Part shown: positions 1 to 64,000 of the stretch, piece after piece
How positions within the stretch are numbered: position 1 is the first letter of the stretch
Layout: every line of letters begins with the position of its first letter
Origin: Raillietiella orientalis
Taxonomy: Eukaryota
Length of the DNA: 64,000 bases
Direction: 5' to 3'
Assembly (NCBI GenBank): GCA_036172245.1
Contig: JAYWIR010000024.1
Coordinates: 1,612,001-1,676,000 of the forward strand
The notes under the pieces: model-generated
The model's database searches: none
What the model was told of the DNA's origin: nothing
What the model saw: only the letters and a program-made list of their open reading frames with translations
Translations under genes and position numbers: made by a program

Positions 1-708
1 AAGGAAGTAAAATGCCGCAATCTGCCCCCGGAATTGTCTTCCTGGTGCAAGACTTCTGCAAACCGTCGTATGGTCAATCCTGGATGGATCCCAAGGATCG
101 TCGGATCTTGAGTACGATGGCTACGGGAGCTGAATGTTCTCTCTCTGTATGCTGATAGAAGGAGGAAACTAACGACTTGCTGGAACATTCCGCATATTGG
201 GAACACTCACTGGACTCATCGTCTCGCACATCGGAGGCTCAGAAGTCTACCTTGAACGCTCACACTGCAGGAAAAATGCCAACGCCCACGGGAGTTTCAA
301 GACGACCTGGAAGTGGAAAACAGAAACCTCCGCCTCAACGAGGAGCGAAACACCGTAATTCCTTGAGGAAAAGATTGCCGATCCAGCATATCCTTTGTAC
401 GTTCTTCCTCCAAACTCTAAAAAAACAGTAACTGCATCCACGCTGAGCTTATTTTGTGTATCACTACATACGCAACATTACCCGACCCTACAAAGGTTTT
501 TGTACTGTACTTGACGTTTCTCAGGAGAACTCTCGATTAGTATGGAATAAATAAACAGACAGTAGATTGTTCTTTTTTTTTTTCGTCTGATTATCTGAAG
601 AAACACAGGAAACACAAAGTGCTTATGTTAAAAATTTCTTTTTTATGAAATGAATTGTTCGCTTTCGACTCAAGCGTTAGAAATATAGTTTAGAAAAAAA
701 AAAAAAAA

Positions 709-718
709 AACATGGCGG
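709..718 (+). promoter_or_regulatory. YY1/Pho-type motif AACATGGCGG after a poly(A) tract
   Basis: Exact match to AANATGGCGG (reverse of CCGCCATNTT) directly after a long A run, about 1.15 kb upstream of the ALG3 ATG. Confidence 0.25.
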
Positions 719-1860
719 ACCGTTTCACAGTTCTCATATTTTGAATTGCTATTGCCATTTCCAGTTATTGTTCAAGTTCTAAAGAAGAATTTTAGTAAAC
801 AAACGTAACATATATGAAAAAGAGGGGTATATATTGAAAATCATTGAAACGTCCAAATTTTCTTTCGGATTTGGAACAAAAAGTTTCAATTTCCCGAGTC
901 CCCAATTGAAAAAAAAAATCCCCAATTGCCCTGTAGTGAAATTAAAATGGAGAGACACCAAGGTTCAGAGAGCCTTCAATTGCGTTTTACTGTTACTGAT
1001 AAATTCCCCAATTGAGACCAGTGTCCATGAACAAAGCTCCTATTCCCTCTATGGACTTCAACCACACCTTCGATGAAAAAAATGGTGGGAACAAAATGTT
1101 CTCAACTTGCAACGACTGTATCAAAGAAATGCAATTTATGAGCAGACAGCTGCAGTTTGGAATATCTTTGGAATCTGAACGCCATGAGTGATCTTCTAAA
1201 CATGCAGCTATAAGTAATCTGTAAGGGATCTGACCTCTGGCCCTGATCGTCAGCTTTGATCTGGTTCCTAGCTTTGCAAAATTTGATACTTTGAGCTTTG
1301 AAATCTCCGGAAAAAATGTATTTACCTGTTTTAAGAGTTCATTAGCTAGGGCTGAATTGCCCGGAATATTTCTGTTACTGCTGGATGTGTAAATGGAAAC
1401 CTGTAGAGAGCATGCTTTTTTGCTCCAGTTTTCTGTGCCGTGTGGGTTTCCTGTTTCCGGGAACCGTCTCATTGCTCCCATGTCAGGTGACTTGCGTGTG
1501 ATAATTTCAGAAAGTTCTGAGGAAAAAAAAAAAAAAACCGAAGTTGGGGAATCCAAAAGCATGAAATTTCAATAGCAGACTGCTGAGTTGCTAAATATCT
1601 TTAACTCGGCAGGTAGTTTGGGAAATTGAGTCTTTTTTGCAGTGATTGCCTTTTTAGAGTACACAAACTTTCCCAGAGCCGCCTTTTTGGCATGTTAACG
1701 CGGGCAATTATCGGTTATCAGGAATATATCTGAGTTTGGATCAACCCCAGAAAAACACGCAGTGAAGTGAGTTATGATGCAAAGGTATGCTTGGCAGGAA
1801 AATGACATTTTGTGGTGTTTGTTAAGACACCTGCTCTGAAATCACTTGCGAAATCTTGCC

Positions 1861-3735
1861 ATGGCTGCAAAGAAGAAGAAGAATAAAATTATTTTTAATA
1901 ATAATTACGCCCTGTTTTTTACACTGAAGGAAAAGGCAATAAAAATATTATGTGATCCAGACTATTTATCAGTAGTAGCTTCTGTGTTGTTGATTGTTGA
2001 ACTATGTTTGAATTTCTGGATAATAAATCATGTGCCATGTAAGTGTTAATTGGGATGAATGAGAAGAGGTGCTAATGTGTGGTCTGTAACAAAGAAGGTT
2101 GTTGTGTCTTGCAAAGCAAAGGTTTTGCTAGAGTAAAAAAAAAAAATATATATCGGGGTCATGTTTTTTTTTATGTTACAGAATAATCACATTGTAGATA
2201 CTGAAATTGACTGGAAGGCTTACATGCAAGAAGTAGAGGGCTTCTTAAATGGAACAAGCGACTATACAAAACTAAAAGGTGATACAGGTCCCCTGGTTTA
2301 CCCAGCTGGGTTTGTGTACATATACAGTGGTTTATATTTCCTCACAGACCATGGACAAAATATCAAAGTTGCACAGGGTATTTTTCTTGTATTGTATTTA
2401 GCAACACTTGTTGTTGTTTTCAAAATATACAAAACATTCAAGAAGGTAGGCAGTGTGTTGTGTATGTTAGACGTAAATTTAGTTTTTTAAAAAAAATTAT
2501 CTTTCAATGAAAGGGAAAGCCGTTTTAAAACCCCAAACTGTAAAGTAAAACTTGTTTGTTTTTCACCTTGAATTGTAAGAGTAAGTAAATTAAAACGTAT
2601 CAGACGTATTATGTATCAGATCAGATCATCTTAAAATGACCCTTTCTATTGTTTGGGGTGGATCTTTTCACATAATATATCTCAACTGATGTGTTACAAC
2701 TGATTTATTGTATTTTCTTATGCAGATACCCCCTTATGCCCTGATTTTTGTGTGTTGCACTTCTTACAGAGTCCATTCTATTTATGTGCTCCGCCTTTTC
2801 AATGATGCATGGGCCATGTTTTTCTTATATACTTCTGTAAATTGTTTTCTGAATAGATACTGGACTGTTGGTTCCATGTTGTTCAGGTGAGTTCTATGGC
2901 AGTATTCTTACATGTTATACATCACTAGTGCAAGTTGAAAAATGAGTGTATCTTTACTATCCTTTCTATTAACTCGTACTTTTTGTTTATTACCAGTCTT
3001 GCAGTATCTATCAAGATGAATGTGCTGCTGTTTGCTCCTGCTCTGATGTTGATCTACTGCTGTTACCTCCACCTCAAGCAAGTGCTGTATCAGTTGCTGG
3101 TTTGTGCAGCCACCCAAGTAAGTCTCTTCAGAGTTCTGGATGCAAAATTATGTGAAATTCCAGGTTATCTTAGGTCTTCCATTTCTACTTTGTAATTTCA
3201 CCGGTTACATTCATCAGTCCTTTGATTTAGGAAGAGTTTTTCTGTATCAGTGGACAGTGAACTGGCGATTTGTTCCCGAATCCATTTTCTCTAGTAGTGC
3301 ATTTCACCTTTTTTTATTTGGATGCCATTTCCTTTCTCTGGTTCCATTCATTTGGTACCAGAAGAAGTTGTTGCTGAAGATAAGAAAGTCATCCAGTCAT
3401 TCTTTGAAACATATTTTACTGCCTCTATTCCTGTGCAACTTCCTTGGTGTGTGTTTTAGTAGATCCTTACACTACCAGTTTTATGTGTGGTACTATCACA
3501 GCTTGCTACTGCTTATGTGGTGTACATCATTTCCTGTGCCTTTCAGGTACGAACTATCTATTTGATTATTTGCCAATGTATTTGCAGATTTTGCTTGCTT
3601 GGAGTAATTGAATTTTGCTGGAATACGTACCCTTCTACTAACAGTAGTAGTCTTATTTTGCTTGCATGTCATCTTTCTGTTATTGCAGGCATTATTTGGC
3701 ATCAGTGGAGGTATCACATTCTAAAAAAGAGATAA
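1861..3735 (+). CDS. ALG3: Dol-P-Man:Man5GlcNAc2-PP-Dol alpha-1,3-mannosyltransferase (ALG3 / l(2)not homologue), 6 coding exons, 412 aa
   Basis: Exons 1861-2038, 2198-2445, 2726-2886, 2997-3117, 3164-3546, 3588-3735 joined at GT-AG sites give one open frame of 1239 nt ending TAA. It contains the ALG3 motifs [90 protein letters not shown] and [11 protein letters not shown]. Confidence 0.96.
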
Positions 3736-5101
3736 AAACCATCACTGAGCTGCATTTATTCATTTTGCCGAACGCTGTGGCCGTTTTACTTTTCCCAATA
3801 ATTGTACCTCCGGCTGATTCTTTAAATGTAAATCTCCCTGTTTAGCAAATGCAGGCATTTTGATTATCGATTTCTCAAACTTATGTGAAACTGCATGCAT
3901 ACCCAGCAGAAAGGTTTCTTCCTTTGAACTAGGAATAGGTCTTTGACAACAAAATAGTTTGCAACGATTTGCAAAATTACAGGCAGAGCTTTGCTGCACC
4001 AGCGCATCAGTTTGTTCTTATCTGCTGAACTTCAAGTGACATCCTTCGTGATTTTGGCTGTGTTACTCAGAAAAGTTTATCTCGCTGCTGCCAGGCTGTT
4101 TTTATGCTGAACCTTGTGATAAGCATCTCGAGAAACAACGTGTAAAATTACTGTTATCCAGACGTGTTGGAATGTTATAAGATTGCTCCTCAGCTTCAAT
4201 CTCAAAGATGCTGTTTAGCAAATGCATTTTGTATACGGATTTGGCCCTTTCGAGTATTTTTATTGAATGTTTTCCCGTTTTTTTGAAAGATTTTTTTTTT
4301 TTTTTTTAACTCGTTGGATTTTCCAAAACACGAATTCATTTGTCGTTTTCCTTCTGCTCCTCTTGTTTACGAAACAGTTCCAAATAAAAGTGTCCGTTTT
4401 TTTTTTCCTAGAAAGGATCTTTGTTGGACAAGATTGTTTTTATATGTGTGTACATATGCTGTCTGGTTATTGGTTCTTTCCTTGAATCACGTGAGAAAAT
4501 TGTACACGGGCGAGCTTTCATTTCAAAGTTTCCCTTCGTCGTGCATTTCCAGTGAAGACCTGTCTGGCCTTTTTATCGTTGCTGTTTGGCTGGGAGCGGA
4601 TCCGCGTCGAGCTTTTCCGAGGAAGTTCTGAGCAATCCGAGATCAGTTTCAGAATCGCAGATGTGTGCCCCCCCCCCCCCTTCCCCCCGTCAAGTTCGGA
4701 TTTCCCTCGCTCCGTTCCCTTGGCCTCATGAGGCATGCGAAAGCACTTTGGGTGTTTGCCTTTCAATGCCACTAGGCATCTCGGGAAGCTCCCGAAGCTG
4801 CACGTCTGCTGGGCGGGGGGAGTGTGCACGTTGCGTGGATACCGTGAAAGATTCTTTGAAGTAGCACGTGCTTCCGTGTAAACAAAGTTAACAAGTACGG
4901 GTTTGGAGGCGCGGAGGGGGGGGGGGACGTGCGTAGCCGATGTTTCCAGAAAACTTTGCCAGATCTTCCAGAGATCTTCGAAACGTAGAGGAAGCAGGGA
5001 GTCGCGTCACACGCCGTGGCGGTTCGGTTTGCAGTTATCGCTTCAGTTCTCTGCCTCGACTTCACTGCAGAATATGTTTCGGTTTGACACGCTTCATCAG
5101 A

Positions 5102-5137
<36 letters not shown>

Positions 5138-5662
5138 CCCCACCTCCTCCCAGTTCCTGCTCTGCGTTCTCTACTTTCTCCGGGTTGATCCCGGGTGCCC
5201 CAAAGTGTTTGCGGGGGCAGGGCCCCGCAACCCTCGCGGCCGGTGTTTATTCAGCAGCTTCCACAAACACTACCGGGCACTTTCGTAAATGGGTAAATCG
5301 CGCGTGGCAAGCTTATCAAAACAAGAGGATGGATTTTCCTGCGGATTTTCCTTTGCCACCGGAGGAGGACGCCACGAATGCCTTCCTGCATGGGGAGGCT
5401 GTGCTTGCGCGGTGCTGCCTGCTGCGCATGCGGCGTTATTCTGTTTGCTCGGGAGGCTGCACAGCAATCAGCTGTCGGGCGGGGCACATTTTCCATCGAT
5501 CTTGAGCAGAAAAAAGGTGAACTTTCTTTTCGGGGGGAAGAGGGGGGGGGAGGAGAGTGCGTGTGTTTTGCCTATGCGGCACGACACGCAGTACCACTTT
5601 GGGATTTGGTACATGTAGCAGTGCATGTGCTTGTATCAGCTGATCATCAGTGCATCGTATCG

Positions 5663-6403
5663 TTACTGCAACGTTTCATGCGCAGGCGCACGAGTGCCTT
5701 GAGCTTCAAAAGGTACACGGAGCAAAGTACTGAAGCTTGTGGGTCGGTACGGGTGGGCGGGCAGAGGGAGTTGGGGCCGCATCGCTGGCAGATCTGTTTG
5801 CATCTGGAAAATTTCCCGAATCAGAAAAAGCATTGCTCTGAACCTTGCTCTTCGTGAAAGGGTAAGATGACTTGAAAGGAATCTTCGCTGATAATGGAGA
5901 TGGCTTTCAGGTCGCGGAACGATGTTCAGCTTTCTTGCTGGAGGACTCCTCCGTCCTTGGAAACCGCCGGAATTCGGTGTGAATGCGTGGGTGCGTTGAA
6001 CGCGTGGTCGATCGAACCAAAGAGATGTTGACTGTGATTCTACGATTCCAACGTACTTAATGTCGGCGGGGGAAGGATGGCGAGAAAGACTGAAATTCCC
6101 GCACGCACGCGAGATGTTCTCGTCGTCTTTGCGGTCCATGCCGGGCGAGTGATGTCGTTGTTCACTGGCGTTTTCGTATCTTCTACGTGAATCCACAGTG
6201 ACGGGCGGAACAGTGTGCGGTATGGAACCTGAAATGAAGATTGCTTGTTTGCTTTGGTAGTTGGCGACGTAACTGGAAACGTGCCGCTTGTTTTTCGAAC
6301 CTCTGCTGGATTTGATTCCATTTCCATGGTAGCGTGACGGCTCTCGATTCTCTCTCTTGCACGCAACCGGGGTTTCTTTCCTCACGGACAAGTAGCTTGG
6401 CAA
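5663..6403 (-). mobile_element. Decayed L1/Tx1-like non-LTR retrotransposon ORF2 fragment (RT domains 5-7 and thumb)
   Basis: The ORF translation shows degenerate RT landmarks in the expected order: HVSSYVAN (~YADD region), RRYENASEQ (~YE.ASG), IKYVGIV (~KYLGI), FQGRRSPPARKLNIV (~W..R.LS..K) and PQLPLP. Recognised by eye only. Confidence 0.45.
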
Positions 6404-6699
6404 GTAGGTGTTCCTCGTAAGAAGGAGAAGAAGAAGAAGAAGAAGAAAAAAAAATGAAGGTAAAAAATGTTACCTTGGCAGTGGGACCGGGCGAGCCCAC
6501 AAAGCGAAGAGATTCCACTTCGAGACGAGGGCGCAGTGAACGAATCTTGGATTTCGTCGGCAGATTTGTGTGCAAAAAAAAACGAAATGCGCCGAACGGG
6601 TTTCCGCTACCGGTTCTCAAAAGCCTCACAGCCTCACAGCATTTTCACCAGCGAGGCCGTGTGGCAAAAACACGCACACGGAGAAAAGAGGCTGCAAAA

Positions 6700-7300
6700 G
6701 GCCCGCATTCTGTAACACTCTTGTGTTCATTCGCGTTTGCCAGCGAGCTGCTGATTGCCTTGAGCATTTAATGAAAGATTCAAGCAAAGTGACCACTTCC
6801 CGCTCTGCATCATCCGCTGCACAGTGCCCGTGAGCACTTTTTTTCTTCGTTCTCCTTGTCCACCCCCTGACTCTTCCTTGACCGTTTGCACGCTTCGTCT
6901 CTCCAGCATCCCATCTTTTCGCCAACTGTATGTTCTGTACGGTGATGAAGGAAACCTGTGCGTGGCAAGTAAAGAAGGAAACATCTTTTGGCAAACGTTC
7001 TGGCATTCGAACGGGAGATACATGATCCCAGCTGAGCATGACGATCCGCTCAAAAGATCCGTCCATTGGCTGCTTTGGTAATAAAACAGACTTTCTGTCT
7101 GCACAGAATTCTTTCGGGTTGCCTAAATAAGCGTCTCAGTTTGCACCTTTCGAAAGGTGAATTGCTTTGCATGGGGAGGCCGCCAGCAAGAAACCGTCCA
7201 CTGCCATTCGATCGAGTTGAGCTTGTGATGCCTTGGCCGCAGAGTTTTCGAGGTGTCCACGTCTCCGTCAGCGAAGCAGACGACTTTCCCTGCCCGCTGA
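6700..7300 (+). mobile_element. Possible decayed non-LTR RT fragment
   Basis: Degenerate LYGDEGNL (~LYADD), RLSLHLSKGELLCMG (~L.LN..K) and FRGVHV (~YLGV) occur in order across shifted frames. Boundaries are approximate. Confidence 0.3.
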
Positions 7301-7967
7301 TGTCTTCTGAGCACAGTCCAGCTCGCCTCGTGTTTTCGCACGGGAGCGACAGGGGTCACTGGGAAGATGACGGGGCAGTGTGCATCGAACAGAGGTGTTT
7401 CGTGCTCGACGAAGCGGGAAATCAAAACCCACCACCCCGCGTGTGGACTCGGCGTCGATCAAGGTGGTACTTCATCTCCCGTGTCTCCCCATCACTTTGT
7501 CGAATGAAGCCTTCGCGAAGTGACTTTGCGGTAGACCCGGCGTCTCCTGGATTTGCCTCTTCTTTTCTTTGAGTTCATCTGTCCACTCTGGATGTGCATC
7601 ATTTCTTGAAATTTTTTCCCCAAGGTAGCTGGAAAGCGCCAGCACTCCTTGCCCGCTCTTAGACCTCGAGAGTGCTCATGCTGGTCGTCTTCCCGTCTTC
7701 GGTAGACCACCACGCCTGGAGGCATTTCACGATGGAGTGACGGGAGTGACAAACGAAACCGAAGGCGAGGTGCTCCCGGGGTGGGGCCGGGTGGAGCGAC
7801 GGAAGGAACAATCCATCGTTTTCGGAGGACAGCCCTCTCGGCGAGGAGCAACGGCCGCGTTCCCCCTCCTTCTGCTCCCCTTCCGTGGCCGCCGCTGCCA
7901 CCGCCACCACCACCACCGACATTATCAGGAACGGCGTCCCGAGATACTGTCATCCCCACAACGTATC

Positions 7968-7973
7968 TTTATT
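7968..7973 (-). terminator. Candidate polyadenylation signal AATAAA of TPS-A
   Basis: The plus strand reads tttatt at 7968-7973, 32 nt downstream of the TPS-A stop codon. Confidence 0.5.
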
Positions 7974-8005
7974 GCCTGAAGAAATACACATCGGGGATTC
8001 GGATC

Positions 8006-11000
8006 TCACGCGGGATGGCTCTCTTTGCGGGCCAGCTTGCTTGGCGGTTCCTTCGCGAAGCTGGGGTCGCAGATGACGATGTCGTTCTCGTCCTGGGAGT
8101 GCTTCTTCGAGAGGGAGTTTGTGAGGGTCTTGGAGAGAGAGCTCGTCCGAGATCTGGTCTGCCCCGAGTTCATCTTCCTCTCGAGCCATTTGAGCATGGT
8201 AAGGACATCGTCGGTCCCGTAAAGGCGCCTGTTGGCCTGCGTCCTGACGGAAGGGTTGTGCGTGACGCGAAACGTCCAGGCGATCCCCTTGAGGGCCTGT
8301 ATGGACTCCTCGTCGATGGAGTCGTCCCCGGCGTAGATGACCTTCACTCGCTCGGCCCAGTCGAGGCCGTAGATGGTGCGCAGAATGTAGATGCACGCTC
8401 TGCCCTGGTCCCACTCGATTGGTGGCCTCGCCTGAACCGCGCACGCGGCGTCGCAGGCGAGGAGGCCGACCTCCAGTATCTTCTTTTTGACCTGCGCGAG
8501 CAGGGTCTTCTGCATGCTCGAAGGCACCTCGCGGACGTGGTAGCTTATGGAGACCCCCTTGTTTTCTAACCACGCCCCGTGATGGCAGTACTCCTCGAGG
8601 GTGGTCATCAGGCCATTGAGCTTTTCGTGCCACTCCAAGGGGACCGGATGGACGAACTTGGTGCCGTCGGGCTGCATGATTTCCAACCCGTTGATGCCGG
8701 CGTACGTGACGCCGTCCATGTCCACCATGGCCATGATGTCGGAGAGAACCCTTCCGGATATGATGGCGATGTGGACGTCGGGGTTGCTGCACAGCCTCTG
8801 GAGCACCCTCTTGGTCTCGCTGGGCATCAAGGCGAGCTCCGGGCGAGGGGCAAAGGGGGCCAGGGTCCCGTCGTAGTCCAGTAGGAGGAGGAGCTTGCAG
8901 CGCTCGTCCATGTAGTCGGAGAAGAAGAAGTCGAAGTCGTCTATGCTGAGCGGCTTCATCCGCAGGGCGGCGTGCGTCTCGTCCATGCCCGCCAGAGCGC
9001 GCATCTCCGCGAGAAACGACCTCATCCACCGATCGACGTCCCACTGCTTCTCTCTCAGCTGCAGTTGGTGCATGCGGACTGCCTTCTCGTCCTCTGTCAT
9101 TGTCAGTGCCCTGTGGATTGCCTCCGCCACCTCGTCTTTTTCGTACGGGTTGACCATCAGCGCCTCCAGCATGGTCTGGCCGGCTCCGGCGAACGGAGAC
9201 AGGATGAGCACTCCAGGTCGGTCCGTCTGGGAGGCGACGTATTCCTTGGCCACCAGGTTCATGCCGTCGCGCAGAGGGGTCACCAGGGCGACTGATGCGT
9301 CCCTGTAGTAGGCCGCCAGTTCCTCCTGCGTGACGCCCCGGAAGATGTAGCGGATCGGGGACCAATTGGGGGTGGAGAAGCGCCCGTTGATCTCCCCGGT
9401 CAGCTGGTCGATATCCTCCTTGAGGAGCTTGTATTCCTTGATGTCCGTCCGGGATGGCACGGCGATCTGCAGGAAGGTCACGTGTCCCAGGTGCTCCGGG
9501 TGCAGCTCTAGCAGCCTTTCGAAGCCCTTCAGGCGATGGACCAGCCCCTTGGTGTAGTCCATCCGGTCCACGCCGAGCACGACGCTGTTGCCCTCTTCCT
9601 TCTCGATGACCGGGGTGGCCGACCTCGCCAGCTTCGCGAACTGCTCGTAGGGGATGCCGATTGGCAGGGCGCGCACCTTGGTCGTCTTCCCGCCCAGCTC
9701 GACCAGCATCTGGCGGCGGTCCACACGGCATCCCAGGATCCTCTGGCAGCAGTCGAGGAAGTTCAGGCAGTAGTCCTCGATGTGGAACGCCACCAGGTCG
9801 CATCCTGGGGACGGGACCGGGGACGCCGCTGCAGACTCCCCGCGGGGTCAGGACTCCGGGATAAACCGCGCGCGAGCGCGCTCCCCCCTATGCCATGCTT
9901 CCTTCTTTCCTTCCCGGGGGTCCTCGGTAAAGTGGGGGTGGGTGGGGGGAAGAGAGAGAGAGAGATACTGATCCTTCCTCCTCCCTCTTCTCTCCGTCTG
10001 CTCCCTTCCGGAACATCCCTCGGGAAGAGCGCGTGATCCCGCCCCGGGGGGTCCGCCGCCGAAGGACCGACTCCCCGCGCTGCTCTGGAGCGCCCGGCTC
10101 GCTTCGCAGAGGCGTTACCGAGCATTCCCTGGAGAACCTCGTCGTCCCACGGGAAGATGCGGAAGATGTCCCACGGAGGAAACGGTATGTGCAGGAAGAA
10201 CCCTATCAGGAAGGGCAGGTTCCTCTCCTCCAGCTTCTGGAAGGAGGAGGGGAGGGGGAGGAGGTCGTGGTGGCTGCCATGCGGACCGCCGGGGCCGTGC
10301 TCACCTCCCGGAGGTTGCTGGCCAGGATCATCAGTTGGTAGTCGTGGATCCAGACGATGGGCAGACACCCCTCCGCCGGGCAGCTGCCTTGCATCTTGGC
10401 GCACGCCTCCAGCAGTTTGTCCGCGAACAGTTGGTTGACCTCGAGGTACGCCTGGAAGGAGGTGGAGGAGGAATGGAGGGCGGCAGCGGCCGCAACCGGC
10501 ATCTTTGTTCCCGTATCCCTCCCGCAGCCGAGGAGCCCTTCGGTTCCGGGTGGTTTCGACTCGAGACGGGTTCGGGATAAGGGAAGGAGAGAAGGGGGGC
10601 CGGCTGGCACTCCCTTTCATCCCAGGTGGGAAACGACCTGCAACTAGTCGGTCTTGGCCCTCTCTTTCCCCTCCTCCCTTTCCCCGAGAGGAAGGAGCAG
10701 TCGGGTGCAATCTGCGCCGTTCGCGAAGTTCCTGGATGCAGTCCAGGCAGGGAGGCTGCGAACGGGTCGAGGATCTCCCTGGTGGCGGCAGTGCCCGCGA
10801 GATGGTGCTGCGCGCTTCTCACCCGAGTTCTCGGGCACGCGCGCTCGCAGACGCGAGTGCAAGAGGGGAGGAAGGGCAAAGGAAGGAAAGGCAGAAAGCA
10901 AAAAAAATTATCTTGCAACAGGCGGAGTGACTCGTCTCCCGCGAGAGAGAGGAGAGCGTTCCTCGCAGTTATGGATGCCGAGTTATGGATGCTGAGCTTG

Positions 11001-12694
11001 CGGGGGACGCCCTCGGAAGAGAAGCAGAGGGAGAGCGCGCCGCAGGAGCATCTGCACCTCGCTCTCCTCTCCCTCCTGCTCCTTCCCGACGGGGAGAGAG
11101 CGGGAGGGAGACTCCCTTCTGCGCGCTTCTTTGCCCTCTGATTTTCCTCCGGCCATTATCTCCCGGCACGCTGGGAGCCGGCAACTCTGCGTCCCGAGGA
11201 CACCGTCACCGCGGAGGGCTCGCCGGGAGCACGTGGGAGACGGGGAAGGGCGCGTGTGCGCCGAGGGTGTGAGCCTTCCCTTCCCCCCTTCCTCCCGCTC
11301 CGTAAGCGCTCTCGCCGCGAGAGTCGGGAAGGAGGACGAACAGCGAGACGCGTTCCTCTTCCTTCGTCCTCCGTCCAGGTGACCCAAGGACCCTGGGAGT
11401 GGCTGCAGCTGCAGCCGAAGAGCAGGGGGGGGGGGGGAACCGGGCCCGGATTCGTTCTCTCCGGCAGGGAGTGGTCTCCGAGGCCATCGGTTCGGACGCT
11501 GCTCCTGGCACAAGGTCATTCCCCGCCGGGCAGGGAGTGCCAGGGAGCTCGTGGGGTGGGGTACTTCCAAATGGGAGAGTGCGAGGGGGGAAGGACCGTG
11601 ACTTGGGGCACCAGTGCACGCCCCGGAGGCCCGGTTCTGTGTAGCAGGGAGGACGAGGCGCTGACCGAGGCGCCGGACAGATCGTAGGCGCAGTGGCGCC
11701 CGGAGTAGCGGCACCGCCAAAGGAGGAGGGAAGGGAAAAGGGACGGGTCCGAGGGGACCCCCTGTGGGACATCTACCTTCCACGTATCCGTCCGGAACTC
11801 GGCGCGCCCCGGCATGGAGTGGAACAGCGGCCAGAGGGTACCATTGCAGCAGCCATTGTAGTAGGCATCGAAGAGTTCCTGGGAGATGTCCACGGGGACG
11901 ATCTGGGGAGGAGAGCGTGCTGAGGGGTGCGGCCGCGTCCGACCCCCTTACGGGGCAGTCGGAGGAGAGCGGGCAGAGGGGGGTTCAGCGTCCTCCCTCG
12001 GAGACACACCTGTCGGGAGAGCAGCTTGGCGGTGGGCGCTTTGCAGCCCGGCGGGGACTCCGGGATGGGCTCGTCCGGATCGGAGAGGTGCATCCCGGGC
12101 CATCCTACCCACAGCCCGTTGCAATCGGATACCACCGGTGCCACTGCAGTCACCAAGCCTCCGGCGCTGCAGGAGGGGAGGGAGAAAAACAGGAACGTTA
12201 GGGGACACCAGGGCGTCCTCTTGGGAGGAGGAAGAGAAGGAGAAAAGGAGGAGGAGAATGAAGAGGAGAAGGAGGAGGAGGGAAAAGGGAGGAGGAGAAG
12301 ATCAGAATGCCACGCCACGAAAAAGAGCGCGCACACCTTGCGCACGTGATGGCTCGTACGTGCTAGGCGTAGATGGCAGCTCCGCCATTCACCTCTTCTG
12401 CAGCTCTCCCCTGCGGGGCAGTCTCCGGCCCCTCCTTCCGTTACCCTCCTCTCCCTCCTTTTCATGACTCTCCTCTCCCTCCCTTCCCCCTCTTCTGCCC
12501 CCCTCCCGGCTGCAGCGATGGGCTCTCGCGGACCGGGGCCGATCGAGGCCTTCCCTATCCCCCTCTTCCCCCTTTTCTTCCAGGTCCCGAGCCGACACTT
12601 GCCTGGTCTTCCTCTCCAGCTTCCCGGTGCGCGGGTTCCTCTGCAGGACGAACGGCAGCCGGTTGGACACCACCAGGAGTCTCACGTCCTCCAT
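8006..12694 (-). CDS. Tps1: Bifunctional-type trehalose-6-phosphate synthase/phosphatase, paralogue A (GT20 TPS + HAD TPP domain; TPP site degenerate), 6 coding exons, 812 aa
   Basis: Minus-strand exons 12694-12603, 12166-12010, 11902-11777, 10451-10305, 10236-10119, 9804-8006 total 2439 nt and read through without stops. Motifs: VVSNRLP, SAGGLVTAV, YYNGCCNGTLWPLFH, WIHDYQLM, FFLHIPFPPWDIF, GVDRMDYTKG, VPSRTD, LRDGMNLVAKEY, then TPP DYDGTL, SGR, GDD. The first intron needs a GC donor. Confidence 0.95.
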
Positions 12695-15600
12695 GCTGCC
12701 AACTGGTGGACGTCTTTCTGGGGGAACGCCGGGAACAGACGGGAAGGAAGGAAGGAAGGGAGGGAGGGAGGGAGGGAGGGAGGGAGGGAGGTGAGCGAGC
12801 GGGCGGCGCTCCCGAGAGCAGCGACCGACGCACAACCTCTGCGCCGCGACCTTCGCGGTTCCCTGAAGACGGAGTGGAGGAGAGCAGCGCCCGTCAGCGG
12901 ATTGCGGACTGAGTGCGCGCTGCGCGCCGGATCGCGGAGGAATCGCCGGCGTCCTTGGGAGCATTGCCAGGTCTGCCCTCCCTCCTCCCCTCCCCCCCCG
13001 GCGCACCTGCCCCCTGGCGGCATCTCTTGCCTCCCTCTACATCCACGCACACGTGTGTGAGGTGAACCCATCTGTCCACGTGCACTCTTGGTTTGACGAA
13101 GACACCTTGGTGTCTGCAGCGAACACTCCCTTCAGAGTGCTGGAGCGGCGGTGGCAAGATGTTCAGAGGGAGGACTCTCCGTTGCACCCCCCATCCGCGA
13201 GGTCAGCTCCCTTCTCGGGGTCGCCTTGTCTCCGAGGAGGGAGGAAGCAAAGGAGGAGGAGGAGGAGGAAACTCTGATGGTGATGGGTGGTCTTCCTCAT
13301 CGCCCCTTCGCGGAGGGTGAGGAGGGGAGGAAAGACAGCAGAGAGCCTCGGACGCGCCCGCACCGATGATGTGTCTGACATCTGTGGACCGGACTGCGAG
13401 TTAAGCTGACTGAGCGGCACGTCGCGTAGGGTGCGCGCGCTCTCGATCCTTGCAGCCACAGCGGGGGGGGGGGGGGGACAAGAACGCTGCGAATCCTGTC
13501 CGCGCTTTCTGTTTCCGCCTTCCTCGATCCCTTGTAGCCGCCGGCAGGCTCCTCGCCAGCCTCTTCCATCCCCACCATCAAATGCGCTGAGATACCTCCG
13601 TGTCAAGCCCGACCCAGGGTGTGCCTTCGGGAGGATCCGTCCTCGGTCAGCCTCACGTCACCTCCCTCGTCCGAGATGTGGTGGAGAACGGCCTCTCGTC
13701 CTTCTGGGTGCAGCCTCGCCCGAGACGTGATGCAGGGGTCAGGGCTGAGACTTTGATGGGAGCGCCCGCGTTCCCCCTGGTGAGATGCCGGAAAGATGAG
13801 AAAGGGGGAGCAAGCGGGCTCGAAGTCGCCCCTCCCGGTCTCCGTGAAACTCTTCCTCGGTCATCATTCTTCCTTCGGGGAAGGAGCGTCGGTGATGGAG
13901 CTCCTGCGGTTGAGTCTCCGCCGAGTCCTTTAGGGTCTGCCCAGGAAGGGACGGGACTTCCTCCTGGAGGAGGTGCTTCAAAAGGGGCACTCCGCCCTCT
14001 GAGCATCCACGCCCTCCTCCGCAGCGAGACGTCCCTCCTTCCCTCCTCCCTCCCGACCTGCTTCAGAGTTTTTTTTCGAACGGCCAGCTTGCGACGGGCC
14101 GCTGCCCTCGCGTCACTGCTCGACGGCCGACAAGGCGAAGAGCTTCTGCAAGCTCTCGCAGATGGCGGCAGCGGGAGCTTCGCTGCGGCGTCGGCGGCGA
14201 AAGGATAATTTTTTCCGCACGGAGGCAGCACCCTCCACTCCACTTCCCAACAACGCCGCCGGATGGCGATCGGCTGTGGAAGCAGACAGACCAGATCCTG
14301 CTGCGAGACGAGGCGGATAGCGCAGGTGGGGCAGGCCGAGGGCTTCGTGGTCCTCTCCCCGGCGTTGAGCTCCCTCCTCTCTCCTATGCAGATTCGCTTG
14401 CTCCCCTCCTCATCTCTTGGGTGCGCCCGTCTCCAGTGCCGAACCCGGGTCCTCTCCTGGTCGCCTCTGGCCACTTTTTGCAGGTCCTCAATCGGTGATC
14501 ACAGAAACGAGCCAAAGTTTTCATCACCAGCAGCAGTCACGTCCGGGCAAGGAACCTTTTCAGAAGGTGGTGGACCGACGCCGCCAGCAGTCCCCCAACC
14601 ACGCCGGGCGACTCGTTGAGGATCGAAGAGGCAGCAGAGACCCTTCTCTCTCTCCATCTTCCTTGGGTGGCTCAGGCAGCCAAAGAGAAGCCGTTTCCCA
14701 GGTGATGCATCTCCTGGCGGGAGGGGGAATGCTCTTCTGCAATCGCATTTCATTGCAGAAAAGCACTCCTCCTTCCGAATCACGGCCTTCCAGAGGAGCC
14801 GACACCAGCCAAACCGGGAACGCCCTGCTCCTTCTAGAAGTCATGCGGAGACTGGAGCAGGTTCGGAACGGGACAGACCTTCAAAGGGATTCCAGAGTCT
14901 TCTTTGAACCCCTGCAACCTCCCTAGCCGTGCGGAGAGGGCGCATCCCGCTCTCCCGGTCCATCTCACGAGAGAAGTGGACGTTATGTTGAGTGAAGGGG
15001 AAGCAACGAAGAAAGGAGACGCGAGTCGAAGGTGCCTCAGCTTCGAGAGAAACCTGGGAGTCCAGTCTGATCTTCTTTCTCATTAGGTGGCCTCTGGTAT
15101 GTTGGAGGGCCATTCTCGGTCAGCGACCTGCACCCTCCCTCCTCCTCTTCTTCTTCTTTTTCTCCTTCTCCTCTTCTTCATCATCGTCTTCCTCCTCTTC
15201 TTCTTGCTCTCTCTCTCTTTTTCCTTCTCCCGTTTTCTTCTTCTGCTCCCTTCCTATGTGTGTCTGGTCGTGGGTTCATTTTGGGCTGCAACTCGGCTCC
15301 CCATCTTCGACCCTAGCAGCAGCCCAAGCATTGCTCTCCCCAGGTAATCGCGCGAGCTGCTGGACTGCATGTAGGCTGTCGTCCGCTGGCAAGAACGACC
15401 TGTCCCCGAGGCCGGGCATTTCGTCCAAGAAAGGAGTTTTGCGAGACACGAGCGGGTGACCCAGGCACTCCCTCCTTCCAGCGCCCGGATGCTTCCGGCA
15501 ATGTTTTTCTTCCAGGTCCTGGGAGTCCCGAACGTCCGGTGTGCCTTTTTCTCTTGGTGGATTCATGGCGGCTGCTTCCGTGCTTCCTGAAGCCTTCAAG

Positions 15601-18549
15601 AGCGCGCGGCAGTGCTGCCGAGTCTTCCAAGTTTCTTCCTCTCTTCTCCTCTCTGTCTCTCCACTGCGTTGGCTTCTCTGGTCAAGGGAGTTCTTTCTCT
15701 TCTGCTCATTGGCTGACCACGACTAGAGTGGCGGCACGTGGTGGGAGGATCAGAGAGGTGGGTCGAGGGCGAAGACCATCAAGTGTCTAGAGGCTGGTCC
15801 GTACTTGAGAAAAATCCAAGCGGAGACCCCATCCGGGCAAGTAGGAAGCCGCTGAATGCCCCTCCGGGAGTATCGATCTCCTCCTCCTCTTCCTTCCCTA
15901 CCGGAAATCCCGAAGATCAGGAAGCTTCTCCCGATGAGCATGGAACCAGAGACCGAGGTTTCCTGGACGAAGCCCGGAAACCCTCGGTCCGAAGCCAGCC
16001 GGCTGCGGCACTGAGCACAGGTGAGGCATCGCTGCCTCAGTCTCGGAGCTTCTCTCCGTCGCAGGATGCCCGGGGCGAGAGAAGGCGCTGATGCGGGGAT
16101 TCCCCGGTTTCTCCGACTAAGAGACGGCCGGGGCCTCGTCCTAGCGACCAGCGCGACTGCCTCCCGCCGCAGCATCCGCATTCGTGTTCCTGAACCGGAA
16201 GACCCGGTGGAAAGGGGCGATCCTTTTCGCAACCGGTCCATCCCCAGTTCACCTTGCCGAACCTGCCTGCTCATTCTGGAAAGACACTTTCCAGGCAGTG
16301 AGCGGCGGAAAGAGGTCTCGGGTGCCTCGCATCTCCGGGGAAATCCCCTGCGTAGTGGATCGCAGCGCCCACCAGCTGTCCGACCGTCGCTGCGTCCGGC
16401 AAGGTGACGTCAGCACCCGCTCATTCCCCCAAGCGGCACGAGGCGGCAGCAACCGCTCCAGTCAGCACTACAAAATTAGAATCGCCCTCAAGGGATGTGC
16501 TTACGAATCCTAGCACCCCACCCGAGCCGTGCAGAGAAAAGCACGGCCCTCATTCGTCCGCGATTGAGGTCTTTCTTCCGCAGAGCGCCCTCCAACCGAC
16601 GCGAACTTTCTTCTCCCTTCTTTGACGTCATTCCTTTTCCTTCGCTCTTTCTCTTCTGTGTTGCAAAACCTCAAGCTGAGGCCAACGATTCCTCCTCCTC
16701 CCTTCCTTCTTTTCTTTTCTTCCTCCCTTCCTCCTCCCTGTCTCCCCTGTTCTGATGGCCTGCGGCGATCGCGCGTCGCCGGCAGAAAAAAGACTTGGAA
16801 CCAATGGTCCTTTCCCCTTAGAGCACTCTTCCGCGCAGAGCAGCGACGGCGTCCTATCCCGACCCCTACCATGCCGGGATGCCGACCGCACCGCAGCCCC
16901 TGCGGCGCTCCAGAGCCGACTCCCGTGTGGGACGGCGCCCAACAGAGGCGGTCAGCTGCCGTGCTTCACCGCTCGACGCGGACCCGGGGCGGTCAGCGGT
17001 TGGCTTCCCGGCCAAACGCCCCGGGAATCCGCTTTATCACTGGTAAGCGTATCCGAGTGCGCCGAGCACGCACGGGTCCGCTTCCTGGAAACGGATGCCT
17101 CCGAAGGAGGGACGCGGAGAATGCAGAAGGGAAAATTCCAGGATGAGGAGATCAGGAGGGAAGGGCAAAAGGAGGAGGAGCTCCACCGTTTCCGGGAAGT
17201 TCCGCATCGCTTGGAGCTTCCCTTCTGGGGACATCGGAACAGCGACCGTTCGGTCAACGGGCGGAGCCTCTCTGCGCACGCCTCATCCCGTGGTCGGACC
17301 CCGGGGACACGGGACTGCGGAGGGATGGCGGCTCTCCCGAAATCCCCACCGGCGCGCTGGAAAGAGCGGGGATGCTGCCTCCCTGCTGGCAGTCTGCCGA
17401 GACGTGCAAACGCGCCCGGCGCAGAGGAAGGCGTCCTCCCGCGCAGTTTCCGGGAGGAGGAGGAGAAAGGACGGGGAAGGAAACGCGTCGTTCCCTTCCT
17501 CCTCCCAGCCTCTTTTCCGTGGCTTCATCCCTCCCTTTCCGCCCTTCAGGAGTGCGAGGACATGCCTTGACCTCTCACGCCCTTGGAGCGGAGGCAAGGG
17601 AGGGGCAGAGCGGGCGGAAGAGCTCGGAGAGCAGCGACCCAGGAGATCCCGAGCGGCAGAGGCTGGAAAGGAAGGTTTCCATTTTCTTCCTGATGACGGG
17701 AAGCTGTGACCGGGGTTCCTCAGCAGGGGTGGTGGCTTTTGAGATCGCGAGGAGCTCCTTGGGGGTGAGAGGTCCTCTCCCCTTTCCCTCTCATCGTTGC
17801 ACTCGAGGGACCTCCGAGACCTCGGGAACGCTCCCTTCCCCAGGACTGGCGCAGGCAGGGGAAGAGCGGCAGGAGGTGGATCCCTCTCTCTCCCTTGGGC
17901 TCGATAGCCCTCCGGGGTCTTCAGGCTCTGTCGGATAGCGCTGCCTGCCGCCGGATTCTCGGTTGGGGCGGAGATGTGGCGGAACTCACTGGAAGGTCGC
18001 GGCCCGCCCACTCGCCTTCGTCCCGTTGTCACGCGCCCGCCGCTTCGTGCGTCGCCTGTCAACGGTGGTGGCCTTCTTCCCTGCTGAGGGCCTCCGGGAG
18101 TCCTCGGCCCCTCCCGCGCGGCGGTGTGATCAGCAGAGAACCGAGCGGCCAGGCACGCGCAAATGCCGCGGACTCCCTGGTGGCGTCCCGGGTTCGGGTG
18201 CGGTGCGCCGATCGCTGCCGGGACACCTACGAGGCCGCAGAACCTGGGCGTGGAGCGCAGACGACGGCGCACTCAGGGTGGTGGGAGGAGAATCCAAGCA
18301 ATCGCCCACCCTTCCTGAACCCAGGGCCTCCTGACGGGAACGCACGCCCGTTCATCCCTGCTGCGCTTGAGTCCTTCCGCGTGCGGCGCTTCCTGCGGTT
18401 CCGCGAGCGCGGGGGAAGCTGGGATTTCACTTGGCGTGGATGTGGGGAGGGATCGCCATGGCAGCGACGGAGGCTGCTGCGGCGGGCGCTGGGTGTGGCC
18501 CACGCGGGGGACTCTGAAGCCTGGCCGTGAAGAACAGAAGCCCTGCCAC

Positions 18550-19010
18550 CCTGTCCTCAGCTTCCCCGTGAGCCAAACCCGAAGGTGCTGCTGCCGAAGG
18601 AGCCCACGGAGAATTTCCCTTCTGCCCGCGGCAGCGACGCCGCGTTTTGCAACGACGAGGAGCAGCCGCCGCCAGTGGGCGGCTCCTGCGAAGATGCCAA
18701 CCGCGTGGGTGGTGGGAGAGCGCCCTCTTCGCCAGCAGCACTCGCCCCACGCACCTCCACGGCCGACTTCATGGCTGAGCAGGGAACGGGGGATCTTCTC
18801 GAGAAAGGACCTTCAACGGCAAGCACGTGAGGCCACCACTCCCCCTCTCTCCTCCTACCGACGTGGTGAATTGACTAATCGCCACCAAAAGCAGATGGAG
18901 GACACTCGAAGAAGAATGAGCAACGCTATTGCCAAAGATCGTTTCTGGGTCACTCCGTGGATCAAGAGACGAGGACGAAGGAGAAAAACCTCTTTGAGCG
19001 CGCTTCCCCC
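18550..19010 (+). mobile_element. Possible decayed LINE 3' end (zf-RVT-like region)
   Basis: AAFCNDEEQPPPVGGSCEDANRV resembles C..C..EE..H....C..A..VW and is followed by a DRFWVTPW tail. The match is weak. Confidence 0.25.
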
Positions 19011-19111
19011 CTGAAGTCCTACCACAGCATCGCCTCCGCCAAATCTCTGTCTTCGTTTGATTACAACGGTTCATTAGGGGTAGTCGAGCTGACAAGCAGG
19101 CGAAGAACGAG

Positions 19112-19500
19112 GGCGCTTTCACTGGGTCGCACAGGGCCGTTTATTTATAAAAAATAAACAGACGCACAGGAGAAAGGAAAAAAAAAAGACTCAGCACACT
19201 GGGAGGACAACAGGCAGCAAGGAGGATCACAAATGGTCAGCAGGAAGGGTAACAAGAAGGCTGCAGGAAGGATAACAAACGGGTAGCAGGGAGAACAATA
19301 ACAAGAAACAGGAAAGGCAAAAAACGTGCAGGAGGAAGGGAAGCAAACAGACTTCTGGAAACGAAGGATTCCTACGCAACACTTGGGGTTCGGGAAGAGG
19401 GAAGGAGTGGTCGACTCGAAGGTCGGCTGCGTTGAACACCAGCGACGGTTAGGGGGAGGAGCCAGAAAGCAAAAGAAAGGAACTAACGGAGAAGGGGACA
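19112..19500 (-). mobile_element. 3' terminus/UTR remnant of the LINE family also found at 53, 57, 60 and 61 kb
   Basis: gctttcactgggtcgcacagggccgtttatttataa (about 19114-19150) matches the terminal motif at 59813-59850, 57102-57135 and 60800-60835. It is followed by a purine-rich plus strand, i.e. a pyrimidine-rich 3'UTR on the element strand. Confidence 0.4.
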
Positions 19501-22166
19501 GGGCAGGAAAGGGATCACCGGCTAGCCAAGGAGAGAAGGAAACTGCCCTCGGAAGGTGCCCGCGCTTCCCTTCCCTCCTTGTTTCAGACGGGGCCACCTC
19601 GCCACGCGGGGGAGGCAGAGGACACAGCCTCCGTCACCGTTGGCACAGCTCCGTGGGGATGCACTCCTTCGGTACGTCAGCGAGGACGCGCGTCTCGCAG
19701 GTTGCCCCGGCGACAGGAGGGCACTGCCGCCTGAAGAAGGGGCACGGAGCTCTCCGGAAGGGGAGGAAGAAGCCACCGGTCGTTCCGTAGGGGCGTGCGG
19801 ACGATCCCTCGAGAGAGCGAGGACGCGAGACCGTGGCCAGGGGAAGGGGAAGATTAAAAACGTGGGCAATCAAGATATGGGCGTTCAGGGACGTCACACG
19901 CCCCAGGACCTTTCTTCATACACCCGCGAGCGAAGGATCGGGAGGTGCTGCTGTGCGCTCTCCTCTGGTCCCGCTTGGTATGTAGACGTCTGCCTGCCGG
20001 CGGGAGGTGGCTGCAAGTCGGTGGAGCGAACGGGAGCGCCGCCGCCGCCCTGGATCACGTGCTTCCTGTAACCTGGAATGCCTCGAAATCGGGAAGAAAA
20101 GCGCCCAGATAGAAAGACGTACTCGTGGACGGACCCGTGCCATGACGGGCGAGGCGAACGGGGCGTGGAGGCGCTGCTCAGAGAGGTCATTCTGCTTGTT
20201 TTTCCCGGTCGCTCGCAATCGTCCCTCCACCTCTCTCCGGCCCGCTGGTTTTCGAAGACGCGATCGTCCTTGCCTCCTCTTCTCTTGCTCCTCTTCCGTT
20301 CTTCCTTTCCTCTTCCTCTTCTGCTCCTTCACCTCCTTTTGTGTTTGTCTTCTGCTGCTCCCCTTCCTCCTACTTCTTCTGTCCTCCCCTTCCCTCCACT
20401 CTTTTTTTTTTTTCCTCTTCTGCTTTTTGCCCCTCCCATCTTTCCCTCCTGGACGTTCTCCGATGACGGCGGCGGAAGGCAAGAAGAGTGAAGAGCAGAA
20501 CCTTCCCGGGCGCTCCCTGCGTCTACGCGACCAGTGCGGGATGACCTGCCGCTTGCTCTCGGTAGCGCCTGCCGTTCAGAGGACGCGGATCCTGCGTGCT
20601 CATCCTCTTCCGGGCGCCTCCGCGTCCGTCGGCCGAGGAGCGATGCGCAGCCGGTTTTCCTCCCAGAGACCTCTGCCCCCTGTGGTGTAGCGTGTCCGCC
20701 TCCCGCGCGGGGAGGCTGCCGCCGCGATCTCTGCAGGAGGGGTGGGTGGGTGGGGGTCCTGTCCTCGTGTCCCAAGCAGAGAGCGAACGGCGGACCTCTC
20801 CGGAGAGCGCACCCGTGAGGGACCCGAATGCTGCAGATTTTCCGATTCCAGTCTCCGGGTGCAGGAGCAGTAGTCTGCGACGGGCAAGCGAGGGGCCGTC
20901 TCCGTGGCCGGGCCGATCCACGCCTTCGAAGCGGTGCGGCCAGAGGGGGGTTTCGCCGCCATCCGTCACGGAGGCAGCTCCTCGCTTGACGGGACGAAGG
21001 AGCGCTCCTTCGTTCCTACCCGTGATCTGCATCCGAAAGAGGAGAGGCTCTTCCTGCTCCGAGCGGAGCGCCACCGAAAGGTGGTGACAAAAGGCAGGTT
21101 GCGCACGCTTTCCTCCTTGCGAGCCTGCGGAAAAGTCGAGCCAAAAAAAGGAGGAAGGGGGGAAAGGGGGGGGGGAGGAGGTTTTCCCTCCCTCCATTTT
21201 TGCGGAGGGAACGTATTCTTTTGTTTCTTCTTCCTCCTCCTCTTCCTCTTTCTCGGTGGACTTGAGTGCGACCGAGCAAACCCGCGGAGGAAGTGTTTAA
21301 TGACGAGACGACGCGTAATTACAGGAATCGAAAGGACGTTCCCTCCCCACGCCTCACACGCGCATTTCTCCAACAGCATTTCATTTGAAAAAAAAAAAAA
21401 AAAGAAAGAAAAATGGAGAGAGAGAGAGGAGGAAAAAAAAGATCCGTTCTTTGACGTGGGAACAAACGAGGCGTTCGTTAGGGCGTCCGTCGATGGGAGG
21501 AAAACCACAAAGCAGCGTAGCAGCCGAACCGGCAGGCCACTCGGTGACCTCCGTCTGAATACATTAATCTGATTAAGAAAAAAAAAAGAAGAAGAGGAAG
21601 AAGAAGAAAAAAAGATAAATAAGCCGATCGTGCTGGCTCGGCACGGATTTTATTTTTACATTCCGAAGGCCTCTCGCTCGCTCGCTCCTGCGATCCGCCA
21701 GCCTCCCCCCCCCCCTCCCCTTCATCCCTTCCCTGTGCACATTTTCTAAAGATACCCGACGGCCCTCCTTCCAGGGGCCAGCTCCTGCAAACCGAAGCGC
21801 AGAACCTGGACACCTCTTTTGCTACCTATTCGCCCCCACACGGCACATAGTAGGTACGGCAGCGGCAGCCCGGATTTTCAAGGTCAATGGGTTGACTGCA
21901 GAGCAGACTTAAATTGTGCAAAGAAGTGCGGATGGGATGGTGAGAGAGAAAGAGAGAGATCAAACGCGCGGCAGCCCTTTTTTCTTTTTCCTCCCTCCCC
22001 CCCCCCCCTTCTCCCTTTTCCTGCACCCGAATACGTTGCTAGGAGACCCCGAATCGGGGCCCTCGGTCGAGGCCGACCCCACGTCAATTCGTGCGTGTTG
22101 CTTGGAAACCCACGGTATCGAATCAAACGAAGGCGCATGCGCCAGGGCTCTCCTGTGCCGCATAAG

Positions 22167-22183
22167 CACGTTTATATCACGTG
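22167..22183. promoter_or_regulatory. ChoRE-like paired E-box (CACGTT-tatat-CACGTG) between the two TPS genes
   Basis: Two E-box-like hexamers separated by exactly 5 bp, one mismatch from CACGTG-N5-CACGTG, which is the architecture bound by Mondo/ChREBP-Mlx. It lies in the intergenic region shared by the divergent TPS genes. Confidence 0.4.
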
Positions 22184-23949
22184 ATGTGTTTTTTTTTTTT
22201 TTTTTTTTTTCTTTTCCTTCTTCTTCCTTTTGGAGAGAGTAGAGATACAGGTTCCGCTAAAAAGGTGTGCGAGTGGCGGCTTCCGTTTTCCGGAGAATTC
22301 GGCGGCACGCAGGAGCAGAGGTGGCATTACTTTCTTTCCCCCCACCCCCACCCCTACACTCCCGTCTGTAGGAGCAGATTATTTTCGAGTGGATTTCCAA
22401 AAGTGAGTTTGGCAAAATGGGGGGGGGAGGAGGAGGGGGAGGAAGGGTCGCGCGGCGGCTTCGCAAGCGCGAAACAATGCTTTTACGCCTGTGCCGGTAT
22501 CGATCGGGAAGGAAGGGGGGGGGGGATCTCCATGGCACCGGCTCCGCGCAACCGGTCCGTCGTGCAGCGGCCGTGCCACGGAATGGAGCCACGCGTTGCG
22601 TGGGCGCCTTTCCCCATCCCCCACCACCCCACCCACCTGTGGTTTTGGCAGGTCGAACCCGCTCCGGTATTTGCAAAAAAAAAAAAAAATCCTTTTCATT
22701 TTTTTTCCTGAGTGTTTTGGTGGATTTTCAGTGAGGGGCGGGCATGCAAGGTGTTTTTGGTTTGATGGGTATGGAGGAGTTGACCCCGTTGACCCACCCC
22801 CCCGCCTCCGCACCCACCCGCGGTTGTTCTTTCCTCAACTGTGTGGATTCTGATTGATAGCTGCAGTACCCCTTTTTCTTCCTCCCCCCCCCCCTTTTTT
22901 TTCCCCTCCTTCTGTCGGTGTTGTTTTTGTGCAGGTTTTGTCCAGGTAGGATGTGTTGTCGGATGTGCACTTGTTATCGGGGGAGAGAGACAGACAGACA
23001 GACATAGGGCGAGGGAGAAAGAGGGGAGAAAAAAAAAAAAAAAAAGAAATTCGTCATGCAGACTTTTCCAGAGCGGGTTACGCTTTTGCTTCACTCCTGC
23101 TGATCGCAAAAAAAAAAGTGAAACCCACTTTTGTTTTTCAAAGTAAAAGTGCACCAGGTATTATTTATTATGATTTTTCTCTCTCGCTCCTGCTTACGGC
23201 TCGGTTTTATGGCTTTCCTGGCACCCAGAAAAGTGTGTTTTGCATTTCCGCTGCGGAGGCACACTCGAGGGTAACAAACCATCGCGCGCGTCACGTGAAA
23301 GGAAGATGGAGAAAGTAGCGCCTTCTTGCAGAAGAAATCCGGCGATCGCTTTCGGGTGGAGGGGCCCTCGGTTCCCCACCGCGACTTCTGGTGATGCTTG
23401 ATTTCCTTTTTCCTTCCTTCCTTCCTTCCTTCCTTCCTCCTCCTCCTCCAACAACCTCCCCTCCCCCCCCCCCACCGACGATGATGGCACAGCTGCGCAT
23501 AGTGCTCGGCAGCCTTCTCCACGATCCGTTGGTTTTCGCGGTTAACACGAGATGGTGTGGTGAGATTCTTATTATATCATCGATTTGGGAATTCGGGTGT
23601 TTTTCCGAAACGGATTCTTTTTGCAATCCTCGCGTGGGTTCGTGCAGTGTGGCAAATAAGCACATTCAGAGTGCTTTCGAGCATTTTATGTGTTCCCCTT
23701 TTGGGTTACCCTGCTGCCGAGTGTTCCCTTCCGTTTTGAAAGTATGCAGTTTTTTTTTTTTTTTCTTTTTTAGAGGAAAGTTCATCTGTTTTGGAAGATT
23801 TTTTTTTTTTTTTTCTCCTTTTTCCCCCTGTTGCTTCTCGTTGCCTTGTGTTTATGTGAACTTTTCAGGTTTAAAAGAGCTTAGTTGTTTGAACCCGAGA
23901 AAGGGATTTTAACAAACTCAGGCGATCCGAGAAGAATTGCGAGTCAGCA

Positions 23950-24697
23950 ATGCCAGAAGTGAAGAACAGTTCCATCAACATCACCTGTCCCCTGATCGTC
24001 GCCTCCAACCGTTTGCCCTTTATCCTGAAAAGAGATCCGGAAACGGATGAGTTAGTCAGGAAACAAAGGTTGTCTTTTGCTGAGGCGGCAGAATGCCTGC
24101 AAGATTGCTGTGTTGTGTTTTCTGCTCTGTAGCGCCGGAGGTTTGGTCACTGCTGTCGCACCTGTGGTTGTACAGTGCAAAGGTCTCTGGATAGGATGGC
24201 CTGGAATGCACCTGGACAACCCGAACGACAAGATTCCGGAGTCACCTCCGGACAGCCGCGCACCAACCGCGGGTCTATCTTCAGACCAGGTAGGTGGGGG
24301 CGGTTCCCAGGCACGGTGGTCCTCGGTGGTTGCGCGTCTCCTGTCGGCTTTCACTTGAGAAGTGTGGAGGTCTGCACCGGTTGCGGGAGGGGGCACGGGT
24401 TCGATCCGTGGGGGCAGGTCTCTCGCGGGCAAATTCCAGGCGTCCCATAAACTGAGCGCAGTGGTAGGCCGGTGGATCCAGCCTTTGGATCCCCTTCCCG
24501 TCGTTCCTCATCGTGCCAAAGTACAGGGCGGAGGTGCTTTGGCTGCTTCGTAAGTTTTTGCGGGCTCGGAATTCTTCGAGCGGGCCGGGGGGGTGCCATC
24601 TTCTCTCTCTCGGCCTTTGATGTGAACATGATGAGCTGGATCTTGAAACCTGCGGTTTCCGGAGAGCGTGAAGAGGGAAACACGAACGCAAGAGTAA

Positions 24698-24730
<33 letters not shown>

Positions 24731-27700
24731 CACGCTTTCCTTTTTCCTCTCGAAAGCAGTCTGGTCCTCGCTGCTTGTCTGGCGTTCCTCTGGAAGCGCA
24801 TGTGACCCCGAGAACACTTGCTGATCTGCTTCGCGCGCATCAACAAGTGCGTAGGCGGAACGAAAGCTTCCGGGTCTGGCTGGCGCTCGCGAACCACGAG
24901 GCATCCTCACTGGCCGCGCTCTTTCGCCAGGGCTCGCACAGTCGGGCAGCAGGGAGGCGCGAGGCACATTCTCGGAGGAGTAGGAGGAGGGACGCTTGGT
25001 GCCCGCGCGCGCGACGTGGGCCACGCTAATGTGCTCTGCTCCGGAAGTGTCACGAATCCCGGAAGGGCGAAGGCGCGCCTAAGCACGCGGGGATCGTGGA
25101 CTCTTAAAGCAAGCGGAGGATGCTCAGAAGGGAGAGTGCTGGGTGCTCCGGTCTTTCCCCTGCCGCCAGTCGGCGGCGATGATGGGTGCAAGGAAATCGG
25201 CCTTGGCTAACCCCTTTCCCGGCCGCTTTTTCTGCTCGTCGTCAAGGGACCGCGTGCGCTGGAGGCGGGAGTCCTGCCCCCTGGACCTTGTTGAAGATGA
25301 ACCATAATTAACTCTTTTGCGATCCGTAGTCCTTGGTGAAGCGAGGGTCCGTGCCGGAAGGAAGAGCAGGAAGACGTAGACGCGCAAGGTGTCCCCGGGA
25401 TCTGGCTGTCCGCCCGTCTCCGCAGTTACTTCTTATCGCCGGGCGCTTCCCGCCTTCTCATCGTTGTTACCCACGTTTCCCCCAGATCTGTGTTGCCGTC
25501 ATCCGCGGTTGCCGAACGAGGTGATGCTGGAGAGGTCTTGACCTTCAACGGTTGTCTTCTCTCCCTCCCCCCCCCCCTCGCCTGCTTCGCGAGCGAATGA
25601 GGAAGCGGATGCTGTGCCAAATCTCAAATGTGCACTTCCGTCATCATCATCTTTCTTCTCTTCGTCTTCTTGCAGAGCGTCCGTTTTCAAGCGGAGGCTG
25701 GAGGCGCTCGCCCAGCTATTCTTTTGCTATTCTGGACAGGGTAGAGGTGAAGTGCGGTAGCTGAGCGCGTGCGCGCGCGACCGTTGGACCCTCTGGGCAA
25801 CGGCGGCTTCGTATTTCGTCTGAGGGAAACACATACAAGATCAGAGCAGCGTGAAACCGCGCGGTGTCGGTCGTTTCCGTCGGTGACGCCATCCCGTCGG
25901 AGGCGGAGAGCTCTCAGGGAAGAGGAAGCGGCGGAAAGGGAACAAGCAAAGCCAAGCAGTCAAGGACAGCAAGGGGGGGGGGGTCTCCAGCTGTGCACTC
26001 AAGGAATCCTGTAATGGAGGTTCCTCCCTTGAAAGCTCCGAACTGCAGCCTCCTCCTCGCGGGGGGGAAGGGGGAGGTGTTTCTGCGTTCTCTTTGTTGT
26101 TGCTGCTGCTGATGGTGTGGTGGGATTCCTGTGGGGCGCTGAAGCCGGCTGGGTGCCCCTGCTAGAGCTCGCTGAAGAGGCCGGAGATGGCTCGGGTTCC
26201 GCTGGTCTTTCCCAGAGGAGTGGGAGTAGGGGAGTAGGGGACGGAACTGATGCAGGGGGGTTATATCGTGTGCTTCCCCTCTCACGAGGAAGGACGGCTG
26301 TTTCAGACGATACCTCTCATCGTGAACCCTAAGGTCTTCGACGCGTATTACAACGGATGTTGCAACGGGACCTTCTGGCCGCTGTTCCACTCGATGCCCG
26401 ACCGGGCGATCTTCGAGGCCGACAAATGGCAGGTGGGAGAGCGATGGGGGAGAGAGACCCTTCCTTTCTCTCTGGGCTTCTGCAGCTCGCCCTTTCAAAA
26501 TCCCCTTTTCCCCCCACCCCCTCCTTCCCCAGGCTTACCAGGAGGTCAACAACCTGTTCTCTACGCTCGCCATCGAAGCCGTCGAGAAGCTGGACCCGGA
26601 GAAGGGCTCGCCTCTCATCTGGATCCATGACTACCACCTCATGCTGGTGGCGTCCACAGTGCGACAGGTGAGCGCACCGCACCTCGTGCACGTTGTTTGG
26701 GCTCAGTGGCCCCCTTTTCCCCTCCCCTTCCTCCTCCTGCCCTCCTCCCGACCTCTGCTGGTCCCTTCCTCCGCGTAGGCGTTGGAAGAGAAGCGCATCT
26801 CCTGCAAGTACAGCTTTTTCCTGCACATCCCCTTCCCCCCCTGGGACATATTTCGTCTCTTTCCCTGGGACGACGAGGTCCTGCAGGGACTCCTGGGTAA
26901 CGTCTTGGGGCGCTCTCGCCCGGAAGGGGGCGCCGCCTGCATTGCACGCGTGTAGGGGCGGACATGGTCGGATTCCACATCCAGGACTACTGCCTCAACT
27001 TCATCGACTGCTGCCACCGGCGCCTCGGGCTGCGCGTCGACCGCCACAACATGCTGGTGGAGATCGCCGGCCGCACGATCCTGGTGCGCGTGCTGCCCAT
27101 AGGCATCCCCTTCGACCGCTTCGTGAAGCTGGCGCACGAGGCGCCGAAGGTGGTGCGCATCAAGAACGAGAAGATCATCTTGGGCGTGGACCGCCTGGAC
27201 TACACCAAGGGACTGCCGCAGCGCTTCCGGGCCGTGGAGCGTTTCCTGGAGCGCTACCCGGAGCACCTGGAGCAGATCGTGTTCCTGCAGGTCGTGGTGC
27301 CGTCCCGGACCGACGTCCGCGAGTACGCCGCGCTCAAGGAGGAAATCGACCAGATCGTAGGCCACATCAACGGGCGCTTCTCCACCCCCAACTGGTCCCC
27401 GATCCGCTACATCTGCGGGTGCGTGTGCCAGGAGCAGCTCGCCGCCTACTACCGGGACGCATCCGTCGCCCTGGTGACCCCCCTGCGCGACGGGATGAAT
27501 CTGGTCGCCAAGGAGTTCGTGGCCTGCCAGACGGAAGAGCCCGGAGTCCTCATCCTGTCTCCCTTCGCCGGATCCAGCGAGACCATGCACGAGGCCCTTC
27601 TGGTCAACCCGTACGAGATCGACTACGTGGCGGACACCATCCACGAGGCGCTGACCATGCCCGAGGACGAGCGCGAGCTGCGCATCACGTACCTGCGCCG

Positions 27701-28736
27701 CCGGGAGCGCATCAACGACGTCAACGCCTGGCTGCGCTCCTTCTTCGTGGTGATGGGCATCAGCGAGAGCCAGAGTCACTCCGGTCCGGAGAGCAAGCAG
27801 CCCCGCACGACCCGCATGAACCCCCTCACTCCGGACGACTTCAACCCCTCGCTCAGCCAGTACCTGGACGAGGAGCCATGCAAGCTGGTGCTCCTCCTGG
27901 ACTACGACGGCACCCTGGCTCCCATAGCCCCGCGCCCGGAGCTGGCTCTCTTCCCCGAGGAAACCAAGAAAACCCTGGATCGTCTCAGCCACCACAGCGA
28001 CATCCACATCGCCATCGTCTCCGGGCGGGGCCTGGACGACCTGCGCAAGATGGTCGGCATCGAGGGCATCACGTACGCCGGGAACCACGGGCTGGAGATC
28101 ATGCACCCGGACGGGACCAAGTTCTGCCACCCGATCCCGCTGGAGTACGAGTCTAAGGTGAAGGAGCTGCTGCAGGCGCTCCAGGATGTGTGCTGCCACG
28201 ACGGAGCCTGGGTGGAGAACAAGGGCGTCATCCTCACCTACCACTACCGGGAGGCGCCCCCGGAAATTCAACGGGACCTCATAGACAGAGCCAAAGAGCT
28301 GATCGTCATGAACGGGTTCAAGCCCATCGAGGCCCACCGCGCCGTGGAGGCGCGCCCCCTGGTCAACTGGGACAAGGGGAGGGCCTCCTTGTACATCCTC
28401 CGCACGATGCTGGGGGTGGACTGGGCGGACAGGGGACGCGTCATCTACGTCGGCGACGATGTCACCGACGAGGACGCCATCCGTGCCCTGCGCGGAGTGG
28501 CTCTGACTTTCCGCGTCGCCAGCTCGGGCACGGTGCGCACCACGGCGAACAAGCGTCTCCCCAACACGGACGCGGTGCTGTCGCTGCTCAAGTCCATCGA
28601 GCGGCATTTCAGCGGGAAGGTGGAGACCAGCCGCCGCCGCTCGCAGTCCGGCGTCTCCGCCCCGTCGGCAGGCATTCTGCCCCTGTGCGGCGGCGGTTAC
28701 CCGTGCCGCGACGGAGCGCACCTCATTGCTGACTGA
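23950..28736 (+). CDS. Tps1: Bifunctional trehalose-6-phosphate synthase/phosphatase, paralogue B (all catalytic motifs intact), 6 coding exons, 811 aa
   Basis: Exons 23950-24068, 24133-24289, 26307-26432, 26533-26667, 26779-26896, 26956-28736 total 2436 nt, all with GT-AG introns. Motifs: ASNRLP, SAGGLVTAV, YYNGCCNGTFWPLFH, WIHDYHLM, FFLHIPFPPW, GVDRLDYTKG, LRDGMNLVAKEF; TPP DYDGTL, SGR, YAGNHG, HYR, VEARP, WDKG, GDDVTDEDA. Confidence 0.96.
24310..24480 (+). mobile_element. tRNA-derived SINE-like head in TPS-B intron 2
   Basis: A-box-like tggtcctcggtggtt (24317-24331) and B-box GGGTTCGATCC (24397-24407); no full cloverleaf. The 3' boundary is uncertain. Confidence 0.4.
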
Positions 28737-29439
28737 GGGGGCGGACTTCCTCCCTCCCTCCCTCTCCCGCCTCCCCTTCCCTGCACCCCGGACCGCCGCC
28801 GCGTGGAGGGGCGGGAAGCTCGCGTGCCGCCGCCTTCCCTCTTGTATCGCCCTGAACTTGAAAAGTAAAGAAAGAAAAAAGGAAAAAAAGGTCGTCGTCT
28901 TGAGCCGCCGCACGCGGTCGCAGCAGCAGCAGGTCGAGTTAAGTGGTGCATTGGGGTGGGAAGTGGAAGGAGCGAAGCGGCCATTCGGAGGGAAGGCGGG
29001 GGGAAGAGGAGAGGAGATGCGAAGGGGCAAGGGAGGGAGCCACCGTCTCCTCCTACCGACCCTTCCTTCCCTCCCTCCCCCTCCCGCTCGCGCGCGCAAG
29101 CAAGTTGTCTTCCGCGCGCGTCGCTCCCCCTTGGCGCTTCCTCCGCCTCCGCAAGGTCGCGCCCGTGGTTCTTGCAAGCGGGCACGGCTTTCCTACTCCC
29201 GAAACTAAGGGAAGTTTTTTTTTTTTTTTTTTTTTTCCTCCTCTACCCTCCCCACCTCCCCTTTGTCTTCTCGCCGCCTCTGCCTTGGCCCTCTCCACCG
29301 CCCCTGGGAAACCACGGGAGCTTGCGCTCTCCTTTGCTCGCGTTCCTGTGCGACCTTTTACGCGGTCGCTCAGAATGCGTACGCTCACTTGTCCTGAAGT
29401 CCTCCAAGGTCCCGACACGTGTGTGTTAGACTTGGTTTG

Positions 29440-29445
29440 AATAAA
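29440..29445 (+). terminator. Candidate polyadenylation signal AATAAA of TPS-B
   Basis: AATAAA about 700 nt after the stop codon, followed by a GT-rich stretch (gttgtgtg). Confidence 0.55.
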
Positions 29446-30199
29446 AAGTTGTGTGACCGTTTCCCCTCCCGGGGGGGGGGGATTGCATCCCTCCGGGGTC
29501 TCCGTATGGGGGGTACGGCGAAGGGGACCTCAGACAGGCAGGAGGCTGCAAGCAGACGATCCGTTGTTCGCAGAAGCGGCAGTCTCGGCGCGGGGCTTCA
29601 TCCTCCTTGCCCCGGTTACACCGCCCCCATCGGCAACGACGACGGTGGCGTTGCCTGGGCGAGGAAGGTGTGACAGCACCCCGGCAAACGCGAAAGACGC
29701 GATTTCGCCACCGGGCGGGCCATGGGGAACTCCTCATTCCCAAGGGGTCGTTTACCAGAAGGAGCATTCGTCGCCTCCGGGGACAGCCTGCTCCGCGCGC
29801 TCGTGCGCCTCGAGCCCTGCGCCGCAATTCCCCCGGGGCGGCGCAAAAGAGCGCCGCCCTGGGGACCTCTTCGACCGGGCCGCGAGGCGTCACAAGAGGC
29901 AGCGGGCGTTGTCCGCCGGCCACATTCAGCGGAAGCTGCGCGCCAAGAAATCTTCCTCCCGGATCCGCCTCCAACGCCAGAGGACGCCTCTGGCGGTGCG
30001 CACCATTCCTGGCGCGACAGGCTTTTCTGCATGCCACTGCAAGAGCCGTCAGCTGCCCTTCATCAATTTTCGCCCTTTCGGTCCAGGAAAACTGCGTCGC
30101 ATCCTCAGGAAAACGCTCCTCCTTGCGGCGGCGTCTCCGGGCGGAGGCCGCCTGACCCGACCCTGGCAGCATCCGGAAGACGCGCAGACCTGCCGTAGC

Positions 30200-31900
30200 T
30201 CGATGGGGGATTCTGCCTGAAGAGCTGGGCGGCTTTCACATGGGGTCGACGCCTCGAACCGGCCTGGGTGCTCTCCAAGGGCACCGACCTCACGCAGAAG
30301 TGCGAGTGATCCCAGAACTTCTCCAGAGCTGTTCTAGGACGCCGCTCCAGCAGTTCGCTTCCCGTAGGAACCACACGAGGGTCTCGGCCGGCCATCGACC
30401 GCGGGAAGGGACAGCGGGCGCGTGCCTGCCGGGAGCGGCCGGACCAGTGGCAGACGCGCAGGGCGGGAGGAATGGCGCGGAGGGCCCCCGTTCTCTGTTG
30501 GTGCATACCCCCCGCAGCCGGCCCGCGCCTGGGATCGACTCGACGCTCCACCTCAGACTGGCACTCCCTGGCGAGGGACCAGCGATCTCTGCTATCCCCC
30601 TCGGTGACGCAGTAGAGACCCTCGGAGGCTCCACAGACGGGGACGGAAGGAGGGCAAAGCGGCGGCGGGCCCCCGTCCTGGGGCGCTGGGAGAGGGGAGT
30701 GCCACCTGAGCGCGGAAAGGGCAGGAAGGAGGTCTTGGTGCCGCGACTTCTGTCTCGACGGACGGCTACGCGAAGGCCTCAGCCGCCTGCGTGGCAGCTG
30801 TGCGGAGCCGCAGGCAACGACCTCGCGGTTGCTGTGCAGGCGTCTGCGGGAAGGAGGAAGGAGGGGAGGATGGTCTTTTGAGCCCTCCCTTTGTCGCGCG
30901 TTCCCGGTCGCTCCGTAGTGGGGTGGATGGGCGAACATCGAGGCGTGGTGGTGCTCTGGAGCGCGCGGCTGCCCAGATGGACCCGTTGACAAACGCCGGC
31001 CGAAGTCGTCCCAGACCATGTGGTTGCCGCTGCCCACCCAGCAGCTGCTCTCGGGAAAATGGTGGCTCTACGCTTCCTGGTTTTGCAGCGAGCGAGGCCA
31101 ACAGGGGGTCGGTTGCCGTGCAACCGCAGACACCGAGCCTCACAAGGGCGCGTCCCGCTGGTCTCGGTCACGGCTTCATTCGAGGATCCTTTCGGTCCGG
31201 CAGCCATCCTTTCCCCCGCAGGAAGCTTCCTGGTTCTTTTGAAGCGGCGGTCACTAGGGTGCTCGGCTGCGGCTCGGGGTCACTCGTCCTCAGCTACTTC
31301 CGGCTTTCCGTGCCGCTCCGAACGCACGGATTCCTGGCGCGCCGTTTCGATGCTTCCCGGGTCGACGTGACACGTTGCCACGCATGCAGTGGCGATCGAA
31401 GTTCAGTTCCGGGAACTTTGCCTGGGTTCCGCCTTTCTCTCTTGCTGCTCCGTCCTCCCGGGACCGCTGCTGCCCCGTTGCCGTGCACCCCGACGAGCTG
31501 ATCCTTGCGCGCTTCTCCAGGGCGGTCTCGCCGACGCTCGCGACGTAGGTGCAGGTGCGCTGCCGCAGCTCCAAAGGGGCTCGACGGGCCTGCCATCTGT
31601 CAAGGGGATTGCAAACTAAGACGGACTCGAGGGAGAAAATCTTCAAAGTATCGGGGGATACGGGGGGGGGGGGAGAGACAGGAGGAGAAGAAGAAGAAAA
31701 GGCACAGAAGTTGCTCCGTGATCCGAAGGCTTTCGAAGCCAGCAACACGTCCGTCATGACTTTGTCATAGACTGTCCTCCTCTCCCCCCTCGTCTCCACG
31801 GCGAAGGATGAGTCAACCACCACGGGGAGGGAGCATGTCTTCCGCTTGAGGACTCGCCACCCACCCATCCTCGCACCTGCGAGTTATATAATCAGCGCGT
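30200..31900 (-). mobile_element. Decayed L1/Tx1-like ORF2 3' half (RT end, thumb, zinc-binding region, C-terminus)
   Basis: Collinear degenerate motifs on the minus strand: LASKAFGSRSN, DTLKIFSL, NPLDRWQARRAPLELR, KLPAG/GKGWLPD (~LP..GGLG.PD), PVCGASEGLYC and ALEKFWDHSHFCV. Confidence 0.45.
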
Positions 31901-33599
31901 TCTAATATGCTCCGTCCTGCCGAGAACCCCTTCCCTCTCCGTGCTGCCTCCCGGGGAGCTCCGCAGCATCCCGTCAGGACGAAGGGGTAACTTGGTCACG
32001 CCTTCCATATCTGCCGTCTTCTTCCCCCTTTCCATTCCCAGGAGCGAGGAGGAGAGGTCGTCCGGCGCAAGTCTCCCCGGCCGGTACTCCCCTTCCTTGC
32101 CCTCCTGCCCCTTGGCGGCGCAGGCAGGGACACCGAAGGGACGATCCCGCGCTTACCGCTTGGGCTTCAGAAGGCCGCGCGCAGTGGGCAGCTGCGCGGA
32201 GTCCCTCGTGAGCCCGTTTCAGAGCTCCGCCCCTGTCGCTGGCACTGCTTCCCACCGCCACCTTTCAAGGGACGGCCTCTCATGCCGGCGGGCACTGCGG
32301 CAGCGGTCAATTTCGCATCTCCCCCCCCCCTTCTCCGTTCTCGTTGGCTCTGAGATGGCTCCGGGGCATCCCGAGTTAATCCGCCCCTCCCCGATCCCCT
32401 CTTCCCGTTCGGGACCCACAGGTTCTGGAGGAGCTCTCTGGCGCGGCAGCGGGCCCCTGGAGGCGGTGCTGCTGCTGCCGCCACTGCGCGAGCGCATTCC
32501 TCCAGCGTCTTCCTCAGCGGTGTCTCCGAAGGTCGCCTGCCCGACCGCCCGGCTGCTAAACGTGCAGCAAGCCGAATAGGCGCGGCGCCCCCCCCTCTGG
32601 TTCTGGGCTCTTTCCCCCCGTTTCCTCGGAGACGAAAAGACGGCGGCGTCGCGAATCTCTTGGTCTCCCTGCCAGACAGGAGCTCCGAGCTGCCGGTGGT
32701 TCTGGGGGCACGTGCGAGAGAGCAAGGCAAGGGTTGCCGGAGGCGGGGAGGGTGGGGGAAACTCTTCCGGTGGCGGGAGGAGGAGGAGGAGTGGACTGGT
32801 TTACCCCGGCAGGGTCGGGAGCGCCGGAGGCCGGCTGCCCGGCGCCGCCGGGCAGCCGGAGGACCAGTGTTGGGGACGGAGTGGTGAGCAGAGGCGGCAG
32901 CGAAGGAGGGGGAGGGAGGGCGGATCTGCGCAGCAGCGAGTCCCTGTAGGAAGCCAGCTTGGCGCGGCCCACTGCTGTGACGGCAGGTGACGTCAGGGTC
33001 ATCTAGGAGAGCATGGAGGAACCGTGAAGGGCTCTTGACAACACGGGGGTAAGAACCAATCGCAGCGCTCCTCCGCGAACGGGATCATCGCGGTGGTTGC
33101 CACCGACAACGCAAAAATAAAAAAAAAACAAACGAGCGTGATGAATTGACGAATGAGTTCTTTGTCTCGAGAAAGAATGAGGAAGCGAGCGAGAAGCGCG
33201 AAGGTGGAGAGAGGGGACCGAGGAGGAAGAGGAGGGTTGCGGGGGAGGGGCGGTTTCTCCCGACTCGCAGCAAGGGGTTCGGGCAAGGAGGAGCTTTCGC
33301 TTCTCTGAGCTGCCGCGAGATGACTCTGGCTGCAAAGGAGGCCCGCCTCGCGGAAACGGGCCGCTGAAGCACTGAAAGCAGGGTTCCCAATTGGTCTCAT
33401 CTATTTTTCAACAAGTTGGGCCTCCGCAGACAACCTCTTGCAGCGGGCGCGTGCGCGCAAGCGGTCGTCTGCGGAAGCGACAGAAACCGGCGGAGCGACG
33501 GCGGAGTCACCGGACAGATGTCAAGGACAGCCGCGCTCTTGGCGGGGCAGGATTTATCAGAGCGCTCCGTGCGGGCTCCGGGAACCGCACGGTCCTACA

Positions 33600-34200
33600 G
33601 AACCCTCAGGGTGTTCACATGGGCCGAAGGTTGCGCAAGAGCACTTCAACCTCCTCTCGATTCGGCACCACTAGGATCTTCATCCGGTATCAACTCCTCT
33701 GGACGAATGCTGTCCAGATGGTACCAATCTTTGCGGCCCGTGATTTCGCTGCACGTCAAGGCTCCGCGAGCTGTGAGTGTCAAGGAAACGAAGGCGGATA
33801 CGACGCTCTCTTGCGAGGACAGGGAGCTTCTCGAACACTCGAGATCATCGCGAAGACGATGGAGGCGTTGGCTGAGTGGAGAGCGGATGGGAGGAGGGAA
33901 GGTAGCTTGCGCAATTGTTCCTCCCAGCAGCTGGATCGGCAGGCGGGGCGCGAGCCGCTCCCAAGGCAGGCTCGGTCCCGTGGCCAGAGGATCCGTCCAC
34001 TGGCGCAACCTTGTGGGAGGATTTCGTGGATGACGGCGCGCGGCAAGGGCGCGGCGTCGCCACTTCGGTATGCGCTGCTTTTGCCGGAGGAGGGACGAAC
34101 ACCCCTGTCGGTCTGGTCGCGCACTTTGCGATGGGTCTGGAGAAGAAGGGGAGGAAGAAGGAAAGAAGAGAGGAAAGCGACGCAACGTCAGCAGGCGATC
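33600..34200 (+). mobile_element. Decayed LINE thumb-region fragment
   Basis: RWRRWLSGERMGGGKV (~W....LS..GK) followed by GRISW...RYALLLPEEGR (~FLW...L.LP..GG). Boundaries are approximate. Confidence 0.3.
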
Positions 34201-35649
34201 CCTGGTTCCGGTTCTTATTCGAAGGTCTTCAGCAAAGCTCGTCTGAGTCGCGGACACGGGCGATCCGCGAATCAGACGCACGCGACGTGAGAGCGCACAT
34301 CCGACACCTCGTCCGGGCCGTGGCCGGACGAAGGTGGAGCGACACGCACCCGCGCGGTGGCGAGCAATCGGCGATGCACCCGCGGAATGCGTGCACAACA
34401 CCTGCATTACAGCTCCCCACGCAGCAATGCATGGGGCGTGACGAGTGAAGGCTCGACCCGGCAGCATCGAGGTCTCCGGTTCGCAAGCCCGCCACAGAAC
34501 CGTGCCCCGGTTCCCACCCCCTCCGTCCACGACCCCATCTACCGCTTGCGACTGGGAAGGGGTAGGGGTTTCGCTCCCCTCTTCCCCCCTCCTGAAAAAA
34601 GAAACCCCTACCAGTCGCAGACTCGAAGTGAAAACCGAAAACGGAAATGGGGTGTGGTGCCTGCCCCCTTCTGTAGTCCGAAGGTGAGCTTGAGGCGCTG
34701 GGAGAGCGCCCCCGTTTCGCTGAACGCGGATCCGCGAAGGTCAGCTCGGGAGTGCTGTGCCAACACGAGCTTCAAAGCGCGGGGCCTTCTTCGTCTCCCC
34801 ACACCAGCAGGCTTTCAGAAAGCAGGCAGCCCGGGGTGGTTGCAAGGGACCGTCATTCCTGGGGGAACATCCTGAGCGATCCCTCTGGGCGTCGCTTTGC
34901 TGTTCCGTGACCGGGGTCTCAGCCCGCTCCGGGTGTGGCACCAGTGGCGGCGTCGGGGTGGCAGTCGGGAACAGCGCCAGCGAATCGCCACCCTGCCGTG
35001 AAGGTCCTTCGGCCGAGACGTGGAGCTGCATCCTTCTTGGGATCGTCCCTCGCCCTGTGGAACCAGGTCCAGTCGGAGCAGGGCGTTGCCTAGCTCCGGT
35101 TCCTCTCCCCTCCTCCTCCCGTTGTCAGGACACCAGCTGCCGTTGCTTCCGGGTAATCCCGTGCTTAGGCCCAGGTCGGGGTTTTGCTGCCGGCGCTGTA
35201 ACTAAGGGCATGCCCTTGCGGTTCGCCCCTTGCATCGACATCTTCGCTGCCATGTTGAGCCGAGCTGCGTGGGGTCCCCCTGCAGACCACCGAAGTGTTT
35301 CGTGGCACGTTCTTCTGCAGATCGCGATGATCCGGCTGTCCTGACTCGGATTCTGGAGGCAGAGAGAGCCGGGGTTTTCCTGATCGAGGGGACATTTTCC
35401 GAGCGTCGGATGCGCCCGGTGAAGGAAGTAAAAGAACTGTGCTTCCGGCATCCCCACTTCCGACCGCTTCTTTCTGTGCTTTTCCGGTGGCGGGGATTTC
35501 GCTGAGGACGAGACACAAAGTCGAGTCCCTTCGTCCTGCTTGCGCGTGTGAACCTTTTTTCTTTTTTTTTCTCCTTTCCACTCGTTTTCCGAGGACTCTG
35601 GAGCGCAGGCTCCTTCTCCACAGCCGAGATGAACTGAAACCATCAGGTG

Positions 35650-36500
35650 ATGCTTAAATTGAGCTGCGTGGGCCGAGGTGGCGGAACGATGGAACTCCTG
35701 GCTGCTTTGCTGCTGCCAGTTGCAGTGGTCGGACTCTTTGAAACGGCTGGATTGCCGCTCTGACTTGCTCGTGCGCCCTCTGCCCTCCGTTCTGTTGCTC
35801 TGGAAACCTCTCCATGAGACTCGTTCGCCGAGTCCTGCGTTTTGCGTTTCCCGAGTAAGAACACGGCTTCAGGAACAAAAATCCAGAACTGGAGCGCTGC
35901 GTTGTGGCACCATCTCGGACGAGATTCCCCGATTTTCTCGGCATCATCTGCAAGATGTGCCTTCTCAATGTTTGGGCGCCGGAGGACGCGTTTCAAGCTG
36001 TCTGGGAAGAAGTGGAGGAGCGTCCTCAAAGGAGCCTCCGTTGCGCCAATACGAAATCCTTCCTGAATATTGAACAGGACTGGGAACGAGCGGGCCGCAG
36101 GGCTCCTCCTCCTGAAAAAAACTTCAGGAAAGCGGATCGCGGATGGCTGCAGCGTACGCTCGTTTCCCTGGCGACGCCGAAGAGACCACATCCCCACTCC
36201 TTTCGCTTTTCCTTACAGCGCTGTTATGTCTCGTCGTCTTTCTGCGGCTCCCACAAGGCACCCCCGGCAGCGCGTTGCCTGGAGGCGCTCCTACATGCGA
36301 ACGGCACCTGGGAAAAAGGGCCTCAGTGGATGTGAAAATCCCGCCAACGCTTTGCGGGCGTCCTGGACGTCTGCGCTTCGCACCCTGAGGATGGCATGGC
36401 GCAGCAGCAGCGGCACAAGCGGGAAGCATTCCCTCACCCTGGATTCATTCCGTCACGTACCTGGAGGAGCTCTTCGTGGAAGGGACTGGCACGTGATTCC
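35650..36500 (-). mobile_element. Decayed non-LTR reverse transcriptase core
   Basis: KRWRDF (~NWRPI), then FNIQEGFRIGATEAPLRTLLHFFPDSL (~F.I..G.RQG.PLSP.LF..F.D.L), then HLADD (~YADD), in RT domain order. Confidence 0.5.
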
Positions 36501-36957
36501 AACCATGATTCAGCCCTCGCCGAAGTGACGAAGGAAGGGAAAAGAGGAAAGCGGGACGGCCATGGGAAGGTGGTCTCCATCCGGCTGGGATCTCATCTGA
36601 AGCGAAGATGCAAGCGCGATCTCTCTGGACCTGGCAGCTTGAGCTCGCATCCGAAGGCGGTCGAAAGGCATCGACGGGAGTTTCCTCCGTTTCGCCTTCG
36701 GGAAGATCTGCAGTTTGCCCATCTTCCTGCATCCTCTTGCAGCCCTTCGAGTTCGCGTCCGTGGACTACTTTCCTCGTAAGCGAGGCGGCGGTTCTCCTC
36801 CTCCTCCTCTCAACCCGATGTTTCCTCTGCAATTTTCCTTCCTTGTTGCTGCCTCCACTCCCGGTTCCCGTTCTTCGGAGGCGGGAGCCGTTTTCACCCC
36901 TTTGGCGACCGCGGCCTGACTTCGGGACGACGGAGCGCGGATCGGAGTCCGTTCCTC

Positions 36958-37225
36958 CAACGCCTGGGGAAGGATCCCCCAAGGGAATCTTCTTCCTTAT
37001 TCTCCGGAGGGAGCCCCGGAAGGGGACCATTCCTCATTTCTTCTCCAAAGGGGAACCCGGAAAGGATCCGCTATCAGGAATTTTTCTCCTGAGGGACCCC
37101 CCGGGAAGGGGAACCGCTCCTGTTGACTTCGCTGAAGAGAACTCCGAAGGGACACTTCCCAATTTCCTCTCAAGGGCGCTCCCGAGCGAAGCGGCACGCT
37201 TCTTTACACTCTCCGGAGAGGTAGT
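36958..37225 (+). repeat. Dispersed repeat with internal ccccgaaggg-type subunits; copy 1
   Basis: Aligns by eye to 58008-58210 (cgc.tgg...gga.c.cc.aaggga, ccc.gaagggg, cctcat.tcttctcc, ggaaaggatcc, actcc.gaagggac, acactct.gagagg). Confidence 0.6.
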
Positions 37226-37249
37226 AACACACCTACTCCACGGAGGGTC

Positions 37250-37500
37250 CCCCTCGAGCTCCACGGGGGTCCGCTGCTCCGCACAACCCCGGCCACTCAT
37301 CAGGGGCATCCGGTTTGAACCGCTACCAGTGCCGCACCCGGACAGAGGCCAACCAACGTCATCTCGCGGGAGGGACGCCAACTCACGATGCACCCCCCAC
37401 CTCTCGGCATCGATCCTTCCCCGGGTGGGATTCGAACCCGCGACGCTTGGTACCACGCCTTGCGGAGACCGTGACCTCATGGCCTCCGGACGCGGGCATT
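37250..37500 (-). mobile_element. tRNA-derived SINE-like element
   Basis: Perfect B-box GGTTCGAATCC on the minus strand (37438-37428) inside a T-arm-like gtcgcgggttcgaatcccacc, with an A-box-like ggccatgaggtc upstream. No intact acceptor stem is evident. Confidence 0.5.
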
Positions 37501-39899
37501 CGAGCTGACCGTGTTCGTGTCTCGGACAACCTCCCCTCACTTTGGAGAGTTCGCTCTCCTCCCTTGTGACTTCTCCTCCTACGAGGGAACCGGGACCTCC
37601 CATAGGCGAAGGAGCTGAGAAACAGGAAGGTCAGCTTCCGCTCGTCCACCTCCCCAGGAGCAAGGTGGACGACCGGAAGCTCCTCGCCACTTGGCGGAGA
37701 CACGCCTCTCTCAAAGCGCAGTCCCGAGAGCACCCTCCCCCCCCTCCGTCAACGAGACCTCGGGCTCCCTACAGGCGGGCATTTCCGGAGCAAAGACCTG
37801 CTGTCCCGCGACGGTCATCCAGCAGATCCAGGCGCGCTTCTGCTTGTTCTTAGTCAGCTGATCTCACTCATCTCACGTGGAAGTCACGTTCCTGTTGACC
37901 CGCTTTTCTGCCAGCAGTCAGCGGAAATTCTCCCCCCCCCCCCTCTTCTCCCCCGGCTGCTGCGCGCATGACGGGGAGCGGAGGGTGCGGCTGGAAGGAA
38001 AGGAGGATTCTTCTCGCACTTCCCGCAGCCGCAGCGATCCTTCGAGCGCCTGCGCTGCTCGCGGCGCCGCTCGAAAGGTCGAAAGGGATGCGTGGGCGGA
38101 TGCAAGGACTTCCCAAGTTCCCTCCAGGCGAGAATCCCCTCGGTCCGGAAGAGGACGCTTACGGACGAAGGGGCATCGGGACCCGGATGCGGATGGGAGG
38201 AAACTCCGGCGGAAGTTGTTCACCGCGTCCGGCAGGGTTGCCTCCCTCGAGCTGCTTTTTTTGCGGGAGGGGACGGCGCGCTGCAGATCCGGACGGGCGA
38301 GCGTTTCCTCGCGACCGGGCAGATAAGAAGCAAACGGCCCTTGGAACACGATAACCCCAAGCAAACACTTGTTTTATCGTGTTCCGCAGGCCTGTGCCCT
38401 CACACGTTCCTCCTCTCCCTCCGGAGAGCTCCGGCATCAGGCGACCTACAGCGGCGCGCGCGCGCCAAGTGGCACGTCGGGGGAGGGTGGAGATGGGGTG
38501 ATTCCCCACCCCGTTTGTTTTCCCTTCGCAGCTCGGCCAGGAGCGCAGCCGTTGCAGCGAGCGGAAACGCGGTGGCGGCCCGGGAGGGGGAGGGGGGGGG
38601 ATCCGTCCGGTACGAATTTTTTTCGTCTTCTTCCGGCGGAGCGTTTCCGGTGTGAACTCGACGGGAAAATTCGCGCATCTCGTGAAGAAGAAGAGCGAAC
38701 GGCAATTGCGTGGTTGCCTATTTCCACCTTCGGGGATAAGGGGCATGGAAGGAGGGCATTACTTAGCACATGAAGTATCTCCGGAGACCTTGCCTAAATG
38801 TGATTACCGGAACATTCCCTAAATAGCAAAGAAAGGGAAAAGAAATGCAAGCATGGAATACGTCGATGCCTTGTTTGTTTGCATGTGTGTGTGTGTGCGT
38901 GTGTGTTTTTTGATAAATTCGATTGGATGTATTCGTGGTTGCACTTCTCGTGTTCACTTCGTGATCGATACATCAAATCAGCACCGAGGCGCCATCTTTA
39001 CTCGAAACACGGAACTACCGTGGCCGCGGTCTCGGCTCGTTCCCTTGGAGAAGGGCTGGGAGAGCGAACCAGCAGACCCCACGACAGCCAAACTCCAAAA
39101 AGTCATCCATTCGAAGCTTTGTATTTTAGGAAGTGATTCGAGAAGCGAACGTGAGGCATCCGTGAGCGAAAGATGTTTGTCGGAAAAATGATCGTATCAC
39201 AAAAATTCAGCAATAAAAATCACCATCACCATATGAAGAATGGACGGGCATTATGCCGATCGAGGAGCACTCGGCTCCTCTCAGTATGTTACTTGCAAGT
39301 GTTTTTTTTCTTCTTTTCTCTCTCTCCCGTGAAGATAAACAGGAGACCAAACAGACCTCTGGAATGCAATAAAATACGAAAGTGTTTTTGAATGATGAAT
39401 TCTTTCCGAGGAATCTGACTGAATTAGTGTTTTAGTGAAGGGGGGAAGAAGAACGATCCCATGGGATGAAAGTGGCGATGTCTGATTCAGGAAAGGAGGA
39501 AGAGGTTTCACTCCGTGGTTCGCCGTGGGAGCAGGGATCTGCGCATACTCACTCAAGGTTCCAGAAGGCTGCAGGATGTTTCGGATTTTCATACTCTCGC
39601 AGCTTTTCAAGCAAGGAGCGAGGGAAAGAGAGACTCAAGAGCAAAACTTTCCCGTGATTTCGGTCAGGCGACTGCAGCATCTTGCCTGAGAGATCACCTG
39701 CGAGGTTGCCTTTGGGACCGCTCACGCTTGCAAACGCTTCATGACGCCAAACCTGTCTTTGACTCACGGTGACTTCTCGCCCCAAATTTCCTGGCGAGTT
39801 TCTCAGTAGCCACCGCTTCTTTCCTTCCCCTTCTTCCTCGAGGTCTTATTACTAGCCTGATCGATCGTGACTGGTCAAGATTTCTTCCCTTTCGGCCAT

Positions 39900-42330
39900 C
39901 CGATATTCTGAATCACCCGCATAGGAGAAGAAGCGATAAGGGAATTCTTCGCTTCGCCTCCGTAGGGGATCCCACTGGCACGTGCATCTCCTGAGAAACA
40001 GCTGCACCTGTTTGCCTTTCGAAGGAGGCAGACAGATGCTTCCCATCCGCCTGTCTTTCGCCGTTCGTTCCGTCGATGCGTGCGTGCATCTTCTCTGAGG
40101 TAGACCGGAGCTCGGCTTGCATTCTTAGATGACCGCTGGATGCGGCGGGGGGCTCCTCTTGGGACCACACTGCTCTGCACACTTCATCTTTCACCTACTC
40201 CAGTTCTTTTACCGACCGGTTCCTTCTCACCTTGAGGTCACTCGGTGCCTTTCTGTGGGAATTCGTTCTCAAAGGAGCTGAAGAAAAATTCGCACTAGGA
40301 AGATCATCGATTAAGGATTTTGGATATCCTTACTTGAATTTAAGAAACGCCCGTGATGTTGCTACTGTCTTCCTCCGAAGATGATTTTTCCCTTGTAAGA
40401 ACTTCGACAACGACCAAAAGCTTCCCCATGTTTCCTGCAACGCGAATTCCGTGCCGTGGAATTTTCGGCTCTTCTTGCTGCCACGAGCTGCGCTGTCATT
40501 AGTGCTTTCATCAATAGTTTCACAAGGTCATTCAAGCTTTTTTCCTCTTCTTTTTGAATTCGAGGCACTTTTAACTGTGTTTTTTTGCCCTCCTGAAACC
40601 AGAGCTTCCGAATGCTTGATCTATTCTGGCACCATCGTGACTATTCCGTAATTTCCCTCAGTGACCTTCCTTCTGGTTTGGAACTCCTTGTCAGCTAGCA
40701 AGCGTTTGTCAGTACCTGTGATCCCTCCGATTTCCGAAGTAGCCCTTGGCCATCCTTGTGGTGATCCGAGCGCAAAGATGTTTTAGAATGCCCTTTGCTT
40801 TTGGACTTCACATCAACATTCCGCACTTTCCTTTAGAATCCCTCCAAGATCCGATCGGAAGTTCGTGGATGTTAAGATCCGGTGGCCAGTGAAAGAACTT
40901 TTTGCACCTACCAGCAAGAGCCGCCAGCGAATATGTGCACGGCGACTGACAGAAGGGCTGCCTTGGGCTGATGGGGCTATCCTATGAAGCTGATACCTTC
41001 ATCATGGATAGCTGTCTTTAGTTGATTACCTCTCCGGGCGCCGCCGTGGAGAATCTAGCCAAGAATTCTCACTGTGGAGTGGTAATGGAGAAGATGCTGC
41101 AAACACCCACAGAGAAGGAACTGTGCAGATTGCAGTGGGAAGTTTGCAAGGATACGCGGGGACATAAAAAATCTCTGGACAGCAGCAGGGCAAGCTTACA
41201 GGCGCACGGAAACAGCATGGGAACTTTTCCACGGTGAGCCCACGGCAACTGTCCACGGACTAGTGCTGGATGGTTCCATGAGGAAGAAGTCCACGGCGGA
41301 TGCGCGCGCTCTGCCCAGCGTAACGGACACGGCTTTCCCTTATGGAAAAACATAGGGATCAAGGGAAAGCCATGAGTTGCGTTGGATTGCACCAGTATTC
41401 CAGCTTCAGGAGCCATTCCAGTCATTCCTCACCTAAGAAGACTCCAGCGGGTTCGCGGATTATCGCTTCATCCAGGCTGATAAAGAGAGAGAAGATAGAA
41501 TTTTTTGTTGTTGTGGGGTCGAAATCGTTGACGGTAAGACGACGTCTTCGTTTCTTTCGATGACCATCCCATCTGCGACCACGTCTCCCATGCAACGATT
41601 ACACAAGCCACCCTTCCCACCCCTTTCGGGACAACGGGGGTTCGGGCAGAGGCTGTTCGCTACAACGAAGTATCTTCCGCAAGTGGTAAATCCGCTGAAA
41701 GAAAACCGCAAAACTTTCGGTGCCAAAGTCGCACCGAAGGACCGAGTTTGTGGTGCTCTCGAGGACTGACTTTCAAGACTCTTGGACGTGGATCCGCCAC
41801 TGTGGGCTTCCGTCGCGAATGCAACCCCCCAGACGAAGAGAGGATTCGTTTCGAAACGTTTGAGAAAGAAGGAGCGAAGAGAGAAAGGGTGAGCTGGAGT
41901 AGATCTTATCGCGAGATCACTCACTGTTCTGGTATCACATTACCGAGTCAGGGGGATGATCAAAGATTCTGCATCTCGCGTGCCTGGATTTCGAAATCGC
42001 GTCCTTTCATTCTATCAGTGCACCAGAAAAGTATCCTCCAACCTACACGAGCACACGGCTCCCCGCAGTTTTTGTTCTGATCTCATCATCATGCTCTCCT
42101 ATTAACTTGCGGATGCTGAACGGATGATTGTTGGAATCTTATCTAGAAGATCTTTCGCAGATGTATTTATTGCATGCATCGGTGAATCACGCCTGAAAAA
42201 CGCTACCTTCAGAAGAAATTGGGCATCTTTGGATTTCTGCTCTTCGGCGAGGTTGATGTCTGGAATTCCGCCTGAAGCTCGTTTCCATGGTATGAGGTGT
42301 TGCAAAGCAGTTTTGGCGTTCCCTTATCTA
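39900..42330 (-). mobile_element. Heavily decayed L1/Tx1-like ORF2 fragments (at least two pieces)
   Basis: LIPWKRASGGIPDI (~LP...GGLG.PD) near 42250, LCPNPRC near 41640, KRLLADKEFQ (post-endonuclease-like) near 40690, and DEVCRAVWS plus WEASVCLLRK (pre-RT-like) near 40030-40180. Confidence 0.35.
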
Positions 42331-43249
42331 GCTTTTACACATGGTTTTTTTGTTTTCTCATCAAGGTATGAGCACCTGTGACCCTGATTATTCACATACA
42401 TCATTAACTGAGAGGTTTGGGAGTTTTGTGTTTTATAGGGGAGGAGCTCACGGATATTTTAGCGGCATTGATGTAGTGACCAGTGGGCCTAAAGTTGAAG
42501 TTACAGATTGAAGATGCAGCAGCCTCTGAAAGGATTTATGGCTTGAAATCTCATAAAACTGAATTTGAAAATAAAAAAAGTATTCCGTTTTTTGAAAATG
42601 ATTTCAATACTAGAAAACAAATACCGCCTGAAATATTTTTCCTTACTTTTATTTCTATACTTCTCTCATCACATTTCAAGAGACCATTATCTACGCCTTC
42701 TAAATCACGGAACTTGTGCCCGGATCTCCGAACTCCATTTCTTTGGAGCCGTATAAATGATCATTTTGCAAGATGAACTTTGATGCCTTCTGCAGACCGA
42801 AACCACGAGTGTAATCGAGTTTCGCCCTCGAAATCTGCACGGAATCTTCCGTTTTTTCATTTACGAGATTGCACGCTTTGTATTCTGCATGTGCCGAACG
42901 GACAAGTTGAATTAATGCCTTCCGCATGGCTGAATGTTCCTTTTAGAAAATTCGAAAGTTCCCCTGAAGTTCCTTGAAAGTACTCGGAAGCAGAATGCTG
43001 TTGCTACATTACCATCCTTTGTAATCAGATTTCGTCGTTCGGTGCTGCCCAAAATACGCGAGCCTCTAGGACACGAAGAAAGCCCCCGTACAAAGCCCCG
43101 CCACCAAATGATTCTCTCAGGGAAGCAGAACACGCGGCCATCTTGCGAACGCAAAAGGCACGAGCGGCCCATGTGCTGACGAAAGCCAGGACGAAGCTAA
43201 AAGCGAGGCCTCGCGAAGACGTAACAGACCCTCGCACGGGCGCGCACGG

Positions 43250-43570
43250 TTTCGTGGTGCTGCAAAAATAGCCTGCATTGGTGAACATCTGGTCGCGAGG
43301 CAACAAACAGCCTCACGGCGCGCAAACAGCAACAGTACCAAAGCCTCCGAAGCCTAGTGCGGTGACGCAACAATAGCCCGCATTAGTGAACACCGGAGCG
43401 TGAGGCAACAAACGGCAACAATGCCAAAGCCTACTATGTACCACCGTGCACACTACCAAAGGCTAGTGCGGTGACGCAACAATAGCCCGCATTAGTGAAC
43501 ACCGGAGCGTGAGGCAACAAACGGCAACAATGCCAAAGCCTACTATGTGCCACCGTACCAAAGCCTAGTG
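43250..43570. repeat. Tandem repeat, unit about 102-109 bp, about 3 copies
   Basis: The unit ctagtgcggtgacgcaacaatagcccgcattagtgaacaccggagcgtgaggcaacaaacggcaacaatgccaaagcctactatgt... starts at 43354 and 43463 and restarts at 43565. A degenerate copy precedes it from about 43250. Confidence 0.9.
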
Positions 43571-45038
43571 TCTAGCTTCAAGTGTAGAGGACGCGCTCAG
43601 AAGGCGCGGACGGAAGAGTCCCACGCCTGGAACGAGCTGCTGTGGGCGGAGAACGTCGGTATGCGCGCAGACTGATTCCCGGGGGCCGGGTCAGTAGGGC
43701 CTCAGCGCTTTGGCGTTCACATGCTTGTCTCCTTCGGGAGATATCTGGACACCCACGCAGGGCGTGGTCCGAGGAGCTTCTCAAAACCGGGAAAACGTTG
43801 CCAGCCAGGGAGCCAAAGTCCGCCGACTTGTTCGGAGGACGGGCGACGGCTTTCCGAGTGCATTGGCTCCCGCTCCCCAGCGCTTCTTGAGGGTGGCACG
43901 AGCTCGGGAAGGCGAAAGTCACGCTGGAGGTGGCTCCCGAACGCACGGCTTTGCCCGCCGGGAGGCACATCTGCCTTTTTAGGAGACTTCTCCAGTCCGG
44001 GTGACGTAAGCTCGGGATGTTGGAAGTTTCTCTTTTTCCAACCCCCTTCGTTCCTTGCGCCTGTTCTCTTTTGCCGCCAGAGGGATCTGCAGATCCTCTG
44101 TGGATCCCCAGAAGCGCTCCCGAGCTGCAGCTGTTTTGCTTCGTCCGTTCGCCCTCCTCGTTCTTCTGACCTGTCGGATCAGGAGCCGTCACCCAGCAGG
44201 CAGAGTTTCCAAGGTCACTTCTGGCGCTCCTTCCTACCCTTCTCCCTCCCTTCCTCGGTCACGAGGATCTTTCATCCCGCAGCGATCCGTCTAGGTCAGT
44301 CGTTGAGTGGACCTCACCTCTCAGACGAGCTGCCCGCTCCCGCGAGCGGAAGATGCTACTGCGAGAGTCACCAGACGGAGTTCTTACGCGTTGCGGCGAC
44401 AAAGCCGAGGGGCTTTCGAACGCTTTTTTCCCGAGCTGGAACGGGATTTGAGGATCCCCCCCCTTTTCCTCCTCCCTCCACGACCTCCAAGGTTTCTCCC
44501 CTCCCCTTCTCTCCATGGTGCCACTCACCCCCTGGGAGTAAGCGCTCTACCGCGGGAGGAAGAGGAAGCATCTTCATCGAGGGCTGAACGAGAGACACGT
44601 GCCCTCTCTGTCCCTCCCATCTTCCTCCTCCCCTCAACCAGGGACTCTCTCGGAGGGCTGGGAGAAGGCCACGGCGTGCGCCCCCTCGGAACTTCCCTTC
44701 CCCTCCCCATACGCAGGGAGAAAAGGGAGGAGGAGGAATAGAGCGGGTCCCAGCAGCAGCTCAGGTACAGGGATGCTGTGACCCGGATGGTGATCATTTC
44801 TCTGTATTCAGCAAAGCGAAAACCAAGGTCTCGTGTGGAACTGGGGGGGAGTCGCTGGTGCGCGCTCGCTCCTCCGTGTTCCTGCCGTCCCTGGCCCCCT
44901 GGTTCCGAGGAAGCGGGGGTCCAAAGGATGAGAGGAAGAAGACGCCGGTTAGTAGAGGGACAGAGGCAGGCGGCGGCTCTGGGCGAAGAAAGAGAGAGAG
45001 AGACGCAGCAACGGTCGCCCGGCGGCCTTCCTGCGGCC

Positions 45039-47681
<2,643 letters not shown>

Positions 47682-50600
47682 TTACAGGCCGCCGCCACCA
47701 TTTCTGGGAGTTTCGCTCAAGTCGGTCCTGCTAACTCATTTTGCGCAGGTATGCTCTCTCACCGGGGAGGAGGACACGGGAGTGGGGGAGGGACTTTCCT
47801 ATCTTTGTCTTTTCGCAATGCGTGCACGTTCTTGAAGTTCATGTTTTCTCCCCCACCCACCCACAAACCCGAGCTAAGCAGAGCGCGCTACGCTAGACAA
47901 ACACTGCAGGTGATTCGTGACAGCAGTCTGTTTTTGGTGACGAGCCATCAAAGATGGAGGTCATCGATTGTTGCGTCACGCCGGATTCTCAAAGGCAGTG
48001 AGTAGACTCTGACACGCTTCTCGGGAACTTTCTCGCCACGAATCCCCTTGCTGCCTCTGCATGCAAACCTCGGCTTGGAAGACGCGGAGGCATCAAGAAT
48101 CTCCGAGCACCATCCACCACTCATGAATGAACCCACTCAGCCATATCTCCTCTCCTTCCCGTCTCACTTAACCGTCGAATCGCCCAATGTTCGGCTATCC
48201 ATCCCGTTTAGCACATATGATGATGCATTCAGCAGCAACCATTCTGCGGCGAGGGCTCAGATCGGGGGAAGGTTGGGAGGACGAAAGAAAAAAAAAAAAA
48301 ATCGTCCACGGGCATCACGAAGCAAGCACGGGATCGCCATTCCATATCTCCCGAATGCTTTTCGCAAATCACCCGAGAGACCGTGGCGGGCACGCTACTG
48401 CACGCGACTGTCCCGAGGGTCGCTACGGCAACCATTGTTGCGAAGCGTGCACGGCGAATCGCCACGGCACGCGGGAAACAAAGAAAGCACGGTCAACAAT
48501 GCGAACACGGTCGTAGGCTAGATTCCCACTTACTTTGGAACGGATCACGAGCACGGGAACGTCTGTCACACAGCAAGCGATTCAGTACTTGTGTTGCGTT
48601 CAGAGATTAGCTGCAAACCTTTATTACCTGTGCTAAAAAGAGAGTCATGGCCAAAAATACACGCACTCCCTTACATGGGTTGCTCCACAGAAGTGGAATA
48701 CGGAGGAATCGGCAACGTACTTTCTTGTCCTTTTCTGGAAACGCGATGTGATTTGCAGAAACTCTGGAAATTGGTGCAGAAGCTGGGTTAGCAATTTCTC
48801 CCGAGACAATAGATGGCAGCAATAAAAGCGATCGCTTCGGCCGCATTCGCTCTTGGGCGACGGATAAAGAGATTACGACAGCATCAACCTTCACTTGATA
48901 TCAAAGACGCTGAACGAAGAAATTTAAAAGCGGGGGGAGGGGAGGGGAAAAAGAAAAAAAAAAATCGGAACAGCAAAGCATGGTTTACACTATGCTTTGA
49001 TGGGGAAAAGGAAACATTTCATTTTTCTAACCCCCGGTATAATAGCCATACCAACACCTAGCAGGCAAAATGAACTTAGAGTTAGGAATATGTGTGTGTG
49101 TGTGTTTTCTTTGGGGGGGGGGGGGGGGGGGGGTATTCCCTGTTGACTCGAGGATATGTGGGTGTGTTTGGCAGGCTCTTAAACTTCCATTTACACAAGA
49201 CGCAGTGTTCCTTATCAAACTTCCTTTATTCGAATTGAGAGAAGAAAAAAAAGCAGCGAAAATTTTCTCTTATGAGAAGTTAAGAAGCGCTCCAGGAAAC
49301 GTTTCCAGCATCGAATTTAGCGTAGAGGTACCGAGAAGAAAAAAAAAATCCCGGTTGCTGCTAACACATTTCTACAATGTTTAGTTCTTGTATTCGAAAA
49401 TTCGGGAACTTTTCCTTTGCCTGCAGTTGATGTGTCGAGTTTGTCCGAGCAGCGCTTTTTTTGCCGAACCAACTGCTCAGGAAGCTCTTCAGAGGGACTG
49501 CCCAGAAAGATCCGTGTCCCCATGGTTTTGAGCTACGTTTTTGTTGTTCTTGAAAGTTTCTTCTTTCTTCCCGAAGATCTTCCGCAATTTATCCTTTTTG
49601 TTTTTTGGCTGGCGCTTCGCCTCTCCGCTACTCATTTGTCCATTGCATTCTTCCTTGCACCTCGACTTTCCGTCCTAGGCAGAATAATAATGACGATGGA
49701 ACGTGGGAGAAAGACCTGTTCACCTATTTAAGGATTCCTTCACTGGAATGTCAAATAATAGCATTCCTAGGAAGGAAACCGAACTAATACCTCCCTTCCA
49801 TCTGCGAAATCCCTTCGTAAAGAGTGAATCTGAAACTGGTTTGCAAGCAGGAGGTTGATGCTAAACCTTGAGTCTTAATGAGTCGGGAGAACTTCCAGAG
49901 AGAATAACGAATTCCCGACGCGAAAGCCTTCGGAAAACCTCTCTCTTGTAAACAGGCGGATCGTGGGCCCTCGCGGATTGCGAGGAGGCGACACCGCCGC
50001 TAACCGCCAGGCGTCGAGAACAGCGACGGAGATGCACTCGCGAATTCCTCGGGCAGTTCGCTTGCTGCCCGAGGTCCGGCGGGAAGGATCTCCGAAGGGG
50101 GAGCGCGAAGAGAAAGCCATCCAAGAGACTTCTGGCCGCGGAAGAGCGGTCGGGAGACGGGGCACGCCAAGTTCCGGACGGGGATTCTGCGGCCCTCGAA
50201 GCAGGCTCGTGTCCTTCTCACCGTGAGAAACCCACCAGAGCGATGGGTGCGAAGAGACCGGCCATCAGCACGCCGAAAGCAGCAGAGACATCAGGCGGAG
50301 CGGATGTCTCCGCTGATGTCTCCGCTGGCTCCGTAGCTTCGGGGCCGCGGTGGTGGCATCGCTTTGCAAAGGGCGCCAACTCTGCATCTCGAGCGAGAAA
50401 ACAGAAATAGCAACAAACGGGTGGGTGAAGATGGCCGCCCCACCTCTACCGAGTGGCCACCGCCTGCGGCGACTCCGGCGGGCGGAGCCGCAGCAGCCTG
50501 CCGAGGGAGGGACGAGGAGGCCACCTTCGGGTGTGTGCGCGACGATGGAACGGTCATTACGCGGCCGGGGATCCGGCGGTGCCCGTGTGCTCCGTGGACC

Positions 50601-50749
50601 GAGCCACCACCCATCGGCTGCGCATCAACGGACGGATGGCTGGTGCCCCCACTTACAAGAGGGCATTCCTGTGGGTTTGGTAGTTTTCCACGTTCCTTCA
50701 TTTGCGCTTGAGCTCCATGCTTCCACGAGAGCATAATAACGTGCGAGAG

Positions 50750-51115
50750 TAGCAATACTAGTAATAATAATAATAGCAGTAATAATGATAGTAATAATAA
50801 TAGCAGTGACAGTAATAGTAACAATAGTAGTACTAATAATAATAGCAGTAATAACAGTCATAGTAATCGCAGTAATAATAATAAAAGGGGCAGCAAAAAT
50901 AGTGATAGTAATAATAGCAATAATAACAATAATAGCAATAATGATAGTATTAATAGTAATAAAAGTAATAATAACAATAATAATAGCAATAACAATAATA
51001 ATGATAGTCACAATAATAATAATAGCGATAACAACAATAATAATAATAGAGATAACAATAGCAGTAATTGCAACAATAATTGTAATAATAATAGCAATAA
51101 TAATAATAGTAATAG
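50750..51115. repeat. Degenerate (AAT/AGT/AAC)n trinucleotide microsatellite, about 365 bp
   Basis: Continuous taa/tag/caa/cag triplets. Confidence 0.95.
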
Positions 51116-53049
51116 ATCATTGGCCGTCGTGCCCGAATATTTTGGGGTGCATCTACTGGAGGGCAGGGGGCATTTCACCTTCCGCCACCTACTGTTCCCC
51201 GGGAGAAGCGGCCGCCAGAGCTATCTGGTTCTTGGAGCCTTCCGAAACCCCGGAGACAAAGATGCCTCTACACTGATGGCATAGGGTACCATCCCACGTG
51301 TTGCGCGCGGTGAAATACACGGCGCCCACCCAAGAGGTGGGCTGGTGCGGAGTCGATGCGGGACAGCGGAAGGGTAGGCCGACGGTCGCAGGCCGGGCTT
51401 CCGGAAAAGAGGGAGGGGGCGCTCCGTGGGGTGGCGGGTCTGGTTCGACCTTCTAGCGGGGCGCGTCCGAAGCCTCGGGAAAACTCGGGAGCTTCGCTTT
51501 TCGCGAGGCGCCCTGCTCCGCCGGATGGTCGCGGCGCAAATTCTCCCTCTGGGACTCCCCTGGACCCCCTGGAGGGAGAATCCGGACGCCCCCTGAGATC
51601 CCTCGGGAGGAAGGGAGGGGCGCGGATGGACCGTGTTTCCCGCCGGTTCCACCCTCCTCTCGCGCGGGTTCCCGCCGATGTGACGGAATGCGAGGACGCG
51701 CCTCCTCGTCTCGCGAGTGGGATGGAGAGGGAAGCCATCTCGCCTCGTGGTGTTCCCCCTCCTTCAGGGAGGTCTCTCGTGAGGAGGCGAAGCCCACAGG
51801 ATCGTGGGCCGAGAGAGGGGGGAAGAGGCGGGAGATCCCGAAATACCGGCGCGCCGAGCCCTTCCGTCCTCTTCCAGCAGCCGACCGGGTTCCTTCCAGA
51901 GCTCGCTCGAGGCCGGGTCGACCCGAGGAGGGCGGGGGTTTTCTTCTCCGAGAAACCGCCGCGCTCCCAGGAAGCTCCCGCGGTTTCGCCGCCGCGCAGG
52001 GTCCAGAAGATTCCCGGACGTCTCTCTTCCCGCGGTTCGCCGCAAGCAGGAACCGCCCGAGAACGTCGAAGACCCTCTCGGGGGATGACGCCAGACAGCA
52101 TGGTCGACGGCAGCGAACGCCGCCACGGAAGGGAGGGAGGGAGGGCATCCGAAGAATCGAATCCTCTCTCTGCCCGCAGAGGAGGCGTGCAGATTGAGGA
52201 GTCCGGAGGCGCATGTATGTGCGAGAGACCTTCTGGAGACTCCGGGAGGACACCTCATCCCATCTTCTCCTCTTCCCCCCCCCCTTTTTTTTTTTACAGT
52301 CGGCTCCTCTAAGTCGGGGGCCCCGCCCTCAAAGTCTTCCGTGCCGAGCGCATCGCAGAAGCAGGGGGAAAGGGGGGCGGAGCGAGGAGGAGAAGGAAAT
52401 GGTGCAGACCTATCAGTCGGAGCGACTCTCACCGTTCTTGGGTGTGGTCGACCCACGAAGGCGTTTAAGGGTCACCGTCGCACACCAGTCATCGACCGAT
52501 CCCTTCGGGATACGTCTCAGGAAATTTCTGTGATTCCTGGTGGAAGAGCCGGATTTTAGTGGAAAAGGGGGGGGGGAGCGTCCGGGGATCTTCTGGACTC
52601 CGAGCGGCGAAACCCTGGATGGGGATACTTTGCTGGAGACGTGTCCGGCCGGGATCCTTTCGCGGAGTGGCGGAGTGGGAAGGACGCAAACGTTCCCTCT
52701 TCTTGCTGGCACTTGACCGCAGCGCTCCCTTCGAGTTTCCATGGAGATTTCGCTTTGTCGCCCGGTGTGGGGAAACGCCCACGCATGGACCCCTCTCTCT
52801 CGCGCCTGCGCCTCCAGGCCCCTCAATATGCACGCTTCCGGACCACCGGAGATGGCTGCTCTTCATCCCAACCACAGCGCTCGGACGTGCCCAAAAGCGC
52901 GTCTCGGATGCCCCGCATTCCTCGCGGAGGGCGAGGGGAAAGCGCGAATCCCTCTTCTCCGTCAGATGGAACATCGGAGAAGCCGCAGACTCGGCACGTG
53001 AAAGGGTTGAGGTCCGCCATTCTCCTGATGTCTCCGATCCTCCTTCCGC

Positions 53050-54015
53050 GCTGACCCGCTCCTACACTGGCACTACACTGATGCTGCTGCACTGGAGCCT
53101 CCAGTGCAACACCCGCAGGTACACTGAACACGGAGGAAGGAGGGGGGAGGGTGAGCCCGAACTACGGCAGGTGCGGGGAGAGCAAATCCCCGCACCTGCT
53201 TGTGGACTGTGTTGTTGCCCTCCAGCTTCTTTGGGAACGCTTTGCTGTGACCCTCGGTATCGCTCTGAGAGATCCTTCAAGATCCAGGGAAAAGTGCGTG
53301 GGCAGGGAACACCTTCCTTGCCGCAGCGCTGCCTTCCCTGAAGGAACACATGGGCATCGGCATTCCTGCAAGATGGGAGGATCCAAAGAGATCTCTGGCA
53401 GTAGAGAAGGACTGGGTGAGTGGACGACGGCTCAGCTTGCAGACGTGAACGCTTTCGATTTGGGGCGAACCTCCGAAAAGCTCGCGGCACAGGGTGAGCT
53501 CTTTTCCGTGACCCTGGGAACCCCCAGAGGCAACCCCAGGGCCGCACTGAAACCCCTTTTCGTGCGCGACGCACTGCCACCGAGAGCATCCCTAGCAGCT
53601 CTCTGCTGCCTACGCGAGAACGGCCTGGAGTGATGCAAGAGGAGGACCGAGAGACAGGATTGCAACGTCCACTTCGCCGTCCGATTTCATGAGGACGGCA
53701 ACGAGATGGTCCCACCTGGGAAACGTCATCCAGCAAGAGCTCGTCGGCATCCTTGACAGGAGTGGACTGCCCCCAGAAGGACGGGTATGTGTGGGAAGGG
53801 ATCATCCTTCCCCCACACACCCCTTTCCCCCAAATTATTTATTTCTTTTTCTTTTTGTCTGCCCCCTCCCCTCTGCTGTGGAAGTTGGCCCTACCGGTCC
53901 GCGTACGGGAACCCGGCAGGTTTTAAAAAGGATATGGCTGGACTACTGGTCCAACCACAGGGATTGTGAATGTTTGTGCTATATATGAAAGAAACGTGCC
54001 TGCTCACCCGAGTAG
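53050..54015 (+). mobile_element. 5'-truncated LINE (L1/Tx1-like) 3' end with zinc-binding region and 3'UTR
   Basis: LMLLHWSLQCNTR...SPNYGRCGESKSPHLLVDC...LWERFAVTLG, then LFVRDAL, LCCLR and MRTATRWSHL. The 3'UTR 53830-54012 matches the reverse complement of 57102-57300. Confidence 0.65.
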
Positions 54016-54199
54016 TGATCCAGCACGGGCCCCTCTTCCATCTGGCACTTGACTTTTCGCTTTTCCGCCTGGAGAGCACTGCAGCCGCTGCGGAGAGGAA
54101 GAGAAGACGTTAGGAGGTCGGCTCCTCGGGGAATCGAGGAATGGGGCAAAAACGTCCCTTAAGGACGGTCGAGGAGTGACTGTCTCTTTAGCTGCAACC

Positions 54200-56800
54200 C
54201 TTCAAAAACAGGGAGGAACCTTCCTTCGGGAAACCTGCAGCGAAGATGTCAGTCACCAGCACCTCCGACGGGCGAGAGTTTTCGCTACCAAGAGCTGCGG
54301 TCGTTCTCACCCGTGCGGGAAAGGCGCGCCGACCTTTGAAGAGGATATTCAGTAATCTCTGACCCAACTGCGCCTCTGCCACTCTGCGGGGCGTGCCATC
54401 GGTCTTCGGCTGGTCTCCCGGAAGCCCTGGCTCCTTTTTTTCGTCAGGAGCGTGGAGGACGAGGAAGCAGCGAATGCCGCCAAAGAAGGGGGGGGAGCAT
54501 CCGTCCGTCTTCAGCCGACGGCGGAGTCGATCTTTTCGGAGGACCCGGGAAGTGAAAGCGAATCTTCCGCCAAGCATCCTCTCCTCAATCTACGACTCTG
54601 CTTCCGAGGAGAAAGAAGGAGCGTTGGAGTAGGGGGTCGGTTATCCGCCCCCGCACCGGAAAAAAAAAAAGATCGCTTCCTTTGCAGAAACGACCAGCAT
54701 CCCGGTCCATGGCTGAGCAGGTCACTTCGTCCAAGAGTGCGAGAGAACCCAGCGCTCCTCCGCATGCGAGAGCAGCTGACCGAAGTCGGCAGCAGCCGGT
54801 GCTGTCGAAGGGCCTTCTGAGGAATGAGCGGCAGATCCCACGCTCAGAAGGGACCCGCTCCGGCAACATCTCTGTGCGTCACCCTTCTCCCCTGCCAGGG
54901 TCCCTCGAACCGGCCACGCTGAGGAGCAGTGAGCCGCTGGAGGAAAAAGACAGTCATCGTCTTGCCGATGACCCCGAGCTGCTTGTGGGGCGTGGTCGCG
55001 GGACCGCGCTTGCGCCGAAGAGTCTCGGTAGCACGCCAGGGCCGACAGCGGGAACGCTGCGAAAGAACCCCGTGCTTACGTGTCCCGAAGAGCTGACCCG
55101 GCCTCGTCCCGAGAGGAGAGAACCGCTGCGTGGCGCCTCACTGGAATCTCCGGAAGCTTCGCCGACGCCGTCCGGGAAAGCGCGAACGAAGTGACGCGGA
55201 GGAGACAGAGGAACAGTGACGCGGAACCACGCGCCTCCTTTTCGATCTCGCGGAACTCAAACGCCGACTCGCGCGGGAGCCATCGCCGTCCCGTCGACAC
55301 CTTAGGATTCCACAAGCGGCGGTGTCCTGCGAAAAGAGCTGGGGAGTGACTGCGAGCAAATCCTCCTTGCCGAGAGAATGTCAGGGGCGGGATCACGCGA
55401 GATGAGGAGCCCGCGATCCTCGCAACCTCAGCTAGCTTCATGCCCGGCTTGTGTAAAGTGGCAGCGCCATCCCAGCACCATCATCAGCTGCTGCAGTGGC
55501 TCTTCACGGGCGTCGATTCTCGGGGCGATTTCCTCCGTGGTGCTGTCCAACGTCCAGCACGGGCGGAGACGCCTGAGAGGCTCACCGCAAGAGATGCCCT
55601 CCAAACGATGAAACAGGAACACCCACGTAGTCGAAAAACCGGGAGGCGCCTTCCTTCGCCTTTGGCTATGAAGGATGCTGAGGTTCGGCCAGGCGAACTC
55701 TGCCGGCACAGCAGCGAAGAATCCGAGAGTCCGGGTCGCGGCTGAGGCAAGTACCGCCCCCTCACACAGCGCCCTCAATTCGTCGCGGATAAGGGTTTGA
55801 GTTGCCAAGCCGGGCAGGTCGGAGGGGGTCGTGGAGGCTGAGGAGAATATCCCTTCTCTCGTATTCCCGAATCTTCAGGTGAATTTTCCTCCCTCGGAAC
55901 ACTCCACGTTAGGAGTCTCTCTTAGCCTTGCGCGCAGGAATGAGGACGGCCGGAGGGAAGAGCGCATCCTTGGTGGAGGTTCACGCCAAATCGAAAGTCT
56001 TGTGGGTATGGCTGGCTCAGGGAGATGTCAGCTGATTCCTGGATCCGGGAAACGAAAGGCCCCCCCAGGGCGAACTCGCCCTGGAAGAGAGGGCCATTCT
56101 CTGGCGACCTGTCGCATGGTCTCTCGGTGAGTCCCTCGATCTCAGCACGTGAGCGTCCACCATGAAGCCGTCCTCGCGGAGATGGGCTCCGAGCCCGCTC
56201 CCGCCTTCGTCTGGATCCCCCGCACGGACAAGACCTGTGGGAGACGACCCGCCGGTCGCTTTCGCTTCCTCGCGACACCTTGGATGCTCCGAGCTCTCGG
56301 TCCCGCTCCAGACTGACGCCGGGACCACCTGGGAGGAGTTTCCGCCTTCCGGCTTTTCCTTCCGCGGCTGCTGGTCCAAGTGTGGTCACTGGCGCAGGTC
56401 ATCCTCCCATGTCCGGGGATCTCCTGCGGCATTCTCCGTTGAGCGGGCCGTGGTCCTGGCGCCTGATCACCTCTTTTTCGATCGAAATCCAGGAAGATCA
56501 GGCGAAACTGTTTTCCAGGATTCCGGTCATCGCTGGCCGCTCCTACTTCGACCCGGATCTCGCGTCGAAGTAGATTTAACTGGATCCTCATCCGGGCAAC
56601 GAGAAGATCTCGCGTCCCTCCTGCAACAGTCGATCTAGCTTCTTCCTGACGACTCAGGTTGCCGCGCGGTCGCGGCACGAGCTGAAGCCCCGAGGCGCTC
56701 AGAGCGGCCACACAACTCCGGAAGCTGACAGAAGTCCCCTCGTCTTCCCGCTTTCTCCCACCGCCCTCAGCACCGTCCATGCCACTCGATGGTGCCCGTC
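54200..56800 (-). mobile_element. Decayed LINE RT region
   Basis: TRDLLVARMRIQLN (~Q.GF..GR.I.DN), RLIFLDFDRKRGD (~LD..KAFD), GFMVDAHVL (~FADD) and EFAWPNLSIL (thumb), in order on the minus strand. Boundaries are approximate. Confidence 0.4.
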
Positions 56801-57099
56801 ACTCTTAACTTATAGGGGAAGGTAACCCTGGTAGGAACGACCCTGTGAATCCAGAAAGGAGGTTCCGGAGGGAAGGAGTCCGTTCCTGTTATGTTCGCCT
56901 ATGGGATGAGGAATCTCTTTGACAGTGCCCACGACACCCGGGGGTGCTCATTACTCTTCAAGATAGGGGTCATCACGAAAGGGGACCACCTTGTGAATCA
57001 AGGAAGGCTTCGGAAGAAGGATTCCGTTGCACTCTTACTCCTGGGAGTCTGGGAACTCCAAAGGGAACATTCCTCCCCCCCTCCTTATTCTGGTTGTCT

Positions 57100-57900
57100 C
57101 CGATTTCCACCCGGACACTCCGGAGCGTTTCTTAAAATTGAAAAAAAACTCACAAATTGTGGCAAAATGCGTGGCCCTACCACACCCCATTGTGATCCAC
57201 GGACCTGCCGGGTCGCCGGTGCGCAAACCGGCGGGGATCACCTCGGCAACGGAGGTGAAGGGGAGAAAACAAAAAGGAAAAAGAAAGAGTAAATAAGAAT
57301 AAATCAAAAATCTTTGGGAGAGTCGGTAAGGGACCACTGTTCGCTGGAGGGAGTCTTCTGCATCCTTTCTAGGATGCTGGCTAGGTCCATCCGAATAGGC
57401 CCCAGGTGGATCCATCTATCCTCCATCCTCAGAAAGCAAACTGCGGACTGGACGGCATCCCTCCCGTTTCTTCCTCTGGCGGCTTCGCTCCAGGCCGCCA
57501 CAATCCCGCGGATGCAGCAAAGATCTACTGGGTCTGCGGCTGGTTTCAGGCGTCTCGCACAAAGGAGAGCCGTGAAACGTCCCTGGGGGTGCCACCCGGG
57601 ATCCGAAGAGTCGTTCCGAAACGTTCCCTTAGGGGCAGGAGGACAGCACAGCTCACAAGCAGGTGTGGGAGGGGGGATTCGCGTTCACTGCACAGTTCGG
57701 GGTAGACCTCGAGTTCCAGCTTGCCCTCCCCGGCATTAAGTGGTGTCGGCCTGCGTTGCAGGGAAGATCCCAGCTCAACAGCAGAAGTGCCAGCTCCTGC
57801 CGCTTCAGGGGGAGGGCACTGCTGTTCTTGAGAGCAGGGAGCCATTCCAGGTCTCCGCCAGGAATGCCGGACAGCGTCGAAGTTCTCGCGGAAGGGCACT
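57100..57900 (-). mobile_element. 5'-truncated LINE 3' end, same family as the 53, 60 and 61 kb copies
   Basis: LLLLSWDLPCN...STPNC / CSERESPLPHLLVSC...RERFGTTL...FVRDA / LCCIRGIVAAW...RWIHLGPIRMDLASIL, followed by a homologous 3'UTR and terminal hairpin. Confidence 0.65.
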
Positions 57901-58007
57901 CAGGATTGCAGCAACCTCCAGCTGGAAGCAGTGATAGTGGTAGTAGTAGGAGTGGTAGTAATGGTAGCGATGGCGTGGCAGTAGCAGTGGCGGTAATAAT
58001 AATAATT

Positions 58008-58330
58008 CTTACGCTTGGTGTGGGATCTCCAAAGGGAACTTGCTCCCTCCGAAGCGACCCCCCGAAGGGGCACATCCCTCATCTCTTCTCCGGAAAGGAT
58101 CCTCTCGATCCTCCTCCTCCGGAAAGACTCCCGAAGGGACGCTTTTTGATTTCTCTGAAGATCCGCTCTCCAAAAAGAAAGCAGCGCCCTTCTGACACTC
58201 TGGAGAGGCAGACGTTGAAAGGGGTACCAACCAGCCCCATATTATGGCCCCATCTTCACGAGCGGAGGGGAACCCCGAAGGGATCCTTGATTTCTGGAAG
58301 GACCCCGGAGGATCAACTTCCAATCTCGGA
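58008..58330 (+). repeat. Dispersed repeat with internal ccccgaaggg-type subunits; copy 2
   Basis: Similar to 36958-37225. Its first ~40 nt also recur at 57034-57077. Confidence 0.6.
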
Positions 58331-59809
58331 ACCGTGCGCGGAGAGCGTAGCCAAGGCCCCCACCCCAATGTGTTCTTCTCTGTCTCCTGGAGATCAGAAG
58401 CTCTCCCGTCGGGTCGCCGTTAGCCGGATCCTGTGAACTCGTAGTCTACCCCTGGCAGCTGGGCATCCCCGCTCCTCATCTCCGTCAGGAGAAACTGAGT
58501 CCCTCTTACCCAGCATCCCTTCCTCCTGCCGGAATAAATTCTCCCCCATCCCCCTCCCATCCCAAAGCACACACTTTAAGAGCAGGGAATAATTGTCATC
58601 CTCCAAGCGTGGGTTGGGACCCTTTCCTGCCCGCCACGCCCTCTACTTGCTGTGGCTACTCGGTCATTCGGCGCGTCCCCGGCTGTTCGCCACTTTCGTC
58701 CCGCCTGCCCCCTCGGACACCTCCCTGTGCCTTCTCGATCTTCCCGGTCGAGCCGGTTATTTTTTTTTCCCTCGAGTTCGAGCGAGATGCTCGAGCCGCC
58801 CTGCTGCGTGACTGCGGCCGTCTTCCCGCCAGCTTCGATCTGCTGGGACTTCCTGGAATCCCCGGGGCGTCTCTGCCACGGCTGCTGCCCCCTTCCGGGA
58901 TTTTGGGAGCCCGCCGCCGGGCCAGCCGGTTCGCCCTCCTGGCGCTTGGCGCGGGAAAGGCAGGGGAGACCGAGCGGAACCTAGGCGTGTTCCTGGCGGG
59001 ATCACCGCGTCTCCGGATCGCGTTCTCTGCGTCCTTCTCGCTAGAGCGGCGGCCGTCCAGTGCATCTGGCGCCTCTTTTCCGGAAGAGGGCGGGACGTGG
59101 ATCCCTCTTTGCATTTGCGTGCGCCTGTTCTCCCTCCACCCCTTGTGAAGGGAAGTGGCGGACCCCGGAGGTAGTGCAGAAAGCGGCCAATCCGCGGCAG
59201 GAGAGGAGGAGGAAGCTTCAAGCATCCCGTCCACTTCCTCTACTTCCTCCTGGCATCTGGCGGTCAGCATGTCGAATTACACGCTGGCCGCCAGATGGGC
59301 ATCGCATCAGGCATTCGACTGGCAAGAAATGGGGCCCCACAGCGTGCGCGCAAACGGGAGGACTCCTGGCCATTCCACAAGCTTTTCGACTCTCCCAAGC
59401 TTGGCACCGAGGCTGGAGCTCTGAATCTTCGCTATTCCTCGTATTCCTCTTGCCGAATGTTCGTCTAGACCTCGTTCGCGCGCGGACACTCTGGGGCCAT
59501 CCGGAGGACGCCAAAGTCCGTGAGGGCGCGCGAGGCGCCCACGAGCTGTGGTGCTTTCCGTTCTCTCGGTGCTCCATCCCAAGACCCAATCACTCCGACG
59601 GTGATCGCCCGGGATTGTGGACCTCCCGCAGCTTCTGGACGTTTAAGAGGAGAGTCTTTTGATGTTCTCCCTTTGTCTTTTTTTTCCTCGCTATGCCAAG
59701 CGCCTTTTCGCCGTTCTCAAACGTACAGGAAGCTTCCTGTGTTGCCCCTCTTGCAGGAAGGGGTCGGGCTGTCTTAGCGGAAAGCGAGAGCGTTGGGGAA
59801 CGCACTGAT

Positions 59810-60700
59810 TGCTGTTTCTCACCCGGGTGCGCCGGGGCGTTTATTTCTAAACTTTCCAGAAACAGAGTTCCCAACAAAGGACACAGAAAAAACGAAGGAG
59901 GGGATCCCCTACACGCACGTCGGTAAACCGAAAGTCCGAAACGGGAGGGAGGGGACCACAAATACACATCTAAAAAATAGAAATAGGGGAGGGTAGAGGA
60001 CAGGCGTCTTTGGTTTGGATCGTTCCTTTCCTTCAGAACCGGCTATGGATGCCGGTGATCTCGCTCCTCACATCTTCCGGAAGATGGACCCACTCGGCAG
60101 CCGACGTGATGTTGTCGTCGGCTATTCCGGTGGCCTGTCGTCGAATCGTCTGCTTCTCCAGCTCTCGGTTGGCCTTGTCGATAGCGCGGGTGCAACAGAC
60201 CGTTGCGATGACAGCACCTAAGGACAGGCCACCACTGGCGCGAAGAAGCGGCGCATCAAATCCCTTGCGGTGTCCTCCTGGAGCAGGAGAGCTGATGCCA
60301 GCCTCCACCACAGTCCTTGAAGGACACGGCAGTCCAAGAGCAGGTGCGGCAGCGTTTCCACTTCCCTACACCGTTTACAGTTCGGGGAGACAACCCCCCG
60401 GAAACACGGTTCATCCGCTGGTTGGAGTGGAAACACCAATGCACCAGCATGATGACGTTCTGCTTCCAAGAAAGGGAGAAGTGTTCAAACAGGAGGGAGG
60501 GACCACAATTTCTTCGGGGGGCACACTCAAAAGTTCGCTCCATCGAAGGAGTCCCTTCGCGATGTTGCGAGGCGTGGCAGCGTCTGCCAGCTCGCAAGTC
60601 CTCCAGCCGCCTATGGGTCGGGTTGCTCCTGCGATGGTGCAGGCGACCTCCCACCTCGCCGGTAGGCAGCTGTCATCACTTACTCTTATCACTGATTGCT
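59810..60700 (-). mobile_element. 5'-truncated LINE 3' end with intact CCHC-type zinc-binding motif (zf-RVT-like)
   Basis: IMLVHWCFHSNQR / RGVVSPNCKRCREVETLPHLLLDCRVLQGLWWRL (C-x2-C-x7-H-x4-C), then VIATVCCTRAI...EWVHLPEDVRSEITGIHSRF, a 3'UTR, AATAAA at 59845-59840 and a terminal hairpin. Confidence 0.75.
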
Positions 60701-60797
60701 GTGCGTCCGCTCTGCAGCCCTTGGTCCCCGCTGACGAGGACCGGGGGAGATCCAGGAGTCACTCGCTTCACTCTCGCGAGCATCCTGCTTCTCTGAG

Positions 60798-61560
60798 CTG
60801 CTTTCCACTTGGTTGTTCCGGGACATTTGTTCCAAACAGAGAACGAACCATCCAGGAACAAAGTTCCCAGACAGAGGGAAAAGAAGTTCGAGGGGAGGGC
60901 TGCCCGACGCTTAGGTCGGGCACACCGAAAGTCCGGAACAAAAGGGGAACACAAATACATATATAAAAAATACAAAAAAAAGACATGAGGGGTGGTAGGG
61001 GACAGGCGTGTTTGGCTTCGATAGCTCCATCTTTTCAGAACCGGCGTTGCATGCCGGGGATCTCCTTCCTCACTTTCAGGTGAGGTCACCTGGCGACCGC
61101 CGTTCTCATGTTGACGTCGGCAATCTCGGTAACCTCTCTAGGAACCAGCCGCGACTCCAACTGGAGGTGGGCCGTGACGATGGCGCATATGCAACAGATC
61201 GTTGCGATGACCACACCTAGCTAGAGGTCGCTGCGTATGAAGAAGCGGCTCATGACATCCGCTGCGGTGTCCCCCTGGTGCAGGTGCGCTGAAGGCAGCC
61301 TCCGCCATCAGTCCTTGGAGGGCGCCACAGTTGAAGAGCAGGTGCGGGAGCGATTCCACTGCTCTGCACTTTCTACAGTCCGGGAAGGCAACGCGTAGAA
61401 CCAGTTGAGCTGCTGGACTTCGGACCGGAACCGTCGCGCCAGCCGGCCAGAACCCGTCCGCGCGAAAACCCAAAGATCTGCATGGTGCTGGGAGAGCCAA
61501 AACACGAGAAAGCAAGGGCGGGGAGATCCTCGCTGGTTACAGGATCGAGTTCCCCTTACT
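60798..61560 (-). mobile_element. Second tandem copy of the same LINE 3' end
   Basis: VAFPDCRKCRAVESLPHLLFNCGALQGL and VIATICCICAI; nucleotide similarity to 59810-60400 at an offset of about 1 kb. Confidence 0.75.
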
Positions 61561-61599
61561 GTGCTTCGTTCCGGAAGTCAGCGATAGCTCGGCGGCGTC

Positions 61600-63160
61600 C
61601 TCATGTTTCAGGACCTTCGGGGTTTACGGGAGGCGCGCAGTTATCAAAGGGAGGCTGCACTTGATGAAGGAATCGATCGAAGGGCTGTGGTCCTCGGTCA
61701 AGCTCTGCTGATCGGAGCCCGCAGCCCTTCACAAGAAGCATCTGCAAGTGCAGCGCATGGTGCTCAGCGCGAGTGCTTGCTATGAAGGTCATTCATGATG
61801 ATACGTTGGTCAGTCTCTTTCTTTCTAACGCGTTAGCCAGCTTCTGTTTCCGGATGTTCGTTTCTTTAAGGGAATTCGAAAACGCTTCCGTTCCAGTCTC
61901 TCTTCGATCTGAAGCTGGGAATTGCTTCCCTCTTGGAAACGTTCCACTTCCAAGTTTTCTTCGCTTCTTTTACGCTAGCGAAAATGGAGCTCTTCAAGTG
62001 GCCGAGAGCGTTCGCGCTGCAATATCGGACCGCGCGGTCCGGACGCTGGTCATCCTTTGACTTTTTGTTGCGAGGGAATTCTGGTACATTTCGGGCCATG
62101 CGTGAGTCCCACCGCTGCTATTCTCTGGGACGTTTTCGAACAGATGTTCCCATCAACAGGAAGTGCGGGATCATGCGAGAACCAGACGCGCGAGGTGAAG
62201 AGAAAAACAACAAAAAACGGTGGACTTTCGAATGCAAGAACTCCCCTTGAGGCGAAAGTGGGAAATCCCTCCGCTTTTACTCGGGTCTCCTACGGTTCAA
62301 AGCGCTGTGCCACTCGAGCATCTGAAGAAAAAGTGAGCTCCCGCGCCCATATCATCCAGAATCTTGTTTATCTGTCATACCAGTAGCTAAGACTTATTCC
62401 TGTTTATCAAAGAGCCTTTTTTTTTTTTTTTTTGTCGTTGTTATTTTCATTTCTACGCGCAGCCACTCTTTCATGTGAATCTCCTCTTGGCCAGCATCAT
62501 TTTCGAAGCGCTCCTCGTAGAACGTCGCGAAGAGGAGAAAGCAAATCCCAGCCGGCAAGATTGGCCACCAAGCAATAAAGTTGACATTTTAGGCTGCTGA
62601 AGTTCTTCTAAACAAGTTGAACTCTTTCGCCTGCCTTGGGAACCCTTCGGCGTTCGACGAAGCAGACAAAACGCTCGACAAAATGCTTGATCTGGGAACG
62701 AAGGAGAAGTTCGAGGAAGTCAACACGGGTCAAAGGGAAACCAACGATGGCGGCGGTCAGGCGTTCCATTGCTGGACGCTCTGCGTCCGCGGCTTCCATT
62801 ACTTTTCCCACTGTGCAGGGAAAGCAGGCTCATCTTGCGAAACCGTTGGGAACGCTCAACGGAAGTTCGGGAAAGTATTGATGTGGAAACTGTGGCGAAT
62901 GCGTGCGCTGCCAGTGACTGCCAGGCTTCCCGACGGATGGCAGAAGGCTGCTGCGAAAACACTGTGGCAGTGGAAAGGCGTCGATTTCGCATGTGCCTCA
63001 GCATACGACCGTAGGAACTGGACGCTGCGCGTGACGCCTTGGGTGCCTAACGTCGCAGGAGTGGTGCTAAAAGGGCAAGGTGTGCTTGCCGAGCACACGT
63101 TGCTTCCCAGTCCGCTCTCTTCTCAATCCCAGAAGCAGTCCCGAACATGCCCCTGCTAAA
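61600..63160 (+). mobile_element. Decayed LINE RT/thumb fragments
   Basis: EGIDRRAVVLGQALL (~G.RQG.PLS..L), IHDDTLV (~YADD), LREFENAS (~L..FE.AS), GRWSSFDFLLRG; then FACLG, VKGKPT, KVLMWK and WVPNV in a second piece from about 62600. Confidence 0.4.
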
Positions 63161-64000
63161 GTAGTCAGTTCTAACTCCTCAGTCTAAAACTACACGTTGG
63201 ACAGCGATCAGGAAGTCGGATGATGATGACCAGCGAGCATTTCTTTACTTCGCCTGCTGAAATGAGTTCGGGAGGAACGCGATTCTCTTCTTGCTCCCCG
63301 TGAGCGCCCTCACTTATACTGATGCTGTCTCCGTTGCTGTTCATTCCCGTTCAGCTGTGAGGGAAAGCACGCTGCCAGCTGGGATGACCAGCAAAGCGGA
63401 GCTTCTGCTGATCGGACCCATAACAAAAGGACCGTCCTGCCCAGGTTCCTTCTCCAGGTTCCCTCTACAGAAGAAACTGCAGCAAGCCTAATCATCTGCC
63501 CGTCGGCGGCTGAGGGAACCTCCACCCGGTCTGCAATCTCGTCTGCTACGAGCGCTCCTCGCAGGAGTGAACGGTTTAGGCCGCAACCTCGCTTTGGGTG
63601 GGATGTGGAGCTGCTGTTCTGGCAGCATCCTGCAAAGACTGATGAAAATCGTCCGTGGATGAGATTATGAGTGGAAAGACCCGACTTCCTTGCAGTGAGG
63701 CCCTGCAGCACATCTCTCTCCCCGCATCGTCCTACTGGCTATCTCTCCCGCGTGATTTCAGATGGAGTGTGGCCGCCCTGAGCACCTCTGCATCCGAACG
63801 TTGGAAGAAAGGAAGGGGAGGGAAAAGTGCAGTCTTCTTCATGTAAAGCAGACCTCCGGAAAAGCTGTTTGAAGATTACACTTTTGACTCGCACACGAGG
63901 AAGCGAATTGACTCCATCCCGCGCACGGGCTTCCACTGTCACGGAACACTTCAGTCAAAAGACGAACCACGTCCTGCATCAGACAGCATCTGCTGCACTT

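Follow-up and report, generated by a model that had tools for sequence, protein, structure and literature searches.

The TPS-A gene of Raillietiella orientalis encodes a fused protein whose synthase half is likely to work and whose phosphatase-like half is probably a conserved pseudo-phosphatase, as judged from residue conservation and a predicted fold. An intact paralogue, TPS-B, lies in the same window, the 64,000-nucleotide stretch of DNA analysed here. Across the genome we found two TPP loci, two GT20 loci and one trehalase, with TPS-A and TPS-B as the only TPS-TPP loci. No stand-alone TPP and no third TPS was found in the genome by searches that scored the best candidates, which a distant, intron-split gene could escape; of the TPPs found, that of TPS-B alone is intact. 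In the mitochondrial sequence, the order cox1-trnL2-cox2-trnD-atp8 agrees with the Armillifer and Argulus tables, and the nad3-A-R-K-N block of those two was not found in the next mitochondrial stretch, which is apparently rearranged (tRNAs assigned mostly by eye).

TPS-A and TPS-B are arranged head-to-head with their start codons 11,255 bp apart, and both six-exon models, with exon boundaries set by eye from DNA and not RNA, are translated without a stop or frameshift (Table 1). Intron 1 of TPS-A has a non-canonical GC donor. The product of the last TPS-A exon contains both GT20 (PF00982, E 2e-82) and Trehalose_PPase (PF02358, E 3e-27) in one chain, and the best named matches of TPS-A are arthropods and a tunicate, with bacterial-type representatives scoring lower. 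In the only metatranscriptome run listed, 6% of the sampled words were present, which was not taken as evidence on expression.

Table 1. Exons, domains and altered or retained residues of the two TPS genes (window positions)
Feature	Position	Strand	Remarks
TPS-A		-	6 exons; 812 aa
TPS-A exon 1	12603..12694	-	ATG at 12694; SNR motif; GC-AG intron next
TPS-A exon 2	12010..12166	-	GGL motif; 157 nt, the size of TPS-B exon 2
TPS-A exon 3	11777..11902	-	YYNGCCNG; 126 nt, the size of TPS-B exon 3
TPS-A exon 4	10305..10451	-	HDYQL, with Q164
TPS-A exon 5	10119..10236	-	FLHIPFP; 118 nt, the size of TPS-B exon 5
TPS-A exon 6	8006..9804	-	C-terminal GT20 half, linker, TPP domain, Ser/Thr-rich tail, stop
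TPS-A TPP-like HAD-IIB domain	8174..8902	-	residues ~515-757; AlphaFold2 pLDDT 95; top fold matches TPPs
HAD motif I D523-Y-D525	8870..8878	-	intact
N585 (AAC)	8690..8692	-	in place of the xHG His
A667	8446-8444	-	in place of His
Q671	8432..8434	-	in place of the conserved cap Glu of ExRP
Q680 (CAG)	8405..8407	-	in place of the HAD motif III Lys
Motif IV DDSIDEES	8303..8326	-	D707, D708, D711 intact; T710I, D713E, A714S changed
TPS-B	23950..28736	+	six exons; 811 aa; every TPP motif intact
TPS-B exons	23950-24068, 24133-24289, 26307-26432, 26533-26667, 26779-26896, 26956-28736	+
TPS-B TPP domain	27879..28613	+	H596 28086-28088, E683 28347-28349, K692 28374-28376

The sequence-only reading of this DNA had held that TPS-A keeps its synthase motifs in an uninterrupted frame, and this was borne out for all the synthase residues checked. 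The UDP-glucose and G6P binding residues of C. albicans Tps1 taken from PMC5527307 (Y89, D143, H171, R280, K285, R318, D379, M381, N382, L383 and E387), mapped by motif and spacing, have 11/11 equivalents in TPS-A, and the spacing from R280 to E387 is identical. The HDYQL variant was rejected as a synthase defect; Q164 is common to hexapod class-2 paralogues (class 2 is our label for a hexapod TPS paralogue clade) and frequent in microbes, and Q occurs in 45/113 representatives showing the motif (37/150 had no match).

In the phosphatase domain of TPS-A, the motif I DxD (D523/D525), the motif II Ser (S563) and the motif IV GDDxxD (D707/D708/D711) are all present, as are R565, E627, K629, H636 and R638, and the domain passes the cut-offs of both TIGR00685 and PF02358. 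Four residues that TPS-B keeps are lost in TPS-A (K680Q, H585N, E671Q and T710I), and the corresponding His, Glu, Lys and TDE are kept in 5/5 solved TPPs aligned. Among 120 listed homologues, to which this region is 50-57% identical and which are nearly all arthropod where named, positions 585, 591, 671 and 714 (H585N, H591Q, E671Q and A714S in TPS-A) are each conserved in 120/120, and position 680 is K in 107, Q in 12 and T in 1; T710I and H667A were also counted as informative. Diverse representatives carry His at 585 in 127/134, Glu or Asp at 671 in 123/125 and Lys at 680 in 110/123; when positions 585, 671, 680 and 710 were considered jointly, 101 of the 117 representatives covering them kept all four and 3 had lost at least two, whereas TPS-A has lost four. 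The motifs and codons quoted in the sequence-only reading are all present (I584-N585, ATC AAC at 8695-8690; Q680, CAG at 8407-8405; TPS-B K692, AAG at 28374-28376). That reading also listed LAPF, the I of ING and YHVR among the differences, but these do not point to decay: they are ordinary variants among the diverse representatives (F531 in 46/138, V637 in 6/130, position 584 variable).

Most of the TPS-A changes are in or near the substrate pocket. We take positions H585, H667 and E671 to be sugar contacts, and E671Q and H667A presumably weaken sugar binding. The motif III Lys contacts the phosphate or assists the nucleophile (PMC4081830; PMC11046441); no K-to-Q mutant of a TPP was found described in the literature searched. 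Since the Lys that assists phosphoryl transfer is lost and the sugar pocket is altered, T6P hydrolysis by TPS-A is probably absent or very slow. Of the earlier proposal that TPS-A makes T6P without hydrolysing it, the loss or severe impairment of the phosphatase is thus well supported, as far as conservation and structure allow it to be inferred, but the nucleophile and the Mg-binding aspartates remain.

The claim that degeneration is selective for the TPP domain holds in a modest form. The test used columns with 99% or higher conservation across 142 homologues that carry the lysine: departures confined to TPS-A number 7/69 in the TPP domain versus 4/150 in the synthase domain, a real but borderline excess (Fisher p=0.039), and those confined to TPS-B number 1/69 and 2/150. 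The direct A-versus-B contrast by domain is not significant (p=0.54). The per-domain dN/dS check that had been proposed gave dN 0.36 and dS 1.08 for the TPP domains, which are 57% identical, and dN 0.30 and dS 0.93 for the synthase domains, which indicates that the TPP domain of TPS-A is still under purifying selection. The GC3 of TPS-A (0.88) is equal to that of TPS-B. With dS about 1 and a longest identical run of 26 nt, the duplication is old by sequence divergence; recent gene conversion between the two copies was rejected on the same 26-nt stretch. AlphaFold2 predicts a normally folded TPP domain (pLDDT 95.1; TM 0.85 to 5DX9 and 5DXI), and the fold matches also include 5HUS, a regulatory-subunit domain from Candida (TM 0.71). 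Taken together, purifying selection, a normal predicted fold and the lost residues suggest that the domain is probably kept as a pseudo-phosphatase.

The K-to-Q change at motif III is not unique to TPS-A; it was found in 24 named insect species of the class-2 clade, among mayflies, odonates, a cockroach (TPS1), a stick insect and Hemiptera, and in these species the motif IV aspartates are also deleted. Among 179 homologues tallied, 29 have Q without the motif IV DD and 143 have K with it. Named class-2 members include Blattella germanica TPS1, Sogatella furcifera TPS2, the second TPS of N. lugens, D. citri, aphids, odonates and mayflies, and those of collembolans, and 15 named hexapods have both a Q-type and an intact copy. 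The synthase site is conserved in nearly all members where the sequence covers it. In pterygotes, four motif IV residues are deleted and the His and Glu lost by TPS-A are kept; collembolan members have Arg at motif III with a full motif IV, and a basal hexapod sequence (P0366) has Q at motif III with GDDxxDEE as in TPS-A and without the deletion. The clade is supported at 99.9/100 and, judging from these trees, is old; its sister lineages include collembolans, and class 1 groups with Daphnia. A common occurrence of Q in active arthropod TPS proteins had been named as evidence against a dead phosphatase. Q is indeed common, but in a paralogue clade whose members mostly lack the motif IV aspartates as well, which supports the dead-phosphatase reading and removes its uniqueness. 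The published accounts consulted treat the class-2 genes as normal two-domain enzymes, and figure or supplement alignments might show the motif losses. Two D. citri RNAi papers were rejected as class-2 data; the gene in each of them has HDYHL, and its motif spacing and a primer match the intact copy.

TPS-A resembles class 2 in HDYQL and in a non-Lys motif III, and the pterygote-type four-residue motif IV deletion is absent from it (GDDSIDEES). In quartets, TPS-A pairs with TPS-B in 276/308 and with class 2 in 3 (a mixture model gives 265 and 3), and in the trees TPS-A falls outside the class-2 clade, with no bootstrap split of at least 3% joining them. AU tests on full-length sets did not reject a grouping of TPS-A with class 2 (p 0.09-0.19), and the terminal branch of TPS-A is long (0.54). 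It is rather likely, on these phylogenetic data, that TPS-A reached the K-to-Q state independently of class 2. TPS-A shares 16/49 class-2 states, compared with 5/46 for TPS-B and 12/41 and 12/49 for the best controls; that it exceeds any control counts against convergence. Two quick trees grouped the TPS genes with those of ostracods (SH-aLRT 93 and 90), a placement that was lost when more rows were added.

Our leading explanation, held tentatively and drawn from sequence comparison and predicted structure, is that TPS-A arose by duplication of a TPS-TPP fusion and would still make T6P, with a folded, selectively kept pseudo-phosphatase as its C-terminal HAD domain. TPS-A would release T6P, TPS-B would complete its dephosphorylation in trans, and TPS-A, under its own regulation, may boost or gate the flux of T6P, its dead domain perhaps being kept for stability or for binding a ligand or partner. 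Hexapods keep an analogous class-2 paralogue, the K-to-Q change of TPS-A being most likely independent. Joint work with TPS-B is favoured because T6P accumulation is toxic in nematodes (PMC8277472).

The same toxicity argues against TPS-A as a dedicated T6P producer or sensor expressed where TPS-B is low, whose product would act as a signal or control glycolysis, as T6P does in plants and yeast, and whose dead domain might bind T6P or trehalose in a feedback loop. We consider this alternative unlikely; the presumed weakening of sugar binding is a second difficulty for it. It would fit a K-to-Q state, independent or shared, that is kept from mayflies to aphids and in the basal hexapod sequence, the age of the class-2 clade, and the retention in TPS-A of the metal site and part of the cap site; animal T6P signalling has also been speculated on (PMC8277472; PMC4965777). 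The intact aspartates, the motif II Ser and E627/K629/H636/R638 make residual or redirected activity possible, and the domain could still be an enzyme, either a slow T6P phosphatase or a phosphatase or phosphotransferase for another sugar phosphate. The changes lie mostly in or near the pocket, the family cut-offs are exceeded, and collembolan class 2 combines Arg at motif III with a full motif IV. This is nevertheless improbable, given how widely the Lys is kept in diverse representatives and solved structures; moreover, the Q-bearing pterygote relatives later lost the Mg-binding aspartates, which suggests that Q marks a non-catalytic state.

A mainly regulatory or scaffold role, in which TPS-A binds TPS-B in the manner of yeast Tps3/Tsl1 and its own synthase activity is minor, is quite improbable; the adjacent head-to-head genes, the Ser/Thr-rich tail, the 5HUS match and the fungal precedent (PMC11997177) favour it, but the synthase site is conserved in TPS-A as in nearly all covered class-2 members. 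A complex prediction with the TPP domains of TPS-A and TPS-B gave a median of 0.35 (control 0.39) and was counted neither for nor against binding. None of the analyses made here spoke for a physical partnership of TPS-A with TPS-B or for T6P signalling. That nothing adaptive is involved, and TPS-A is a spare copy under relaxed selection, is not expressed or reflects assembly errors, is highly improbable; the long terminal branch and the GC donor fit it, but the frame has stayed open since an old duplication, dN is far below dS with GC3 equal and the TPP domain still close to that of TPS-B, and base-calling mistakes are an unlikely source of seven separate changes at near-invariant sites.

Animal TPS-TPP fusions are usually regarded as self-sufficient two-step enzymes, and descriptions of the second copies in cockroach, planthoppers, psyllids and aphids give them both domains. 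Should one of the copies prove to be regularly phosphatase-dead, animals would have kept an enzyme able to uncouple T6P synthesis from hydrolysis. In that case, the question of animal T6P signalling would be directly testable in tractable insects, and RNAi studies of multiple TPS genes in Hemiptera would need a different reading. A broader and unlikely possibility is a hidden two-class system in arthropods, in which a bifunctional enzyme is accompanied by a synthase-only paralogue with a dead T6P/trehalose-sensor domain and T6P is a signal; it would stem from one lineage at the root of Pancrustacea (TPS-A, class 2 and a degenerate Artemia copy) or from repeated Lys-to-Gln changes. Half-disabled second copies in many insects hint at an overlooked T6P role in animals, and TPS-A and TPS-B, with the same introns, similar TPP domains and few active-site differences, offer a compact natural comparison.

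Compared with known systems, TPS-A has the GT20 synthase and HAD-IIB TPP of the pan-metazoan fusion exemplified by Drosophila Tps1 (PMC8277472, PMC4965777), of which TPS-B carries every motif. The TPP of Drosophila Tps1 is active and required, whereas TPS-A has lost the motif III Lys together with three more conserved residues. On its own, the synthase domain failed to rescue Drosophila Tps1 mutants, which counts against our leading explanation, although in the fly other tissues express the stand-alone TPP (PMC4965777). Hexapod class 2 and TPS-A have in common their intact synthase motifs, HDYQL, a motif III that reads WDQG and an intact paralogue alongside; class 2 differs in the pterygote motif IV deletion with His and Glu kept and in the collembolan Arg. 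Drosophila CG5177 is an insect TPP-family domain without T6P phosphatase activity in vitro (PMC4965777), but unlike TPS-A it stands alone, with no synthase attached. Yeast Tps3/Tsl1 and Candida Tps3 (5HUS) are trehalose synthase paralogues in which the TPP-fold domain is non-catalytic, as it probably is in TPS-A. In these fungal regulatory subunits the synthase is degenerate, whereas TPS-A keeps its synthase site; as the precedent originally offered for TPS-A, Tps3/Tsl1 are therefore imperfect. They belong to a complex, as its regulatory subunits (PMC11997177). The plant TPS1-type proteins and nematode tps-1/tps-2, each with a working synthase and a dead TPP-like domain, are closer to TPS-A. 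As proposed for TPS-A, plant TPS1-type (class I) proteins have a synthase fused to a TPP-like domain without activity (PMC4965777), and in nematodes the job of the fused TPP-like domain is done by a separate TPP (PMC8277472). Both differ in their separate origins and in having stand-alone TPPs, whereas here the one intact TPP found forms part of TPS-B.

The phosphatase degeneracy that a sequence-only reading had seen in TPS-A, one of the two trehalose-6-phosphate (T6P) synthase/phosphatase genes of the window, is real: near-invariant residues of its C-terminal T6P phosphatase (TPP) domain are replaced, including the lysine of HAD motif III. Changes found only in TPS-A are H585N, H591Q, E671Q and A714S, each at a site conserved in 120/120 homologues listed, together with T710I (T in 107, gap in 12, G in 1) and H667A (H in 108 of the 120), while K680Q lies in a column with K in 107, Q in 12 and T in 1. 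In a far more diverse set (150 representatives, giving 143 TPP-domain rows), His585 was kept in 127/134 covering rows, Glu/Asp671 in 123/125, Lys680 in 110/123 and Thr710 in 104/120. All four were kept in 101/117 covering rows and at least two were lost in 3; TPS-A loses four. Alignment to solved TPPs (5GVX, 6UPB, 5DXL, 6QJ6, 5DX9) shows that the His, Glu, Lys and TDE residues are kept in 5/5 and changed in TPS-A. We take H585, H667 and E671 to be sugar-contact sites. Three further signs named in that reading are not evidence of degeneracy, namely LAPF (F531 in 46/138), the I of ING (position 584 varies freely) and YHVR (V637 in 6/130). D523, D525, S563, R565, E627, K629, H636, R638, D707, D708 and D711 are intact in TPS-A, and the residues it keeps weigh as much as those changed.

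TPS-A and its paralogue TPS-B lie head to head with 11,255 bp between start codons, and each is split by five introns whose positions correspond. Translation of the by-eye models confirmed that neither has a stop or frameshift, and the codons originally quoted were correct. Intron 1 of TPS-A is of the GC-AG type, with a GC donor, whereas its TPS-B counterpart starts with GT. Protein, Pfam TPP and Pfam GT20 searches found no other TPS/TPP locus genome-wide among the best-scoring candidates, and a genome search likewise found one trehalase gene. A GC3 scan flagged a sole further coding-like stretch in the window, an intron-containing gene about 16 kb past TPS-B, which we take from its sequence to be actin. 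The genome (G000) carries an arthropod cuticle-protein family. Its mitochondrial order is cox1-trnL2-cox2-trnD-atp8, and the position of trnL2 between cox1 and cox2 has pancrustacean meaning. This order agrees with the Armillifer and Argulus tables of PMC12856591 and PMC10999652; the subsequent stretch differs. The source is probably a pancrustacean outside the hexapods. The tRNA block after cox3 appears rearranged in the mitochondrial contig L009, and COX1 gave 54 matches spread over many G000 contigs, most of them broken, a sign of numerous nuclear copies of mitochondrial DNA.

Coordinates of the features discussed (window positions unless a contig is named)
Feature	Position	Strand	Remarks
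TPS-A	12694 to 8006	minus	six-exon model set by eye, 812 aa
TPS-A intron 1	12602-12167	minus	GC donor
TPS-A codons ATC AAC	8695-8690	minus	
TPS-A codon CAG	8407-8405	minus	
TPS-B	23950 to 28736	plus	six-exon model set by eye, 811 aa
TPS-B Arg to Glu	27640-27660 (approximate)	plus	rare change late in synthase domain, column conserved at >=99%
TPS-B codon AAG	28374-28376	plus	
TPS-B Trp to Ser	28500-28736 (approximate)	plus	rare change near TPP-domain end, column conserved at >=99%
Presumed actin gene	45042-46700 (approximate)	minus	
L009 (G000:C282), trnL2 region	1741-2300		trnL2, about 500 bp resembling a decayed duplicate, second partial trnL2, then cox2

The degeneracy is modestly concentrated in the TPP domain. 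Among 142 Lys-bearing homologues, TPS-A alone deviates at 7/69 TPP vs 4/150 synthase columns conserved at 99% or above (p=0.039) and at 15/113 vs 15/232 at 95% or above (p=0.042). TPS-B alone deviates at 1/69 and 2/150 of the 99% columns, and the direct A-versus-B contrast by domain had no significance (p=0.54 at 99%, 0.32 at 95%). Identity between the two proteins is 57% over the TPP domain and 64% over the synthase. The per-domain dN/dS comparison proposed with the sequence-only reading gave 0.36/1.08 for the TPP domain and 0.30/0.93 for the synthase; GC3 is near 0.88 in both genes, and therefore dS is probably underestimated. AlphaFold2 gave the TPS-A TPP domain a mean pLDDT of 95.1, and the ten best Foldseek matches to the model were T6P phosphatases (TM up to 0.85), followed by 5HUS, a Candida regulatory-subunit domain (TM 0.71). 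By sequence and model, the TPP domain is maintained rather than decaying. The synthase was also found intact as claimed, with equivalents of 11/11 C. albicans Tps1 substrate residues, as named in the part seen of PMC5527307, and identical R280-E387 spacing. The HDYQL of TPS-A in place of HDYHL is frequent among family members (of the 150 representatives, 45 have Q, 68 have H and 37 gave no match).

The sequence-only reading had weighed the possibility that Q at motif III is common in active arthropod enzymes. Q does recur, but in company with a further loss. The 12 motif-III-Q homologues of the 120 listed lack four motif IV residues, the Mg-binding aspartates included. When the Q set was enlarged by profile search and cluster look-ups, the 179 proteins tallied comprised 143 with K and GDD, 29 with Q and no GDD, 3 with R and GDD, and 4 single cases or unscored. 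Among named proteins picked out, HDYQL, WDQG and the motif IV deletion occur together in 24 pterygote species (mayflies 2, odonates 2, Blattella germanica TPS1, one stick insect, and Hemiptera 18, including Sogatella TPS2). An intact second copy was found for 13 of these insects and for the collembolans Allacma and Orchesella, which have WDRG with intact aspartates. Holometabolan names were absent from the Q/deletion set among the matches listed (best 120 per search). The closest pattern to TPS-A is that of the homologue P0366, with WDQG and GDDPSDEEA.

Several other copies were observed along the way. Halyomorpha halys P0384, named Tps1 at NCBI, is of the Q-plus-deletion type of the hexapod non-Lys clade (class 2). 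Ranatra chinensis (P0354, P0171) has a class-2 copy that combines Lys with the motif IV deletion, and a further copy in which almost all TPP motifs are degenerate. An Artemia paralogue without the motif I aspartate, His and Lys falls, on a long branch, in the class-2 clade when the tree is built from TPP domains (SH 98). Of the neighbouring Penaeus vannamei models P0163/P0372 (ROT75321/ROT75322), one has Asn at motif III and may possibly be another independent phosphatase loss. The Darwinula stevensoni proteins P0159/P0367, with consecutive accession numbers on one 34,958-bp contig and both HDYHL with lysine, represent a separate recent tandem duplication in the ostracod.

Trees built with the trait columns removed strongly supported the class-2 clade (SH-aLRT 100 with 14 rows; 99.9/100 with 9 rows) and placed the intact hexapod copies apart, with Daphnia (99.9/100). 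We consider it fairly likely that TPS-A reached its K-to-Q change separately, in convergence with class 2, rather than being its orthologue. The TPP-domain tree unites TPS-A and TPS-B (SH 97), quartets join A and B in 276/308 and A and class 2 in 3 (265 and 3 under LG+C20), no bootstrap split of at least 3% puts TPS-A inside class 2, and the two proteins share 12 private residues. However, the full tree gives A plus B a bootstrap of only 32%, and both are long branches from the same GC-rich genome. Forcing TPS-A into class 2 costs 22-23 log-likelihood units (TPS-B control 17-18; A plus B 1.4-3.9), yet A plus class 2 survives every AU test (p 0.09-0.19 for full-length sets, 0.39-0.44 for single domains). 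TPS-A also has class-2 states at 16/49 positions vs 5/46 in TPS-B, with Penaeus controls reaching 12/49 and 12/41.

The motif III lysine of HAD phosphatases contacts the phosphate (PMC4081830) and assists the aspartate nucleophile (PMC11046441). Given this role, T6P hydrolysis by TPS-A is probably poor or absent; its synthase is likely still to make T6P. Cap mutations lowered the kcat of the Brugia enzyme 85- to 400-fold (PMC4081830), and the portions seen of the TPP catalysis and mutagenesis literature gave no measurement of a Lys-to-Gln mutant. TPS-B is the sole intact TPP found among the best-scoring candidates of the genome searches, and T6P build-up is described as lethal in nematodes in a section of PMC8277472. 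The simplest working model, which we hold tentatively, is that TPS-A would supply T6P to TPS-B in trans, its dead TPP domain being retained for stability or binding. Dedicated T6P signalling or sensing by TPS-A is unlikely; PMC8277472 suggests T6P signalling in some animals in which the TPP domain is lost outright. A slow or redirected phosphatase, with the motif I and remaining motif IV aspartates in place and the lysine replaced, is less likely again. A regulatory subunit like Tps3 is improbable, the synthase being intact. Neutral decay or artefact is very improbable for open, apparently maintained domains.

In Drosophila, Tps1 requires both of its domains and has an active TPP domain, and the stand-alone CG5177 lacks activity (PMC4965777). 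A review states that all B. germanica and N. lugens copies encode two conserved domains, with functional differences unclear (PMC5797772), and a psyllid annotation likewise gives two conserved domains (PMC9933520). The part seen of the N. lugens TPS3 paper holds no motif analysis (PMC7527630), and loss of motif III or IV in a second arthropod TPS was not found in the portions covered of the mainly open-access literature on animal TPS paralogues, TPP catalysis and TPP structure. Regulatory subunits are known from fungi (PMC11997177), and maize is reported to have non-catalytic TPSs that bind a TPP (PMC12478316). Plants, nematodes and fungi already offer examples of a synthase paired with a dead phosphatase domain; what surprises is the recurrence of this arrangement in arthropods, apparently without comment in print, in a conserved class of paralogues, some of whose genes have been cloned before.
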